Source of the DNA: an uncultured Acidobacteriota bacterium
Lineage (GTDB): Bacteria > Acidobacteriota > Thermoanaerobaculia > UBA5066
DNA length: 64,000 nucleotides
Assembly (NCBI GenBank): GCA_963798215.1
Contig: CAWCSP010000004.1
Coordinates: forward strand, 6,751 to 70,750
Direction: 5' to 3'
Part shown: positions 1-64,000 of the stretch, in pieces
Position numbering within the stretch: the stretch's first letter is position 1
Layout of the letters: each line of letters opens with the position of its first letter
Translations under genes and position numbers: made by a program
Notes under the pieces: generated by a model
What the model was told of the DNA's origin: nothing
The model's database searches: none
What the model saw: the letters and a program-made list of their open reading frames with translations, nothing else

Positions 1-185
1 CCGACGTGGAGCTCCGTCCGCTTTCTGTCCGTGTACCCCTGCCGAAAGCAGCCGAAAGAAGGGGAAAGCGGGGGCTCTCAACCCCCGCTTTTCAGTGCTT
101 TAGCCGCAGCTGACGGCAGGGTTCGGCGACCGGGACGGACTACGGATCAAAAGGTTGCGGGTTCGACTCCTGCTGGGCGCACCAT
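1..185 (+). ncRNA. ssrA: tmRNA (SsrA) 3' portion; 5' part lies before the window start
   Basis: The 3' end gcgggttcgactcctgctgggcgcacca closely matches the E. coli tmRNA T-arm/acceptor 3' strand (gcgggttcaactcccgccagctccacca). Upstream, gccgcagctgacggcagg resembles the tmRNA pk4 region. No 5' acceptor complement is in the window, so this is not a standalone tRNA. Confidence 0.6.
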
Positions 186-325
186 CTAACTCCCAAATTC
201 CCTCGGCCTCTTCGACGTGCGTCTCACGGCCGCTTGGCTTTCCGTGCGAGCCCGGAGTTTGACTCGGTGCAGGAACGGGCATATACGCTGCGCATCAAAC
301 CCTGAACTCGCAAAGGAGCCTGAAG

Positions 326-877
326 GTGAGATCACGCCCGATCGCCGTCTCCGTGCTTTTTCTCGTCGGCCTCGCATTCCTCGCGACGATGCGCCTCGTG
401 CAGGCCGCCCCGATAAACCCCCTGCATCTCGCCGGAATGGCTGTTGCCGGCGCCCCGGTGTCCTTCTCGGTCACAGGAGCGCCTGCGAGTTCGTCGATTC
501 GAATCGTCGTGATCCCCGGCGGACTGGCCGTTCGGAGCGGCCCCGCACCGCTGAACGGGTTCGGGTGTTACAGCGGGACGCCGGCTCCTCTCGGCTTTGC
601 CGATGCCACGACCGACGCCTCGGGTAACGTGGGTCCTACCGTGGTCTGGGCCTCGGCAACGCCGGGTCAATACACGGCCTACCTCCTCCAGGGGACCTGT
701 GCCGGGGTCAGCACGGGCGGCCGGAGCATGCAGGCGTCCACGGACGCGCGCATCGTGGGCGCAGACGGCTTCTCCATCGCCGAGTCGGTGCCCGCCCTGT
801 CCGTTTGGGGCTTCGCCGCCCTCGGCCTCGCCCTCTCGTTCGCAGGCTGGGCCTTCCTGTCCCGCGCCCGTGCCTAG
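326..877 (+). CDS. secreted hypothetical protein with a PEP-CTERM-like C-terminal hydrophobic anchor
   Basis: GTG start 8 nt after AGGAG. N-terminal signal peptide (MRSRPIAVSVLFLVGLAFLATMRLVQA). C-terminal VPALSVWGFAALGLALSFAGWAFLSRARA is a TM helix followed by basic residues. Confidence 0.55.
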   Translation: MRSRPIAVSVLFLVGLAFLATMRLVQAAPINPLHLAGMAVAGAPVSFSVTGAPASSSIRIVVIPGGLAVRSGPAPLNGFGCYSGTPAPLGFADATTDASGNVGPTVVWASATPGQYTAYLLQGTCAGVSTGGRSMQASTDARIVGADGFSIAESVPALSVWGFAALGLALSFAGWAFLSRARA

Positions 878-931
878 CCGCCTCGCGCCGGTAGGCGTGG
901 CGCCCCGTCTCGCGGCAGAATCGGACGAGAG

Positions 932-1510
932 GTGGCCATGAAGGGATCGCGGCCCCCGGGTCTTCTGGTCGGCTCGATCGTCCTGCTCGCGTCCGGGTGC
1001 GGGTCGCACCTTCTCGAGGTGAAGGCCGTGCCCGATGCGCGCGACTATGCGACGTGCCCTTCCGGAGGCGGCTCGAAGATCACCGGGACGACGTTCGCGC
1101 GGACGAAGAACGGCGATCTCGTCTTCGGGGCCGGGCGGGACGTCTTCCTCGATCCGTCGACCCGGTACTCGACGGCGGTTTTCCGAACCGTCGTGGACCG
1201 CCAGAACAAGGTCGGCTACTTCGACTCGGAGAAGGACACCGGGACCGTCGTGCCGGATGCCGTCATGCTCAAGTGCCGCAGGACCGCCGTGGCGGACGCC
1301 GACGGCAAGTTTGCATTCGAGAACGTCCCGCCCGGCCCGTACATCGTCTCGTCGTATCTCTCGTGGTTGAGGGGGGACGGAAAGGGCGATTGGGTCGGAA
1401 GCTGGAACGTGAGCGCGGTGGTGGTCCCGGGCGACGGGAAGAACCTCGACTTCGTCCTGAGCGGCGTCCCGGAGAAGCTCCCGGACGCGCCCGCCCGGCG
1501 GGCGCCGTGA
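932..1510 (+). CDS. lipoprotein with carboxypeptidase-regulatory-like domain
   Basis: Lipobox LLASGC. The motif GKFAFENVPPGPYIV is typical of CarboxypepD_reg-like domains. RBS-like gagaggtgg precedes the ATG. Confidence 0.6.
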   Translation: MAMKGSRPPGLLVGSIVLLASGCGSHLLEVKAVPDARDYATCPSGGGSKITGTTFARTKNGDLVFGAGRDVFLDPSTRYSTAVFRTVVDRQNKVGYFDSEKDTGTVVPDAVMLKCRRTAVADADGKFAFENVPPGPYIVSSYLSWLRGDGKGDWVGSWNVSAVVVPGDGKNLDFVLSGVPEKLPDAPARRAP

Positions 1511-1536
1511 CGGCCCTAATCCCGTAATCTCGGGGC

Positions 1537-2013
<477 letters not shown>

Positions 2014-2817
2014 GGGCGCGTTCGACGCCCCCGAAGCGCCCGCGCTGCGCTGCCCGTCCTGCGGGGCCCCGGCGCGCGAAGGGGACCGCGCGTGCGCCCA
2101 CTGCGGGTCGCTCCTTTCGACGCGGCGCTGCGTCGAGTGCTTCGCGCTCTCCCCGCGCGACGCCGAGAAGTGCGTCCGCTGCGGCGCGCTTCTTCCCGCC
2201 GAGTCCCTGAAGGCGTCCGCGGGAGCCTGCCCGGACTGCAAGGCCGCGTTCGTCGCGCGCCAGGCGGGCGCGGCCGGCTTCTCCGAGTGCCCGCGCTGCG
2301 GCGGGCTCTTCCTGACGCGCGAGTCGTTCGACGCCGTCGTGAAGGACGCGGCGACGCGCGAAAGGGCGCGCGCCCTCGACGAGGCGCCCGGGCCGGCCGC
2401 GCCCGAGCACGGCTTCCATTACCGCCCGTGCCCGGTCTGCCGGAAGCTCATGAACCGGTCGAACTTCGGCGGAGGCTCGGGCGTGATCCTGGACGTCTGC
2501 GGCCCGCACGGCGTCTTCCTCGACCGCGGCGAGCTCACGCGCGTCGTGGACTTCATCGAGAAGGGCGGCTGGGAGAAGGTGAAGAAGCGCGAGAAACAGA
2601 GGATGGAAGAAGAAATATCTGCTTTGGAAAGTAGAAAGTCGGGAGGCCCCGGCCTCGAGGCGCCGCCTGTCGGCGGGCTGGCGGACGTGCTCGGGTTCCT
2701 CGCGTCGATCCTGAAGTCCTGAGAGCCGGCTCCTCGAGGCGAACGGCTGCGCCCCCGGTTTCTCGTCTCCTTGACGCCCAACGCGGTTCGGGAGATCCTC
2801 CCCCTTCCGCCGCTCGC

Positions 2818-2907
2818 GGACAGGTGTCCGAGTGGTTTAAGGAGCACGGTTGGAAGCCGTGTGTAGCCGAGAGGTTACCGTGGGTTCGAATCCCACCCTG
2901 TCCGCCA
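2818..2907 (+). tRNA. tRNA-Ser (anticodon GGA)
   Basis: Acceptor ggacagg/cctgtcc. Anticodon loop ttGGAag. Long variable arm. T-arm gtgggttcgaatcccac. Discriminator g then CCA encoded. Confidence 0.9.
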
Positions 2908-3000
2908 GTTTTTCGCTGCTTCGAGGTCAGCCCCGGCACACGGTGTGCACTCCCTGCCGGGGGTGCGTCCGTTCCGGCACCTCCGAAAGGGGTCCTCAAG

Positions 3001-3450
3001 ATGAAGCGCACGCCCGCCGCCGCCGTTCTCGCCGCGATCCTCGCCACGCCCGCCTTCGCCGCGGGCCCCCTGCTCGAGAAGGACGTCGACGTCCCGCGCG
3101 ACACGCGGATCGAAGTCGGCCTCGCCTGGGAGAAGTGCTCGTTGATCGACGTCGAGTCGCACAACGCGCCGGACGCGAAGACGGTCGAGGCCGCGAAGGC
3201 GAACGACCCGAAGGACCTCACGTTTCTCCTCGTGCGCTTCCGCTACGCAAACACCGACTGGGTCGACCATCGCGTCCGGCTCCGGGCCGTCCTCCTCGAC
3301 GCCGACGGCAACGTCGTCGGGGACGCGGGGCGGACCGCGACGATGGACAAGGGCCAGAAAGACGACACGATCAGCTTCCCGATGAAGATCAAGACCGTCG
3401 ACTGGCCCGCCGCGAAGAAACTCCACGTCTCGGCCAGCTTCCTCAAGTAG
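3001..3450 (+). CDS. secreted hypothetical protein (paralog of 47620-48099)
   Basis: ATG after gaaagggg. Signal peptide MKRTPAAAVLAAILATPAFAAG. C-terminal RTATMDKGQKDDTISFPMKIKTV aligns with RTATLDKGKIDDTNSMFVKMYT of the minus-strand gene at 47.6 kb. Confidence 0.65.
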   Translation: MKRTPAAAVLAAILATPAFAAGPLLEKDVDVPRDTRIEVGLAWEKCSLIDVESHNAPDAKTVEAAKANDPKDLTFLLVRFRYANTDWVDHRVRLRAVLLDADGNVVGDAGRTATMDKGQKDDTISFPMKIKTVDWPAAKKLHVSASFLK

Positions 3451-3499
3451 CGCGACTGCCCGCCGCCGCGGGCGGAATCTGTCAAGATGTGTGTGATCG

Positions 3500-6457
3500 A
3501 TGAACGTGCGCCCGTACCGGTTCGCCGCCATCCTCGCAGCGTTCCTCCTCGGCCGGTGCGAGGCGCCCGCGCTCGACCCGCACAAGGCGCTCACCCAATA
3601 CGGGATCCAGACCTGGGGTACGGACGAAGGGCTGCCCGAGAGCTGGGCGAGGGCGATCCGCCAGACGCGGGACGGCTATCTGTGGATCGGCACCCAGGAA
3701 GGTCTGGCGCGATTCGACGGCGTGCGGTTCACGGTCTTCGACAAGCAGACGGTTCCGCAGATGCGAAGCCAGTCGATTCTGTGCCTTCTCGAGAGCCGCG
3801 ACGGAGCCCTCTGGATCGGGACGGGTGGCGGCGGCGTTCTCCGCTATGAGGGAGGCGCGTTCACGGCGTACGGAAAGGCCGACGGGCTCCCGGACGACGA
3901 CGTCTGGAGTCTGCTCGAGGACCGCCAGGGACGGATCTGGATCGGGACCGCGACCGGGGCCTGCCGCTTCGAAGGAGGGAGGATCGTCGCCGCTCACGAG
4001 GGGGGCGACGTCCTGTCGAAGAAGTTCATCGTGGCGATGTGCGAGGCCGACGGCGCGATCTGGTTCGGGACCGACAGGGACGGCCTGATCCGGCTCGCCT
4101 CCGACGGCGTTCGAATCCTCACGACGAAGGACGGACTGCCGGACGACCGGATCCGCTGTCTCTATCCCGAGCCGGATGGCACTCTCTGGATCGGGACGCG
4201 CGGAGGAGGCGTGGGGCGGCTCAAGGCGGGGACGATCACGCGCTTTCCGACCGCGAAGGGCGCCTGGGCGAACATCGGCAACTCCGCGATCTGGCGCGAT
4301 CGGAACGGCAGTCTCTGGGTGGGAACGCGTGGGGGAGGCCTGCTGCGGCTCAGAGGCGACGGATTCGAAGCGGTCGGAAAGAAGGTGCTCGGGAGCGACT
4401 CGGTCAGCGCCGTTCTCGAGGATCGCGAGGGGAACCTCTGGGTCGGAACCCAGGGCGTGGGGCTCGTCCGGCTGATGGACGGCGGTTTCGTTCCCTTCGG
4501 CCAGCCGGAAGGCCTCGCCGACGAGAATCTCCTCCCGATCATCGAGGACCGCGAGGGCTCTCTCTGGCTCGGCAGCTACGGCGGCGGCCTCTTCCGGTTC
4601 TCCGGCGGAAAGTTCACGAGCTTCACGACCAGGGACGGCCTCTCCAGCGACGTCGTGCTCTCGCTCGCCGTTGGGGCCGACGGCAGCCTCTGGATCGGCA
4701 CCGACGGCGGCGGACTGAACCGCCTGAGGAACGGGCGCTTCACTCGATACGGGGCGGCGCAGGGAATTCCGAACGACCGCGTGGCGGCCCTCCTGGAGAC
4801 TCGCGAGGGACTCTGGATCGGCACTCTCGGCGGCGGCCTGGCGCGGCTCGCCGACGGGAAGATCACCCGCGTCCCGCCGGCTCGAGACGCCTCGAAACAG
4901 GAAAACATCCTCGCGCTCACCGAGGCCTCGGATGGAAGCCTCTGGGTCGGCACCGACGGCGGAGGGCTCGCGCGCCTGGCGAACGGGTCATGGAAGGTCT
5001 ACACGAAGGTGGACGGGCTGCCCGGCGACTCCGTTTTCGCCATCCTGCAGGACGCATCGGGTGTCCTGTGGATCGGCACGGAAAACGGCATCGCCCGCCT
5101 CCGCGACGGCAGGCTGGCTGCGGTCACGACGCGTGAGGGGCTCTTCGATGGAGGCGTCTCGCAGATCCTGGACGCGGAGGGTTCTCTCTGGGTGAGCAAC
5201 AACAAGGGCGTCTTCCGCGTCGCCAAGAAAGATCTGAATGACGTGATGGACGGGCACCGGGCGCGCGTCGACCCCAAGGCCTTCGGCAAGAGCGACGGAA
5301 TGCGGAGCAGCGAGTGCAACGGCGGAGGACAGCCCGCCGGGTGCAAGTCGCGCGATGGACGGCTCTGGTTCCCGACCGTCCGCGGCGCCGTCGCGGTGAA
5401 TCCGCGGGGCCTGCAGCCGAACCGCCTTCCTCCTCCCGTCGCCGTCGAGTCGATCTCGGTGGACGGAAAAGCGCTCACGGCGCAGACGGATCGGACGGCG
5501 CCGCCCGGACAGGGAAACCTGGAGATCCAGTACACGGCTCTCAGCTTCGTGGATCCCGCCCGGGTGCGGTTCCAGTACCGCCTGGAAGGCTTCGACGCCG
5601 ACTGGATCGACGCCGGCACACGGCGCGTCGCCTACTACACCCACGCACCGCCCGCGCACTACCGATTTCGCGTGAGGGCCTGCAACAACGACGGAGTCTG
5701 GAACGCGGAGGGCGCCGAGCTGTCGTTCACCCTCAAGCCCCATTTCTACCAGAACGCGTGGTTCATCGCGCTCTGCGCGGCGGCTGTCGGACTCGCCGGA
5801 GTCACGACGTATCGCAGCCGCGTTCGGGAGCTGGAGCGGCGTAAGGTGGAGCTGACGAATCTCGTGGCCGAGCGCACGCAGCAGCTCGAGGAACGCAGCC
5901 GGCAGCTCGAGGAAGCCAACCGGGTTCTCGAGGGACTCTCGGCCCGCGACGGGCTGACGGGCGTGGCGAACCGGCGTCACTTCGACGAAGTCCTCGGCCG
6001 GGAGTGGCGCCGGGCCGCGCGCGAGCGAACGGCCCTGTCTCTCGTCCTCGCCGACGTGGACCACTTCAAGATGTACAACGACAACTACGGACACCTGAGA
6101 GGCGACGACTGCCTGAAGACGCTCGCGGAGACTCTCGCCGGAACGCTCAGCCGTCCGAGCGATCTGTGCGCGCGGTACGGAGGCGAAGAGTTCGCCGTGA
6201 TCCTGCCGAACACCGACGAGGCCGGAGCGTTCAAGGTGGGCGAGCGACTCAGGGAAGCCGTCGAAGAGCGCCGGCTGGAGCACGCTCACTCACCCACGGC
6301 CGCCCACGTCACCATGAGCGTCGGGGTGGCCACCGTCTGGCCGCTGGACGATGGAGCCGATCCCCTGTCTCTCGTTGCGGCGGCGGATCTGGCCCTCTAC
6401 GAGGCCAAGGGGAAGGGACGAAATCGCGCCTGTTCCAGGGGTGTGACCAGCCTCTGA
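3500..6457 (+). CDS. sensor diguanylate cyclase: periplasmic two-component-regulator propeller repeats, Y_Y_Y domain, TM segment, coiled coil and GGDEF domain
   Basis: Signal peptide. Repeated LWIGTxxGL propeller motifs. Y_Y_Y region FRVRACNNDGVWN. GGDEF active site RYGGEEFAVILP. One clean 985-aa ORF. Confidence 0.85.
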   Translation: MNVRPYRFAAILAAFLLGRCEAPALDPHKALTQYGIQTWGTDEGLPESWARAIRQTRDGYLWIGTQEGLARFDGVRFTVFDKQTVPQMRSQSILCLLESRDGALWIGTGGGGVLRYEGGAFTAYGKADGLPDDDVWSLLEDRQGRIWIGTATGACRFEGGRIVAAHEGGDVLSKKFIVAMCEADGAIWFGTDRDGLIRLASDGVRILTTKDGLPDDRIRCLYPEPDGTLWIGTRGGGVGRLKAGTITRFPTAKGAWANIGNSAIWRDRNGSLWVGTRGGGLLRLRGDGFEAVGKKVLGSDSVSAVLEDREGNLWVGTQGVGLVRLMDGGFVPFGQPEGLADENLLPIIEDREGSLWLGSYGGGLFRFSGGKFTSFTTRDGLSSDVVLSLAVGADGSLWIGTDGGGLNRLRNGRFTRYGAAQGIPNDRVAALLETREGLWIGTLGGGLARLADGKITRVPPARDASKQENILALTEASDGSLWVGTDGGGLARLANGSWKVYTKVDGLPGDSVFAILQDASGVLWIGTENGIARLRDGRLAAVTTREGLFDGGVSQILDAEGSLWVSNNKGVFRVAKKDLNDVMDGHRARVDPKAFGKSDGMRSSECNGGGQPAGCKSRDGRLWFPTVRGAVAVNPRGLQPNRLPPPVAVESISVDGKALTAQTDRTAPPGQGNLEIQYTALSFVDPARVRFQYRLEGFDADWIDAGTRRVAYYTHAPPAHYRFRVRACNNDGVWNAEGAELSFTLKPHFYQNAWFIALCAAAVGLAGVTTYRSRVRELERRKVELTNLVAERTQQLEERSRQLEEANRVLEGLSARDGLTGVANRRHFDEVLGREWRRAARERTALSLVLADVDHFKMYNDNYGHLRGDDCLKTLAETLAGTLSRPSDLCARYGGEEFAVILPNTDEAGAFKVGERLREAVEERRLEHAHSPTAAHVTMSVGVATVWPLDDGADPLSLVAAADLALYEAKGKGRNRACSRGVTSL

Positions 6458-6726
6458 ACCCGTGCGCTGCAGCGGCTGATCCGACCGGCAACGCAAGAAA
6501 TCCGGCGGTTTCTTGGCCTGCGACGCAATATTTTTCGCTGAGTGCATCGCGCCAGCCGATCCTCATCCTCTTGGTTCATGCGTGTAAACGCATGCAATGA
6601 AGCGTCTTATACGAAAGTTGATGGCTCCGGGCCCCATGGCAGTTGCCTTGCTAACGTTTAGGAGGGCTCAGCGCTCGCGCAAAGAGTCTGACTTGTCGCA
6701 AGGCAAGGGGTCGAAGGAGGAAACGT

Positions 6727-6792
6727 CATGGATCTGCTCTTCATCATCCTCGGCATCCTCGCCGCCTGGAGGGGCGGCGGCGGCGGAAACTA
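6727..6792 (+). CDS. candidate small hydrophobic peptide (21 aa, MDLLFIILGILAAWRGGGGGN)
   Basis: Perfect SD aaggagga lies 6 nt upstream of the ATG. One TM-like helix then a Gly5 tail. Preceded by inverted repeats (ttgccttgc...gcaaggcaa). Confidence 0.35.
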
Positions 6793-6863
6793 AGAGAAAC
6801 GAGCCGCTCCGCGCCGACCTGCGTTCGTTCGGTCCGCGCACGCTCATTCCGGCGAGCGTCCCC

Positions 6864-6869
6864 TATAAT
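6864..6869 (+). promoter_or_regulatory. TATAAT -10-like box upstream of tRNA-Ser(CGA)
   Basis: ccctataatc lies 27 nt upstream of the tRNA 5' end. No good -35 was found. Confidence 0.25.
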
Positions 6870-6895
6870 CCGCGGCTCCGATCGGCCTGACCCGC

Positions 6896-6985
6896 GGTGA
6901 GGTGCTGGAGTGGTTGATCAGGACGGTCTCGAAAACCGTTTTACCCGAAAGGGTAACGTGGGTTCGAATCCCACCCTCACCGCCA
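6896..6985 (+). tRNA. tRNA-Ser (anticodon CGA)
   Basis: Acceptor ggtgagg/cctcacc. Anticodon stem acggt/accgt with loop ctCGAaa. Long variable arm tacccgaaagggta. Same T-arm as the other Ser tRNA. CCA encoded. Confidence 0.9.
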
Positions 6986-6986
6986 T

Positions 6987-7817
6987 TCAAGCCTTGCGCG
7001 CCTCGCCGGGGGCGCCCTTCCATCGGTCGTGGAGCCAGAGCCAGTTGTGCGGCCGCCGCCTGACGGACTCCTCGATTCGCACGGTCCAGGCCGCAACGTC
7101 CTTCTCCTGGTCCCCCGTCGAAGGGTAAGGGCCCGAGAAGACAGCCGCGTGGCGGCCAGTGCCCTCGCGCCAGAACTCGAGGAAGTGGACCGGGAGGCCC
7201 GTCTTGGCCGCGGCGACCGCGACCGCGGGGGACGTCAGCGCGAGCCGGCCGAAGAACGGCACGGCGATGCCGCTCCTGAGCCGCTGGTCGATCACGAACG
7301 TCACGGCACATCCTTCGCCGAGAAGCTCGAGCGCCCGCTTCATCGCGCCGAACCTGTTCGGGATGAGGCCGAGGCCGAAGGACTTGCGGACGCGCTCGAT
7401 GATCGCGGCGACCGCCTTCGACCGCGGGATCTTCACGACCGCGTGGCCGTCGATTTCCGTCCGGCGCGCGAGAAGCGGGCCGACGAGGTCCCACGAGCCG
7501 AGGTGGCCCATGAAGACGACGGTTCCCAGGCCCCGCCGGCAGCGCTCGGCGATCACGTCGTCGCCCTCGACGGCGAGCGCGACGCTCCCGGGAACGTGCT
7601 CCTCGCGGAAGAGCTCGAAGTAGCCGAGAACGAGGCCGGCCATCATCCGGCGGAGCGGAGCGCCCGGCGGAACGCCCGGAAACGCGCTCCGGAAGTTGCG
7701 GACCGCGAGGCTTTTCCGGATCGGCACGACGAGCCACCAGAGCCACGCCGCGAACCTCGAGAACCCCGCGGCCACGGGGAGAGGCGTGCGGGCCATGATC
7801 CACGCGACGAGCGTCAT
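6987..7817 (-). CDS. lysophospholipid / lipid A-type acyltransferase (LpxL/HtrB family)
   Basis: N-terminal TM segment and a C-terminal HNWLWLHDRWK-type motif typical of the LpxL/LPLAT family. 276 aa. Confidence 0.7.
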   Translation of the reverse strand: MTLVAWIMARTPLPVAAGFSRFAAWLWWLVVPIRKSLAVRNFRSAFPGVPPGAPLRRMMAGLVLGYFELFREEHVPGSVALAVEGDDVIAERCRRGLGTVVFMGHLGSWDLVGPLLARRTEIDGHAVVKIPRSKAVAAIIERVRKSFGLGLIPNRFGAMKRALELLGEGCAVTFVIDQRLRSGIAVPFFGRLALTSPAVAVAAAKTGLPVHFLEFWREGTGRHAAVFSGPYPSTGDQEKDVAAWTVRIEESVRRRPHNWLWLHDRWKGAPGEARKA

Positions 7818-7833
7818 GCGCCGGTGTCCGCGG

Positions 7834-9429
7834 TCAGCGCCCCTCGAGCTCCGGCGCGAAGAGGCGGTCGCGGTCGTCGAGCTCGTCGAGGAACGCGTCG
7901 TCCCGCGTCGCGCCGTCGGCCATCTTCGCGAGGCGCCAGAAGTCGCGCACGTGGCCCGCGATGCGCGCGTCGGCGTAGTCGCGCGAGACCTCGTTGTCGA
8001 TCAGGAACGGCCAGTCGCTGGACTGCAGGAGGAGGGCCTGCCGCTCGAGCGCCGCGAAGAGGCGCGGCGGGATCGCGGTCCTCGTGGCCTCGAATCTCTC
8101 GATCGCGAGCTCGGTGGCGCTCACTTCCTTCCAGTACGGCACGGTGTGCTCGTTCCACCAGACCTGGAAGTCGCCGCCGCGGCCCCACGTGCCGGCCGGC
8201 ATCCGGATGCCCTCGGGGCGCGTCGCGGCGAGGGCCTCGCTCGCCGTCCGGGGCACGATGCCCTCGCGGCCCGCGAGCTTCTCGAAGACGGCCGCAAGGA
8301 ACTCGATGCCCTCGAACCACCAGTGGCCGAAGAGCTCGAAGTCGAACATCGCGACGACGGTCGCCGCCTCGCCGTTTGGAAGCGTCGGCGCGCTCTCGAG
8401 GAGATGGACGAAGTGCGTCGCGTGCGAGTCCAGCGCCCCGGCGATGGCGGCGGGCTCGTACGGGAGCTTGTCGCCGAGGTCGAGGCGGGAGTCCGTCACG
8501 CGCCAGTAGCGGTGGCCGCTCGGCGCGCGCTTCTTGTGAAACTCGAGGTACCGGCCGTCGCCCGGGTAACCGACCTTGCCGGACCACACCTGCTGCGAGG
8601 AGAGAGGGTCGCGCGCGAGGACGCCCACGCGTCCGCCGTCCGAGGCCCGGACCGCGTGGAGCCGGTAGGGCGTCGAGCCGCCCTCCGGCGTCTCGACGAC
8701 GCCGCCGTACGCGGGCTCGTGCCGCCCGCCCTTGACGAGGTGCGTCTCGACGAAGAAGAAGCCGACGTCGCGTGCCGAGAGGAAGTCCTCGAGGCCGCAC
8801 CGCGTCTCGACGTGCCCGTCCGCGGGGGACACCCACGCGCCCGCCGGACGGTACGCGCACTCGGGGAGCCAGATTCCGCGCGCCTTCCGGCCGAAGTGCC
8901 GCGCGTGCGCGGCGAGGCCGACGTCGAGCTGGCGCTCGATCGCGCGGTCGTTCGGGAGGAGCGGGAGAAACCCGTGCGTCGCCGCCGACGCGATCATCTC
9001 GAGCGCGCCGCGCTCGGCGAGCCGGCGGAAGGCGGGCAGGAGGCCGCCCTCGCGCGCGGCGAAGTCCGCCCGCGCGTCCTCGTAGAACGTCACCCAGAAC
9101 TCCGCGACGGCGACGGCCGCGGCGTCGCCCTTCGCGGCCAGGGGCGCGATGTCGGCCCGGGCCGCGTCCGCTCGCTGCGCGAGGTACGCGTCGAAGCCGG
9201 GGCCGAAACGCGCATCCGTGAGTTGCTCGCAGAGGATGGGCGTCATTCCCACGGTCGCCTTGAGCGGTACGCCCCGGTCGAGGAGGCGCTCGGCGGCCCC
9301 GAGGAACGGGAGGTACGTCTCGGCGACGGCCTCGTAGAGCCAGTTCGCGCCGTGCGGCCACGTCCCGTGCCCGAGAACGTCGGGGAGGTGCCCGTGCAGG
9401 ACGAGGACGAACGCTGTCGGAGGTCGCAT
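7834..9429 (-). CDS. GH57 family 1,4-alpha-glucan branching enzyme-like protein
   Basis: The N-terminus MRPPTAFVLVLHGHLP is typical of GH57 branching enzymes. The ORF-track N-terminal extension to 9537 is low-complexity and probably not translated. Confidence 0.8.
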   Translation of the reverse strand: MRPPTAFVLVLHGHLPDVLGHGTWPHGANWLYEAVAETYLPFLGAAERLLDRGVPLKATVGMTPILCEQLTDARFGPGFDAYLAQRADAARADIAPLAAKGDAAAVAVAEFWVTFYEDARADFAAREGGLLPAFRRLAERGALEMIASAATHGFLPLLPNDRAIERQLDVGLAAHARHFGRKARGIWLPECAYRPAGAWVSPADGHVETRCGLEDFLSARDVGFFFVETHLVKGGRHEPAYGGVVETPEGGSTPYRLHAVRASDGGRVGVLARDPLSSQQVWSGKVGYPGDGRYLEFHKKRAPSGHRYWRVTDSRLDLGDKLPYEPAAIAGALDSHATHFVHLLESAPTLPNGEAATVVAMFDFELFGHWWFEGIEFLAAVFEKLAGREGIVPRTASEALAATRPEGIRMPAGTWGRGGDFQVWWNEHTVPYWKEVSATELAIERFEATRTAIPPRLFAALERQALLLQSSDWPFLIDNEVSRDYADARIAGHVRDFWRLAKMADGATRDDAFLDELDDRDRLFAPELEGR

Positions 9430-9472
9430 GAAGGGCGGCGATTCTACGCCGCGCGCAACTCGGGAATGCCTC

Positions 9473-10354
9473 TCAGGCCGGGACGCTGCGCGTGAGGTCG
9501 TTGAACGGGATCGGGAGGAGCTCGGCGTGCCCGCCACCGCGGACCACGACCATGTTCTGCGGAGGGATCTTCTGCCAGTCGCCGTCGAGGGACAGCGGCT
9601 CGGAGCACACGATCGTCGCGGCGCCCTCCTTGCCCGGCGCGCTCATCCGGCAGACGCCACCCTCGCAGTCGAACCGGCGGCCGTGGCAGCCCCACAGGCT
9701 CGCGGGCATCTTCGGCGGCGTCGCGTAGCGCATGACGACGGCGCGCCTGCCGTCCGTGACGGCGAAGTTCAGGTAGGACGGCTCCGTCACGCCCGCGTCG
9801 TCGGCGGTCCATTCGATCTTCGCGACGGTCTCGGTGAGCGCGCCGACCATGCGTTCCGTCGCGTCCTCGGCCCCGGCGTTCGCGTGCGCGTCGAGGAACA
9901 GGGCGAACGCGAGCTCGGAGTCCGTCGTGCCCTGGATTCCGGCGAACGCCTCCTCCGACAGGCCCGCCTCGAGGCGCCGCCGGATGCGCGGGAACCCGCC
10001 GATCGACCCGTTGTGCATGAACGCGAACGGACCCGACGCGAACGGGTGGCAGTTCACGAGCGCGACCGCCGTGCCCGGCGACGCCGCGCGCACGTGCGCG
10101 AGGATGCACGGGCTCGCCGAGACGCGCGAGATGTGGAGGAGGTTCGGGTCGTTCCACGCGGGCACCGGCGAGCGGTAGAGCGCGGGCTCCGGCCCGATCC
10201 CGGGGACGTACCAGCCGATGCCGAAGCCGTCGCCGTTCGTCGGGTCCTCTCGCTCCTCGGCGTGCAGGCTCTGCTTGAGGATCGAATGCTCGGGCCGCGT
10301 CGTGAGCGAGTCGACGGTGATCGCCGGCCCGAGGTACAGGGCGAAGCGGCACAT
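9473..10354 (-). CDS. class II glutamine amidotransferase (Ntn hydrolase, EgtC-like)
   Basis: Starts MCRF with the catalytic N-terminal Cys after Met. GATase_2-like motifs. Confidence 0.7.
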   Translation of the reverse strand: MCRFALYLGPAITVDSLTTRPEHSILKQSLHAEEREDPTNGDGFGIGWYVPGIGPEPALYRSPVPAWNDPNLLHISRVSASPCILAHVRAASPGTAVALVNCHPFASGPFAFMHNGSIGGFPRIRRRLEAGLSEEAFAGIQGTTDSELAFALFLDAHANAGAEDATERMVGALTETVAKIEWTADDAGVTEPSYLNFAVTDGRRAVVMRYATPPKMPASLWGCHGRRFDCEGGVCRMSAPGKEGAATIVCSEPLSLDGDWQKIPPQNMVVVRGGGHAELLPIPFNDLTRSVPA

Positions 10355-10390
10355 CGCGGCATCCTACGCCGACGGGAGGCGCGACGGCGT

Positions 10391-11390
10391 CAGCCGCGCT
10401 CGCTGTCGAGCGTCTTCATCCCGTGCGCGTCGTAGCGCGTGCCCGCGACCGCCGACGCCGGCACGGCGGCTTCGAGGCGGAGGACGTCCGCCGGCGAGAG
10501 CGCGACGTCGAGGGCGGAAAGCGCCTCGGCGAGCTGCACGCGGCGTCCGCGCCCCGATCACGGGGACGATCGACGGGCCCTTCGCGAGCGCCCACGCGAT
10601 CGCGATCCGCGTCGCCGACGTGCCCTTCTCCGCGGCGACGGCCGCGATCGCGGCGACGAGACGGTCGTTCCGCTCGCGGTTCCCGTCGGCAAAGCGCGGG
10701 AACCGCGTCCGGATGTCGCCCGTGGCCGCGGGCTGCGAGCCGGAGAGGAGGCCGCGCGAGAGGACGCCGTAGGCCGTGACGCCGATCCCGAGCGCGTCGA
10801 GCGCCGGGAAGATCGCGGCCTCCGGCCCGCGGGAGACGAGCGAGTATTCGATCTGGAGGTCCGCGACCGGCGTCACCGTGTGCGCGCGGCGCACGGTCTC
10901 CGTGCCGACCTCCGACAGCCCGGCGGCGCGCACCCAGCCGGCCTTCACGAGGTCCGCGATCGCGCCCATCGTCTCCTCGATCGGGACGTTCGGATCGAGG
11001 CGCGCGGGCCGGTAGACGTCGATGTGGTCCGTTCCGAGACGCGTGAGCGTGTGCGCGAGGAAGTTCTTCACGGCGGCCGGGCGCGCGTCGTACCCGATCC
11101 AGCTCCCGTCGGGCGCCCGGAGCGCGCCGAACTTCACGGAGAGGAGGGCCTCGTTCCTGCCGCCCTTTGAGCGCGCGGCCGAGGAGCATCTCGTTGTGGC
11201 CCATCCCGTAGAAGTCGCCCGTGTCGAAAAGGTCGATCCCGGCGTCGAGCGCCGCGTGGATCGTCGCGACGCTCTCCGTCTCGTCCGCCGGGCCGTACAT
11301 GCCGGACATCCCCATGCAGCCGAGCGCGAGCGGGAAGACGGACGGGCCGGCCGAGCCGAGGCGCCGGGGAGCGCGAGCGGAAGGGGTCAT
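10391..11390 (-). pseudogene. aldo/keto reductase disrupted by two single-base indels (or assembly errors)
   Basis: The N-terminal AKR sequence (MTPSARAP...GDFYGMGHNEMLLGRALKG) is in one frame. The middle (KFGALRAPDGSW...IAIAWALAKGPSIVPVIGA) is in a second frame. The canonical C-terminus (VQLAEALSALDVALSPADVLRLEAAV...) is in a third and ends at the TGA at 10391. Indels lie near 11140 (aaaggg run) and near 10560. The start ATG overlaps the upstream stop (ATGA). Confidence 0.6.
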
Positions 11391-13534
11391 GGCGAGGGCT
11401 TCTCCTTCTCCCTGCGGAGGCTGACCATCGACGACGCGGGGCCCGGAGGCGTGAAGCGCAGCCAGCCGTCCGCGGGGATCGCCTCGGCCACGCGGCCCTT
11501 CGCGTCGAGGAGGCGCGCGCGGAAAACGAGCGGGCCCGCGTGCGGGACGCCGAGCGGGAGGCGCGCTTCGAGGGCGGCCCCGAGCGCGATCCGGGCGCCG
11601 TTCACGCTCGCGACGCCGGGCGCGACCGCCGTCTCGAACACGACCGGCGCCGCGGCGCCCGCGGAGAGGAGCTCGACGCGCAGCGTGAGCCCCCGGAGCG
11701 CGGCCGCGCCGGTCCCGTCGGCCGCCTCGAAGCGAAGGAAGAGCGGATCGCCCGAGGCGGACGCGCCGAAGAGCATCTCCTTCACGAGGCCGGCGGCCCG
11801 GTGCATCGTCCCGCGCGGCCGGACCGTCACGCGGCCGGCGCCCTCCCAGTCCCTCCCGTCTCCGCCGTCCACGGCGGGCCAGAGCGGCCTGAGCGGCGAC
11901 TCGAAGGCGGGCGCGTGCGCCGGGTCCACGGGCTCGAGGAGCGTGACGGGCACGGGGCGCCCCGCGGCGCGGTACGCGGCCGCGAGGTGCCGGCGGAAGA
12001 GCTCGTCGAACACGGGGTCGTGCGCCGACGTGTGGTCGTCGCCGAACCACCAGAACCAGTCGGAGGCCTCCGCGGCGAAGAGCGCGGCCTTCGCGGCCGC
12101 CGCGGCGTCCGCGCGTCCCGCGAGGACCTCGGCCGGCGCGACGACGGGCGCGGCCGCGACGAAGCCCGCGAGCGCCTCGCGCGCGGCGGCGAGGAGCGTC
12201 CACGCGCGGTTCTTCGCGGGCGAGCCGATCCACGTCGCGAGGTTTCCGTTCACCCACGAGCCCGCGACGAGGCTCTCGAGCGGCGAGACAGGGACCTCGG
12301 CGAGGGCCGTCGACGGCGTCACGACGCGGATGTCGTCGCGCCCCGCCAAGGCGGAAGCGAGGGCGTTGAGGAACGGCTCGCCGTTGTCGGGATACGTCTC
12401 CCACGCGTTCTCGCCGTCGAGGATGACGGGCACGGCGAGCTCGGCGTCGGGCGCGGCCGCGCGGATCGAGCTGAGGCGCGCGACGAAGTCCGCCGCGGCG
12501 TCGCGGGCGTCCCACGTCGCGTACGAGAAGCCGATCCGGTCCGAGAGGACGCGGTCGCGGAAGAAGATCGCGGGCTGGGCGGCGCCCGGGATCCGCCACG
12601 GCCGGAAGAGGAGGCGCGCGCGGTCGCCTTCGCCGAAGGTGAGGCGCGAGACCGGCGGCGACTGAAGGAGGAGCGCCTCGTCCGTCGCGACCCACGAGAC
12701 GCCGGCCTCGCCGAGGAGCGCGAGCGCCGTCTCCGAGAGAGCGCCCTCCGGCGGCCACATGCCCTTCGGCCGAAACCCGAAGTGCCGTTCGAACGTCGTG
12801 AGGCCGAGCGCGATCTGCGACCGCGCGTCTTCCGGATGCGAGAAACGGGGGGACGGCAGCGGCGCGTCGGGCAGCGACTGCCGCGCGACGCTCGAGTCCG
12901 CGAGAAGCGGCAGGATCGGGTGGTGGTACGGGCTCGTCGCGGCCTCGACGTTCCCGGTCGCGAACGCCGCCTTCCATGCGGGGATCACGTCCCCCAGCGC
13001 GGCGGCCTGGCGGTCGAGGAGCGCCTCCTTCTCGCCCTCCGTGAAGGCGTGCCCGCGCTTCCTCAGGTGGACGAGGACCGGGTCCTTGAGAAGCTCCGGA
13101 CTCGACCACGCGAGGTGGAAGAGGACGACGAGGTCGCGGAAATCGGCCTCGGTGAAGGCGTCCCCGGCGTCGGCGCGGTCCTTGAGTTCCGCGTAGCGAG
13201 GGAACCGCGCGAGAACACGGTCGTTCACGGAGAAGAAGTTCTCGAGAGCGTAACGCCGCGCGCCCGCGTCCCACTGCGAGACGGGCGTCTTCGCGACCTC
13301 GAGGAACGCGTCCGTCCCGCCGGCCGCCAGCAGCGCGACCTGGTCGAGGAGCGCCGGGACGAGGTTGACGGCGTGCGGGACGCGCGGGTTCGCCGAGAAG
13401 AGCCCGGGCAGGACGGCGTAGTCCTTCAGGGCGTGCAGGCGCACCCACGGCAGCGGGGCCGGCTCGCCGTCGAACGGCACGTACCAGGGCTGGTGGAGGT
13501 GCCAGAGAAAGAAGACGCGCAGCGGCGAGACCAA
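11387..13534 (-). CDS. GH57 family alpha-amylase / 4-alpha-glucanotransferase-like protein
   Basis: The N-terminal FFLWHLHQPWY GH57 signature. One clean 715-aa ORF. Confidence 0.8.
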   Translation of the reverse strand: MVSPLRVFFLWHLHQPWYVPFDGEPAPLPWVRLHALKDYAVLPGLFSANPRVPHAVNLVPALLDQVALLAAGGTDAFLEVAKTPVSQWDAGARRYALENFFSVNDRVLARFPRYAELKDRADAGDAFTEADFRDLVVLFHLAWSSPELLKDPVLVHLRKRGHAFTEGEKEALLDRQAAALGDVIPAWKAAFATGNVEAATSPYHHPILPLLADSSVARQSLPDAPLPSPRFSHPEDARSQIALGLTTFERHFGFRPKGMWPPEGALSETALALLGEAGVSWVATDEALLLQSPPVSRLTFGEGDRARLLFRPWRIPGAAQPAIFFRDRVLSDRIGFSYATWDARDAAADFVARLSSIRAAAPDAELAVPVILDGENAWETYPDNGEPFLNALASALAGRDDIRVVTPSTALAEVPVSPLESLVAGSWVNGNLATWIGSPAKNRAWTLLAAAREALAGFVAAAPVVAPAEVLAGRADAAAAAKAALFAAEASDWFWWFGDDHTSAHDPVFDELFRRHLAAAYRAAGRPVPVTLLEPVDPAHAPAFESPLRPLWPAVDGGDGRDWEGAGRVTVRPRGTMHRAAGLVKEMLFGASASGDPLFLRFEAADGTGAAALRGLTLRVELLSAGAAAPVVFETAVAPGVASVNGARIALGAALEARLPLGVPHAGPLVFRARLLDAKGRVAEAIPADGWLRFTPPGPASSMVSLRREKEKPSP

Positions 13535-13599
13535 GGTCCGTTGGTTTTACCGAAGCGGGACCGGCGGCACAAGGGACCTCGCGGCTGCTAGAATGCCTG

Positions 13600-13735
13600 T
13601 CCCTCGGGCCCCCGGATGAGTTCGGGTCCCGCGCGACGGTCCCCTCCGAACCGTGTCAGGTCCGGAAGGAAGCAGCACTCAGGAGCAAGGCCCGGGCGCC
13701 GCGGATCGCCCGGACTCATCGGGGGGCTCGGGGGT
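13600..13735 (+). ncRNA. ffs: signal recognition particle RNA (4.5S/ffs)
   Basis: Contains the conserved domain IV motif gtcaggtccggaaggaagcagc. The 5' and 3' ends pair (ccctcgggcccccggatgagt / actcatcggggggctcggggg). A T-run follows, a TAGAAT -10-like box sits at 13589-13594, and the gene lies directly upstream of dnaX, which is the usual position. Confidence 0.75.
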
Positions 13736-13758
13736 ATTTTTTCGAGTACAGTCACCCC

Positions 13759-15708
13759 GTGACCGGCGCGAACTGGGTCCCCCTCGCACGCAAGTGGCGC
13801 CCGCGCACGTTCGCGGACGTCGTCGGACAGGAGGAGATCGTCCGGGCCCTCACGAATGCGGTCACGGCCGACCGGCTCGCCCACGCGTACCTGTTCTCGG
13901 GCCCGCGCGGCGTCGGCAAGACGACGACGGCGCGCCTCCTCGCGGCCGCGATCAACTGCAACAACTCCGACCGGCCCACGGCGACGCCCTGCGGGACGTG
14001 CGCCTCGTGCACGGAGGTCCTCGAGGGCCGCTCGATCGACACGCTCGAGATCGACGGCGCCACGCACGGCAAGGTCGACCAGGCGCGCGACCTCATCGAG
14101 GTCGTCTCGTACGCGCCCTCGCGGGACCGCCGCAAGGTCTTCATCATCGACGAGGTCCACGCGATCTCGTCGGCCGCGTTCCAGGCGCTCCTCAAGACGC
14201 TCGAGGAGCCGCCCGCGCACGCGGTCTTCATCCTCGCGACGACGGAGCGCCACAAGATCCCGGCGACGATCCTCTCGCGCTGCCAGCGGTTCGACTTCCG
14301 GCGCCTCACGGACGAGGAGGTCGCCGACCGGCTCGCGGACGTCGCGGGGCGCGAGGGCTTCGCCGTCGTCGACTCCGCGTCCGCCGCGGCGAAGGGGACG
14401 CCGTTCGTCGAGCGCCCCGCCCTCGGCGCGCTCGCGGCGGCCGCGACGGGCAGCCTGCGCGACGGGCTCTCGCTCTTCGACCAGGCCGCGGCCCGCTCGG
14501 GCGGCAGCGTGACCGCCGCGGACGTCGCGGCTCTCCTCGGCGCTCCCGACCGCACGGCGCTCGTCGCCCTCCTCGCGTCCGTCCTGTCGGGCGACCGCGC
14601 CGGCGTCCTCAAGGGCTGCGCCGAGCTGGACGCCGCCGGCGCCGACCCGCGCTCCACGCTCCACGACCTGACGGCCCTCGTCCGCGGCGCCGTCCGCCTC
14701 GCGGCGGATCCGAAGGCCGCGCCGCCGCCGGGGCTCTCGGAGGACGGCGCCGAGCGCCTCACCGGGTTCGCGCGCGTGACGCCGTACCAGACTCTCCTGC
14801 GCCTCCTGACGCTCCTTTCCGAGTCCGACGGCACGCTCCGCCGGTCCGACGTCCCCGCCCTCGCGTTCGAGGTGCTCCTCCTGAGGCTCGCCGAGCTGCC
14901 GAAGCTCGTGGCCGTCGAAGATTTTCTTTCTGGCAAGACTCCCGTGCCGTCCGCACCGCCCGCGCCAGGCGGCGCCCGTGGAGCGGAGGCGACCGGTGGA
15001 GGAGAACTTTCTTCGAAGGTGAATGGGGCTGCGGAGCGCGGCGCACCGCCGGCCCGCGCGACCGAGGCGGCGGCGCGCACCGGGAGACCGGTGCGCGCGA
15101 GCGACGACCCCACACCTGGCTCCGGCCCCGATTACCCTTCTAAGAAAACTACGGACGCTGCCGTCGCTTCGCCAAAGCACGCAGCGAGCGGGCGGCCCCC
15201 TTCTCCCTCCGAAGCAGAAAGTTCTTCTTCCGACGAGCCCCCGCGCTTCGTCGGCCTCACGCCGCTCGAGATCATCCCCGAGCCGCTCGCGACGCCGGAC
15301 CCCGCCGGCGCGTTCCGCGCGGCCGTCGAGAAGAAGCACGCGCAGCTCGGCGCCGTCCTCGAGGACACGTCCATCACGCTCGAGGGCAAGGCCGTCCGCA
15401 TCTTCCTCGACCCGCCGAGCACGGTCGTCGAGAGGCGCCTTGCCGAGGCCGCCGTCGCGAAGGTGCTCGAGGACGCGGCGATCGCGGTCCTCGGCCGGGG
15501 CGCGCGCGTCGTCGTCGAGAGCGCGTCTCCTCCCGGCGGCGACCTCACCGCGGCCGCGGCCGCCGCCGATCCGGCGGCGCTCGAGAAGGAGCACCTCCGT
15601 CACAAGGTCGCCTCCGACGAGCGCGTGAAGAAGATGATGGACATGTTCGGCGGCGAGATCGCCGACGTGAAGCGCGACGACGGCTCCGGCCGGCCCAGGG
15701 GCCGCTGA
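13759..15708 (+). CDS. dnaX: DNA polymerase III subunit gamma/tau
   Basis: Walker A GPRGVGKTT. Clamp-loader motifs: zinc module CGTCASC and SRCQRF. Confidence 0.9.
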   Translation: MTGANWVPLARKWRPRTFADVVGQEEIVRALTNAVTADRLAHAYLFSGPRGVGKTTTARLLAAAINCNNSDRPTATPCGTCASCTEVLEGRSIDTLEIDGATHGKVDQARDLIEVVSYAPSRDRRKVFIIDEVHAISSAAFQALLKTLEEPPAHAVFILATTERHKIPATILSRCQRFDFRRLTDEEVADRLADVAGREGFAVVDSASAAAKGTPFVERPALGALAAAATGSLRDGLSLFDQAAARSGGSVTAADVAALLGAPDRTALVALLASVLSGDRAGVLKGCAELDAAGADPRSTLHDLTALVRGAVRLAADPKAAPPPGLSEDGAERLTGFARVTPYQTLLRLLTLLSESDGTLRRSDVPALAFEVLLLRLAELPKLVAVEDFLSGKTPVPSAPPAPGGARGAEATGGGELSSKVNGAAERGAPPARATEAAARTGRPVRASDDPTPGSGPDYPSKKTTDAAVASPKHAASGRPPSPSEAESSSSDEPPRFVGLTPLEIIPEPLATPDPAGAFRAAVEKKHAQLGAVLEDTSITLEGKAVRIFLDPPSTVVERRLAEAAVAKVLEDAAIAVLGRGARVVVESASPPGGDLTAAAAAADPAALEKEHLRHKVASDERVKKMMDMFGGEIADVKRDDGSGRPRGR

Positions 15709-16317
15709 GTGGCGTCCCTCCCGGCCCTCGATCGTCTCGTCGCGTCCCTCGAGAAGCTGCCCGGCGTCGGCCCGAAGAGCGCCCGGCGCATCGCGCACTG
15801 GCTCCTCGCAGCGCCGGAGTTCGACGCGGCCGCGCTGACGGCGGCCGTCGCGGAGGCGCGCGCGAGGACGCGCTCCTGCAGCCTGTGCCACGCCCTCACG
15901 GAGGAAGACCCCTGCCCGGTCTGCGCGGACCCGGCGCGCGAGGCGCGCCTCCTCGCGGTCGTCGAGGAGGCCTTCGACGTGGAGATCCTCGAGCGCACGC
16001 ACGAATTCCGGGGCCGCTACCACGTCCTTGGAGGTGCCCTCGCCCCGCTCCGGGGCGTCGGACCGGACGACCTCCACGTCGCCGACCTCCTCGAGCGGGT
16101 CGAGAAGGCCGCCTCCCGGACTCCCATCGAGGAGGTGCTCATCGCCACGAATCCGAACGTCGAAGGGGAGGCCACGGCGCTCTACCTGGCGCGACGCCTG
16201 AAGCCGCTCGGGGTCCGCGTGACCCGGCTTGCCCTGGGCCTGCCCGTGGGCGCCGCCCTCGAATTCGCCGACGAGGTCACGCTTTCGAGGTCCCTGACGG
16301 GCCGCCGGGACATGTGA
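15709..16317 (+). CDS. recR: recombination protein RecR
   Basis: HhH motif LPGVGPKSARRIA. C4 zinc finger CSLCHAL...CPVC. Toprim region. Abuts the dnaX stop. Confidence 0.9.
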   Translation: MASLPALDRLVASLEKLPGVGPKSARRIAHWLLAAPEFDAAALTAAVAEARARTRSCSLCHALTEEDPCPVCADPAREARLLAVVEEAFDVEILERTHEFRGRYHVLGGALAPLRGVGPDDLHVADLLERVEKAASRTPIEEVLIATNPNVEGEATALYLARRLKPLGVRVTRLALGLPVGAALEFADEVTLSRSLTGRRDM

Positions 16318-16340
16318 TCGGGTAAACTGTCCGAAATCAG

Positions 16341-16833
16341 ATGTCCGATTTCGTTCTTTTCGACGAGGAGTTCCATCAGATCAAGGACGTCATCGGACGC
16401 CTGAAGGCGGACGCCAACGCGAAGGTCGTCTTCATCGTCGACAAGAACGGGCAGCAGATCGCGGCCATGGGCGACATGGAGACCTCGACACGACGTCGCT
16501 CGCGTCGCTGACGGCCGGCAACGTCGCGGCGACGGACGGCCTCGCGCGCCTGATCGGCGAGAAGGAGTTCCCGGTCCTCTTCCACGAGGGCGAACGCGAC
16601 AACGTCTACATCTCGATCGTCGGGCAGCGGGTCATCCTCGTGGTGATCTTCGACGAGCGCTCGTCGCTCGGCCTCGTGCGGCTGCGCGTCCGCAAGGCGA
16701 ACGCCGAGCTCGAACAGATCTTCGAGACCATCCAGAAGAAGGTGGAGTCCGAGAAGGTCCGTCGCCAGGGGGCTACGATTCGCCCTTCGCCGAGATCACC
16801 GACGAAGACATCGACAACCTCTTCCGGGAGTAG
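16341..16833 (+). pseudogene. mglB: MglB (Roadblock/LC7 GAP of MglA) reading frame broken by two 1-nt deletions
   Basis: MSDFVLFDEEFHQIKDVIGRLKADANAKVVFIVDKNGQQIAAMGDMET matches M. xanthus MglB. It then shifts frame (expected LDTTSLASLTAGNVAA is in frame 2 via ORF 16640). It shifts again near cagggggct so that the conserved C-terminus [20 protein letters not shown] is in the third frame. Confidence 0.65.
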
Positions 16834-16842
16834 CGCAGCTCG

Positions 16843-17427
16843 ATGACCTTCATCAACTACGCGGCCCGCGAGATCAACTGCAAGATCGTCTATTACGGCC
16901 CCGGTCTCTGCGGGAAGACGACGAACCTGCAGTACATCTACGACCGGACGAACCCCGCCGCGAAGGGCAAGATGATCTCGCTCGCGACGGAGACGGAGCG
17001 GACCCTGTTCTTCGACTTCCTCCCGCTCGACCTCGGGAGATCCGCGGGTTCAAGACGCGCTTCCACCTCTACACGGTCCCCGGCCAGGTCTTCTACGACG
17101 CGAGCCGCAAGCTCATCCTCAAGGGCGTCGACGGCGTCGTCTTCGTGGCCGACTCGCAGGAAGCGCGCATGGACGCGAACATCGAGTCGCTCGAGAACCT
17201 CGAGAAGAACCTCGCCGAGCACGGCTTCGACCTCCCGAACATCCCGTACGTCCTCCAGCTCAACAAGCGCGACCTGCCCGACGGCCATGCCCGCCGAGGA
17301 GCTCTACCGCCAGCTGAACTTCAAGGGCGAGCCGACGTTCGAGGCCACGGCTCCGACCGGCCAGGGCGTCTTCGACACGCTCAAGGCCGTGGCCAAACAG
17401 GTGCTGATGGAGCTTCGGAAGAAGTAG
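16843..17427 (+). pseudogene. mglA: MglA Ras-like GTPase reading frame broken by two indels
   Basis: The N-terminus [33 protein letters not shown] and the C-terminus [32 protein letters not shown] match MglA in frame. The middle (expected [42 protein letters not shown]...) is read in another frame. That results from a G deletion in ctcggg(g)agatc and an extra G near gacggccatg. Confidence 0.7.
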
Positions 17428-17431
17428 CCCC

Positions 17432-19432
17432 GTGGACCCGCTCGCGTTCCGGGAGGCGGGGGAGCGCCTCGACGAGTTCGTGTCGGCGGAAGGCGCGGGC
17501 GACCGGGCCGACGCGTTCGTCCGGCTCGCGAGGTCCGCGCAGCTCGTCGCGGGGGCGCCGTCCCAGGAGACGCCCCTCGTGGACGTCCTGAACGCGGACC
17601 CGGAGAAGCGCGACCGGTTCCACGCGGCGGTCGCGGCGCTCCTCGCGGGGACGGACGCGACGGCCCTCTTCGGCGAGACGGGGATCCCCGCCGAGCGGGG
17701 CTTCGTCGCCGAGCTGTCGGACCGCATCTCCGACCGGCTCCTCCCCGATCCGCGCGACGACCGCGACCTCTCGCGCGTCGTCCGGCGCCTCTTCCGGAGC
17801 CCGGCCGACGTCGAGAGGTTCCGCGACCGCGATCTGCGCGTCGTCCACGCCGTCGTCGACCTGTTCGCGGGCGCCGGCGCGGACGCCTGGGCGCCCGCGC
17901 GCCAGGGCTTCGCGGACGGGTTCCGGCTGCTCGCCGCGCGCGTCCTCGCGCACGGCCTCTCGCGCGACCTGCGCGCGCGCGGCACCGGCCACCGCGTCGC
18001 CGACTCGCCGTTCTACCGGCAGAAGAGCGCGGCGGACGCGCTCCTCGAGGCGTGGGCCTCCGGCCGCGACATGCGCGCGGCCTCCGCCGCGTTCCGCAAA
18101 GTCTCGGGCGAGTGCCGCAAGGAGGCCCGGGCCGTCCAAAAGGGCCTCGAGGAGGCCGGCGTCAGCATCCAGAGCGTTTTCGACCTCGAGGTCGTCGACC
18201 GGTGCCTGACGCGCATGGCCCTGATGGCCGACGTCCTCGAGGCGGAGCCCGGGATCGACACGTCGCGCGCGATCCACCGCCTCCTCGTGCGCCTCGCGAC
18301 GCTCGCGCAGCAGGACCGCTCCGTGCGGCACCTCGTGAAGTGGAACCTCCACCTCCTCGACCGCAAGATCGTCGAGCGCTCCGGGGAGACAGGCGAGCAC
18401 TACGTCGCGGCGGATCGGAAGGACTACCGGCACATCTGGGCCGCGGCCGCGGGCGGCGGCGCGCTTACGGTCTTCACGGCCGCGATCAAGATGGCCGTCC
18501 ACGACTGGCACCTCGCACCGTTTCCCGAGAGCTTCCTCTTCGGCCTGAACTACGCCGTGAGCTTCCTCCTCCTGCAGGCGTTCGGCCTCATCCTCGCGAC
18601 GAAGCAGCCGGCGATGACGGCGGCGACGCTCGCGAAGATCATCCAGGGCAGCGAGGGCGAGGACCGACTGGAGCGGGTCGCGACGTTCTTCTCGCGTCTC
18701 ACGAGCTCGCAGATCGCGGCCGCCGCGTCGAACGTCCTCGTCGTCGCGGCGGGCGCCACGGTCTTCGACGGCCTGTGGCGCCTCGCGACCGGGCACCCGT
18801 TCCTCGAGGCGGACGTCGCGGCCCACACATTCGAGACGCTCAGCCCGCTCGACAGCGGCACGGTCTTCTTCGCGGCGCTCACCGGCGTCCTTCTCTGGAT
18901 GGGGAGCGTCGCGGGCGGCTGGTTCGAGAACTGGGTGACCGTTCACCGCCTGCCCGAGGCGCTCGCGGAAGGCAGGCCCGCCGGCCTTCTCACGAAAGAT
19001 CGCCTGCGGCGGATCGGCAGCGGCCTGAGCCGAAACGCGGCCGGGTGGGGGACGAACGTCGCGCTCGGGTTCCTGCTCGGCTTCGCGCCGGCCGTGGGGC
19101 GCTTCTTCGGGATCCCGTTCGACGTCCGCCACGTCACGCTCTCGACCGGCACGCTCGCGCTCGCGGCCGCGGGTCTCGGGGAACGCTGGTTCCTCGGCGG
19201 CTGGTTTCTGAAGGCGCTCGGCGGGATCGCCGTCATGTTCGTCCTGAACCTCACGGTCGCCTTCACGCTCTCCCTCGTCAACGCGGCGCGCGCGTTCGAG
19301 ATGACGAACGAGGACCTCTTCGGCGTCCTCAGGCACGTCCTCTCGCACTTCCGGAAGGACCCGCTCTCGTTCGTCCTGCCGCCGAAGGCGGCGCCGGCGA
19401 CGGCTCCCGAGACGGAACCTCCTCCTCAGTAG
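17432..19432 (+). CDS. large conserved integral membrane protein, possibly PF10136-family (called site-specific recombinase, probably misnamed)
   Basis: 666 aa. Soluble N-terminal half then multiple TM helices. Family assignment is recalled from memory and uncertain. Confidence 0.55.
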
Positions 19433-19695
19433 TGGTATCGCGCCTGCAGGAAGTCGACGCGGTCGTCACGGACGAGGTAGACCAGACGATGCTCTTCCGT
19501 CAGCCGGCGAGACCACGCGCCCTTGTACAGGTGCCGCAGCGGTTCAGGCTTTCCGATCCCCTCGAAGGGGTCCCGGAGGATCGCGTCGACCAGATCGAGC
19601 GCGCGTAAGGCGATCTTCCGGTTCGAGTCCACCCAGAAGCGGAGATCCTCCAGGAACTCCTTGTGAAAGACGGCGACGCGGTGTCGGCCGCTCAA
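19426..19695 (-). CDS. yoeB: type II toxin YoeB (Txe/YoeB family mRNA interferase)
   Basis: FEGIGKPEPLRHLYKGAWSRRLTEEHRLVY...RYHY closely matches the YoeB consensus. Confidence 0.85.
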   Translation of the reverse strand: MSGRHRVAVFHKEFLEDLRFWVDSNRKIALRALDLVDAILRDPFEGIGKPEPLRHLYKGAWSRRLTEEHRLVYLVRDDRVDFLQARYHY

Positions 19696-19994
19696 CGACC
19701 GCGCTTCGGGCGTGCCGGCGCGAGCCCGAGCTTCTTTCTCAGAGCGTCCGGCGACGAGGCCCTCAGTTTCCGGGTCGTCGCGCGGCTGAGGGCGGCGAGA
19801 AGGCGGGCCGCGTTCTTCGGGGAGCGGAGCAGGTGCGCGGTTTCTTCCAGGCTTCGCAGTTCCGAGGCTGAAACGAGCGCGACGTCCTCCGCGCCACGGC
19901 GGCGAATGATGACGGAGTCGCGGTCGTGCACCACGGAGTCGCAGAGCGAGGCGAAGTGGGCGCGTGCGTGCGTGTAGGTCGTTTCGATGGACAT
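19692..19994 (-). CDS. yefM: type II antitoxin YefM/Phd family
   Basis: The N-terminus MSIETTYTHARAHFASLCDSVVHDRDSVIIRRRG is the Phd/YefM fold. 4-nt overlap with yoeB. Confidence 0.8.
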   Translation of the reverse strand: MSIETTYTHARAHFASLCDSVVHDRDSVIIRRRGAEDVALVSASELRSLEETAHLLRSPKNAARLLAALSRATTRKLRASSPDALRKKLGLAPARPKRGR

Positions 19995-20039
19995 GGGATC
20001 ACCTGTACAGGAAAACGGTACAGGATCATCCCGCGGGAA

Positions 20040-21216
20040 TCAACGGGTGGCCGCCGGACCGCCCTCGGGCGCGCCCTTCTTGTAAACGTCCTCGAAGAAC
20101 GCGAGCGTCCCGTCGGCCGATGCGATCGCCGTCGTGTAGATCAGCCAGACCGGGACGCGCGGCTTCAGGAGGACGACCTTCGGCCTTTCGGCCTCCATCG
20201 CCGCGGAGATCGCGGCGGCGTCCCAGCCGGGCGTGTTCCGGAGCAGGAACGCCGCGAGCGCCGGCGGGTCCGAGACGCGCACGCAGCCGTGCGAGAAGTC
20301 GCGCCGGTCGCGCGAAAAGAGCGACTTCGCCGGCGTGTCGTGGAGGTAGACCGACTCGGGGTTCGGGAAGATGAACTTCACCTTCCCGAGCGAGTTGCGC
20401 GGGCCCGGCTTCTGCCGCACGCCGTACGCGCCGGCGCGGAGCTTCTCCACGTTCTCCGGCGTCGCGGGCAGGCCCGGCGAGGCGTCGTCGTTCGAGGCGC
20501 ACAGCTCGAGCTGGTGCTTGTCGAAGTAGCCGGCGTCCTTCGCGTACGCCGGCAGCATCTCCTTCACGATGATGCTGCGCGGGACGTACCAGTACGGCCG
20601 GAAGACGAGGTGCGAGATCTCTCCGCCGAGGATCGGCGTGTGTGACGTCGCGGCCTTCCCGACGACGACGCGCATCGTGAGCGACGCCTTTTTCCCCCGG
20701 TCGGCGGCCGTCCACGCGTAGAGCTGGTACGACGGGATGTTCACGACGACGAGCGAGTCGCTCTGCGGGACGGGGATCGTCTCGAGCCACTTCAGGGACT
20801 CCTCGATCTCCTCGAGCCGTCTTGCGTACGGAATGTTGAGAGCGGCGAACGTCCCGGCGCCGAGGACGCCGTCGGGTGTGAGGCCGTGGCGGCCCTGGAA
20901 CGCCTTCACGGCGTCGACGAGTGTGCCGCCGTACGTCCCATCGGCGGGGACGGCTGCCGTGGCGGGCAGGTCGCCGAGGTCGCGCAGGATCGCCGCGAGC
21001 GCGGCCGACCCGGCGTACGCGCCGCCCGGGGAGAGCTTCTTCACGGCCGGGAGCGGCCCCGGCCATGGCTTGGCGGCCAGCTCGCGGTAGCGCGGGAGAT
21101 GCGCGGCGAGCCAGTCGTACTGCGCGACGCGCGTGGGTGCGGGAGCCTGCGCGTGCGCTCCGGCGGTGGAGGCGCGAGAGCGCCAAAGTACTGAAAACAA
21201 AGACGAGTCGTCGCAT
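20040..21216 (-). CDS. L,D-transpeptidase (YkuD catalytic domain plus PG-binding domain; LdtD/YcbB-like), N-terminal frameshift
   Basis: PG_binding_1 (TLVDAVKAFQGRHGLTPDGVLG) and YkuD (HGCVRV) motifs. The best signal peptide MRRLVFVFSTLALS starts at the ATG at 21216 in a frame +1 from the mature domain (..STAGAHAQAPAPT), which implies a 1-nt indel near 21170. Confidence 0.7.
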
Positions 21217-21237
21217 ATGTGGCGGGGAGGTTGTTCG

Positions 21238-21858
21238 ATGTGCCGCCCGCTGTCAAAATCCCCGGCCTTGAAGGGCCCCCTCGACCTTTCCCGGCGCCGC
21301 CTCTTCACCTCTTCGTTCGCCGCGGCGGCCGCCATCCTCCTCCCGAGCCCGCTGAAGGCTTCGCTGGAGAAGCTCGCCCGAGAGTCGGCGAAGGAGGGCG
21401 ACGTCCGCTCGCTCGCGTTCCACAACACGCATACCGGCGAGCGCATCGAAACCGTTTACTCGGTCAGCGGCCGCTACCGGGAGTCCGGGCTCACGGCGAT
21501 CGACTGGATCCTCCGCGACCACCGCACGAACGAGGTCGCGCGCATCGACCCGAAGCTCCTCGACCTGCTGCACGTCCTGCGCGAGCAGGCGACGGTCGCG
21601 GGAGCGCCGAACCCGGGCGTTTACGAGATCATCTCCGGCTACCGCTCGCCGTACTCGAACGAGATGCTGAGAAACCGCTCCGGCGCCGTCGCGCGGCACA
21701 GCCTGCACCTCAAGGGCATGGCGGCCGACGTGCGGCTCACGGGCGTGCCCCTTCCCCGGCTCCACGCGGCCGCGCTCGACCTGAAGCGCGGCGGCGTCGG
21801 CTACTACCCCGGCGACGACTTCGTGCACCTGGACACCGGGCGCGTGAGGAGCTGGTGA
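21238..21858 (+). CDS. DUF882 / peptidase M15-like murein L,D-endopeptidase (MepK/YcbK-like) with Tat signal
   Basis: Twin-arginine signal SRRRLFTSSFAAAAA. C-terminal HLKGMAADV...GGVGYYPGDDFVHLD metal-binding motifs of the YcbK family. Divergent from the ldtD-like gene, as ldtD/mepK are in E. coli. Confidence 0.75.
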   Translation: MCRPLSKSPALKGPLDLSRRRLFTSSFAAAAAILLPSPLKASLEKLARESAKEGDVRSLAFHNTHTGERIETVYSVSGRYRESGLTAIDWILRDHRTNEVARIDPKLLDLLHVLREQATVAGAPNPGVYEIISGYRSPYSNEMLRNRSGAVARHSLHLKGMAADVRLTGVPLPRLHAAALDLKRGGVGYYPGDDFVHLDTGRVRSW

Positions 21859-21930
21859 CGGAACTCTGGTCCGCTGGCCCGCTGCGTTGACGGGCCACCC
21901 CGAAGGGGTCAGAATGACCTGAGAGGTCAT

Positions 21931-22224
21931 ATGAGTGCCCGGTCGATTCGTCCCGTTTCCGTCGTCGAAGCGAAAGCTAGGTTCTCCGAAGTGGTCCGCG
22001 AGGCCGAGGCCGGCGCCATCGTCATGATCCGCCGCCATGGCCGGAACGTCGCGGCCGTGGTGCCTGCGAACGACGCGGAACGGATGAGTCGGCTTCGGGC
22101 CGCGGGGCCGGAAAAAGGGCTCGCGGCGGTCGCGGGCGGCTGGAAGGGCTCCGAGGAGCTCGTCTCGCAGGTCCGCGCGATCCGACGGACGCCTCCGCGC
22201 CGGCGGCCGCGTCTCGAGGGCTGA
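21931..22224 (+). CDS. vapB: type II antitoxin (Phd/YefM-type, VapB role)
   Basis: VVEAKARFSEVVREAEAGAIVMIRRHGRNVAAVVP is a Phd-family antitoxin. Lies immediately upstream of the PIN gene. Confidence 0.75.
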   Translation: MSARSIRPVSVVEAKARFSEVVREAEAGAIVMIRRHGRNVAAVVPANDAERMSRLRAAGPEKGLAAVAGGWKGSEELVSQVRAIRRTPPRRRPRLEG

Positions 22225-22719
22225 GTGGCCTTTCTTTTCGACACGGACGCGGTTTCGGAGGTCCTCCGAAAGCGGCCGGCGCCTCTCTATCTCGAGTGGC
22301 TGCGCAAGGTGCCGCGGGAAGACCAGTTCACGAGCGCGGTGGTCGCTGCCGAGCTTTACAAGGGTGCGTTTCGGTCTGAACGTGTGAGGTTCCATCTCGA
22401 GAACATCGAGAAGCTCGTCCTGCCGAGCGTTACGGTCCTTCCCTTCGACGTGGCGGTCGCCCGCGTCTACGGCGAGATCGAGGCGGGGCTGAGGAAAGGT
22501 GGCCGCCCGCTCGCCGACGCGGACATCCAGATCGCCGCCACCGCGATCCGCCATGGACTCGAGCTCGTGACGGGGAACGTCCGGCACTTCGAGCGGGTGC
22601 CTGGACTCATCATCCACATGGCCCTCGCAAGCGCGCGGCTCGCCCCGACGCCCCCTCGCCGCGCGCGCGGCCCGCTTTCCGCGAGCGAAGCGCTCCGCCG
22701 GCAACGTGAAGAGGATTGA
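22225..22719 (+). CDS. vapC: PIN-domain toxin VapC
   Basis: FLFDTDAVSE acidic N-terminal motif, the later D in ADADIQIAATAI, and GNVRHFERVPGL. Has a C-terminal extension of about 30 aa. Confidence 0.8.
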   Translation: MAFLFDTDAVSEVLRKRPAPLYLEWLRKVPREDQFTSAVVAAELYKGAFRSERVRFHLENIEKLVLPSVTVLPFDVAVARVYGEIEAGLRKGGRPLADADIQIAATAIRHGLELVTGNVRHFERVPGLIIHMALASARLAPTPPRRARGPLSASEALRRQREED

Positions 22720-23582
22720 AGTGCTACCGCGCGAGCCTGTTCGCGCTCTTCGTTCTCGTCTCCTGTGCACCCGCGCCGGCGCCACGCACGACGGCGCCCG
22801 TCGCGTCAGAAGCGCCGGCGATCGCGGCGGGCGTCACGCACCGCACGATCGTCAGAACGCAGCCGACGCCGCTCGTCGCGCACGTCGTGACGATCGACCT
22901 CGCGAAGGCGCCGGGCGGCCTGAAGGTCGTCGTCGAGCGTGGCCCGGACGGCCTCGTCGCCGCGACGGTGAGCCGGCTCGCCGGACTGAACGGGCTCGTT
23001 CTGGCCGTGAACGCGGGCTTCTTCGAGGTGCCCGGCGGAACTTACCCGAAGGCTGGCGAGCGGGCCGAGCCGGCGGGGGCTCTGATCCTCGACGGCGCGA
23101 GGATCGCGCCGAAGGATTCCAGCCTCGGCCTGCTGGACGGCGGGCTCTGCATCGACGGACGGAAGGTCTGGATCGAGAAGGGCTTCACGTGCAAGGGCGC
23201 GCGCTACGGCCTCGCGTCCGGCCCGCTGCTGCTCTGGCACGGCGAAGCGGTCGACACGGATTTCGCGGACAAGATCTTCAAGTCCCTCCGCCACCCGCGC
23301 ACGGCCGTCGGCGTGGACTCGGCGAAGCAGAAGGCGTGGCTCCTCGTCGTCGACGGCCGCCAGCCCGGCGTCTCCGAAGGCGCGACGCTGGACGAGCTGA
23401 AGCAGATGCTGAAGGACGAGGGCGCGGTCGACGCGCTGAACCTCGACGGCGGCGGATCGTCGACGCTCGTCGCGAGGAGCCCGGACGGCAGCCTGAAGGT
23501 GCTCAACGTCCCCGTCCACGATCACGTTCCCGGCCGCGAGCGGCCGGTGGTGAGTGCGGTGGGAGTCGGAGTTGCGCCCTAA
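22716..23582 (+). CDS. phosphodiester glycosidase family lipoprotein (NAGPA/DUF2233-like)
   Basis: TTG start after gaagagga. Lipobox LVSC. C-terminal NLDGGGSSTLV motif of the family. Confidence 0.6.
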   Translation: MKCYRASLFALFVLVSCAPAPAPRTTAPVASEAPAIAAGVTHRTIVRTQPTPLVAHVVTIDLAKAPGGLKVVVERGPDGLVAATVSRLAGLNGLVLAVNAGFFEVPGGTYPKAGERAEPAGALILDGARIAPKDSSLGLLDGGLCIDGRKVWIEKGFTCKGARYGLASGPLLLWHGEAVDTDFADKIFKSLRHPRTAVGVDSAKQKAWLLVVDGRQPGVSEGATLDELKQMLKDEGAVDALNLDGGGSSTLVARSPDGSLKVLNVPVHDHVPGRERPVVSAVGVGVAP

Positions 23583-23598
23583 CGGTCCTCCGCGGTAG

Positions 23599-23874
23599 CT
23601 ATACCGCTGGCCGCTGCGCCAGCGACTTGAACCACCAACGCATTGCAACCGGAGCCTTCCCGGAGAGCGCGACCGCGACGTGGAGGACGCTCTTTTCGAA
23701 GTCCGCGAAGGTCGAGCCTTCGAGAGCTGACGAGCGTCGGTTCGGGGAGAAATCAACCTCCGCCACGACGTAGGAATCCCCGTCTCTTACTGTGACGGTC
23801 GAACCAACGATCTCGGATGACCACCCCTTCGCCATTGCCCACTCGCAGGCGATGGCACTGGCATCGAGTGCCAT
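23599..23874 (-). CDS. hypothetical protein in low-GC islet (weak call)
   Basis: 91-aa ORF (MALDASAIACEW...). No recognisable domain. Lies in a region of atypical composition. Confidence 0.2.
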   Translation of the reverse strand: MALDASAIACEWAMAKGWSSEIVGSTVTVRDGDSYVVAEVDFSPNRRSSALEGSTFADFEKSVLHVAVALSGKAPVAMRWWFKSLAQRPAV

Positions 23875-24827
23875 TGCATCTCCTACGCCCCGCGATGCTC
23901 GCCGTTCATGGAGTGAGCCTAACCTGGTACCGAAGGGCGAGGCCAGTCGAGGAGGCCATTCGATCCGATCCCTCTTCTGCAGGTTGTGGCGGCGACAGAG
24001 AAGGCCGAATGTTCTGAGCTGAGAGTGACGTACCGCCCTTGAGAACGGTAGATCGTGGCGTCGAAGTGCAGGTTGTCGGACGAGCCGCAGAGGCAACACT
24101 TACCCTTAGTCCCTCTTCCAGACCTCGACTTTCACAGCGGACGGGATGCAGGCTGTGTGCTCAAGCTCGTTGAGTGAGCGGTCGTCTTGGACGTCGACGT
24201 CAACCTCTCGGATCTCCAGCCTGAACTTGAATCACCCATCCTGTGCCCGTCAGATGTTCGACTTCCACGCGCCAGTCAGAGCAAAGACCGGCTCTTGAAG
24301 GTCCGATGCCATTCGCTCGACAAATCTTCTCGTAGAGCACGAACGAAGTCGGGTGGCTCGGCCGCCAAGTCGCGGCTCGGCGTTTGCCGCCGCTGTCGAA
24401 GGACGAGTCCGGCGGGGTGCGAAGCGGGGGATCTTCCAGGATTTGGCGATGCGATCCGGCTGGTCCATCGACTCGGCGGCTGCCGACCGCAGTCGAACGC
24501 CACGTCGCTGAGGACGTCGGGTGCCGTTCGTAAACCGACGGACTTGCGCCCTCGAAGGCCTTCGTAATTTCCGCGCGGTTTGTAACCGTCGATGTAAGGA
24601 AGGTTGCGCCTCGCGGCGGATCGCACTGAGTTCTGGTGATTGAATTCGATCGAGCCGTGCGAACGTCCATGTAGCCGTTCACGGAGGACGCGGTTCTTCT
24701 CATGATTGGGCTAGAGCCCGCCAACTCGGCAACACAGCATTTCCTGAAGCGAAACGGACCGTCGCCTCGACTTCATCGAGGACCAGGCTGATTGATCAAT
24801 GGGTGTTTTTCAACCAGGCTAGATGCT

Positions 24828-25919
24828 CTAGGCGTCCCTCTTGTACAGGTACGCCGACTCCAGCACCCTCACGCCGTCGTTGTCGCCGACGACGTACTTG
24901 CTGCCGCTCCAGAGGGCGGCGCCGGCGGTTCGTCCCTTCGCGTCGACCGCATAGAAATTGACGTTGAACTTCGGGCGGCCCTTCGCGTCGCGGTGGCGGG
25001 GGACACGGTGCGTCTTCTCGTCGATGCGCCTGAGCGCGACGAGGCAGGCCTCCTCCACGCTCTTGCCCTGCCGCATGGCCTCGACGACCGTGTGCGAGCC
25101 GCACGACACGAGGTTCGCCTCGCCTCGCCCGGTGGACCCGCAGCTCCCGACGCCGTTTTCCGTGTAGATGCCCGCGCCGACGACGGCCGAGTCGCCGACG
25201 CGCCCCGGCATCTTGAAGAAGAGGCCGGACGTCGTCGTGACACCGACGAGGTCGCCGTTCGCGCTCCTCACGGACATGTGGATCGTGCCCTGCGGGCGGA
25301 AGTCGGCGTCGCCGTACTTCCGGATGAACTCCTTGATGTCGGGGTCCTCGGCCTCCTTGCCGCTCTCGATCCAGTCGTCGTTGGCCGAGAGGCGCTCCTT
25401 CCAGTAGAGCCAGATCTTCCGCGACTTCGGCGTGAGGAGGTCCTCGGGCGCGAAGCCGTGCGCGCTCGCGAACTTCGCCGCGCCCGCGCCGACGAGGAAC
25501 ACGCGGTCCGTGCGCTCCATGACCAGCTTCGCGACCCTCGACGGCGTCTTGACGCCCTCGAGCGCGCCGACGGCGCCCGCGCGCATCGTGCGCCCGTCCA
25601 TGACGCACGCGTCGAGTTGGACGACGCCTTCCTCGTTCGGAATGCCGCCGTACCCGACGCTCATGTCGTTCGGGTCGAGCTCGTTGATGTTGACGCCTGC
25701 GATCGCGGCGTCGAGCGGGTCGGTGCCCTGGATGAGCGCCTGGCGCGCGGCCTTCGCGGCCTCGACGCCGTTCGCGGACGTCACGAGGACGTAGCCGGCG
25801 GGGGAGGGCGCGTTACCGCCCTGGGCCTGGAGCTTCTCTTCGAACGGGAATGGCGGGAGGAGGCTCGCGGCGCCTGCCGCGGCCGCGGCCTTGAGGAGCT
25901 GGCGGCGGGTTTTCGGCAT
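24828..25919 (-). CDS. Ntn-hydrolase asparaginase / N4-(beta-N-acetylglucosaminyl)-L-asparaginase-like, Tat-secreted
   Basis: Tat signal MPKTRRQLLKAAAAAG. Asparaginase_2 motifs: the GTIHMSV autoproteolytic Thr region and GAGIYTENGVGSCGSTGRGE. Confidence 0.85.
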   Translation of the reverse strand: MPKTRRQLLKAAAAAGAASLLPPFPFEEKLQAQGGNAPSPAGYVLVTSANGVEAAKAARQALIQGTDPLDAAIAGVNINELDPNDMSVGYGGIPNEEGVVQLDACVMDGRTMRAGAVGALEGVKTPSRVAKLVMERTDRVFLVGAGAAKFASAHGFAPEDLLTPKSRKIWLYWKERLSANDDWIESGKEAEDPDIKEFIRKYGDADFRPQGTIHMSVRSANGDLVGVTTTSGLFFKMPGRVGDSAVVGAGIYTENGVGSCGSTGRGEANLVSCGSHTVVEAMRQGKSVEEACLVALRRIDEKTHRVPRHRDAKGRPKFNVNFYAVDAKGRTAGAALWSGSKYVVGDNDGVRVLESAYLYKRDA

Positions 25920-25928
25920 CCGGGGAGG

Positions 25929-26339
25929 TTACTCCTCCGGCAGCTCCGTCTCCTCTTCCTCGGCGCGCATGGCGCCGGGAAGCGCGTAATTCAGGACGAG
26001 CTGGCCGAGATTCTGCGAGAACGTCGAGCGCGGCAGCACCTGGTCGCAGCCGGACTTCTTCGCCCGCTCGATCAGCTCGAGCTGTTTGTGCTCGCAGTAG
26101 CCGACGATCATGATGCCCTTCGTCTTCGGGGCCTTCTTGAGCGCCGCGATCGCGGGCACGGGGTCTTCCTTGAGCGCGAGGTCGACGAGGACGAGGCCGA
26201 CGCGCGTCGGGTCAGCCCGCTTCTCGAGCTCCTTCGGCGAGTCCAGAAAGACGCCGGGCGTCTGGCTGGATTTCAACGCGTGATCGATCTTCGTTCTCCA
26301 GAAGAGGTCGTCTGTCAGGACGAGCACGGTGCGATTCAT
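25929..26339 (-). CDS. stand-alone CheY-like receiver domain protein
   Basis: The pattern VLVLTDD...LVLVDLAL...IMIVGY is an alpha/beta receiver fold. 136 aa. Confidence 0.55.
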   Translation of the reverse strand: MNRTVLVLTDDLFWRTKIDHALKSSQTPGVFLDSPKELEKRADPTRVGLVLVDLALKEDPVPAIAALKKAPKTKGIMIVGYCEHKQLELIERAKKSGCDQVLPRSTFSQNLGQLVLNYALPGAMRAEEEETELPEE

Positions 26340-26550
26340 GGTCCCTCCTCGGAGAAAACAGACCCCGGACCCGGGGATCCGGACCGTCTAATGGGACTGC
26401 GTCACACTGAAGTATAGCCGCGGGAGGCGTTTCCCGTTCGACAATCCGGCTGCGGGAGTGTCAGACTCCGCGCGTTTCCATGACCGAATCTCGCCGAATG
26501 CACCGGCCGGCCGGACCCGCGACCCGCGGTGCAAGGAGGATTTTTTTCGC

Positions 26551-28599
26551 ATGAGCGACAAGGAATTCAAGCCCTACGTTCCCGCCGACTCCCAGATGCG
26601 GGAGTTCACGTGGCGGGCTCTCATCCTGGGCCTCGTGATGTGCGTCATCCTCGGCGCCGCGAACGCCTACCTCGGCCTGAAGGCCGGGATGACGATCGCC
26701 GCGACGTACCCGGCGGCCGTCATCGGGATGGCGGTCCTCCGCATCTTCAAGGGTTCGCTCCTCGAGGAGAACTTCGCCCGAACCGTCGGATCGATCGGCG
26801 AGTCGGTCGCGGCCGGCGCGATCTTCACGATCCCGGCGTTCGTGATCCTGAACATGTGGCAGTTCAAGGGCTTCCAGCTCTCGGAGTACCTGACGGCCAC
26901 GGCCCTGATGATCGTGGGCGGCATCCTCGGCATCCTGTTCGTGACGATCCTCCGCCGCGTGATGGTCGAGGACCGGTCGCTGCCGTTCCCCGAGTCCGTC
27001 GCCGCCTCCGAGATCCACAAGGCCGGCCAGCGCGGCGCCGACGCGGCCATGCAGCTCTTCAAGGCGATGGGCATCGGTGCCTTGATCAAGCTCCTCGACG
27101 CGCTCTCGGTCTTCCACTCGTCGAACGACTTCCAGATGTCGGTCGGAAAGTGGAAGGAGAGCTTCGTCCGCCTCGGGATGACGAAGGACGCGAAGACGAT
27201 CACCGCGGGCGGCGTGACGACGCTTTCGGCGCCCGCCGCGACGCCGGCCTACATCGGCGTCGGCTACATCATCGGTCCCGAGCTCGGCGCGCTGAACTTC
27301 GCCGGAGGCGTGCTCTCGTGGGGCCTCTTCGTGCCCCTTCTCATCTTCTTCCTCGGGCCCTCGCGCATCGACTCGTACCTCGCGACGACGGCGGGCGACC
27401 AGGCGCGGGCGTGGGCGCTCATGACGTCGGACCTCTACCGCTACATCGTCAAGCCGATCGCCGTCGGCGGGATGCTCGTCGGTGCCTGCTACACGCTGTT
27501 CCGGATGCGGAAGAACCTGATCGCCGGGATCAAGCGCGGCGTCCAGGACGTCCAGAAGTCGGCGGCCGCCGCGCAGTCCACGGAGCGGACCGAGCGCGAC
27601 CTGAGTTTCAAGACGGTCCTGCTCGGCATCGGACTGGTCTTCATCCTCATGGTCGGTCTCTACTTTTACTTCACGGGCGTCCTCGGCGGCGCATTCCTCG
27701 CCGCGCTCGTCATGCTCGTGACGGGCTTCTTCTTCGCCGCGGTCTCGGGGAACCTCGTCGGGCTGATCGGCTCGTCGAACAACCCGATCTCGGGCCTCAC
27801 GCTCGCGACGACGATCGTCGCGGCCCTCACGATGGTCATCATCGGCGTCAAGGGCTCGCAGGGCGTCGCGGCCGTCCTCGGCGTCGCGGCGGTCGTCTGC
27901 GTCTCGTCGGCGGTCGCAGGCGAGATGCTGCAGGACCTCAAGGTCGGGCACATCCTCGGCGGCACGCCGTGGAAGATGCAGATCGGGGACCTGATCGGCG
28001 TCGTCGTGGCCGGCGCGGTGATGTTCTTCCCGCTCTACATCCTGCACGTCTCCGACCTGAAGGCGAACCCGCTCGTCGGGGGCTTCGGCGGCAAGAACCT
28101 CCCCGCGCCGCAGGCGGGCCTCATGGCGGCCCTCTCGCAGGGCATCGTGGGCGGCGAGATGGCCTGGCCGCTCGTCGTCGTCGGGATCGCGATGGGGATT
28201 TCGCTCATTCTGATCAAGGTGCGGAGCCCGATGCTCTTCGCCGTCGGCATGTATCTCCCGCTCGAGACGACATTCGCGATCTTCGTCGGCGGCCTGATCC
28301 GCGGAGCCGTGGAGAGGGCGGCCGCGAAACGCGCCTACAACGCGGCACAGAAGGCACGTGTCGAGAACGCGGGGGTCCTCGTCGCGTCGGGATTCATCGC
28401 GGGCGAGGCGCTCATGGGCCTCGGCGTGGCGGCCGTCGTCTTCTTTGCCGGGAAGTTCCCCGAGATCGTCGCATTCGCGGGCATTGCCGGCTGGCTCGCG
28501 ATCCCCGTCTTCGCGATCCTCGCGCTCTACCTCATCCTCGTTCCGCTTTCGAAGGCCGGGTCGCCCGACGAACCGGCTCCTCCGACGGCAATGATGTAG
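26551..28599 (+). CDS. OPT family oligopeptide transporter
   Basis: ATG after aaggagga. About 15 TM helices. OPT signatures such as NAYLGLKAGMTIAATYPAAV. Confidence 0.85.
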   Translation: MSDKEFKPYVPADSQMREFTWRALILGLVMCVILGAANAYLGLKAGMTIAATYPAAVIGMAVLRIFKGSLLEENFARTVGSIGESVAAGAIFTIPAFVILNMWQFKGFQLSEYLTATALMIVGGILGILFVTILRRVMVEDRSLPFPESVAASEIHKAGQRGADAAMQLFKAMGIGALIKLLDALSVFHSSNDFQMSVGKWKESFVRLGMTKDAKTITAGGVTTLSAPAATPAYIGVGYIIGPELGALNFAGGVLSWGLFVPLLIFFLGPSRIDSYLATTAGDQARAWALMTSDLYRYIVKPIAVGGMLVGACYTLFRMRKNLIAGIKRGVQDVQKSAAAAQSTERTERDLSFKTVLLGIGLVFILMVGLYFYFTGVLGGAFLAALVMLVTGFFFAAVSGNLVGLIGSSNNPISGLTLATTIVAALTMVIIGVKGSQGVAAVLGVAAVVCVSSAVAGEMLQDLKVGHILGGTPWKMQIGDLIGVVVAGAVMFFPLYILHVSDLKANPLVGGFGGKNLPAPQAGLMAALSQGIVGGEMAWPLVVVGIAMGISLILIKVRSPMLFAVGMYLPLETTFAIFVGGLIRGAVERAAAKRAYNAAQKARVENAGVLVASGFIAGEALMGLGVAAVVFFAGKFPEIVAFAGIAGWLAIPVFAILALYLILVPLSKAGSPDEPAPPTAMM

Positions 28600-28637
28600 G
28601 GGACGGGCGGGGGGCCGGCTTTCGCCGTCGGTCCCCC

Positions 28638-28730
28638 CGCTCCTTCGCGCGTGAACTCGCTTCGCCGAGCATCATGCAGGGGCTCCTCGACTCCGACCCT
28701 CCTGCTCCTTCGCGCATGAACTCGCTTCGC
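28638..28730 (+). repeat. 27-bp near-perfect direct repeat (gctccttcgcgcRtgaactcgcttcgc) x2, 65 bp apart
   Basis: Copy 1 at 28638-28665 and copy 2 at 28703-28730, with one mismatch. Lies between the OPT gene and the DUF2752 gene. Confidence 0.4.
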
Positions 28731-28739
28731 TCAGACAGC

Positions 28740-29024
28740 ATGCGCGTGCGTCGCAGGAGGATCGGAGCTCTCGTCGCCTTTCTATTCGCAGGGACTCTTC
28801 TCTTCTTCTACGACCCCGCGACGGCTGGTTTCTATCCTCCGTGCCTGTTCCGGACGTTCCTCGGCATGCAGTGCCCGGGCTGCGGCAGCCTCAGGGCAGC
28901 ACACCAGCTCCTCCACGGGAATTTCAAAGAGGCCTGGATGCTCAACCCGACGATCATGGTTGTGGCGCCGCTCGCCGCGCTCGCCGGCCTTCTCACCCTT
29001 TTAAGAAATCCGAAAGCGCCGTAG
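28740..29024 (+). CDS. DUF2752 family small membrane protein
   Basis: CPGCGSLRAAHQLLHGNF motif flanked by two TM helices, characteristic of DUF2752. Alternative start at 28716. Confidence 0.6.
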   Translation: MRVRRRRIGALVAFLFAGTLLFFYDPATAGFYPPCLFRTFLGMQCPGCGSLRAAHQLLHGNFKEAWMLNPTIMVVAPLAALAGLLTLLRNPKAP

Positions 29025-29181
29025 CGACCTTCCGAGGCGTCACAGGACGGTGCACTGTCCCCTCCACGCTGCACCAAATCGGGTGGCGCGTGAGGATGGT
29101 CACGCGATTTCGGCTGGCACGGCCTTGCTCTTATCGAATCGTCCGGGGCGAGACGGCCCGGGGCAGAAAGTGAGGCCGATC

Positions 29182-29559
29182 ATGAACAGCAAGATTCGCA
29201 ACCTGACCCTCGCAGCCGCGGCCCTCGCGGCCCTGACGGTGATCGCTCCGAAGGCGTCGGCGGACGAGAGGGGGCACGTCCGCGGGCCCGGCTCCCATGC
29301 GCCTGCGTTCCACGCGCCCGCATGGCGCGGGCCGTCCCGCGCGTACGTCGCGCCCGCGCGTCCCTTCGTCCGCTACGGATACGGATACCGCGCCCCGTAC
29401 CGCGCGTTCGCGGGCTTCCGCTTCTACCCGTACTGCCCGGGGCCCGGCTACGTCTACGTGGCGAGCTACGGCTGGGCCCTGCCGCCCTTCTTCGGAGCGG
29501 TCTGGATCCCGGGCCACTACGACATCGGAGGTTTCTGGGTGGAGGGCTTCTGGCAGTGA
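29182..29559 (+). CDS. small secreted aromatic/Gly-rich hypothetical protein
   Basis: Signal peptide MNSKIRNLTLAAAALAALTVIAPKASA. Tyr/Trp/Gly-rich C-terminus (GYVYVASYGWALPPFFGAVWIPGHYDIGGFWVEGFW). Confidence 0.5.
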   Translation: MNSKIRNLTLAAAALAALTVIAPKASADERGHVRGPGSHAPAFHAPAWRGPSRAYVAPARPFVRYGYGYRAPYRAFAGFRFYPYCPGPGYVYVASYGWALPPFFGAVWIPGHYDIGGFWVEGFWQ

Positions 29560-29593
29560 GCGCGCCGCCGCGAGGCGGGCGGAGCGGGCGGCC

Positions 29594-30670
29594 TCAGGGC
29601 CGCCCGCTTTCCTTTTCGAGGAGCGCGCGTTTGCGCTCTTCGCCCCAGCGGTAGCCACCCGTCGCGCCGTCGCTCCGCACGATGCGGTGGCACGGGACGA
29701 CGAGCGCGACGGGGTTCCGCGCGCAGGCGGAAGCCACGGCGCGGACGGCCGTCGGCCGGCCGATCGCCTCGGCGAGCTGGGCGTACGAGCGCGTCTCGCC
29801 GCGCGGGATGCGGCGGAGCGCCTCGAAGACGCGCCGCTGGAACGTCGTCGCGCGGAGGTCGAGCGGGATCGACGACAGGTCGACGGATTCCGCGAGCGAG
29901 CGCGCGATGCGCTCCGTCCACTCCGTGAGGGCGGCGGGCGCCTTTTCGATCAGCGCCTCGGGGTACTCGCGCCTGAGGTTCGTCTCGAGAGCGCGGTCCG
30001 AGTCGCCGAGCGTGACGAAGCAGACGCCACGGTCCGTCGCGCCGACGAGGAGGCGGCCGAGCGGCGTCGCGACGGTCGCGAAGCGCACGTGGAGGCCCTT
30101 GCCGCCGCGCGCGTACCGCGCGGGCGTCGTCCCGAGGTGGCGCGGCGCGACCGCGTAGGCGCGGCTGGACGAGCCGTACCCGGCCTCGAAGCTCGCGGAG
30201 GCGACGGGAGCACCGTCCTTGAGGAGCGCCTTGAGGCGGTCGGCGCGCTGCGCGTCGGCGTACTTCTTCGGCGTGACGCCGACGAGCTTCTTGAACGTGC
30301 GCTGGAAGTGAAAGGGTGAGAGACCGGCGACGCGCGCGAGCGTCGCGAGAGGGACGCTCGTATCGGCGTGCGCCTCGAGGAAGGCGACGGCACGCCGGAC
30401 GGCGCGGACCGCTTCGGGCGGCTCGGTCGCCGCGGGCCGGCACCGCAGGCAGGCGCGGAAGCCGGCGGCCTCGGCCTCGGCTGGCCCGGCGAAGAACCGG
30501 ACGTTCTCGCGGTTCGGGCGGCGGGACGCGCAGGACGGGCGGCAGTAGATGCCGGTCGTCACGACGGCGAAGACGAAGCGGCCGTCCTGCGAGGCGTCGC
30601 GGAGAGCGACGGCCTTCCAGGCGGCGCGGGGATCGGGGGAGGACGGCGAGGGCATCGCGGTGATCATCAT
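29594..30670 (-). CDS. ada: bifunctional Ada: AraC-type transcriptional activator / methylated-DNA-protein-cysteine methyltransferase
   Basis: N-terminal Zn Cys cluster (CRPSC...CLRC). AraC HTH. C-terminal PCHRIV active site. Confidence 0.9.
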   Translation of the reverse strand: MMITAMPSPSSPDPRAAWKAVALRDASQDGRFVFAVVTTGIYCRPSCASRRPNRENVRFFAGPAEAEAAGFRACLRCRPAATEPPEAVRAVRRAVAFLEAHADTSVPLATLARVAGLSPFHFQRTFKKLVGVTPKKYADAQRADRLKALLKDGAPVASASFEAGYGSSSRAYAVAPRHLGTTPARYARGGKGLHVRFATVATPLGRLLVGATDRGVCFVTLGDSDRALETNLRREYPEALIEKAPAALTEWTERIARSLAESVDLSSIPLDLRATTFQRRVFEALRRIPRGETRSYAQLAEAIGRPTAVRAVASACARNPVALVVPCHRIVRSDGATGGYRWGEERKRALLEKESGRP

Positions 30671-30734
30671 GCCGCCAATGTGCGGCGGGGAAGGCCTTGG
30701 CTCTCCCCGGATCTTGCGGCCGAATTCCGGCGGA

Positions 30735-31427
30735 TCAGCGCTTGAAGAGCGGCAGGAGCGTGGTCTCGAGACGCTTGAACAGGGCCGCCGTGGCCTCCAC
30801 GTCGCGCCGGCAGTACTCGGCCACTTCGGCGAGCCGCCCCTCGCGGTACGCGTCGCCGACCGCGTACCCGTGCATCTCCTCGCTCTTCGGGGAGGGGATG
30901 CCGAACGCGAGGCACGCGGAATGGAGGTTGGGCCACTGGTCGCGGGAAACAGCTCCCTGGAACGTCAGGATCTCCATCAAATCGACATGCGTATCAATCG
31001 AGTAACGGTAGCCGAGAAGATTCTTAGAAGGTAAGAGGGCGTGGATCGCGCTGCGCACGCTGAGAAATGGCGCGTCGAAGGTGCGGCCGTTGAAAGAAAC
31101 GAGGCGATCGAATCTGGTCACTTTCTCCCAGAAGTCCGCGAGCATCTCCCTCTCGCCACATCCGACATATTCAAAGAGTCCGTCTTCCGACACCCTCGCG
31201 GCGCGCTCGCCTTCTGCCTCGTGCCAGACGATGCCCTTTCCGGTCTCGGGGTTCTGCATCGCGATGACGATGACCTTCCCGGTATAGGGAGAGAGCGCCC
31301 CGCCCTCTTTCCTTCTGAGAAAATCGTCATGGTCCTCGGACCAACGCGTGAGCTTCTCCCGCTGGAGGGGGTCCAGCTCGAGCCACGGGAACGACACCGT
31401 CTCGATGTCGAACACGACCGTCTTCAC
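30735..31427 (-). CDS. RNase H-like 3'-5' exonuclease domain protein
   Basis: MKTVVFDIETV...YNGRTFDAPFL DEDD-type motifs. GTG start. Confidence 0.7.
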   Translation of the reverse strand: MKTVVFDIETVSFPWLELDPLQREKLTRWSEDHDDFLRRKEGGALSPYTGKVIVIAMQNPETGKGIVWHEAEGERAARVSEDGLFEYVGCGEREMLADFWEKVTRFDRLVSFNGRTFDAPFLSVRSAIHALLPSKNLLGYRYSIDTHVDLMEILTFQGAVSRDQWPNLHSACLAFGIPSPKSEEMHGYAVGDAYREGRLAEVAEYCRRDVEATAALFKRLETTLLPLFKR

Positions 31428-32286
31428 GGGATCGGAGCTTACTTCGGGGCGGGCGGGGCGGGGGCGGGGGCGGGCGGTCGGCGCGGGCGTCGTGGGGGGA
31501 AGGCGGGCCGATGCGCTCGGCGAGCCAGTCGAGGATTGCCTTCTCGGCCTCGGGGTGCTCGCGCAGGACCGCGAGGTTGTGGGCGGCGCCCGGGAATATG
31601 AAGAGACGTTTCGGCGGCCGCGCGGCGGCCTCGAGCGTCGTCGCCGAATCGGCGCGGCCGGGGTCCGTCTCGCAGGCGATGATGAGGAGCGACCGCGGGA
31701 CCGGCGGCGTCGCGCCTGCGAGGGCGGCGATCCGCGGCTCGTTCACGGAGATGACGACCGCCGTGTCGACCTGGCCGCGCGAGGCGGCGAGGAGCGCGAG
31801 GTAGCCCCCCGTCGAGAACCCGAGGGCCGCCGTCCTCGGCGCGCGGGCCTTCAGCCACGCGGCCGCCGCCTCGACGTCGCGCGGGAAGCCGTTCGGGTCC
31901 GTCAGGAGGCGCGGCGAGATCGGGATCGGCTGGCCGTTCTTCTTCGTCGACTCGCCGTGGGCGCGCAGGTCGAACGTCAGCGTCGCGTACCCGGCCTCGC
32001 CGAGACGCGCGGCGAGCGGTTCGAGCTCGCGTCGCTCGCGCGAAAAGTCGTGCACGATCAGGACGCCCGGCGCGCGGTCGTCTCCGGGAACGGGACGCCA
32101 CGAGGCGGCGAGGGCGACGCCATCGGCCGTCGTGATCGTGACGCGGTACGGGTCCGGCGGGCGCGGCACGGCCGTCGGCTCGGGCGCCTTCCGCTTCTTC
32201 TTCGCGGCGGCGGGGTGAGCCGCGAGAAACGCGACGGCCGCCCCGACGGCGGCCGCGCGGCGCAGGCGGAGCCGGAAGACCGTCAC
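31327..32286 (-). CDS. secreted alpha/beta hydrolase (dienelactone-hydrolase-like); 3' end uncertain
   Basis: The GTG start overlaps the upstream stop (GTGA). Signal peptide. GFSTGG nucleophile elbow. The C-terminus runs through a GC-rich poly-Pro tract and overlaps the next gene by about 100 nt. An alternative frame stops at 31439, so an indel in the tract is possible. Confidence 0.65.
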   Translation of the reverse strand: MTVFRLRLRRAAAVGAAVAFLAAHPAAAKKKRKAPEPTAVPRPPDPYRVTITTADGVALAASWRPVPGDDRAPGVLIVHDFSRERRELEPLAARLGEAGYATLTFDLRAHGESTKKNGQPIPISPRLLTDPNGFPRDVEAAAAWLKARAPRTAALGFSTGGYLALLAASRGQVDTAVVISVNEPRIAALAGATPPVPRSLLIIACETDPGRADSATTLEAAARPPKRLFIFPGAAHNLAVLREHPEAEKAILDWLAERIGPPSPHDARADRPPPPPPRPPRSKLRSREDGRVRHRDGVVPVARAGPPPAGEAHALVRGP

Positions 32287-33305
32287 TTCGGGCGGAACCC
32301 GCTCCCGAAGGCGAAGAGCACGTGGTCGTGGGCGTAGTGGACGAGGAGGAACGAGAGGACGACCGCGTAGTAGCTCGGCTCGGCCGGCAGCTTGAGGACG
32401 ATCGTGAGGAGGACGATCACGAGCGTCGCGCCCGTCGTCAGGAGGATGTTCCAGCCGTAGTACCGGAAGAACTTCCCGGGCTGCGCGAGCTTCTTGGCGA
32501 GGCTCTCCTTGGCGATCGTGTTGTCCTGCTGGAGGATGAGGTACGTGAGGCCGAGGTACTGGAAGGAGTGCCAGGCGTTGAAGCCCTGGAAGGAGATCGA
32601 GAGCTCGGGCATCCGCGGGATGAAGAGCGCGACGCCGACCGTGAGCGCCATGAAGAAGACGTACGGGCCGCCGACTTCCCTCAGGCGGAGCTGGTTCAGC
32701 GTGTAGACGATCCACGCCGCGAGGAGCGCGGCCGTGACGGCGGCGAAGCCGTCCGCGAACCACGCGTGCTTGAGGAACGCGGGGAACCAGAGCGTCGTCT
32801 CGCCGATCCGGAACGTGCCGGCGACGTGCCGGTACATCGCGTAGCTGTAGAGCGAGAAGAGGATGACGCCGACGTCGAGGCCGCGCTGCCAGGGCTTCGC
32901 GGCGCCGCCCTTCTCGCGGTAGAGGTAGGCGATGTACGACGCCTGGTCGCAGACGTGGATCGAGGCCCACGTGAAGAAGACCGTCAGGAGCGCCTGGAAC
33001 GCGAACACGGCGCCGGAGATGACGATCAGGGGGATCACGACGACCGGGGCGAACGTGAGCGCGGGGTGGATCTTCCGGAAGTTCGGCTCGAAGACCGTCT
33101 TCAGGAACGTCGCGTACATGTGGGGCCCGCCGACGAGGAGCGTGATCAGGAGGTCCACCCCGCCGGCGGTCGTCTTCCCGAAGGAATGCACGAGGGGCGG
33201 CACGGCCACGAGGACGGCGGAGAGGGAGAGGACGATCAGGTCCCAGCGGGGATTCGAGATCCACGGGGACGAGGTCGGAGCCATGGAGTCGGCGCGTGCG
33301 CTCAT
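32283..33305 (-). CDS. polytopic membrane protein with His-rich motifs (HVCDQ, HYAHDH), function unknown
   Basis: 340-aa clean ORF with about 8 TM helices. The His boxes suggest a di-iron lipid desaturase/hydroxylase-like fold, which is speculative. Confidence 0.6.
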   Translation of the reverse strand: MSARADSMAPTSSPWISNPRWDLIVLSLSAVLVAVPPLVHSFGKTTAGGVDLLITLLVGGPHMYATFLKTVFEPNFRKIHPALTFAPVVVIPLIVISGAVFAFQALLTVFFTWASIHVCDQASYIAYLYREKGGAAKPWQRGLDVGVILFSLYSYAMYRHVAGTFRIGETTLWFPAFLKHAWFADGFAAVTAALLAAWIVYTLNQLRLREVGGPYVFFMALTVGVALFIPRMPELSISFQGFNAWHSFQYLGLTYLILQQDNTIAKESLAKKLAQPGKFFRYYGWNILLTTGATLVIVLLTIVLKLPAEPSYYAVVLSFLLVHYAHDHVLFAFGSGFRPK

Positions 33306-33383
33306 TCAATCCCCGCTGGCCGTCCGGCCGCCGGCGCGCCGAGTGTAGCAAAGGGAATTTTCCGTCCACGCGCGGGCGTTAAG

Positions 33384-34391
33384 ATGCGCGCGATGAATGG
33401 GATCGAATCTCTTTCCGACGCGCGGCCGGGCTTCCCGGAGGGGACGGACTTCGAGGCCGAGATCCGCCGACTGAAGAAGGAGCGGAACGCGATCATCCTC
33501 GCGCACTACTACCAGGAGTCCGAGATCCAGGACGTCGCGGACTTCGTGGGGGACTCGCTCGAGCTCGCGCGCCGCGGCAAGGAGGCGAGGGAGACCGTCA
33601 TCGCGTTCGCCGGCGTTCACTTCATGGCGGAGACGTCGAAGATCCTGACGCCGGAGAAGACGGTCGTCGTGCCGGACCTCGAGGCGGGCTGCTCGCTCGC
33701 GGACGGCTGCCCGGCGCCGCTCTTCGCCGAGTGGCTCGGAAAATACCCGGGCCACACGGTCGTCAGCTACATCAACTGCTCGGCGGCCGTGAAGGCGCTT
33801 TCGGACGTCATCGTGACGTCGTCGTCGGCCGAGGTCATCCTGCGGCAGATCCCCGACCCGGTCGTCTTCGCGCCCGACCGCAACCTCGCTGCGTGGCTCG
33901 AGAAGAAGCTGGGCCGGAAGTTCGTGGTGTGGCCGGGGACGTGCGTCGTCCACGAGACGTTCTCGGAACGGAAGCTCCTCGACCTCGTGGTCCGCCACCC
34001 GGAGGCCGAGGTCATCGCGCATCCCGAGTGCGAGCCGCGCATCCTCGCGCACGCCGCGTTCGTCGCGTCGACGTCGGGCCTCCTGAGGCACGTCGTCTCG
34101 TCGCCGAAGCAGGCGTTCATCGTCGCGACGGAGGAAGGGATCCTCCACCAGATGCAGCTCGCGGCGCCCGGGAAGACGCTCATCCCGGCGCCGCCGGACG
34201 CGGACTGCTCCTGCAACACCTGCCCGCACATGAAGCGCAACACGCTCGAGAAGCTCACCCGGTGCCTCCGCGACCTCGCGCCGGCGATCGAGGTGCCCGA
34301 GGCCGTGCGGGTGAAGGCGAAGAGGTCGATCGACCGCATGCTCGAGATGACGGCCGGGCAGACCCTGGCGCCCGTCGGCTCGCGGTCTTGA
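33384..34391 (+). CDS. nadA: quinolinate synthase NadA
   Basis: ILAHYYQ motif, VHFMAE motif and three conserved Cys regions. About 335 aa. Confidence 0.9.
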   Translation: MRAMNGIESLSDARPGFPEGTDFEAEIRRLKKERNAIILAHYYQESEIQDVADFVGDSLELARRGKEARETVIAFAGVHFMAETSKILTPEKTVVVPDLEAGCSLADGCPAPLFAEWLGKYPGHTVVSYINCSAAVKALSDVIVTSSSAEVILRQIPDPVVFAPDRNLAAWLEKKLGRKFVVWPGTCVVHETFSERKLLDLVVRHPEAEVIAHPECEPRILAHAAFVASTSGLLRHVVSSPKQAFIVATEEGILHQMQLAAPGKTLIPAPPDADCSCNTCPHMKRNTLEKLTRCLRDLAPAIEVPEAVRVKAKRSIDRMLEMTAGQTLAPVGSRS

Positions 34392-36703
34392 GCGCGCGTC
34401 TCCCGCGCGTCTGGATTCTCGGGGGCAGCGCCCTCCTCGCCGCCGGGCTCGCGGCGGCATTCACGGTCCTTCCCGAGTGGCGCGCGGTCCCGCCGCGCCC
34501 CGCGAACGCCGTCGAGAGCGCACGTGCGGCGATGCACGACGCCGGCGCCACGCTCACGAAGGCGACTCTCGAGTTCGCGGCGCGACCGAACCACTCGACG
34601 GAAGTCGAGCGCGCGTACCGCCGGCTGGGCGCGGGCGCGCGGGGCTACCTCGAGTCCACGGGCGGCGCGTTCGCGTGGACGGTGAGGGGGACGCTCTCCC
34701 TGTCGGGCGGCGGCGCCGGTTCCGCCCGGATCGCGTTTTCGCCGGACGGGTCGATCCAGGCGGTGGACTGGTCGCCCGAGGGGTCCATCTTCGAAGGCCC
34801 GGACGAGAAGACGCGCGCGGCCCGCGGCGCGTTCTCCTCGAAGCTCGAGGACCTCGTGCGCGGCGGGCGCAAGAAGACGGGCGGGGAGCTGAGCTTCCCC
34901 GCCACGAACGTCATGGTCCGCATCCAGCCGCTGGAGCCCGCGGCCGGCGCGCCGGCCGAGAACGTGCAGACGGTGGAGTCCGGCGGCATCAGCCTTTCCG
35001 TCTCGCGCCGGCTGCGCGATCCGGACGCGCCGCGCCTCTTCAACGCCGAGGGAATCGCGCGGCGGATTTACCGCTTCATCCCGTCGGTGGTCGTCTTCCT
35101 CGCCGTCGCCGTCGCGTTCGGCCTCCTCCTCTACCGCCGCCGGCTGGGCTTCAGGATCGCGATCTTCCTCACGGCGCTGGCGCTCGTCTACGAGGCGGCC
35201 GGCGGCCTTCCGCACGAGGAGGTCGCGGGCGGGGGGTTCGTCGCGATCGCGATCGGGGTCCGGCTCTTCGCCCTCCTCTACCTGCTTGCGCTCTGGGCCG
35301 TCGCCGAGTCGCTCCTGAGGGACACCGTGCCGGGCTTCACGACGAGCCTCGACTCCTTCGTCGCGCGGCGGCTCGGGCCGCGCGGTGGCGTCGCGATCCT
35401 CTCGGGCCTCGGCGCGGGCGCAGCGATCGTCGGGATCACGCTCCTTGCGTTCGCGGCGGCGGCGCTCGCGGCCCCGCACGGCGTCCGGCCGTCGGATCTG
35501 TCGTTTCCGTACCCGCTCTTCCAGTCGCAGAAGGGCCCGTTCTACGAGGGCACGTTCGACGCCGCACTCTTCGTGCTGTTCGTCGCGCTCCTGCGCTTCG
35601 TCCTCCCGCGGCGGTGGGCTGGCACCGCGGGGGCGGTCCTGTTCGCGCTCGTCCTGTCGGTCGCGCTGCCGCTCGAGCCGTGGGGCGCGAGCCTCGCCCT
35701 GTGCCTCCTCTACGCGCTCGTCTTCCGCGGCGTGTTCGACGCGCACGGTCTCGCCGCGCTCCTCGTCGCGGCGGTCTCGTCGTCGCTCCTGAGGGACGCG
35801 CTCGTCGCGTGCCGCGCGCTGGACGGCAACGCCCTCGCGGCCGTCGCGACCGTCCTTCCCCTCGCCGCGATCGCGGCGGCGGGTGCGATCGGGCTACGGC
35901 GTCCGGACTCCGAGGAAGAGGGCCGGATCGACGCGCCCGAGTACGTACGGCGGCTCGAGTCCGAGCGACGCGTGAAGTACGAGATGGACCTTCTGTCGCG
36001 CATGCAGCTCTCGCTGCTGCCCGACAAGCCTCCGATCGTCGAGGGACTCGACCTCGCCGTGAAGACCGTCCTCGCGACCGAGGCGGGCGGCGACCTCTTC
36101 GACTTCGTGATCGACGACGCGGGGACGCTCTGGATCGCGGCGGGCGACGTGTCGGGCCACGGCTACTCCTGCGGCATCCAGCAGGCGATGGTCATGGCCT
36201 CGCTCGCGAGTCTCGTGAAGGCGGGGCGCAGGCCGTCCGAAATTCTCGTCGAGATCGACCGCGTGCTCCGCATGGGGAGGAGCGGCCGTCTCTTCACGTC
36301 CGTCGCGCTCCTGAACATCGACCCGAAGACGGGGATGGGGCTTCTCGCGAACGCCGGCCACCCGTACCCGCTCCTCCTCGAGGAGGGCGTCTGCCGCGAA
36401 ATCGCGGGCTCGGGCCTGCCGCTCGGGCAGGGGCCGAAGCGCACGTACGACGACATCGCCGTGGAGATTCCCAGGGGCGGCGTCCTCATCCTCGCCTCGG
36501 ACGGGCTCTACGAGGGGCCGGACCTCGTCGACGCGCCGTACGGCTACGATCGGCCGCGGGACGTCCTGACGGTCGCGAGCCTCTGGCGGCGGCCCGCGGA
36601 GGCGATCGTGGAGGCACTCTTCGCGGACTGGCGGCGGCACGTGGGCGAGGGCACTCCCGCGGACGACACGACCGTGCTGGTCGTCAAGCGGCCTCTGTTC
36701 TGA
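34388..36703 (+). CDS. membrane-anchored PP2C/SpoIIE-family serine phosphatase (RsbU-like)
   Basis: TTG start overlapping the nadA stop. N-terminal region with several TM helices. C-terminal GDVSGHG...ASDGLYE PP2C motifs. Confidence 0.8.
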   Translation: MSARLPRVWILGGSALLAAGLAAAFTVLPEWRAVPPRPANAVESARAAMHDAGATLTKATLEFAARPNHSTEVERAYRRLGAGARGYLESTGGAFAWTVRGTLSLSGGGAGSARIAFSPDGSIQAVDWSPEGSIFEGPDEKTRAARGAFSSKLEDLVRGGRKKTGGELSFPATNVMVRIQPLEPAAGAPAENVQTVESGGISLSVSRRLRDPDAPRLFNAEGIARRIYRFIPSVVVFLAVAVAFGLLLYRRRLGFRIAIFLTALALVYEAAGGLPHEEVAGGGFVAIAIGVRLFALLYLLALWAVAESLLRDTVPGFTTSLDSFVARRLGPRGGVAILSGLGAGAAIVGITLLAFAAAALAAPHGVRPSDLSFPYPLFQSQKGPFYEGTFDAALFVLFVALLRFVLPRRWAGTAGAVLFALVLSVALPLEPWGASLALCLLYALVFRGVFDAHGLAALLVAAVSSSLLRDALVACRALDGNALAAVATVLPLAAIAAAGAIGLRRPDSEEEGRIDAPEYVRRLESERRVKYEMDLLSRMQLSLLPDKPPIVEGLDLAVKTVLATEAGGDLFDFVIDDAGTLWIAAGDVSGHGYSCGIQQAMVMASLASLVKAGRRPSEILVEIDRVLRMGRSGRLFTSVALLNIDPKTGMGLLANAGHPYPLLLEEGVCREIAGSGLPLGQGPKRTYDDIAVEIPRGGVLILASDGLYEGPDLVDAPYGYDRPRDVLTVASLWRRPAEAIVEALFADWRRHVGEGTPADDTTVLVVKRPLF

Positions 36704-36705
36704 CG

Positions 36706-37866
36706 ATGAGGAAGCCTCCGCTCGACGGGATCGTCGTCCTCGATCTCTCACGCGTCCTCGCGGGCCCGCTGGCGACGATGCTCCTCGCGGACCTCGGCGC
36801 CCGCGTGATCAAGGTGGAGGACCCGCGCGGCGGCGACGTCTCGCGCGGCTGGACGCCGCCCGCGCTCGACGGCGAGGCGGCGTATTTCCTGTCGGTGAAC
36901 CGGCGGAAGGAATCCGCCGCCGTGGACCTCGGGACGCCCGAAGGCCAGGAGTTCGTCCGGCGCTGGGCGGCCAGGGCCGACGTCCTCGTCGAGAATTTCC
37001 TCCCGGGCGCGCTCGAGAAGCGCGGGATCGGCTTGGACGCCCTGCGCGCCCTCAACCCGCGCCTCGTCGCGTGTTCGATCTCCGGCGCGGGAGACGTGGG
37101 GCCCCAGGCCGGCGAGCCGGGCTTCGACCTCCTCGCGCAGGGCGCGACGGGCCTCATGGCGATCACGGGGCCCGAAGGCGGCGCGCCGCACAAGATCGGC
37201 GTCGCGGTCGTGGACGTCCTCGCGGGCTGGGCGGCGCTCGCGGAGATCCTCGCGGCGCTCCACGCGCGCGAGCGCGACGGAGCCGGCGCGCACGTGAAGA
37301 CGAACCTCCTCTCCGCGGGCCTCGCGGCGCTCGTGAACGTCGCGGGTTCGGCGCTCGTCACGGGCCGCGAAGCGGCGCGCCACGGCAACTCCCACGCCAC
37401 GATCGAGCCGTACCGCGCGTTCGAGGCCTCGGACGGCGGTTTCCTTCTCGCAGTCGGAACCGACCGGCAATTCGGAGTTTTCTGCGAAAGGGTCATCGGG
37501 CGGCCGGACCTGGCTGCGAATCCGCGGTTCGCCACGAATGCGGGGCGCGTCTCGAACCGCGCGGAGCTCGTTCCGATCCTCGAAGAAATCTTCGTGAGGG
37601 AATCCCGAGCCACGTGGCTCGCACGCCTCCGCGAGGCCGCTCTTCCCGCCGGGCCCGTGCTCGGCGTTCTCGAGGCGCTGCGCTCGCCGCAGGCCGAGGC
37701 GCTCGGGAGCGTCCTCGTCACGGAGCGGGACGGCCGGAGCGTGCCGGCCGTCCGGCCGCCGTTCTTCCTCGAAGGATTCTCCGACCCGCCGGCGGCCGCG
37801 CCCCCACGCCTCGGCGAGGACACGGCGCGACTCTTCGCCGAAGTCGGCCTCGCTCCGCCGGCGTGA
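36706..37866 (+). CDS. CoA-transferase family III (CaiB/BaiF) protein
   Basis: The N-terminal GIVVLDLSRVLAGPLATMLLADLGARVIKVE is the hallmark of family III. Confidence 0.85.
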   Translation: MRKPPLDGIVVLDLSRVLAGPLATMLLADLGARVIKVEDPRGGDVSRGWTPPALDGEAAYFLSVNRRKESAAVDLGTPEGQEFVRRWAARADVLVENFLPGALEKRGIGLDALRALNPRLVACSISGAGDVGPQAGEPGFDLLAQGATGLMAITGPEGGAPHKIGVAVVDVLAGWAALAEILAALHARERDGAGAHVKTNLLSAGLAALVNVAGSALVTGREAARHGNSHATIEPYRAFEASDGGFLLAVGTDRQFGVFCERVIGRPDLAANPRFATNAGRVSNRAELVPILEEIFVRESRATWLARLREAALPAGPVLGVLEALRSPQAEALGSVLVTERDGRSVPAVRPPFFLEGFSDPPAAAPPRLGEDTARLFAEVGLAPPA

Positions 37867-37903
37867 GGAGGCTCCGGCCCGGCTGGGGTAGTCTCGGAGC
37901 TGC

Positions 37904-38500
37904 ATGAAGGTCGCATTCATCGGCACGCACGGGGTCGGGAAGACGACGCTCTGTTACGACCTGGCGGCCGCCCTCAAGAAGAGAGACCTGACCGTCGAGA
38001 TCGTCCGGGAGGTCGCGCGGGAGTGCCCGCTCCCGATCAACCAGGAGACGACGCTCAAGGCCCAGGCCTGGATCCTCCACACCCAGATCGCCTGGGAGCT
38101 CCAGGCCGAGGCGAAGGCCGATGTGGTGTTCTGCGACCGCGCGGTCCTCGACAACTACTGCTACATGAAGCGTGCGTTCTCGGGGGCGCCCGAGGAACCG
38201 GTGCTCGAGAGCCTCGTCAGGAGCTGGACGCGGACGTACGACGGGCTTTTCAAGGTTCCGATCGTCGGCGACCCGCACTTCGACGGCGTGCGCGACACGG
38301 ACCTCGCCTTCCAGCACGAGATCGACCGCTCGATCCAGCAGACGCTTGCCGCGTGGAACGTACCGCACGTCGCGCTCGACCCGGCGCGGCGCGCCGAATG
38401 GTCCGCCCACGTCCTCGACACCCTGCTCCCGCGTCTCAAGCCGCAGGAGCTCCTGTTCCCGGAGCTCGACAAACCGCTCAACGGCGTCCGCGCCGGCTGA
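37904..38500 (+). CDS. P-loop NTPase (AAA_28/NadR-like nucleoside kinase domain)
   Basis: Walker A GTHGVGKTT. 198 aa. Confidence 0.7.
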   Translation: MKVAFIGTHGVGKTTLCYDLAAALKKRDLTVEIVREVARECPLPINQETTLKAQAWILHTQIAWELQAEAKADVVFCDRAVLDNYCYMKRAFSGAPEEPVLESLVRSWTRTYDGLFKVPIVGDPHFDGVRDTDLAFQHEIDRSIQQTLAAWNVPHVALDPARRAEWSAHVLDTLLPRLKPQELLFPELDKPLNGVRAG

Positions 38501-38509
38501 GGAGGCCTC

Positions 38510-39427
38510 ATGGAAGACTTCGAACGCCGCCGCTTCTTCGAAACGCTCGCCACGACGCCGCAGACGCTCAAGGCCTCGCTCAAGGGCCTCTCGAAGAAGG
38601 TCCTTCTCTGGACGCCTGCCCCGGGGAAATGGTCGATCCTCGAGATCCTCTGCCACATGCGCGACATGGAGCGCGAGGCCTACATCGAGCGCTACACGCG
38701 CATCCTCTCTGAGGACGAGCCGAAGCTGCCGGACCTGAACGGCGAGGCGTTCGCAATTCTGCGCGCCTACCGCAGCCAGAAGGCGCCCGAGGTCGTGCGC
38801 GAGTGGGTCGCGCTGCGACGCCAGACACTCCAGCTCCTGCGAAAGACCGGAAAGGCTCAGTGGGCGCGCGCGGGCGTTCACGCGACGGCCGGCCGGCTCA
38901 CGATGGAAGACCTGATCCAGCGGCACGCCGTCGGCAACGACACGGCGCATCTCGGGCAGATCGAGGCGATCAAGCGGCGTTTCGCCGTCCTCGAGCGCCT
39001 TGCCGCCGCCCCCGCGGCGCTCGCCGCGGCGCTCAAGGGCGCGCCGGACGACGTGCTCCGGCGCAAGGCAGACGGCGGAAAGTGGTCGATGGTCGAGAAC
39101 GCCGCGCACGTCCGCGACATCGAGCGCGTCTACCAGGGCCGCTTCACGCAGATGGCGTTCGGCGACAAGCCGGCGTTCTGGATGCTCGACAACGACGCCG
39201 CCGCGACGGCGCTCAAGTACGCCGAGGCCGACCCCGCCGAGGTCGCCAAGGAGTTCAAGCGCCTGCGGGAGGATTCCATCGCCCTCCTGCGCGCGCTCCC
39301 GCACGAGGCGTGGGAGAAGACCGGAATCCACCCGGAGAAGGGCGAGATCACCGTCGAGCAGCTCGCCGTCCGCCTCGCCGACCACACCGACGCCCATCTC
39401 GGACGGATCAAAAGCCTCAGAGGTTAA
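38510..39427 (+). CDS. DinB/YfiT-like (DinB_2) protein, internally duplicated
   Basis: Two repeats carrying the conserved His (WSILEILCHMRDME and WSMVENAAHVRDIE). Confidence 0.7.
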   Translation: MEDFERRRFFETLATTPQTLKASLKGLSKKVLLWTPAPGKWSILEILCHMRDMEREAYIERYTRILSEDEPKLPDLNGEAFAILRAYRSQKAPEVVREWVALRRQTLQLLRKTGKAQWARAGVHATAGRLTMEDLIQRHAVGNDTAHLGQIEAIKRRFAVLERLAAAPAALAAALKGAPDDVLRRKADGGKWSMVENAAHVRDIERVYQGRFTQMAFGDKPAFWMLDNDAAATALKYAEADPAEVAKEFKRLREDSIALLRALPHEAWEKTGIHPEKGEITVEQLAVRLADHTDAHLGRIKSLRG

Positions 39428-39466
39428 GAGCTCGAGCCCTTGCTAAGAAATCTCTTCTCTTCGTTC

Positions 39467-39494
39467 TTGACAAATCAAGTTTCGTTGATACATT
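39467..39494 (+). promoter_or_regulatory. sigma70-like promoter (TTGACA-16-TACATT) overlapping a small palindrome, upstream of arsM
   Basis: The AT-rich 100-bp intergenic region is unusual for this genome. TTGACA at 39467, TACATT at 39489. Inverted repeat CTTGA-caaa-TCAAG at 39466-39479 is flanked by ttcgtt direct repeats. Confidence 0.4.
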
Positions 39495-39525
39495 AGGGGC
39501 GTGGTTGATCGGTAAGGAGCGTCCC

Positions 39526-40353
39526 ATGGGGGAGACCGGCATCAAGGACATCAAGGACACGGTCAAGGAGCGCTACGCGGCCGCGGCGCTCCGGGCCACG
39601 AAGGGCGGAAACGCGTGCTGCGGCGGCGCGTCGGCGATCGCCGGCGCGAAGGATCCCATCACGTCCGACCTCTACGGCGCCGACCAGACGCTCGGCCTCC
39701 CGGCGGCCGCCGTCCAGGCGTCCCTCGGCTGCGGCAACCCGACGGCGCTCGCCGAGCTGCGCGAGGGGCAGACGGTCCTCGACCTCGGCTCGGGCGGCGG
39801 GATCGACGTCCTTCTTTCGGCGCGGCGCGTCGGCGAGAGCGGAAAGGTCTACGGCCTCGACATGACCGACGAGATGCTCGCGCTCGCGCGCGAGAACCAG
39901 CGCGTTGCGAAGGTCACGAACGTCGAGTTCCTGAAGGGCGAGCTCGAGCACGTGCCGCTGCCGGACGGCGTCGTCGACGTCATCATCTCGAACTGCGTCG
40001 TGAACCTCTCGGCCGACAAGGATCGCGCGCTCGCCGAAGCGTTCCGCGTCCTCAAGCCGGGCGGCCGCTTCGCGGTGTCCGACGTCGTCGTGCGCGGCGA
40101 GGTCCCGGCGGACGTGCGGAAGAACGTCGAGCTTTGGATCGGCTGCCTCGCGGGCGCGATGGAGGAGAAGGAGTTCGAGGCGCGCCTGAAGAAGGCGGGC
40201 TTCACGGACGTCTCGATCACGCCGACGCGGATCTACACGATCGACGACGCGCGCGACTTTCTCTCGGCCGGGGGTATCGACGCCGACGCGCTGGTCCCGC
40301 AGGTCGAGGGCAGGTTCATGAGCGCGTTCGTGAGGGCGATGAAGCCCGCGTGA
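39526..40353 (+). CDS. arsM: arsenite (metalloid) S-adenosylmethionine methyltransferase ArsM family
   Basis: AAGGAG RBS. SAM motif VLDLGSGGGID. Conserved Cys positions (NACCGG, LGCGNP, WIGCLAGA) as in ArsM. Confidence 0.8.
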   Translation: MGETGIKDIKDTVKERYAAAALRATKGGNACCGGASAIAGAKDPITSDLYGADQTLGLPAAAVQASLGCGNPTALAELREGQTVLDLGSGGGIDVLLSARRVGESGKVYGLDMTDEMLALARENQRVAKVTNVEFLKGELEHVPLPDGVVDVIISNCVVNLSADKDRALAEAFRVLKPGGRFAVSDVVVRGEVPADVRKNVELWIGCLAGAMEEKEFEARLKKAGFTDVSITPTRIYTIDDARDFLSAGGIDADALVPQVEGRFMSAFVRAMKPA

Positions 40354-40462
40354 ACCGCGCCGAGGAGGTCGATCCGGTGTTTCCGACGCCCCGGGAATAG
40401 ACCCGCGGCCGGGGTTCATTCACGGGGGCGGTGATCGACCTCGTGCCACAATCGAAGGGCCC

Positions 40463-41161
40463 GTGCTGAATCCCGGAGGCGCCCGCCGCTGTGTCCTTCT
40501 CTTCGCACGGTCCCCGCGCGCCGAGGCGGCGGCCAAGGGGATCCGCGGGGGCGAGGAGCTCTTCCGGCTCGCGCGCGAGCGCGTCGTCGAGGCCGTCGCG
40601 GCGCTGCCCGGAGTCGACCTCGTCCCCGTCCCGCCGGCGTTCCAGCGCGGGCGGAGCTTCGGGGAGAGGCTGGAACGGGCGCTCGCGGATTCGGTGAGAT
40701 CGGGCTACCGGCAGCTCGTCGTGGTCCCGGGCGACGTGCCGGAACTGTCCGCGGACGACCTCGGCGCCGCGTTCGACGCCCTCGCGTCGCGGGACGTCGT
40801 GCTGGGTCCGGCGCGGGACGGAGGCGTCTGGCTGATCGGCTTCCATGCGGGTCGGATCCCGCCTCGAAGCCTCCTTCGGGAGGTCCCGTGGCGGACCCCG
40901 GGCGTCTTCGAGGCGCTTCTCGGCAATGCCGCGGACGCGGCCGTCCTCGGCCTTCGGAGCGACGTGAACGACCGGCGGGGCGGCGCGCGCGCCCTCGCCG
41001 CGGCCCGCGAATCCCGGGACGCGGCCCTCGTCGTCGTCCTCGCCGCCCTCCTCGGCTCACGGGTCGTAATCCGCGGCGTCGCCGCGCCGCGTGGAGCGCC
41101 TGCGCCCCGGCCCGCCCCGAACTCCTGCCGCGCGCCGCCGTTCTCCTCACCCGCCGCCTGA
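40463..41161 (+). CDS. DUF2064 / CofC-like nucleotidyltransferase-fold transferase (recalled as the rSAM/selenodomain-associated transferase family)
   Basis: MobA/CofC-like N-terminus (VLLFARSP...GYRQLVVVPGDVPELSADDL...GPARDGGVWLIG). Confidence 0.6.
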   Translation: MLNPGGARRCVLLFARSPRAEAAAKGIRGGEELFRLARERVVEAVAALPGVDLVPVPPAFQRGRSFGERLERALADSVRSGYRQLVVVPGDVPELSADDLGAAFDALASRDVVLGPARDGGVWLIGFHAGRIPPRSLLREVPWRTPGVFEALLGNAADAAVLGLRSDVNDRRGGARALAAARESRDAALVVVLAALLGSRVVIRGVAAPRGAPAPRPAPNSCRAPPFSSPAA

Positions 41162-41212
41162 GAGAACCGGCCGCCTCCTGCGGAAACCCGCAGCGAAACG
41201 AAGGAGAAGTCC

Positions 41213-42226
41213 ATGTTCCGCTTCGCGCGCACGATCGCGTCGCTCGCCCTCGTCTCGTCCGCAGCGTTCGCTTCGGACCGCGTCGTCATCCAGTACGACT
41301 GCATCCCGAACTACGCGAACTGGGGCGGCGTGACCGCGCTGTACCTCAAGGTCGCCGGCGTCACGGTGCCGCCCGATCCGAAAGGCTCCTCCGTCGCGAT
41401 GGCGGCTCTCGAAAAGGAGAAGGACGCACCGGTCGCGGATTGCGCGTATTACTCCGGCGCGATCGGCTTTCAGGCGGCGCAGAAGGGACTGCACCAGCCG
41501 TACAAGCCGAAAGGCTGGGAGAAGATCCCCGCCGCACTCAAGGACCCTTCCGGACTGTGGTGGACGGTCCACACGGCGACGATCGCCTTCGTCGTGAACA
41601 CGCAGGCGCTCGGCGGGGCGCCCGTCCCGAGGTCGTGGGCGGACCTCCTGAAGCCCGAGTACAAGGGGAAGATCGCGTACGACGACCCGACGTGGGGCGG
41701 AACGTCCTTCACGCTCGTCTACGGGATCAACGAGCTGATGGGAGGCAGCGCGACGGACTTCGCTCCGGGTCTCGCGTACCTCAAGAAGCTCGACGCGAAC
41801 GTCTCGTCGTACCCGCGCGAGTCGATCTACAACGCGGTGCTGAGGGGCGAGATCCCGGTCTGGATCAACGCGGACGGGAACGGCTACAAGATGAGGTACG
41901 TCGACGGCGGGACGGTCGACGTCGTCCTTCCCGCGGAGGGCACGTTCACGATGCCCCTCGTGATGGGTCTCGCGAAGGGAGCCCCGCACGCGGCGGAGGC
42001 GAAGGCGTACTTCGACTGGCTGCTCACCGCCGAGGCGCAGGCGGAGTTCGCGAAGTCGTTCTTCCGCCCGGTGGTTTCCGGGGCTCTCCCCGCCGGCCTC
42101 GCCGCGAAGTTCCTCCCCGACGTCGAATACCGCCGGGCGCGGGATCTCGACCTCGCGAAGATGGCGGGGGCGGCGGACGCGCTGAAGAAGGCGTGGCGGG
42201 ATGCGATCCGGGGCTCGGGCCGCTAG
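41213..42226 (+). CDS. ABC transporter periplasmic substrate-binding protein (Fe3+/polyamine/thiamine/2-AEP-type PBP2 family)
   Basis: Signal peptide. Type 2 SBP fold motifs. Confidence 0.85.
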   Translation: MFRFARTIASLALVSSAAFASDRVVIQYDCIPNYANWGGVTALYLKVAGVTVPPDPKGSSVAMAALEKEKDAPVADCAYYSGAIGFQAAQKGLHQPYKPKGWEKIPAALKDPSGLWWTVHTATIAFVVNTQALGGAPVPRSWADLLKPEYKGKIAYDDPTWGGTSFTLVYGINELMGGSATDFAPGLAYLKKLDANVSSYPRESIYNAVLRGEIPVWINADGNGYKMRYVDGGTVDVVLPAEGTFTMPLVMGLAKGAPHAAEAKAYFDWLLTAEAQAEFAKSFFRPVVSGALPAGLAAKFLPDVEYRRARDLDLAKMAGAADALKKAWRDAIRGSGR

Positions 42227-43028
42227 CGTGCGGCCGGGTCGCGTCCCCGGGACGGGAGCGCTTCTCGCCCTGCCGCTCGCGCTCTTCCTCGGCCTGTGCA
42301 TCCTGTGGCCGCTGGCCGCTCTCGCGAGCTCCGCGCTCGCGACCCCGGGCGCCTTCACGCAGGTGCTCGCGGCCGGACGCTACCGGACGGCCCTCGTGAA
42401 CTCGCTCGGACTCTCGCTTGCGGCCTCGGCGACCGCCGTCGCGGCGGCGATCCTGCCGGCGTGGGTATTCGCCCGCGAGCGTTTTCGCGGGCGCGACGCC
42501 CTGCGCGCGGCCGTCTCGCTCCCGCTGACCTTCTCGGGCGTCCTCGTCGGCTTTCTCGTCGTCGTGATGCTGGGGCGCGCCGGCGCCGTCCCGAAGCTCC
42601 TCGGGGCTCTCACGGGGCACGAGCTCCTGTCGGGCTCGGCGTTCACGCTGACCGGGCTCTTCGCCGCGTATCTCTACTTCGAGATCCCGCGCGCCGTCAT
42701 GACGCTCGAGGCCGCGTTCCGCCGGTTTCCGGCTGAGCTGGATGCGGCGGCGCGCGTCCTGGGCGCGGGGCCTCTCGCCCGGCTCTTCCGGGTCGTGCTG
42801 CCGCTCGCGGCTCCGGCTCTGAGGTCGACGCTCGCGATCACGTTCTCGGCCTCGATGGGCTCCTTCGGTGCCGCGCTCATCCTGGCGCGGAGATTCACCG
42901 TGGCGCCGGTCGAGGTCTACACCGAGCTGACGGCGTTTCTGAATGACGCCGTTGCCGGCGCGCTCTGCGTCGCCCTCGCGGTCCTCACGCTCGGCGTCGA
43001 TCGCCTCCTCGCCCGGAGGGCGGCGTGA
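42201..43028 (+). CDS. ABC transporter permease (PotB/FbpB-like)
   Basis: 6 TM helices. EAA loop LGAGPLARLFRVVLPLAAPAL. An alternative GTG start lies at 42228. Confidence 0.8.
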   Translation: MRSGARAASVRPGRVPGTGALLALPLALFLGLCILWPLAALASSALATPGAFTQVLAAGRYRTALVNSLGLSLAASATAVAAAILPAWVFARERFRGRDALRAAVSLPLTFSGVLVGFLVVVMLGRAGAVPKLLGALTGHELLSGSAFTLTGLFAAYLYFEIPRAVMTLEAAFRRFPAELDAAARVLGAGPLARLFRVVLPLAAPALRSTLAITFSASMGSFGAALILARRFTVAPVEVYTELTAFLNDAVAGALCVALAVLTLGVDRLLARRAA

Positions 43029-43825
43029 AATCCCGGACCCGCCGCGCCGCCCGCGCCGCCGGCATCGCGCTCGCGGCGGGCCTCGCGGCCGTGCTCGTCG
43101 CGCCGATCGCGGTGACGGTCGGGGGCGCGTTCCTCGACCTGCGCTGGTACGGCCCGCGGTCGGAAGGCATCGCCGGCGTGGCGGCCTCCTTCCGGTACGT
43201 GCTGGGGATCTGGTCCGGGGCGCTCCTCACGTCGGCGAAGCTCGTCGCGTCGGTCGTCCCCCTCGCGCTCGCGATCGGCGCGCCCGCCGCGTTCGCGTTC
43301 CGGCGCCGCCCGTTCCCGCTCGCGCGGCTCCTCGAGGCCGCCGCGCTGACGCCGCTGTCCGTGCCCGGCATCGCCCTCGCCGTCGGTCTTCTCGCGGCGG
43401 CGCCGCGCGCGCCGCGCCTTGGCCTCCTCGTCGCGGGACACCTCGCGTACGCGCTGCCGCTCGTCCTGAAGACGGTCGGGAACGCGCTCGAGAACGAGGA
43501 TCCGCGCCTCGAGGCGGCGGCGCGCTCGCTCGGCGCCGGGCCCTTTCGGACGGCGCTCTGGGTGACGATCCCCAGGCTCGCGCCGGCCCTCGTTCTCTCG
43601 TCGCTTCTCGTCTTCGCCGTTTCGTGGGGCGAGTTCAACGTCAGCTTTCTCCTCGCGACGCCCCTTCGACAGACGTTTCCGGCCGCGCTCTACATGACGT
43701 ACACGACGAACTCCTTCCCGGTCGCCGCCGCGGCGACGGTCGTCTTCCTCCTCCCCGTCGTGCCCGCGCTCCTCGCGATCCAGGCGCTCGGCGGCGACGA
43801 ATTCCGGCGAGGCCTCTCGTCGTGA
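43025..43825 (+). CDS. ABC transporter permease (second subunit)
   Basis: EAA loop SLGAGPFRTALWVTIPRLAPAL. GTG start overlapping the upstream stop. Confidence 0.85.
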   Translation: MKSRTRRAARAAGIALAAGLAAVLVAPIAVTVGGAFLDLRWYGPRSEGIAGVAASFRYVLGIWSGALLTSAKLVASVVPLALAIGAPAAFAFRRRPFPLARLLEAAALTPLSVPGIALAVGLLAAAPRAPRLGLLVAGHLAYALPLVLKTVGNALENEDPRLEAAARSLGAGPFRTALWVTIPRLAPALVLSSLLVFAVSWGEFNVSFLLATPLRQTFPAALYMTYTTNSFPVAAAATVVFLLPVVPALLAIQALGGDEFRRGLSS

Positions 43826-44862
43826 AGCTCGAGGTCCGCGGGCTGACGAAGTCGTACCGGCCGGGTCCGCCGGCCGTCGACGCCGTCAGTCACGGATTCG
43901 CCGCGGGCCGGATCACGTCGATCCTCGGACCGAGCGGGTCCGGCAAGAGCACGCTCCTCTGGATGATCGCCGGCCTCGCGGATCCCGACGCGGGCCGCGT
44001 CCTGTGCGACGAATCGGACGTCACGGACGTTCCCGCCGAGAAGCGCGACGTCGGGCTCGTCTTCCAGAGCTACGCGCTCTTTCCCCACCTCACGGTTCTC
44101 GAGAACGTCGCGTTCGGCCCGCGGGCGCGCGGCGCCTCGAAGGCCGAGCGGACGGCCCGGGCGCGCGAGGCGCTCGCGACGGTCCGGATGTCCGCGCTCG
44201 AAGACCGCCGGATCGAGGCGCTCTCGGGGGGCGAACAGCAGCGCGTCGCCCTCGCGCGGGCGCTCGCGTGCCGTCCGCGCGTCCTGCTCCTCGACGAGCC
44301 GCTCTCCGCGCTCGACGCACAGCTGCGTGAGGAGCTGCGCGGCGAGCTGTCCGTGCTCCTGAGGAGCCTCGCGCTCACGACGCTTTACGTGACGCACGAC
44401 CAGGAAGAGGCGCTGTCCCTCGGGGACGAGCTCCTCGTCCTGCGCAACGGGCGCGTCGAGCAGGCCGGCACACCGGCGGACGTGTACCGCCGGCCGGCGA
44501 ACGCGTTCGTCGCCCGTTTCCTCGGCGCCGCGAACCTCGTCCGCGCCACGGCGGCTCCCGGCGGGCGGGAGCTGCGCCTTCCGTTCGCGACGCTCCCGGC
44601 GGCGGCTCCCGTCCGCCCGGGGCCGTGCTGGGTCATGCTGCGCCCGGAGGACCTCGAGGTCGTGCGGCCGGGTGAGGGGGACTTCACGGCGTCGCTCGAG
44701 ACCTCGGTGTTTCGGGGGCCGGCCCGGCGCCTCCGCGTGGTCGCGGAAGGCGAGGCGCTCGCCGTCGACGCCCCGAACGACCTCGACGTCCGGGAGGGAG
44801 ACGACGTTTCGCTGCGCGTGAGGCGCGAGAAGATCTCCGTCTTCCCGGAGGAAACCGGATGA
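43822..44862 (+). CDS. ABC transporter ATP-binding protein with C-terminal TOBE domain (PotA/FbpC-like)
   Basis: Walker A GPSGSGKST. Signature LSGGEQQRVALARAL. Walker B LLLDEPLSALD. Confidence 0.9.
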   Translation: MKLEVRGLTKSYRPGPPAVDAVSHGFAAGRITSILGPSGSGKSTLLWMIAGLADPDAGRVLCDESDVTDVPAEKRDVGLVFQSYALFPHLTVLENVAFGPRARGASKAERTARAREALATVRMSALEDRRIEALSGGEQQRVALARALACRPRVLLLDEPLSALDAQLREELRGELSVLLRSLALTTLYVTHDQEEALSLGDELLVLRNGRVEQAGTPADVYRRPANAFVARFLGAANLVRATAAPGGRELRLPFATLPAAAPVRPGPCWVMLRPEDLEVVRPGEGDFTASLETSVFRGPARRLRVVAEGEALAVDAPNDLDVREGDDVSLRVRREKISVFPEETG

Positions 44863-45728
44863 ACGACCGCCCCTTTCCCGAAGCGCCGCTCGCCGCTCTG
44901 GACACCGTGTGGATCCAGGTCGCGGGGACGCTGTGCAACCTCGCGTGCACGCACTGCTTCATCTCGTGCTCGCCGACGAACGATGCGCACGGGATGATGC
45001 CGCTCGCGGACGTGGTTCGCGTCCTCGACGAGGCCGAGCGGCTCGGCGCAAAGGAGTATTACCTCACGGGAGGCGAGCCGTTCCTGAACCGCGACATCCT
45101 CCCGATCCTCGAGGCGGCGCTCGCGAAGGGGCCCGTCTCCGTCCTCACGAACGGCGTCCTCATCCGGCCCGAGACGGCAGCGCGCCTGAAGGCTCTCTCG
45201 GATGGCTCGGAGTACAGCCTCGACCTGCGCGTTTCGATCGACGGGTGGGACGCGGCGACGAACGACGCCGTGCGCGGCGTGGGGACGTTCGACCGCATCC
45301 TCGCGGGCGTGCGGCACCTGGCGGCGGCCGGTCTCAACCCCGTGATCACGGTGACGGAAGTGCTCGACGGCGCGGGGACGCGCGAGGGCCGCGCGCGCTT
45401 TCTCGCGTTCCTCCGGGAGATCGGCCTCGCCCAGCCGCGGCTGAAAATCCTGCCGCTCCTCAGGCTCGGGGCGGAGGAAAAGCGTCTCCGGCCCTACGCC
45501 GAATTCGAGACGCTCGAAGGAAGGTCGCTGACACCTGAAGACCTCGCGGCGCTTCAGTGCACGAGCTCGCGCATGGTCACGTCGAAGGGCGCGTACGTCT
45601 GCCCGATCCTCATCGACGTGGACGACGCGCGAATGGGGGAGACGCTCTCCGACACGCTCCGGCCGTTCACGCTCCGGCATCGGGCGTGTTACACGTGTCA
45701 GGAATATGGCCTCAGTTGCAGGACGTGA
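44859..45728 (+). CDS. radical SAM enzyme with Cys-rich C-terminal tail (recalled as the TIGR04167-like rSAM/Cys-rich family)
   Basis: CX3CX2C (CNLACTHC). C-terminal CPILID...CYTCQEYGLSC cluster. Translationally coupled to the ABC ATPase. Confidence 0.8.
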   Translation: MNDRPFPEAPLAALDTVWIQVAGTLCNLACTHCFISCSPTNDAHGMMPLADVVRVLDEAERLGAKEYYLTGGEPFLNRDILPILEAALAKGPVSVLTNGVLIRPETAARLKALSDGSEYSLDLRVSIDGWDAATNDAVRGVGTFDRILAGVRHLAAAGLNPVITVTEVLDGAGTREGRARFLAFLREIGLAQPRLKILPLLRLGAEEKRLRPYAEFETLEGRSLTPEDLAALQCTSSRMVTSKGAYVCPILIDVDDARMGETLSDTLRPFTLRHRACYTCQEYGLSCRT

Positions 45729-45761
45729 GGCTCTTGTCATGCAGCATTTCTTAGAAAGTGA

Positions 45762-46604
45762 ATGCGACCCCGCGGCGGGCGCGGCGGAGCGGGTTCTGTG
45801 AAAACCGTGGAGCTTGGGACCTTTCGAAGGATCGCGCTCTTCGGAGGGATCTATTCGAACTATCTGTCGCTCCTGAGCGCCATCTCGCTCGCCCGTGCGC
45901 GCAACGTCGACGCGATCGTCGCGCTCGGTGACTTCGGCGCGTTCGGGCCGCACCCGGACCGCGCCGTCGAGATCCTGCGTGAGGCGCGGATTCCCGCGAT
46001 CCGGGGCAACTACGAGGAGTCGCTCTCGTCGTCCGCAGATGACTGCGCCTGCGGCTACACCGACCCGCGCGACAACGCGTTCGCGCAGGTCTCGTACGAC
46101 TACACGCGCGAGAAGACGTCCGCGGAGCACAAGGCGTGGATGGGGACGCTGCCGTCGCACGCGCGGCTGACGGTCGCGGGACGGAAGGTCCTCCTCTGTC
46201 ACGGCTCGCCGCGGGCCGTCAACGAATTCCTCTGGGAGACAGCGACGCCGCGCGCTTTCATCGGCCGCCTTCTCGACGCGCACGGCACCGACGTGATCGC
46301 CTGCACGCACACGGGCCTCCACTGGGCACGGTTTCTCGCGCCGGGGCGCGGCCTCGTGAACGCCGGCGTGCTCGGAAGGCCGGCGAACGACGGGCACACG
46401 AACGTGTGGTTCACGATCCTCGAGGAGCGGGGGGGAACGCTCGCGACGGAGTTCGTCCCCGTCGACTACGACCACGCGCGCCTCGCGCGCGAGATGCGCG
46501 AGGAGAAGCTCCCCGCCGAGTTCGTCGAGACGATCGAGACGGGCTGGTGGACGACGTGTCTCGAGGTCCTGCCCGCCAAGGAGCGCGCGCGCGGGCGGTT
46601 CTGA
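45762..46604 (+). CDS. calcineurin-like metallophosphoesterase (YfcE/MJ0936-like)
   Basis: GDxG...GNYE...GHTH-type motifs (ALGDFGAFG, RGNYEE, CTHTG). The true start may be an internal GTG. Confidence 0.75.
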   Translation: MRPRGGRGGAGSVKTVELGTFRRIALFGGIYSNYLSLLSAISLARARNVDAIVALGDFGAFGPHPDRAVEILREARIPAIRGNYEESLSSSADDCACGYTDPRDNAFAQVSYDYTREKTSAEHKAWMGTLPSHARLTVAGRKVLLCHGSPRAVNEFLWETATPRAFIGRLLDAHGTDVIACTHTGLHWARFLAPGRGLVNAGVLGRPANDGHTNVWFTILEERGGTLATEFVPVDYDHARLAREMREEKLPAEFVETIETGWWTTCLEVLPAKERARGRF

Positions 46605-46619
46605 AGGCCCGGGGGCTGT

Positions 46620-47255
46620 TCAGCGCCCTTCGAGAGGGATCAGGACCTCGTTCCTCCGGAGGAACCACGGCGTCCACGGCGGGTTGTATCGGGCGAAGAC
46701 GGGCGGCTCAGGGGCGGGCTCGAGCCCGGCGGCCTTCGCGTCGGATGCGAGCTCTCGCGCGACGTCTTCGAATCTCTCCACGCCCCATGTGCCCGAAAAG
46801 CGCACGGCGGCGACCCGTCTCGCGGGGACCTCGCGCAGGCGGACGCGCGCGTCGTCGGGGACCGGCAGCGTCCTCATCGTGAAGGACGCGGGCATCGTGA
46901 ACGTCACGGTCCAGCCGTCCGTCGACCTCTCGGCGCCGACGGGCGCCGTCATCGCGATCTTAGTTCCCCGCGCACCCCGAACCGGCTCGGCGCCGACGGG
47001 CGCGGTCATCGCGATCTTCCGGCCGCCGTCGTTCGCGCCGAAGATGTAGCCCGCGAGGCGGCGGAAGCCCTCGTTCGTCCCGTCTCCGAACGCCCCCGTC
47101 ACGACCGTCTCGGCGACGACCGTGTTCTTGTAGACGCGGACCTCGAACGATCCGTAATCCTTTTCAATGCGATACTCCGGTTCCTCGACGGCCATGGCGG
47201 CTCCTGCCGCCCCGAGCAGGACGAATCCGATCGGGGCGAAACGCGAAAGCGTCAT
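46620..47255 (-). CDS. SOUL heme-binding family protein, secreted
   Basis: Signal peptide MTLSRFAPIGFVLLGAAGAAMA. SOUL motifs YEVRxY-like (FEVRVYKN). Confidence 0.7.
   Translation of the reverse strand: MTLSRFAPIGFVLLGAAGAAMAVEEPEYRIEKDYGSFEVRVYKNTVVAETVVTGAFGDGTNEGFRRLAGYIFGANDGGRKIAMTAPVGAEPVRGARGTKIAMTAPVGAERSTDGWTVTFTMPASFTMRTLPVPDDARVRLREVPARRVAAVRFSGTWGVERFEDVARELASDAKAAGLEPAPEPPVFARYNPPWTPWFLRRNEVLIPLEGR
46929..47018. repeat. 33-bp near-identical direct repeat at 57-bp spacing inside the SOUL gene (in-frame 19-aa tandem duplication)
   Basis: ctcggcgccgacgggcgcCgtcatcgcgatctt at 46929 and ...cgcGgtcatc... at 46986. The encoded KIAMTAPVGAE is repeated. Confidence 0.5.
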
Positions 47256-47372
47256 GCCGTCTTTACGCCGGCAGGCCACCCTCCGGTTTGGCCGTGAAAC
47301 TTTTCGGCGCGAACTGCGTCTTCTCTAGGCAAGCAGGCCCTCAGGGGCCGGACGAAAGGGGATCCGGGAGTC

Positions 47373-47615
47373 ATGGAATCGGCGGCGGAGCTTCACGAGG
47401 CGCGAGTCCTGAGGGCGCAGATCGAGCTGCGGGAGGCCGAGTTTCCGGCCGCGAGGCCGGAAGACCGGGTGTTTCTCGCGGAGGAGATTGCCCGCCTGAA
47501 ACGTGACTATCGTCGCGCGCTCGCCCGCCAGGCCGACGCGGACTACCGGCGGCGCCGCGCGGAGTGGCGCGCCGAAGCGGACCGCTCGTCCCCGCCGCGG
47601 CGCGCCTGCGCCTGA
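47373..47615 (+). CDS. small Arg/Glu-rich hypothetical protein (weak call)
   Basis: 80 aa, helical coiled-coil-like. GGGAG lies 4 nt before the ATG. Confidence 0.3.
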   Translation: MESAAELHEARVLRAQIELREAEFPAARPEDRVFLAEEIARLKRDYRRALARQADADYRRRRAEWRAEADRSSPPRRACA

Positions 47616-47619
47616 GGAG

Positions 47620-48099
47620 CTACTTCTTCCAGACCTCGAAGGAGATCTTGACCGTCTTGGCGGTCTTGTAGTCGTTCGTGTACATCTTCACGAACATGGA
47701 GTTCGTATCGTCGATCTTGCCCTTGTCGAGCGTGGCCGTCCGGTCGTTCTCGCCGAGCGGTTTTCCGTCCTTGCCGCCCGGGATCGTGACCACGTACTTG
47801 CACTTGTAGTCCTTGTCCTGGTCCCGGTTCGAGTAGCGAAACTCCACGACCATCGTGTGCTTGTCGCTCGGGTCCTTCTGGGCCTTCTGGAAGTCGTCCG
47901 AGTCCGGCCAATGGCGGATCCGGAAGGAGTCGATTGTGACGTCGCCGACCTTGAAGCCGATCTTGATGTCCTTGTCGCCCGTGAACGGGAAGCTCTTCTC
48001 GAAAGATCCCTTGGCCGGCTCGGCGGCCGAAAGGGAAAGAGCAGCGAGGCAAACGAGGGACGCCAGAGTCGCCAGAGTCGCCAGACGAAGGCCTTTCAT
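47620..48099 (-). CDS. secreted hypothetical protein, paralog of 3001-3450, lower GC
   Basis: GGAGG lies 5 nt before the ATG. Signal peptide MKGLRLATLATLASLVCLAALSLSAA. About 56% GC versus about 70% for the genome. Confidence 0.7.
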   Translation of the reverse strand: MKGLRLATLATLASLVCLAALSLSAAEPAKGSFEKSFPFTGDKDIKIGFKVGDVTIDSFRIRHWPDSDDFQKAQKDPSDKHTMVVEFRYSNRDQDKDYKCKYVVTIPGGKDGKPLGENDRTATLDKGKIDDTNSMFVKMYTNDYKTAKTVKISFEVWKK

Positions 48100-48122
48100 C
48101 GGAACCTCCATTTGCCGGAATC

Positions 48123-49034
48123 TTACCGTCTGCCGGAGAGCTTTTCGTAGACGTTGAGAAGCGCCTGGGTGCCGTCCTCGCCGCGGCCCTCGGCCTCGAG
48201 CGACGCGAGAAGCTGGTGGACGAGCGCGACGCCGGGCAGCGGCACGCCCGCCGCACGGGCGTTCGCGAGGACGATCGCGAGGTCCTTCTGCTGGTGCTTC
48301 ACCGCGAATGCCGGCTTGAAGTCGCGGTCGATCATCTTCTGTCCGAGGACCTCGAGCGCCCACGACCGCGCCGCGCCGCCGACGAGCGCCTCGTGGAGCG
48401 GCTTGAGCGGGAGGCCGGCCTTCTCGGCGAACGCGAGCGCCTCGGACACGGCCATGAGGTTGTTCGCGACGAGGATCTGGTTCACGGCCTTCCCAAGCTG
48501 CCCGGCGCCGGACGGGCCGAGGTGCGTGAGCCTCTTGCCCATCGCCTCGAACACGGGCCGCGCCTTTTCGAGCGCCGCCGCGTCACCGCCGATGAAGAAC
48601 GTGAGCGTACCCTCGACGGCGCCCTTCTGGCCGCCGGAGACGGGCGCATCGAGGAAGGCAATTCCCTTCCCGGCGAGGGCGGAGGCGATACGCCGCGCCT
48701 TCTCCGCGTCGATCGTCGACGAGTCGATCACGACCGCGCCCTTCGAGGCGCCCTCCGACGTGCCGCCCGGCCCGAGGTGCACCTCCTCGACCTCAGGGGC
48801 GTCGGGCACGCACGAGACGATCACGGAGGCGCCGCGCGCGGCCTCGGCACCGGTCACGGCCGCGCGCACGTCACGGCCGCCTTCGGCCAGCTCTTTCGCG
48901 ACGGCGGCGGCCTTGCCGGGAGTCTTCGTGGCGAGGGAAAGCGGGAAGCCGGCGCGCGCGAGGTTCGCCGCCATGGGGCGGCCCATCGTGCCGAGTCCGA
49001 GGAAGGCGACGCGTGGAAGAGAGGTGTTCGTCAT
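48123..49034 (-). CDS. NAD(P)-dependent 3-hydroxyisobutyrate / tartronate-semialdehyde dehydrogenase family oxidoreductase
   Basis: GLGTMGxPMAxNL Rossmann N-terminus and a 6PGD-like C-terminal domain. Confidence 0.85.
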   Translation of the reverse strand: MTNTSLPRVAFLGLGTMGRPMAANLARAGFPLSLATKTPGKAAAVAKELAEGGRDVRAAVTGAEAARGASVIVSCVPDAPEVEEVHLGPGGTSEGASKGAVVIDSSTIDAEKARRIASALAGKGIAFLDAPVSGGQKGAVEGTLTFFIGGDAAALEKARPVFEAMGKRLTHLGPSGAGQLGKAVNQILVANNLMAVSEALAFAEKAGLPLKPLHEALVGGAARSWALEVLGQKMIDRDFKPAFAVKHQQKDLAIVLANARAAGVPLPGVALVHQLLASLEAEGRGEDGTQALLNVYEKLSGRR

Positions 49035-49069
49035 GGTGCGCCAAGTCTAGATCCTGCTACCATTCCCGC

Positions 49070-49660
49070 GTGGAGCCATCGGAGAGACGCGCTCCCGCGC
49101 TCGCGGCCGGCGCGGCTGTCGCCTTCGCTCTCGCGGCGCTCTCGTACCTTCCGGCGGCGCGCCTCCTCCACTACGCCTCGTTCTCGGGCGACGTCGACGC
49201 CGCGCGCCTCGCGTGGCTCGTGCCGCTCGCGGTCGCCGGCGCGTTTGCCTTCGAGTTCGTCGTGCGCGGCGCCTTCTACCGCTGGCTGCGCGCGAAGCTC
49301 CCCGCGGGTCTCGCGGCGCCGGCCGTCGCGGCGCTCGGCGCGATCCCGATGGCGGCCGCACGTCTCGCGTTCGGGCCGCGTTTCGACGGGCCGCCGGTCC
49401 TCGGGCTCGTCCATGCGTACCTCGTCGCGGCCGCGCTCGGCCTCGGACTCGCATGGCTCGCGCTCGGCACGCGCTCGACGATTCCCGGCGGCGCCGCGCT
49501 CGCCGTGGTCTGGGCCGCCAAGGCCGCCGCGCCCGTGATCTCACACGGGCAGCCCGTGCCGCTCCTCGAGCTTCTCGCCGCGGCGCTTGCCGCGGTTGCC
49601 GCCGCCTTCGTCCTCTCGAAACCCCTCGCCCCCCATCGCGACGCGATGTGGGGAGCGTGA
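49070..49660 (+). CDS. CPBP-family intramembrane metalloprotease-like membrane protein
   Basis: The motif FEFVVRGAFYRWL (EExxxR) and several TM helices. The start is uncertain because no clean RBS or ATG was found. Confidence 0.5.
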   Translation: MEPSERRAPALAAGAAVAFALAALSYLPAARLLHYASFSGDVDAARLAWLVPLAVAGAFAFEFVVRGAFYRWLRAKLPAGLAAPAVAALGAIPMAAARLAFGPRFDGPPVLGLVHAYLVAAALGLGLAWLALGTRSTIPGGAALAVVWAAKAAAPVISHGQPVPLLELLAAALAAVAAAFVLSKPLAPHRDAMWGA

Positions 49661-49675
49661 CGTGGAGGCCCGCCG

Positions 49676-50248
49676 ATGGACGCTGTCCGCTCCGGCTCTC
49701 TCGTCCAGCTCGACCTCTTCGACGACGACGCGCCGCCTCCCGAGGAGGACCGCGCCGGCGAGCGCGACCTCCAGGCGCGCTACGACGCGCTCGCAAAGGC
49801 GCACGGCCTTCCGCCCGCGCGCGTGATCCTGTCGGGTCGCCGCGCGACGGGCGGCGTCATCCAGTACGGGACATGCGGGGAACCGCACGTGATCCGCGTC
49901 TCGAGCCACATGGGCCCGGACGACCGGCTCCAGACGCTCCTCCACGAGACCGCGCACGCGATCTGCGCCTCGCGCTGGGGCGCGGAGGAAGGGCACTCGC
50001 CGCGCTTCTGGGCCGTGGCCCGCGAGCTCGGCGTCGTGCGCACGGCCGCGCCCGAGACGGAGCGCCTGCGCCGGGTCCGCGAGAGCAACGCGCGCTACGC
50101 GTACCGCTGCCCGGGCTGCGCGGCCGAGTGGACGCGCCGGACGGCGTTCGGCCGCGCGCGCCTGTGCGCCGCGTGCGAGCGGGCGGGCCGCCCGGCGCGG
50201 CTCGTCCTCGTGCGGCGCCCGAAACCGGCGCGCGGAGACCGGGCGTGA
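49676..50248 (+). CDS. SprT-like zinc metallopeptidase domain protein with C-terminal zinc ribbon
   Basis: HETAHA (HExxH) and CPGC...CAAC. Confidence 0.7.
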   Translation: MDAVRSGSLVQLDLFDDDAPPPEEDRAGERDLQARYDALAKAHGLPPARVILSGRRATGGVIQYGTCGEPHVIRVSSHMGPDDRLQTLLHETAHAICASRWGAEEGHSPRFWAVARELGVVRTAAPETERLRRVRESNARYAYRCPGCAAEWTRRTAFGRARLCAACERAGRPARLVLVRRPKPARGDRA

Positions 50249-50646
50249 GGCGAACGCGATTTCTCGCGGCGGCCCTCGCGGCCGCGGCGGCGCTGCTCCT
50301 TGCGGCCGCGGCGTTCGCCGCGGGCCGGCCGTCGCTCGAGTGCTACTTCCAGACGACGCTGAGGGACCCGGCCTACCAGAAGCGGACGTACGACAAGGTC
50401 GCCGCGAAGTGGAAGTCGCCGCCCGCCGCCGAGGTGCCCCCGGTCGGGAAGAAGACGGTCGTCCAGGCCGTCATCGCGAAGGACGGCACGCTCGCGACGA
50501 CGGAGGTCTCGATGTCGTCGGGCAAGAAGGGCTGGGACGCGGCCGCGGTCGCCGCCGTGAAGGCCGCCGCGCCGTTCGACCCGCTGCCGGCCGGGTTCGC
50601 CTACCCGTCCGTGCAGGTCCACTTTCACGTCGCCGTCGTGCCGTAG
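50245..50646 (+). CDS. secreted TonB C-terminal-like domain protein
   Basis: Signal peptide. About 100-aa C-terminal domain resembling TonB_C. GTG overlapping the upstream stop. Confidence 0.5.
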   Translation: MRRTRFLAAALAAAAALLLAAAAFAAGRPSLECYFQTTLRDPAYQKRTYDKVAAKWKSPPAAEVPPVGKKTVVQAVIAKDGTLATTEVSMSSGKKGWDAAAVAAVKAAAPFDPLPAGFAYPSVQVHFHVAVVP

Positions 50647-50658
50647 CGGCCGCGGCGT

Positions 50659-51840
50659 TCAGACGACCCCGAACTCCTTCCCGACGGCGACGAACGCGTC
50701 CACGGCTTCCTGCAGGTCGTCGTCCGAGTGAACGGCCGAGATCTGGCACCTGAGGCGCGCGTGACCCTGCGGGACGACGGGGAAGCCGAAGCCCGAGACG
50801 TAGACGCCCTTGTCGAAGAGCGCGTTCGACATCGCGAGCGCTTTCGCCGTGTCGCCGACGATGACGGGGACGATCGGGTGGATGCCCTCGGGGATCCTGA
50901 AGCCCGCCGCCTTCATCTTCGCGCGGAACGTCCTCGCGTTCTTCTGGACCTTCAGGGCGGGCGAGGGGTCTTCCATGAGCATCCGGAACGCCTCGAGCGA
51001 CGCGGCCGCAACCGCGGGCGGGAGCGCGTTCGAGAAGAGCGACGTCCGCGAGCGCTGGCGCAGGAGGTCGACGACGGGCGCCGGACCCGTCGTGAAGCCG
51101 CCGGCCGCCGAGCCCATCGCCTTGCCGAGCGTGGACGTGAAGATCGTCACTCGGCTCATGACGCCGAGCTCCTCGGCCGAGCCGCGGCCCGTCTTCCCGA
51201 GGACACCGGTCGCGTGCGAGTCGTCGACGACCATCGTCGTGTCGTACGTCTCGCAGAGGTCCGCGAACGCGCCGAGCGGCGCGATCTCGCCCTCCATCGA
51301 GAAGACGCCGTCCGTGATGAAGAGGCGGCGGCGCTGCGCCTGGGCCTCCTTCAGCGCGGTCTCGAGCGCCGCGAGGTCGGCGTGCGGCGCCAGGACGCGC
51401 TTCGCCTTGCAGAGGCGGACGCCGTCGATGATCGACGCGTGGTTCAGCGCGTCCGAGAGGAGCGCGTCCTCCTCGCCGAGGAGCGGCGCGAAGAGGCCCT
51501 CGTTCGCGTTCCAGCAGGACATGTAGAGGATCGTGTCCTCCGTCCCGAAGAACTTCGAGATCGCGGCCTCGAGGTCCTTGTGGAGCTGCTGCGTCCCGCA
51601 GATGAACCGGACGGAGCCGAGGCCGTTCCCCCAGCGGGAAAGCGCCTTGCGCGCGGCGTCGAGGATGCGGGGATGGTTCGCGAAGCCGAGGTAGTTGTTG
51701 GACGTGAGCATGAGGACGCTGCGCCCGTCCACCTGGACGCGGGCGCCGGTCGGCCCTTCGAGGATGCGTTCCTTCTTCCAGGTCTTCGCGGCCTTCAGAG
51801 ACTCGATCTCGGCGCGGCAGTAGTCGGTGAGGCTCGTCAT
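50659..51840 (-). CDS. kbl: glycine C-acetyltransferase (2-amino-3-ketobutyrate CoA ligase)
   Basis: Near-collinear match to E. coli Kbl (VRFICGTQ, NHASIIDGVRLCKAKR, DGVFSMEG, PLP Lys region TLGKA). Confidence 0.9.
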   Translation of the reverse strand: MTSLTDYCRAEIESLKAAKTWKKERILEGPTGARVQVDGRSVLMLTSNNYLGFANHPRILDAARKALSRWGNGLGSVRFICGTQQLHKDLEAAISKFFGTEDTILYMSCWNANEGLFAPLLGEEDALLSDALNHASIIDGVRLCKAKRVLAPHADLAALETALKEAQAQRRRLFITDGVFSMEGEIAPLGAFADLCETYDTTMVVDDSHATGVLGKTGRGSAEELGVMSRVTIFTSTLGKAMGSAAGGFTTGPAPVVDLLRQRSRTSLFSNALPPAVAAASLEAFRMLMEDPSPALKVQKNARTFRAKMKAAGFRIPEGIHPIVPVIVGDTAKALAMSNALFDKGVYVSGFGFPVVPQGHARLRCQISAVHSDDDLQEAVDAFVAVGKEFGVV

Positions 51841-51916
51841 GCGGCGAGCCTACCCGAAAAAAGAGCGGCGGGCCGCGCGGCCCGCCGTGGAGGAAGGAGC
51901 GGGCGCCCGCCCGCGT

Positions 51917-53035
51917 CTAGAGCTTCGTGATCTGGAGCGCGAGGATCTGCGCCGTCGCGGTGGGCGCGAGGATCGAGATCGGGACGGTCAGGCCGAGCAC
52001 GTGAACGGACGAGCCCACCGCGATCCCGGCGTCGACCTTCGTCGCCGCCGTGACGAGGACGTCCTTGCCCGAGATCGTCCAGTGTCCGAGCGGGACACTC
52101 GACGGGCTCGCCACCGGCGGCAGGGACTGGACGACGCCGTCGAACTCGACCGTGCGACCCGGCGGGGGAGGCGGAGTCGCGACGACCTTCGTGATCGAGA
52201 TCGCGATCGGGATCATCGTCGGGGCCGCCGAGCCGGGCGGCAGGATCGTGACCTTCTCGAGGACGTCCACGGTGTCCCCGACCTGCGGGTTTCCGACGAT
52301 CTTCGTGTCGGCGGTCACCTGCACGAGATTGCCGCCGATCGTCCACAGCGTCGCGCCTTCTGAATCGACCTTGCCGCGGAAGGAGACGATCCGCGTCGTC
52401 GGGGTGGCGTAGGCGAAGACGTTCTTCGCGGTGACGCCGCTCGGTTCGGCCGTGACGGAGACGTTCGCGTGCATGCCGGCGGAGAGGTCCGAGAGGCCCT
52501 TCACGGGAGTTCCGTCGGCCTTGAGGCCGGACCACGTCGTGGCGGCGTTCGTCTTGACCGTCACGTCGACCAGCATGAACGTGCCCTGCGCGGTGCCGAC
52601 GCCCTGGATGATCCCGGAGAGGTTCCCAGCGTTCGCGAGGAAGACGACGACGGACGTCGCGACGAGGCGCGGCGGGAAAACCGTCGGGATGACGTCGGGG
52701 ACCGTCACCTGCGCGACGACGCGCGAGCCGGGGAGGATCGCCGTCACCGGGAGCGCGCTCGCGGACGGGTCGTCCCCGAGCGTGATCGTCGCGTTCGTGA
52801 CGTCGAGCTGGAGCGCGCCGTCGAGGACGTCGAGGATCGGGCCGTTCACCTTCGAGACGACCGAGTCCACGGTCGGCGGGAAGTAGGCCACCGGGGGAAG
52901 GATCGCGGCTTGCGCGAACGCTGGCGCGGCGCCGAACGCGAGAGCCGAGAGGAGTAGAGCCACGACGAACGGGGCGGCGGGGTTGGGGCGGATGGGGTGG
53001 CGGGCCGGTCGAGGGGGGGTGAACGTCTGCGTCAT
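51917..53035 (-). CDS. secreted protein with repeated beta-rich domains (DUF5666-like repeats)
   Basis: Signal peptide ...ALLLSALAFGAAPAFA. Repeated modules ending in TAxxVxVxG-type strands. Confidence 0.55.
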   Translation of the reverse strand: MTQTFTPPRPARHPIRPNPAAPFVVALLLSALAFGAAPAFAQAAILPPVAYFPPTVDSVVSKVNGPILDVLDGALQLDVTNATITLGDDPSASALPVTAILPGSRVVAQVTVPDVIPTVFPPRLVATSVVVFLANAGNLSGIIQGVGTAQGTFMLVDVTVKTNAATTWSGLKADGTPVKGLSDLSAGMHANVSVTAEPSGVTAKNVFAYATPTTRIVSFRGKVDSEGATLWTIGGNLVQVTADTKIVGNPQVGDTVDVLEKVTILPPGSAAPTMIPIAISITKVVATPPPPPGRTVEFDGVVQSLPPVASPSSVPLGHWTISGKDVLVTAATKVDAGIAVGSSVHVLGLTVPISILAPTATAQILALQITKL

Positions 53036-53097
53036 GGCTCCTCCTGTCGGACGTTTCGGAGTGACGCCCGGAGGAGCCATCCCACGGGGACCGCGTC

Positions 53098-53712
53098 TCA
53101 GCGCCGGCGGGCCGGCTTCTTTTTCGCGGGTTTCTTCGCCGCCTTCTTCGGTGCGGCTTTCCTCTTTGGCGCGGTCTTTCTCGGCGGGGCCTTCTTCTTC
53201 GGGGCCGCCTTTTTTGCGGGCGCCCTCTTCGCGGGAGCGGCTTTCTTCACGGGCTTCTTACCCGTTCCTCGGGCCTGCTCGCGCTTCCTGCGCGCGTGAA
53301 GCTTCTGCTTCACGAGTTCGTCGACGCCCGAGGACGGAACCCACTCCTCGTCCGGGTGCAGGTCCGAAGCCTGGAAGAGGATGATCCGGTAGCCGTCCGG
53401 ATCGAGGATCTCGGCCGAGCGCCCGGTGAACTCGTCGGCGGGAGGCCGCGTCACGGTGACGCCGCGCTCCTTGAGGCGCGCGATCGTCTCGTCGAGACTG
53501 GCGGTCGAGAAAACAGCAGCGACCTGGTTGCGCGCGGGGACCTCGCCGGGACGGAGCGGGGTGAGCTTCAGCAGGAGAGGTCCAAGAGCGAACTCGACCC
53601 AGTCGCTTTCGAACCCGCCCGCCTCCGGGAGCGCCAGCGTCTCACCGTAAAAACGGCGTGACCGCGAGAAGTCGCTCGCGAAGACATGGATGCGCCTGAG
53701 GGCGAGAAACAT
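53098..53712 (-). CDS. VOC (glyoxalase/bleomycin-resistance fold) domain fused to a histone H1-like Lys/Ala/Pro-rich C-terminal tail
   Basis: N-terminal 130-aa VOC fold. C-terminal KKPVKKAAPAKRAPAKKAAPKKKAPPRKTAPKRKAAPKKAAKKPAKKKPARRR. Confidence 0.7.
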   Translation of the reverse strand: MFLALRRIHVFASDFSRSRRFYGETLALPEAGGFESDWVEFALGPLLLKLTPLRPGEVPARNQVAAVFSTASLDETIARLKERGVTVTRPPADEFTGRSAEILDPDGYRIILFQASDLHPDEEWVPSSGVDELVKQKLHARRKREQARGTGKKPVKKAAPAKRAPAKKAAPKKKAPPRKTAPKRKAAPKKAAKKPAKKKPARRR

Positions 53713-53764
53713 CTTTCAATCCTCCGAAATGGGCGCCGGAGGATAGCAGGAAGTCCCTGAATTT

Positions 53765-54223
53765 TCAATGGGTTTCAGGCAAATCCGGAATCCCGGAGGA
53801 CGCGTGGTGGAGGCTTCCACAGGGCTCCACCCACGAGATTCCGTCCGGCCCGAACTCCTTTTTCCAGACCGGAACCCGGGCTTTGATGGCCTCGATTCCG
53901 GCCCGGCACGCCGCGAAAGCCTCCTCGCGGTGGGGCGCCGCGGCGGCCACGACGACCGCCACATCTCCAATGGCGAGGCTGCCGATCCGGTGCCGGAAGA
54001 GCACCCGGGCTCCGGGGTGCGCCCTCGCGATCTCCGCCGCGATGCGGTCCATCTCCTTCTCGGCCATCGAGTTATACGCCGAGTACTCGAGCCTCGTGAC
54101 CGCTTTTCCGGCGTTGTGGTTCCGCACGACGCCGACGAAGAGCGCGAGGCCGCCATCCCCGTCACGGCGCACGGCGAGGAGGAGCTCGGCGGGCTCGATG
54201 GGGCGCTCCGTCAGGTGCGACAT
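53765..54223 (-). CDS. moaE: molybdopterin synthase catalytic subunit MoaE
   Basis: MoaE motifs GxxRxHNxGK (VGVVRNHNAGK) and VPVWKKE. Confidence 0.85.
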   Translation of the reverse strand: MSHLTERPIEPAELLLAVRRDGDGGLALFVGVVRNHNAGKAVTRLEYSAYNSMAEKEMDRIAAEIARAHPGARVLFRHRIGSLAIGDVAVVVAAAAPHREEAFAACRAGIEAIKARVPVWKKEFGPDGISWVEPCGSLHHASSGIPDLPETH

Positions 54224-54249
54224 CGACTCATGATAAGACCGCCGGAACC

Positions 54250-55014
54250 ATGGCCGCCCGGCGCCGGAGGATCCTGGCCGTCTCGGCCCTCAAGGGGGGC
54301 GTGGGAAAGACCACGACCGCGGTGAATCTCGCGGCCGCCGCCGCCCGGGCCGGTCGCAGGACCCTCCTCGTGGACGTCGACCCGCAGGGAAGTGTCGTGA
54401 CCGCTCTCGGCCTCCCGCCGTCGGCGGGCCTCTCGAAATGGCTCCTCAAGGAGGCGGATTTCGGCGAGGCCGTCGTGCGCGCCTCGCGCGAGAATCTCGA
54501 CGTGCTGCCCGCGGGCGAGGACCTCCTCGGCGCCGAGGACGCCCTGCGCGAAAAGGGGAAGGACAAGCGCGTCGGCCGCCTCGCCAGGCGCTTCGCCTTG
54601 CTCGAGGACGAGGGCTACGAGGCGATCATTCTCGACTGCCCGCCCGCCGCGGGACTCCTCCTCGAGAACGTCTACCACGCGGCGGACGAGCTGATCCTCC
54701 CCGCGAAGCTGGACTTCCTGTCGCTTCCCGCCCTCGAGAAGACGCGCGTCTTCGTGCGGCACGCGAACGAGACGCGCGAGAAGGCGCTGAAGATCGACGG
54801 CGTCCTCCCGACGTTCTACGACCTGCGCACGGCCGTTTCGTCCGAGCTCCTCGACACGCTGCGCGAGCGGTTCACGAAGATCCTCACGCCGATCCGGATC
54901 AACGTCGCGCTTGCCGAGGCGCCGTCCGTCGGCAAGACGATCTTCGAGTTCGACGGCTCGGCCCGCGGCGCCGTGGACTACGCGCTCCTCTCCGAGGAGC
55001 TGAAGCTGGACTGA
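54250..55014 (+). CDS. parA: ParA/Soj-family ATPase (orphan, no adjacent parB)
   Basis: Deviant Walker A KGGVGKTT. 254 aa. Confidence 0.85.
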   Translation: MAARRRRILAVSALKGGVGKTTTAVNLAAAAARAGRRTLLVDVDPQGSVVTALGLPPSAGLSKWLLKEADFGEAVVRASRENLDVLPAGEDLLGAEDALREKGKDKRVGRLARRFALLEDEGYEAIILDCPPAAGLLLENVYHAADELILPAKLDFLSLPALEKTRVFVRHANETREKALKIDGVLPTFYDLRTAVSSELLDTLRERFTKILTPIRINVALAEAPSVGKTIFEFDGSARGAVDYALLSEELKLD

Positions 55015-55030
55015 CGGGCCTGCAGCCTGA

Positions 55031-55273
55031 CTAGCCGCCCGCGATCGGCGGCAGGAGCGCGACCGTGTCGCCCGGCTTCACGGCGTCCGTCTCGCGGGCC
55101 CACGCCTCGTTCACCGCGGCCCTCGCGCGGTCGCCGAAGCGCGCGATGACGGGGTGCGCGGCCGCGAGCGCGTGGCGGAGCGACGCGACGGTCGCCGGTT
55201 CTTCCAGCTCGACCGACACCTGCGGCCCGAGCTCGTCCCTGAGTGACGCGAAGAGGAGGACGTCGACCTTCAC
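55031..55273 (-). CDS. moaD: molybdopterin synthase sulfur carrier MoaD
   Basis: 80-aa ThiS/MoaD fold ending in GG. Confidence 0.8.
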   Translation of the reverse strand: MKVDVLLFASLRDELGPQVSVELEEPATVASLRHALAAAHPVIARFGDRARAAVNEAWARETDAVKPGDTVALLPPIAGG

Positions 55274-55333
55274 GCCGCGAATCTTAGCCGCTCGCCCCCG
55301 CCCCCGCGCCTAGAATCGCCGGCCGGAGGATCC

Positions 55334-56119
55334 ATGGCCGACGGACGTCTCGCCGGAAAGAACGCGCTCGTCACGGGGGCGAACAAGGGCATCGGAAAGG
55401 CGATCGCACTCCGTCTCGCGGCCGAGGGAGCGCGCGTGGCGGTCGCTGCCCGCAAGGAAGCGGAGGCCGCGGCCGTCGTCGCGGAGATCGTGAAAGCCGG
55501 AGGCGAGGCTCAGACCGTCGTCCTCGACGTGACGGACGCGGCGTCGGTCGCGACGGGCGTCGAGCGCGCCGCGCGGCCGGACCGCCGGATCGACATCCTC
55601 GTGAACAACGCGGGCCTCGGCGGGCCGTCGCCCCTCGACGGCGACGCGCGCTCGGACGCGGCGTGGAACGCGATCCTCGAGGTGAACCTCACGGGAACGT
55701 GGCGCGTCCTCCGTGCGGCGCTCCCGTTCCTCGCGCCCGGCGGCCGTGTCGTCAACATCTCTTCCGTCACGGGGCGTTTCGGCGTGGCGGGGATGGCGGC
55801 CTACGCGACGTCCAAGCACGGCCTCATCGGGCTCACGCGGTCGCTCGCGCTCGAGCTCGCGCCGAAGAAGATCACCGTGAACGCCGTCTGCCCGGGCTGG
55901 GTCGACACGGAGATGGGCCGTTCCGGCATCGCCCGGATGGCGAAGGGCCTCGGGAAGAGCTTCGAGGAGACGTTCGCCTTCGCCGGGAAAATGGCCCCGC
56001 TCGGCGAGGTCCTCGCGCCGGAGGAGGTCGCCGGCCTCGTCGCCTGGCTCGCGTCGCCCGACGCGCGGAACGTCACGGGCCAGGCCGTCGTGATCGACGG
56101 CGGGCAGGTGATGCCCTGA
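55334..56119 (+). CDS. SDR family oxidoreductase (FabG-like)
   Basis: TGANKGIGKAIA cofactor motif, NNAG, and a YxxxK-type catalytic region. Confidence 0.85.
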   Translation: MADGRLAGKNALVTGANKGIGKAIALRLAAEGARVAVAARKEAEAAAVVAEIVKAGGEAQTVVLDVTDAASVATGVERAARPDRRIDILVNNAGLGGPSPLDGDARSDAAWNAILEVNLTGTWRVLRAALPFLAPGGRVVNISSVTGRFGVAGMAAYATSKHGLIGLTRSLALELAPKKITVNAVCPGWVDTEMGRSGIARMAKGLGKSFEETFAFAGKMAPLGEVLAPEEVAGLVAWLASPDARNVTGQAVVIDGGQVMP

Positions 56120-56859
56120 GCGCAGGGAGGGCACGGGCGGCGAAGACGCCGAGGATCCGCGCCGTCTTCCTCGACGCCGGCGACACGCTGCTCCGGGCCG
56201 AGCCGCCGGTCGAGAGCGTCTACCGCGAGGCCTTCGCGCGCCACGGCGTCCTCGTGGAAGAGGAGCACGTCCACGCGGCGGCGCACGCGACGTGGCGGGA
56301 CGTCGCGGCGGCGCGCGAGCGCGGCGAGGAGCGCTGGGGCGGCGCCGGCGGCGAGGCCGGCTTCTGGAGGCGATTCGTGGGAACCGTCTTCGCGCGTGTC
56401 GGAGGCGGCGCGCTGCCCGAGCCCCTCCTCGCCGAGCTCGTCGCGCACTTCCGCGAGGAGGGGCACTGGGCGCTCGACCCCGACGCGCTGCCCGTTCTCG
56501 CGTCGCTGCGCGCGGCGGGCCATCGCCTCGCGATCGTCTCGAACTGGGACTCGTCGCTCCCGCCTCTCCTCGAGCGTCTCGGGCTCGCGGCGGCCGTCGA
56601 CACGATCGTCGTCTCGGCGCTCGTCGGCGTCAGCAAGCCCGCGCGCGGAATCTTCGACGAGGCGGTGCGCCGCGCGGGCGTCTCCCACGCCGAGGCGCTC
56701 CACGTGGGCGACTCGCTCACCGACGACTACCACGGCGCGCGGGACGCGGGCCTCTCGGCCCTTCTTCTCGACCGCCGCGGGCGGGCGCATCCCGAGGTCG
56801 AGGCCATCGGCTCACTGGCCGAGCTGCCCGCGCGGCTCCACCGACCCGTCACGGCTTAG
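56116..56859 (+). CDS. HAD-superfamily hydrolase (subfamily IA-like); start codon unresolved
   Basis: Motif I FLDAGDT and later HAD motifs (IVSNWD, GDSLTDD). No ATG or GTG is in frame upstream of motif I, only CTG at 56116. This means a rare start or a further indel. Confidence 0.6.
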   Translation: MSAGRARAAKTPRIRAVFLDAGDTLLRAEPPVESVYREAFARHGVLVEEEHVHAAAHATWRDVAAARERGEERWGGAGGEAGFWRRFVGTVFARVGGGALPEPLLAELVAHFREEGHWALDPDALPVLASLRAAGHRLAIVSNWDSSLPPLLERLGLAAAVDTIVVSALVGVSKPARGIFDEAVRRAGVSHAEALHVGDSLTDDYHGARDAGLSALLLDRRGRAHPEVEAIGSLAELPARLHRPVTA

Positions 56860-56905
56860 ACTCCCCGACGATCCGGGCGATTCCGAATTTTCCCGAGGAG
56901 GCCGA

Positions 56906-58426
56906 ATGTCGTCGCTTTTCCGGCGCAAGCCGCTCGATGCCCTGATCGCCGAGGGCGGCGACGAGGCCCACGGCCTGAAGAAGACCCTCACCTGGGTCGA
57001 CCTTCTCGCGCTCGGCATCGGCGCGATCATCGGGGCCGGCATCTTCGCCACGCTCGGCAGCGCGACGTCCGGCGGCACGGGCGCGCCGCCCGCGGGACCC
57101 GGCGTCACCGTTTCCATCCTCCTGACGGCCGTGGCGTGCGGCTTCTGCGCGCTCTGTTACGCGGAGTTCGCGAGCCTCGTGCCGATCGCGGGCTCGGCGT
57201 ACACGTACAGCTACGCGACGCTGGGCGAGCTCGTGGCGTGGATCATCGGGTGGGACCTCATCATCGAGTACGCCGTCGGGAACATCGCCGTCGCGATCTC
57301 GTGGGCGGCGTACTTCCGCCAGCTCATGGCCGGCTTCGGAGTGCAGATCCCCGCGTGGATGGCGACGGACTACCGCTCGACGCTCTTCGCCGCGAAGACC
57401 GTCGCCGAGTCCGGCGTCGCGAGCCTCGGGCCCGAGTACGCGCTCGCCTACGAGGCGCACCTCCACCACCCCGTCGCCCTCGGGATCCCGATCGTCTGCA
57501 ATCTCCTGGCGGTCGCCATCACGGCGGCGATCACGTGGATCCTCGTCATCGGCGTCAAGGAGTCGGCGCGGTTCAACAACGTGATCGTCGTCCTGAAGCT
57601 CATGACGCTCGTCTTTTTCATCGTCGTGGGCGCCCTCTGGGTGAAGCCCGCGAACTGGCACCCGTTCTTTCCCGGCGGCCTGCACGGCGTCTGGACGGGG
57701 GCGTCCCTCATCTTCTTCGCGTACATCGGATTCGACGCGATCTCGACGGCCGCCGAGGAATGCAAGGACCCCGGGCGCGACATGCCGCGCGGCATCCTCG
57801 GCTCGCTCGCGATCTGCACGGTCCTCTACCTCGCGGCGGCGCTCGTCCTCACGGGGATGATCCCGTTCGCGAAGCTGGGAGGCGTCGCCGACCCGCTCGC
57901 GGCCGCCCTCGCCTACGTGAACCAGGGATGGGCCGCCGGCATCCTCGCGTTCGGAGCCGTGGTGGCGATGACGTCCGTCCTCCTCGTCTTCCAGCTCGGA
58001 CAGCCGCGCATCCTCCTCGCGATGTCGCGCGACGGGCTCCTCGGCCCCTGGTTCGGGAAGATCCACCCGAAGTACCGGACGCCGCACGTCACGACGATCC
58101 TGACGGGGATCTTCGTGGCGTTCTTCGCGGCCGTCGCGAACATCGACGAGGTCGTCCAGCTCACGAACATCGGGACGCTCTTCGCGTTCGTGCTCGTGTG
58201 CATCGGGATCCTCATCCTGCGCGTCCGCGAGCCCGATCGGCCGCGGAAGTTCCGCGTCCCGTTCTCGCCGGTGACGCCCGTCCTCGGGATCGGGATGTGC
58301 CTCGTGCTGATGGCGGGCCTGCCGGCCGTGACGTGGATCCGCTTCGGTCTCTGGCTCGTGACGGGCCTCGTCATCTATTTTCTCTACGGAGCGCGCCGGA
58401 GCCGGCTCGCCGCCGCCGGCCGCTGA
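56906..58426 (+). CDS. APC-superfamily amino acid permease
   Basis: ATG after gaggagg. 12 or more TM helices. APC motifs. The ORF-track upstream extension to 56396 is an artefact. Confidence 0.9.
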   Translation: MSSLFRRKPLDALIAEGGDEAHGLKKTLTWVDLLALGIGAIIGAGIFATLGSATSGGTGAPPAGPGVTVSILLTAVACGFCALCYAEFASLVPIAGSAYTYSYATLGELVAWIIGWDLIIEYAVGNIAVAISWAAYFRQLMAGFGVQIPAWMATDYRSTLFAAKTVAESGVASLGPEYALAYEAHLHHPVALGIPIVCNLLAVAITAAITWILVIGVKESARFNNVIVVLKLMTLVFFIVVGALWVKPANWHPFFPGGLHGVWTGASLIFFAYIGFDAISTAAEECKDPGRDMPRGILGSLAICTVLYLAAALVLTGMIPFAKLGGVADPLAAALAYVNQGWAAGILAFGAVVAMTSVLLVFQLGQPRILLAMSRDGLLGPWFGKIHPKYRTPHVTTILTGIFVAFFAAVANIDEVVQLTNIGTLFAFVLVCIGILILRVREPDRPRKFRVPFSPVTPVLGIGMCLVLMAGLPAVTWIRFGLWLVTGLVIYFLYGARRSRLAAAGR

Positions 58427-58496
58427 CGAGATCGCCGGAAACGAAAGCGCCCGGAGCCTGAGGCCCCGGGCGTCGCGATCGTTCGACAGGGAATGC

Positions 58497-58832
58497 TTAC
58501 TTCGAGGCCTTGTCGCCGGGGTTCGTGCCCTTCTTGATCTCGTCGATGTTCGAGACGCCGTCGCCGTCGGAGTCCTTCTTCTCGATCGCCGCGAAGTTGT
58601 ACTTGCCGTCCTTCTTCGTGGCCTTGACGTCGAGGCCGTAGGCGTTGTTCGTGTGGTCGCCGTCCTTCTTGGGGAGCGACATCGTGTGGCACGTGGAGCA
58701 CTTCGTGTTCAGCGCCTTGGCATCCGGGTACTGCGCCTTGAACGCCTTCTGGATGTCCATCGTGGCGAGCAGGCTCGTGCCGAGGCCGAGAGCAGCGAGA
58801 AGGGCGAGAACGGAAATCGTCGTCTTCTTCAT
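58497..58832 (-). CDS. small secreted protein with CxxCH heme-binding motif and EF-hand-like DxDxDG loop
   Basis: AAGGAGGA RBS. Signal peptide MKKTTISVLALLAALGLGTSLLA. KCSTCHT. DSDGDGVSNIDE. About 60% GC. Confidence 0.65.
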   Translation of the reverse strand: MKKTTISVLALLAALGLGTSLLATMDIQKAFKAQYPDAKALNTKCSTCHTMSLPKKDGDHTNNAYGLDVKATKKDGKYNFAAIEKKDSDGDGVSNIDEIKKGTNPGDKASK

Positions 58833-58885
58833 GGGTCCTCCTTGAAGCGCGTATTAGAGCAAAAGCGCTATCTTGAGATCCGGTC

Positions 58886-61087
58886 TTAGTTGAGCGGCAG
58901 GCCGAGCGCGAGGTAGAAGCTGTGGTAACCGCGGTCGGCGAGGCCGTACGCGACGTAGAGGGGGCCGAGCGACGTGTCGGCCGCGAGGAAGGCCGAGCCG
59001 GCCAGACGGAGATCCGAGAACGTGAGGCCGGAGTTCCAGGCCTGGCCCGTCTCGAGCGAGAAGCCCGCGTAGACGCCGGTTCCGAGGAGCGAGTTCATCT
59101 TCGCGAGACGCTGGAACGCGATCACTCGGGCGAGGAACGCGTTGTCCGCGTAGAGCTGGCCGGGCGCGAGGCCCGAGAGGTTCAGGAAGCCGCCGAGCCG
59201 GGCCTGGTCGTACAGGGGACGAACGTCCGGGCCGATCCGGACGTCCGCCTTCACGCTCGCGTCGAAGGTGGTCTCCCGGAAAGTCTTCGCGAATCCGGCG
59301 CCCGCCAGCAGCTTGCCGTACCGGTCGTCGCCTCCGGCCCTGTCGAACGCCTCGAAGATTTCGGTGTGGGCAGCCCAGCCGTCGCGCGGGAACGTCACGC
59401 TGTCGGCCTGATCGAGGACGGCCTTCAGCCGCAAGGCGGCCGTCTGCGCGGTGCCGGAGGAGGGCTGGCCCGAGTAGATCTCCGTCTTGAAGTTCGTTTG
59501 CGAGCGGATGGCGCCGAGGCGGATCTCGCCGAACCGGCCGAGCGACATGCCGAGGTCGAGCGCCCCGGCGAATTCGTCAGTCCGGAGCCGCGCGACGTTC
59601 GCGTTGTCGACATAGACGTCAAAAGGCAGGCGCGTGAACGACACGGTCGGCGAGACGAAGAACCGCCCGTGGAAGTCCGTCGGCTGGTAGAACTCGAGAA
59701 GGACGCTGTTCTGCTGTCCGACCTCGATCTTCGTGCGCAGCTCGCCGCGCAGGGGGTTCAGGCGGGTAAAGTAGGCGCCCAGCCGCAGGCCGAACGCGCT
59801 GTCCGAGAAGTCCGTGTTGAGAAGGAGGCCGAAGCGCAGGCGCGTGGGGGCGGGCGGCTTCGGCGCGCCACCCAGGACGAGGACGCTTCTGTCGCCTTCG
59901 GACTCGATGCGGAAATCGACGGTCTCGTAGTCGCCGAGCTCGTAGAGGCGGGCGAGGTCGCGTTCGAGGATGGGCCAGTTCACCGTTCCCGGCTTCGTGT
60001 CGACCCGGCCCGCGATGAGGCGCTGGTCGACGCCCGGCGGCGCCTCGACGCGGACCTCCTGCACGACCGGGTCGACGCGCGGGTCGCGCTGTTTCTTCAG
60101 GAACGCCGCGTACGCGGCCTCGGAAACGCTGAAGCGCGCGAGCGTTTGGCGCATCGCGTCCGCGGCCTTGAAGCCCTGTTCGGAGGCCTTCGGAAACTGC
60201 TTGAAGTCCAGCGTCGAGACCTCGTCGAGGTTCGGCGTAATGAGGACGTCGTGGTCTTTCTTAAGCGTGGCGATCTGGTGCTCCACGTTGAGGCGCGTCA
60301 GGAATCCGCTTGTCTGGCCCGTGATCGAGAGGAAGCTCGTGATCTCCTCGCGCTTCTTGAGCGGCGTCGAGATGTCGATCGCGATCACGACGTCGGCGCC
60401 CATCGCGCGCACGACGTCGACGGGCATGTTGTCCACGGTCCCGCCGTCCGTGAGGAGCTTCCCGTCCCACTCGACGGGCGTGAAGAATCCCGGGATCGCC
60501 ATGCTCGCCCGGACCGCCTTCGCGAGGTCCCCCTTGCCGAGCACGACCTTCGCGCCCGTCACGATGTCCGTCGCGACGCAGCGGAACGGGATCCGCAGCT
60601 TGTCGAAGTCGCGGACGTTCGACGCCGGAAGGGTCAGGCGGCGGAGGAGGTAGTTGAGCTTCTGGCCCTGGACGAGGCCCTGCGGGAGGACGAGCTTTCC
60701 CTTGTGGAAGCCGAGCTCGGCCTTGATGAGGTAGAGCTGGTCGTCCTCCTTCTGTCGGTAGGGCTGGTCCTTGCGCGGCTGGTCGTCCTTGAGCGCGTCG
60801 TCCCAGTCCGTCGACGCGAGGACCTTGTCCATCTCGTCCGGCGACATGCCGGAGGCGTAGAGCGCCGCGACGATCGAGCCGATGCTCGTGCCCGCGACGT
60901 AGTCCACGGGGACGTGCAGCTCCTCGAGAACCTTCAGGACGCCGACGTGCGCGCCGCCGCGGGCGCCTCCGCCCGCGAAGGCGATCCCGATCTTCGGGCG
61001 GCGGGCGGGCGCGGGCGCGTCCTGGGCGGCGGCGGGAAGGGCGAGAGCGGCCGCGAGTGCGGCAGCCGCTGCGGCGCGGGCTCTCAC
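58886..61087 (-). CDS. patatin-like phospholipase fused to POTRA/Omp85 beta-barrel (PlpD-like type Vd autotransporter)
   Basis: GTG start. Signal peptide. GxSxG lipase motif (AGTSIGS) and DGG motif. C-terminal Omp85-type barrel ending in an aromatic-rich strand. Confidence 0.85.
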   Translation of the reverse strand: MRARAAAAAALAAALALPAAAQDAPAPARRPKIGIAFAGGGARGGAHVGVLKVLEELHVPVDYVAGTSIGSIVAALYASGMSPDEMDKVLASTDWDDALKDDQPRKDQPYRQKEDDQLYLIKAELGFHKGKLVLPQGLVQGQKLNYLLRRLTLPASNVRDFDKLRIPFRCVATDIVTGAKVVLGKGDLAKAVRASMAIPGFFTPVEWDGKLLTDGGTVDNMPVDVVRAMGADVVIAIDISTPLKKREEITSFLSITGQTSGFLTRLNVEHQIATLKKDHDVLITPNLDEVSTLDFKQFPKASEQGFKAADAMRQTLARFSVSEAAYAAFLKKQRDPRVDPVVQEVRVEAPPGVDQRLIAGRVDTKPGTVNWPILERDLARLYELGDYETVDFRIESEGDRSVLVLGGAPKPPAPTRLRFGLLLNTDFSDSAFGLRLGAYFTRLNPLRGELRTKIEVGQQNSVLLEFYQPTDFHGRFFVSPTVSFTRLPFDVYVDNANVARLRTDEFAGALDLGMSLGRFGEIRLGAIRSQTNFKTEIYSGQPSSGTAQTAALRLKAVLDQADSVTFPRDGWAAHTEIFEAFDRAGGDDRYGKLLAGAGFAKTFRETTFDASVKADVRIGPDVRPLYDQARLGGFLNLSGLAPGQLYADNAFLARVIAFQRLAKMNSLLGTGVYAGFSLETGQAWNSGLTFSDLRLAGSAFLAADTSLGPLYVAYGLADRGYHSFYLALGLPLN

Positions 61088-61091
61088 GGGA

Positions 61092-61463
61092 TCAGCGCCT
61101 CTGCTGCTTGAGGAGGTCGCGAATCTCCGTGAGGAGCACCTCCTGCGGCGAAGGGCCGGGAGCCGGAGCGGGAGCCGCGGCAAGCTTCGCCGCGAACCGG
61201 CCGAACGGAAGCACGATGAGGAAGTAGAGGGCCGCGGCCTTGATGAGGAACGAGACGACCGCGTTGAGGAAGTTGCCGAGCTGGACGGCGCCGATCTTGA
61301 TCGCGGAGAAGTCGGGCTGGCCGCCGAGCATTCCGATGATCGGCGTGATGACGTCCTTGACGAGCGAGTCGATGATCCCGCTGAACGCAACGCCGATGAT
61401 GACGGCCGCTGCGAGGTCGATGACGTTGCCCTTCATGATGAAGTCGCGGAATCCCTTGAGCAT
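61092..61463 (-). CDS. mscL: large-conductance mechanosensitive channel MscL
   Basis: MLKGFRDFIMKGNVIDLAAAVIIGVAF... is the canonical MscL sequence. Confidence 0.9.
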   Translation of the reverse strand: MLKGFRDFIMKGNVIDLAAAVIIGVAFSGIIDSLVKDVITPIIGMLGGQPDFSAIKIGAVQLGNFLNAVVSFLIKAAALYFLIVLPFGRFAAKLAAAPAPAPGPSPQEVLLTEIRDLLKQQRR

Positions 61464-61497
61464 GCGTTCCTCCTTGTCCCGTTGAGTCACACGAAGT

Positions 61498-62661
61498 CTA
61501 TCGAAACAGGCCGAGCCCGCCCGCGCCCGCGTAGCCCGTCATCTCGACGTACGCGCGTCCCGCGGGAACGCCTGCCGGAGTCGTCACGTCGCACGCTCCC
61601 TCCCAGTACGTCACGCGCGTCGACTTCTCCGTCACGAGCTCCTGATCCGGGAGGACGGGGGCGACGTCGAGGGCGAGGCCGGCCTTCGGGACCCGCAGGG
61701 TCCAGCGCGCGGGATACGTCGCGCCGCTCCTCGGGCTCTTCCAGCGGGCCGTCTCCTCGATCGTGAAGTCGGCCGCGGCGAGCGGGCGGGCCGTCCCGTC
61801 CTTCTCGACGAGAGTGCCCGACGAGAACGGCGTGCCGTTTCCGGCCGCGCCGCGCAGCCGGTAGAGCATGAGGTCGCGTCCGTCGAGGAGGTGCAGTGCG
61901 AACCAGTCCCAGCCCTGCGTCGCCTTGCCGATCGAGCCCGGGCCCCACTCGTGATCGAACCAGGAGAGCCCCGTCACGGCCTCGGTGGCGCCGCCCGAGG
62001 TCCACCAGCCCGTGCTCGCGAGTCGCGTGAGGCTGACGTACCGGCTGACCGCGTCCGGCTCGGGGCCTTTTCTCGAGATCGCGTTCGGGCCGTGGAGGAC
62101 AGGCGGCTTCTCGGGCGTCAGGACGAGCGAGAGCTCGTCGTCGCCGTCCCTCGCGTGGAGAACGAGGTGCCCGCCCAGCTCCTCCAGACGCCAGTCCTCG
62201 TTGGCGACGGAGAGCCGCCCGGTGCGGGCGTACGCGGCGCCGGGCCCGTCGCGGTGGAGGCGCTCGGCGAAGCGGAACGTCCCCTTCGACACGTCCGTCC
62301 GAGCGAAGTGCGCGAGGTGGAGGTCGCGCGCGGCGAACGCGGAGCCGCGTGGAGAGGCGTCGTCCGTGATCCCGGTCCGGAAGAACGTGAGCTGATACCC
62401 GAGCCGCTTCCCCGACGCCGTCTCGAGCTGGCCCGTCACGTACCACCATTCGACGCGCGAGTCCTCGTGCGCGCCGTCGTCGCGGGGGAAGGAGATTTTC
62501 TGGTTCGGATCCAGAGGCTTGAAGCGGCCGGCGTTCGTCGTCGTGTCGTCGATGCGCGAATCGGCACGGAGATTTTCTTTGAAGGTGAAGAGAAGGAGGG
62601 CGGCCGCCCCGGCGACGGCGAGCGGCCCGGCGAGAACCTTCAGCGAAGCTCGAACGCGCAT
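61498..62661 (-). CDS. AttH-like protein (CrtC hydratase-like plus lipocalin-like domains)
   Basis: VEWWYVTG and SWFDHEW motifs of the AttH/CrtC family. Lies downstream of an FtsX-family permease, as in the attFGH locus. Confidence 0.7.
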   Translation of the reverse strand: MRVRASLKVLAGPLAVAGAAALLLFTFKENLRADSRIDDTTTNAGRFKPLDPNQKISFPRDDGAHEDSRVEWWYVTGQLETASGKRLGYQLTFFRTGITDDASPRGSAFAARDLHLAHFARTDVSKGTFRFAERLHRDGPGAAYARTGRLSVANEDWRLEELGGHLVLHARDGDDELSLVLTPEKPPVLHGPNAISRKGPEPDAVSRYVSLTRLASTGWWTSGGATEAVTGLSWFDHEWGPGSIGKATQGWDWFALHLLDGRDLMLYRLRGAAGNGTPFSSGTLVEKDGTARPLAAADFTIEETARWKSPRSGATYPARWTLRVPKAGLALDVAPVLPDQELVTEKSTRVTYWEGACDVTTPAGVPAGRAYVEMTGYAGAGGLGLFR

Positions 62662-62800
62662 GGGCGCCCCGAAACGCCGCGGCGTCTCGAGCGCGAATCG
62701 CCCGATCACCCTTCTAAGAAAATTCACCGAAGCGGCCTGCTTCTCAGGCATCTCGCCGCACCCCGTCCGCTGTCGAAAAGGAAGCAAGGACATCATTCTT

Positions 62801-64000
62801 CTATTCCTCTTTCAGCGCGGCCGCGGCGTCCGTCGCGGCCGCGAGGCCGGCGGGGCGGGCGGCCGCGAGGAGCGTCGTCGCGAAGACGAGCGCGAGCGCG
62901 CCCGCGAGGAACGTCCAGGGCCAGCGCATCGCGATCGTCCAGCCGAAGCTCTGGCGGTTGATGACGTGGACGAGGACGAGCGCCATCGCGGCGCCCGAAG
63001 CGAGACCCATCGCGATGCCGAGCCCGCCGATCGCGGCGGCCTCGTACCGCACGGCGCGCTTGACGCGCGCCGCCGAGGCGCCGAGGACGCGCAGGAGGCC
63101 GATCTCGCGCCGCCTTTCGAGGACGAGCGCCGTCAGCGTGTTGAAGACGCCGAGGACCGCGACCGCGATCGCGACGGCCTCGAGCGCGTACGTCACCGCG
63201 AACGTCCGGTCGAAGATCCGGAGGACGAGCCTCCGGAGCGTCGCGTTCGTGCGCACGCGAAGCGCGAAGCGGCCTCGCAGCGCCTGCTCGACGCGCCGCG
63301 CGCCCTCCTCGGGCGAGACGCCCGGCCTCAGCGTCACGGCGGCGGAGACCGCGCCCTTCAGCGGCCAGATCCGCTGGAACCGCGCGCGGTCCAGCGTGAT
63401 CGTCCCGCGGTCGTTCGAGTAGTCCGTGTAAACGCCCGCGACCCGGACGCGCACCGGCCCGCCGGGACCCGGGAGGTCGACGGCGTCGCCCGTCGTCACG
63501 TGGAACTTCTCGGAGAACGGCTCGGAGACCATCGCGTCCCCGCGCGCGAGCGCGTCCGCGAAGACGCGCTTCGGGTTGCGGCCGTCCACGAGCGGAAGGT
63601 TGCCGTGCTTCGCGATGAAAGAGAAGAGGCCCGAGCCGATCGTGTACGGCGCTCCGTCCTTCGTCGCGGAGAACGCGAGGAAGGGGTCCACCTCGTCCAC
63701 GCCGGGCACGGCGCGGATCGCGTCGAGCGCCTCTTCCGGAATCCGGCCGAGCGACGGGCCCGAGCGTCCGCTCGCCGGGGCGACGAAGAGGTCGGACGAC
63801 AGGGTCTGCGAGACCCAGGTCGACACCGTCGTCCGGAACGAGCCGACCATCACGGCGACCGCGACCATCATCGAAAGGCCCATCGTGAGCGCCGCGACGG
63901 CCACGGACGTACGCGAAAGGCTGCCCGTGAGGTTCGCGCGGGCGAGACGCGCCTCGACGCCGAAGAGGCGGAGCGCGATTCCGTCGAGGCGCCCGGCCGC
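62801..64000 (-). CDS. ABC transporter permease, FtsX/MacB family (C-terminal part; gene continues past the window end)
   Basis: C-terminal 4-TM FtsX domain preceded by a large periplasmic loop. No start codon in the window. Confidence 0.75.
   Translation of the reverse strand, partial: AAGRLDGIALRLFGVEARLARANLTGSLSRTSVAVAALTMGLSMMVAVAVMVGSFRTTVSTWVSQTLSSDLFVAPASGRSGPSLGRIPEEALDAIRAVPGVDEVDPFLAFSATKDGAPYTIGSGLFSFIAKHGNLPLVDGRNPKRVFADALARGDAMVSEPFSEKFHVTTGDAVDLPGPGGPVRVRVAGVYTDYSNDRGTITLDRARFQRIWPLKGAVSAAVTLRPGVSPEEGARRVEQALRGRFALRVRTNATLRRLVLRIFDRTFAVTYALEAVAIAVAVLGVFNTLTALVLERRREIGLLRVLGASAARVKRAVRYEAAAIGGLGIAMGLASGAAMALVLVHVINRQSFGWTIAMRWPWTFLAGALALVFATTLLAAARPAGLAAATDAAAALKEE

Follow-up and report, generated by a model that had tools for sequence, protein, structure and literature searches.

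A putative ArsS-like organoarsenical pathway variant in an arsenic operon of Thermoanaerobaculia

The window, which is the whole 64-kb stretch of DNA analyzed here, stems from a soil-type member of the Acidobacteriota (Thermoanaerobaculia). Codon-usage gene calling and the list of open reading frames both place eight consecutive genes on the + strand at positions 39526–46604 (Table 1), which bears out the same-strand operon proposed in an earlier note on this DNA. The junctions measure, from 5′ to 3′, +109, +51, −26 (or +1), −4, −4, −4, and +33 nt, in agreement with the gaps of 0–110 nt and the several overlaps described there, and from this layout we infer co-transcription of all eight genes. 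The next gene, encoding a SOUL protein (46620–47279), is convergent with the operon. No intrinsic terminator, Rfam element, or unusual RNA fold was found inside the operon. The 109-nt spacer between arsM and the DUF2064 gene folds no better than shuffled sequences (z = −0.24) and contains neither a terminator nor a second promoter-like site; a second transcription start could lie within it, which we counted against the main reading given below.

Table 1. Features of the operon and its upstream neighbors (positions in the window).
Feature	Position	Strand	Remarks
AAA_28	37904–38500	+	syntenic upstream neighbor; context, operon membership not implied
Double DinB_2/MST-like protein	38510–39427	+	syntenic upstream neighbor; context, operon membership not implied
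Promoter TTGACA-16 nt-TACATT	39467–39494	+	sigma70-like
ArsM	39526–40353	+	275 aa
DUF2064 protein	40463–41161	+	232 aa
Substrate-binding protein (SBP) of ABC importer	41213–42226	+	337 aa
ABC permease 1	42201 (alternative start 42228)–43028	+	Pfam BPD_transp_1; overlaps or abuts SBP gene
ABC permease 2	43025–43825	+	Pfam BPD_transp_1; 4-nt overlap with permease 1
ABC ATPase	43822–44862	+	ABC_tran and TOBE_2 (C-terminal TOBE); 4-nt overlaps at both ends
Radical SAM enzyme (rSAM)	44859–45728	+	289 aa
Degenerate calcineurin-fold "metallophosphoesterase" (MPE)	45762 (alternative start 45798)–46604	+	280 aa

The promoter is the sole sigma70-like match of at least 10 out of 12 positions on either strand of the 64-kb window, and the 80-nt stretch starting at 39416 represents the GC minimum (40% vs. 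about 70% for the 64 kb), so that the uniqueness of this AT-rich promoter-like region, also claimed earlier, held. A palindrome (ATCAA-N6-TTGAT, 39474–39489) lies inside the promoter spacer. The arsR promoter of the syntenic locus L001 agrees with that of the window in 35 of 39 bases, the similarity there reaching the GTG start of arsR. Although the window operon lacks an arsR gene, this resemblance suggests that it was probably once under ArsR control. The ArsR of L001 carries CVC, the As(III)-binding motif of the R773 ArsR repressor. In L001, L090/L091, L093/L094, and the P0006 contig, too, the module is preceded by the AAA_28 and DinB_2/MST-like pair.

Judged by its profile, the methyltransferase is a genuine As(III) S-adenosylmethionine methyltransferase, ArsM. 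It scores 351 bits against the NCBIfam model NF008823 (cutoff 263), its nearest PDB structures are those of ArsM (5evj, 4fr0) with GCGNP, NCV, and GCLAGA aligned, and the ArsM cysteines are present together with an N-terminal CC pair. A generic UbiE identity was ruled out (72 bits), as the earlier note had anticipated. Compared with L001, arsM is the most conserved gene of the operon (85% nucleotide identity), and the DUF2064 gene evolves fastest (68%). The product of the latter exceeds the Pfam DUF2064 cutoff (77.6; cutoff 25.8) but not that of TIGR04282 (78.5; cutoff 134). Its PDB match 3cgx and the retained motifs GD.P and GP..DGG.WLIG point to a TIGR04282-like protein with a CofC-like nucleotidyl- or glycosyl-transferase fold.

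The radical SAM enzyme contains the CX3CX2C motif (C26/C30/C33) and five invariant C-terminal cysteines (C234, C248, C277, C280, and C287). Several observations on this protein count against the main reading: its nearest curated families are Rv1681-type (100 bits), ScmF (82), and MftC (72), with only 48.5 bits against ArsS (TIGR04167; cutoff 300), no DUF3641 domain was found with Pfam profiles, and the Cys-rich tail alone has no significant similarity to the ArsS tail. In its favor, hhalign aligned the rSAM family with ArsS over 218 columns (97.6% probability, E = 4.5e-12); all eight cysteines of the family align with cysteines of ArsS. The MPE matches Pfam Metallophos_2 (38.6; cutoff 27) and no curated NCBIfam family. 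In this protein D-x-H of motif I has become GG-x-Y-S-N and GNH of motif III GNY, so that the motif I metal ligands are lost, and an invariant D-C-x-C-G-Y insert is present. The same degenerate signature occurs in a Roseomonas homolog and in the Burkholderia thailandensis protein that comes after ArsS; the latter shares GGxYxN, GN.E, and CxC with the MPE, which was counted for the main reading. The earlier note had tentatively placed the rSAM, MPE, and DUF2064 proteins in the trio TIGR04167/TIGR04168/TIGR04282. As the curated thresholds are not reached and DUF3641 is lacking, this membership was rejected, and by these profiles the three proteins are a sister set to that trio. Nor are a "selenodomain-associated" set and ArsS two separate things, as which they had been treated there, since TIGR04167 is ArsS in current NCBIfam naming.

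At least 579 species genomes, the majority from Acidobacteriota, carry the rSAM–MPE pair, and rSAM adjoins MPE in 73 of 80 loci. The pair is, on this gene-neighborhood evidence, the core of an unnamed conserved module. DUF2064 accompanies it in 35/80 loci, a frequent but not constant partner, so that of the conserved three-gene set proposed earlier the pair stood. The exact order of all eight genes does recur, but only within one Thermoanaerobaculia sub-lineage (window, L001, and L093/L094). Likewise, co-occurrence with ArsM in other genomes was confirmed but is restricted to a minority, with ArsM beside the pair in 5–6 of the 80 genome loci. Against the main reading we therefore counted that about 74 of the 80 loci have no ArsM within about eight genes, that an ArsR-like gene occurs in only two, and that the closest relative examined (89% identity) possesses rSAM–MPE without ArsM, DUF2064, or the window-type importer. 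Counted for it was a relative whose 78%-identical rSAM sits in the order DinB–ArsR–ArsM–LMWPc (ArsC)–rSAM–MPE. Within the lineage the insertion between DinB and rSAM varies: nothing, arsR-arsM-arsC, or arsM-DUF2064-ABC.

Both the rarity of ArsM beside the pair and this variable insertion point would fit a reading in which an ordinary detoxification ArsM, together with its ArsR-type promoter, has come to lie 5′ of a DUF2064-ABC-rSAM-MPE unit to which it is unrelated. Such a unit would have a substrate without arsenic, such as an organophosphate, a nucleotide-linked cofactor, or the head group of a lipid. The widest gap of the operon indeed separates ArsM from DUF2064, and the nearest solved relatives of the rSAM act on nucleotides or peptides. 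We nonetheless hold such a chance neighborhood to be quite improbable, because that gap is free of terminators and second promoter-like sites and because ArsM became associated with the pair independently, at varying positions and in the form of two subtypes. Genes of the second subtype flank rSAM–MPE in L062, L067, L077, and L082; their nearest model is arsinothricin-type ArsM (325–342 bits; cutoff 500). Moreover, covalent rSAM::ArsM fusions exist in two further phyla, and ArsS cassettes have accessory genes in common with the module. Together with the ars-operon contexts, these two observations also make the link to metalloid chemistry drawn in the earlier note much stronger.

Continuous rSAM::ArsM proteins are encoded in Brocadiales (P0254) and Deferribacter thermophilus (P0353/P0396, WP_423302845.1), their ArsM domains scoring 237 and 193 bits against NF008823; other fusions join the rSAM to DUF2064 (one protein), Pyr_redox_3, and thioredoxin. 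The Deferribacter locus L097 reads DUF547–rSAM::ArsM–VTT–MerA-like–TIGR04282::TIGR04283, with both TIGR models above their cutoffs, and in Pseudanabaena, Thiodictyon, Hymenobacter, and B. thailandensis these same accessory families flank the canonical ArsS. True members of TIGR04282 (L009, 205 bits) and TIGR04283 (L056, 225 bits) adjoin window-family rSAMs as well, and in Roseomonas (L085) the order is TIGR04282–DUF547–rSAM460–window-family rSAM–PhnDEC–MPE. The AhpD-like partner scores 112.8 against TIGR04169 (cutoff 120). By these arrangements, the rSAM belongs to an unnamed family that occupies the ArsS position in other genomes: the module stands at the site of ArsS in cassettes of the arsenosugar type, or its rSAM is fused to ArsM. 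The accessory families themselves owe the word "arsenosugar" in their names to annotation by association, which was counted against the main reading.

With the ArsM–ArsS pathway of Synechocystis and other cyanobacteria (accessory families TIGR04282, TIGR04283, and TIGR04169) the module has in common an rSAM co-located with or fused to ArsM, the N-terminal CX3CX2C and five C-terminal cysteines in identical order, and an MPE-like partner with matching degenerate motifs and CxC. Across genomes it also shares DUF2064/TIGR04282, TIGR04283, AhpD-like, DUF547, and VTT/TVP38 proteins, a MerA-like reductase, a 460-aa TrsS-like rSAM, and thioredoxin. However, the window rSAM has 289 aa instead of about 330–360, is only about 25% identical to ArsS, and belongs to a mainly acidobacterial family often accompanied by a Pyr_redox_3 flavoprotein that is absent from the canonical cassettes examined. 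The operon differs further in its sub-cutoff DUF2064 protein, its lack of a glycosyltransferase 2, DUF547, and VTT, and its complete ABC importer. Since TIGR04283, DUF547, VTT, and MerA-like genes are absent from the 64 kb, the full arsenosugar route is not encoded in the window, a further point against the main reading. The arsinothricin operon of Burkholderia gladioli (arsQML) likewise encodes a radical SAM enzyme whose partner in building an organoarsenical is a methyltransferase of the ArsM family. ArsL, however, has 428 aa with CX3CX2C at residues 194–201 (PMC8552651), compared with residues 26–33 here, and is not among the best 25 of the 58 NCBIfam families matched by the window rSAM; furthermore, the window lacks the ArsQ permease and its ArsM is of the generic short type.

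The importer is complete, as the earlier note had stated, but the PotABC/FbpABC type given there was not supported, because the SBP is closer to AfuA/PhnS-type organophosphate binders than to PotD/FbpA. This protein has an N-terminal hydrophobic leader resembling a signal peptide, matches Pfam SBP_bac_6 and, below cutoffs, PhnS models, and its nearest solved structures are 5t1p, 8x1a, AfuA (4r72), a PLP binder (6wce), and a putative 2-AEP binder (4r6y). The ATPase resembles PhnT2 and PotA, scoring under both cutoffs. AfuABC and PhnSTUV also consist of an SBP, two permeases, and a TOBE-domain ATPase, and the ligands of the best structural relatives of the window SBP are sugar phosphates, PLP, or 2-AEP. 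In contrast to these systems, the importer lies between the DUF2064 and rSAM genes and its scores are far below the curated equivalog cutoffs (115 vs. 310, 102 vs. 395), which leaves it a putative member of the organophosphate class. It occurs in 9 of the 80 loci, none of which has the flavoprotein/AhpD-like pair, whereas 59 of the 71 loci without importer do.

An importer of this class could also serve salvage instead of biosynthesis: it would take up an organoarsenical or organophosphonate, aided by a phosphate-selective porin in sister loci, and the rSAM would cleave the C–As or C–P bond by analogy with PhnJ of C–P lyase. The transferase and phosphoesterase would then handle ribosyl or phosphate intermediates, with ArsM detoxifying released or co-imported As(III). 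Two unrelated phosph(on)ate-class importers were recruited independently (AfuA/PhnS type in the window, PhnDEC in Roseomonas), porin O/P adjoins the SBP in six loci, and, more weakly, a GNAT that in six loci lies between rSAM and MPE or next to them best matches aminoalkylphosphonate N-acetyltransferase (45.7 bits; cutoff 142). The combination of transferase, rSAM, phosphoesterase, and importer recalls the logic of the C–P lyase pathway, known from PhnI, PhnJ, and PhnP, in which PhnCDE, PhnI/G/H/L, PhnJ, PhnM, PhnP, and PhnO provide import, ribosyl/nucleotidyl transfer, a radical SAM-type step, and phosphodiesterase activity; the Roseomonas cluster even contains a true PhnD/PhnE importer, and the GNAT is PhnO-like. 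Yet no core component (PhnG–M, including PhnJ) is among the best 25 NCBIfam matches listed per operon protein, for four of them out of a longer list; the importer proteins do have sub-threshold PhnS/T/U/V-type transporter matches there. By these comparisons the resemblance is one of organization only. As the importer is also missing from 71/80 loci, the phosphoesterase lacks its motif I metal ligands, and both the rSAM::ArsM fusions and the cassettes with glycosyltransferases (TIGR04282/TIGR04283) suggest building, not degrading, we regard salvage as unlikely.

By its gene content, the operon brings an ABC importer of the organophosphate class and a TIGR04282-like transferase together with ArsM and the rSAM/degenerate-MPE pair, and we interpret it, with a probability of roughly 60%, as a variant of the ArsS-like organoarsenical pathway. 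ArsM would convert As(III) to methylated trivalent arsenicals, from which the ArsS-like rSAM might form a further C–As bond with a SAM-derived radical, most likely 5′-deoxyadenosyl. For the DUF2064 transferase and the CxC-bearing MPE we envisage binding or processing of the arsenical or of its nucleoside or sugar-phosphate part. The importer would supply a phosphate-like anionic precursor or acceptor, a role in which it may replace the flavoprotein/AhpD-like pair of most other genomes. An arsenosugar-type or related organoarsenical is the expected product, although not necessarily the cyanobacterial one. Because the unnamed rSAM family is joined to ArsM here and takes the place of ArsS or is fused to ArsM elsewhere, it would point to an unrecognized and widespread route of organic-arsenic chemistry.

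The same pathway might act on Se, Te, or Sb instead of As. ArsM-family enzymes methylate Se and Te as well, and selenoproteins occur in the related ArsS, TrsS, and AhpD-like families, partly to judge from model names. Such a shift of element appears very improbable given the CVC-motif ArsR and the LMWPc arsenate-reductase-type gene of sister operons; selenocysteine or a selD/ybbB context was not noticed in passing in the loci examined. Furthermore, ArsS is an arsenic enzyme by experiment, according to the work cited in PMC13598754 and PMC12159101.

Codon-usage-based gene calling and the ORF table agree on eight consecutive genes on the plus strand, which confirms the same-strand operon that an earlier note had proposed from the sequence alone. 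The gene junctions measure, in order, +109, +51, −26 (or +1), −4, −4, −4, and +33 nt, and the gene downstream is convergent. A terminator scan revealed no intrinsic terminator between the genes; its single terminator-like match sits within the DUF2064 gene, and shuffled sequences give more. No riboswitch or other RNA was detected within the operon by Rfam, and the spacer between the ArsM and DUF2064 genes does not fold better than its shuffles. The AT-rich promoter-like region pointed out in the same note is indeed unique: the window has a G+C content of approximately 70%, the lowest-GC 80-nt stretch of the 64 kb (40%) starts at 39416, and TTGACA-16-TACATT (39467–39494) is the one site in the window, counting both strands, that reaches 10/12 or better as a sigma70-like match. 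We infer that the eight genes are co-transcribed. Another locally AT-rich patch (47% GC) occurs at 45684–45763, at the junction of the genes for the radical SAM protein (rSAM) and the phosphoesterase (MPE), which are 33 nt apart here and overlap by about 13 nt in most relatives; an internal transcription start or translation signal is possible at this junction.

Genes of the operon, which spans 39526–46604 of the window
Product	Position	Strand
ArsM	39526-40353	+
DUF2064 protein	40463-41161	+
Periplasmic substrate-binding protein (SBP)	41213-42226	+
Permease 1 of ABC importer	42201-43028	+
Permease 2 of ABC importer	43025-43825	+
ABC ATPase with TOBE domain	43822-44862	+
Radical SAM protein (rSAM)	44859-45728	+
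Calcineurin-fold phosphoesterase (MPE)	45762-46604; alternative start 45798	+

The first gene product had been proposed to be an ArsM-type methyltransferase, and a UbiE/COQ5 affiliation is not borne out. In whole-protein HMM comparisons it scores 351 bits with NF008823/PRK11873 (cutoff 263) and at most 72 bits with UbiE models, and its nearest structures are ArsM. It contains the cysteine motifs ACCGG, GCGNP, SNCVVNLS, and GCLAGA (the equivalents of C44, C72, C174, and C224 in CmArsM), the last three of which align with the ArsM structure 5evj. By score and cysteines the methyltransferase is an ArsM, predicted to methylate As(III).

L001, a syntenic locus with the same gene order, shares about 75% nucleotide identity with the window across 17 kb; ArsM is the best-conserved gene (85%) and DUF2064 the least conserved (68%). 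In L001, arsR sits between DinB and arsM, and its product has a C-terminal CC and a CVC motif, which we take to be the As(III)-binding motif as in the R773 ArsR repressor. In a comparison of window 39428–39525 with L001:3960–4400, the window promoter matches the L001 arsR promoter at 35 of 39 bases, as far as the arsR GTG start, and past that point it joins directly to the stretch preceding arsM in L001. Relative to L001, arsR is thus cleanly missing from the window, whereas its promoter and an ATCAA-N6-TTGAT palindrome have been kept. As the 64 kb contain no ArsR gene at all, expression of the operon may be constitutive or controlled in trans. The two L001 regions have a TCGT(T/C)GATACAT-like repeat in common, which could have mediated a deletion.

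Over 5,000 metagenomic sequences are related to the rSAM, the best 120 of them with 68–90% identity, and their annotation goes no further than ‘radical SAM protein’ or MoaA-like. When a single genome was scanned for each species, at least 579 rSAM loci emerged, and most of the best 80 belong to Acidobacteriota or Thermoanaerobaculia, which also places the window in this lineage. Genes were called and clustered in 84 loci, and among the 80 of these with rSAM called its neighbors include the phosphoesterase in 73, a Pyr_redox_3 flavoprotein in 58, a CMD/AhpD-like protein of 110 aa in 40, DUF2064 in 35, thioredoxin in 18, an AfuA/PhnS-like importer in nine, and an ArsM-family gene in five loci (plus L082). 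An LMWP-type ArsC motif was found in none of the 80 genome loci. The exact eight-gene order does recur in other genomes, but only within a sub-lineage (L001, L093/L094). The corresponding chromosomal position, downstream of AAA_28-DinB, holds rSAM-MPE alone in one relative with an 89% identical rSAM and ArsR-ArsM-LMWPc(ArsC)-rSAM-MPE in another (P0006 contig). In addition, a second ArsM subtype, nearest to the arsinothricin-type ArsM, flanks the rSAM-MPE pair in four other Acidobacteriota loci at differing positions.

A profile search of 1.84 billion representative sequences retrieved 173 representatives of the rSAM family at E ≤ 1e-30. Natural rSAM::ArsM fusions are encoded by Brocadiales/Planctomycetota (P0254) and, in its RefSeq genome, by Deferribacter thermophilus (P0353/P0396, WP_423302845.1, L097:8001–10022); their ArsM domains reach 237 and 193 bits and possess all ArsM cysteines. 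Pyr_redox_3::rSAM, DUF2064::rSAM, and thioredoxin::rSAM are further natural fusions (P0247, P0261, P0360, P0274). It could be argued that ArsM adjoins the rSAM unit merely by chance of position, as an adjacent ArsM is infrequent and the insertion site variable, but the rSAM::ArsM fusions speak against this explanation, which we regard as quite unlikely.

The surroundings of rSAM in other bacteria resemble those of ArsS, the arsenosugar radical SAM enzyme. Accessory families are shared with canonical ArsS cassettes: Pseudanabaena has MerA-like-ArsM-TVP38-ArsS, Thiodictyon ArsS-TIGR04282, and Hymenobacter TIGR04283...ArsS plus DUF547, while ArsS of Burkholderia thailandensis is accompanied by an MPE-like protein, a 463-aa rSAM, DUF547, MTA phosphorylase, and TIGR04283. 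The Deferribacter operon reads DUF547 - rSAM::ArsM - VTT - MerA-like reductase - TIGR04282::TIGR04283, with each glycosyltransferase half of the latter fusion above its curated cutoff. Genes beside rSAM include a true TIGR04282 and a TVP38 56% identical to that of Pseudanabaena in L009, a true TIGR04283 in L056, and a 460-aa rSAM, a MerA-like gene, DUF547, and a sterol-desaturase-like gene in L016. On a Roseomonas plasmid, the order is TIGR04282 - DUF547 - rSAM460 - window-family rSAM (35% identity) - PhnD/PhnE/ATPase - MPE (31% identity). Hence the partnership of ArsS with ArsM and TIGR04282/TIGR04283 genes is also seen for the rSAM family (window, L001, P0006 contig, fusions, L097, L009, L056), which in other bacteria is positionally equivalent to ArsS.

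In genomic context the rSAM-MPE system is like ArsM-ArsS, yet by membership it falls outside ArsS. The window rSAM scores only 48.5 bits on TIGR04167 (cutoff 300), the model for ArsS, the arsenosugar enzyme, in present naming, and the match spans the radical SAM core alone (residues 14–158). Its Roseomonas and Deferribacter relatives reach 60–64 bits, and other radical SAM families outscore TIGR04167 on the window protein (Rv1681-type, 100 bits). All ArsS homologs carry the Cys-rich C-terminal domain DUF3641 (PF12345), whereas no match to it was obtained for the window rSAM or 17 family members at E up to 10; the SPASM Pfam domain was likewise without a match among the 17 at E up to 10. The ArsS pattern sought in rSAM was CX3CX2C plus C-X13/14-C ... 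C-X2-C-X6/7-C at the extreme C-terminus, and the eight cysteines of the rSAM family all line up with those of genuine ArsS in a multiple alignment. Full-length comparison of the family with cyanobacterial ArsS by hhalign gave a probability of 97.6% (E 4.5e-12) over 218 columns (columns 20–246). The Cys-rich tail alone was not significant against the ArsS tail (hhalign E 0.1) and is therefore taken as suggestive only; homology of the tail to DUF3641 is not claimed. Structure prediction (pLDDT 82) points to a SPASM/twitch-type fold. The rSAM also differs from ArsL, the arsinothricin radical SAM enzyme, which has about 428 aa, a CX3CX2C motif near residue 194, and ArsQ as partner (PMC8552651): the window protein comprises 289 aa, has the motif at residues 26–33, and lacks an ArsQ, and ArsL is absent among the best 25 of its 58 NCBIfam matches. 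NCBIfam and Pfam offer no name for the rSAM or the MPE family, and PGAP uses ‘radical SAM protein’ and ‘metallophosphoesterase family protein’. Literature searches on DUF2064, the TIGR numbers, arsM combined with radical SAM and metallophosphoesterase, and ArsS homologs in Acidobacteria, with most subscription journals outside their scope, yielded no description of the rSAM family.

The MPE is recognized by Pfam as PF12850 (38.6, gathering 27) and PF00149 (25.7, gathering 21.5), and no curated NCBIfam family matched in a library seemingly without the TIGR04168 model. Motif I is G-G-I-Y-S-N where the structure 3rqz has S-D-V-H-A-N, so that the canonical D-x-H is gone, and motif III reads GNYE in place of the canonical G-N-H-D/E. 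These changes (GG-x-Y-S-N and GNY) are invariant across 78 MPE family members, as is a D-C-x-C-G-Y insert after motif III. ArsR binds As(III) through sites of the C-x-C kind. In B. thailandensis, the gene immediately downstream of ArsS (L089:8936–9955) encodes a 339-aa ‘hypothetical protein’. This protein, the one example of an ArsS-adjacent protein compared, is an MPE homolog (BLAST 27% identity, 263 aa, 48 bits; tblastn against the window, E 1.2e-5) and has GGxYxN, GD, GN.E, CxC, HG, and H in common with MPE. The GGxYxN, GN.E, and CxC signature is also found in the Roseomonas MPE homolog (L085:11107–11940). Since rSAM and MPE both have distant counterparts side by side in at least one canonical ArsS system, these sequence comparisons suggest that the pair diverged as a unit.

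Similar divergence is seen for the DUF2064 protein, which matches PF09837 (77.6 bits, gathering 25.8) and reaches 78.5 bits on TIGR04282 (cutoff 134); its counterpart in the related locus L003 scores 90.5 bits. True TIGR04282 proteins accompany the same rSAM family elsewhere, with 205 bits in L009 and 215 bits in Deferribacter, and PGAP gives this name to the Roseomonas protein. The radical SAM, phosphoesterase, and DUF2064 genes had been ascribed to the TIGR04167/TIGR04168/TIGR04282 trio. With the curated cutoffs missed by rSAM and DUF2064, and MPE without a curated match, that trio is not present as such; a diverged relative takes its place.

The embedded ABC importer is real, but its proposed PotABC/FbpABC type has to be revised. 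The nearest structures to the SBP are 5t1p, 8x1a, AfuA (which binds sugar phosphates), P5PA (which binds PLP), and a putative 2-AEP binder, and the importer is therefore assigned to the organophosphate/phosphonate class rather than to PotD or FbpA proper. It remains below the equivalog cutoffs of the 2-aminoethylphosphonate importer PhnS/PhnT/PhnU/PhnV (SBP 115 vs. 310 and 102 vs. 395; ATPase 314 vs. 458; permeases at most 77 vs. 247–593). A phosphate-selective porin O/P gene is present in six importer-type (or fragment) loci, mostly directly before the SBP gene, and with PhnD/PhnE/ATPase the cluster on the Roseomonas plasmid has recruited another phosphonate-class importer, unrelated to that of the window. 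The two independently recruited phosph(on)ate importers, together with the porin and a GNAT that weakly resembles PhnO, would also suit a catabolic or salvage pathway, in which import is followed by radical C–As or C–P cleavage. However, rSAM::ArsM fusions and glycosyltransferase cassettes are at odds with such a function, and we consider it rather unlikely. The importer never occurs together with the Pyr_redox_3/AhpD-like pair (0/9 vs. 59/71; Fisher p = 1.3e-6; 80 loci, L001–L083 plus the window), although this p value overstates the exclusion because the nine importer loci may not be phylogenetically independent. The flavoprotein partner matched the PDB only with the Rossmann N-terminus of YpdA/Bdr, and the ‘arsenosugar-associated peroxidase-like’ model gives the AhpD-like partner a score of 112.8 (cutoff 120).

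We thus read the operon as a variant of an ArsS-like organoarsenical pathway, with a probability of about 0.6; our confidence in any specific product is much lower. The core idea of the earlier note is retained, but not its family assignments, the prominence it assumed for ArsM, or its importer type. A pathway for another metalloid (Se, Te, or Sb) seems very unlikely. In the literature, ArsS is described as adenosylating DMAs(III) to 5'-deoxy-5'-dimethylarsinoyl-adenosine (DDMAA). In the organoarsenical pathway, ArsM would supply methylated As(III), to which rSAM might add a SAM-derived radical in an ArsS-like manner, and the DUF2064 transferase would work on its nucleoside or sugar-phosphate portion. 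The MPE, with its CxC motif and degenerate metal site, might bind or present the arsenical or, alternatively, hydrolyze a phosphoester intermediate. The importer could bring in an anion resembling phosphate, for instance an arsonate or an organophosphate acceptor, assisted in sister loci by the phosphate-selective porin. The flavoprotein/AhpD/thioredoxin set of other genomes is perhaps a dedicated reductase or thiol relay, an idea that its fusion to rSAM fits. The 64-kb window contains no CMD, Pyr_redox_3, DUF547, TIGR04283, 460-aa rSAM, MerA-like, or VTT genes; as TIGR04283, DUF547, VTT, and MerA-like genes are missing, the product here may be an early intermediate or a branch leading off from one.

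To our knowledge, only two radical SAM enzymes, ArsS and ArsL, make carbon–arsenic bonds. Tentatively, rSAM-MPE might be a third, unrecognized C–As-forming radical SAM family, common among soil Acidobacteriota and, as an ArsM fusion, also found in anammox Brocadiales and Deferribacter, whose product is neither the cyanobacterial arsenosugar nor arsinothricin. In the same tentative scheme, the ‘phosphoesterase’ without a catalytic metal site would be a CxC As-binding substrate carrier, and the ABC importer would supply an external arsonate- or phosphate-like precursor. Soil arsenic methylation and organoarsenical formation bear on food safety, for example in rice. The unnamed rSAM family, with its more than 5,000 metagenomic sequences and at least 579 species genomes, mostly belongs to one dominant soil phylum, and comparative evidence links it to ArsM in three ways, by operon, fusion, and cassette equivalence with ArsS; arsenic-gene surveys may currently overlook an entire class of producers. 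The CxC-bearing degenerate MPE, the strict choice between importer and flavoprotein/AhpD, and the arsR-type promoter retained without arsR could each hold lessons on arsenic handling.

The surroundings of the module vary among relatives. Among relatives with genomic context the nearest is L090/L091 (P0002), whose rSAM is 89% identical; there, rSAM-MPE directly follows DinB, and the opposite strand holds a different cluster that encodes an SBP_bac_11/Phosphonate-bd binding protein, an ABC-2 permease, an ATPase, two amino-acid-kinase-family proteins, and a methyltransferase. In L013–L015, L019, L025, L030, L034, L036, L038, L045, and L047, genes for HlyD-like, ABC ATPase, and MacB-like permease proteins lie after the module, along with one for a large (~874-aa) unannotated protein, a set that is possibly an exporter; many of these loci have a ZnuA-like binding-protein gene with unannotated syntenic neighbors upstream, and the HlyD/MacB-type set may reflect lineage synteny only. 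Relative to L001, the window lacks the peptidase M14 gene (L001:15138–16973; about 50226–50264 in the window) and has an additional SOUL heme-binding protein gene just after the operon (46620–47279, minus strand). Bacterial small SRP RNA (13620–13718, 67 bits) and two tRNA genes (2818–2904 and 6896–6982), all on the plus strand, have no relation to the operon.
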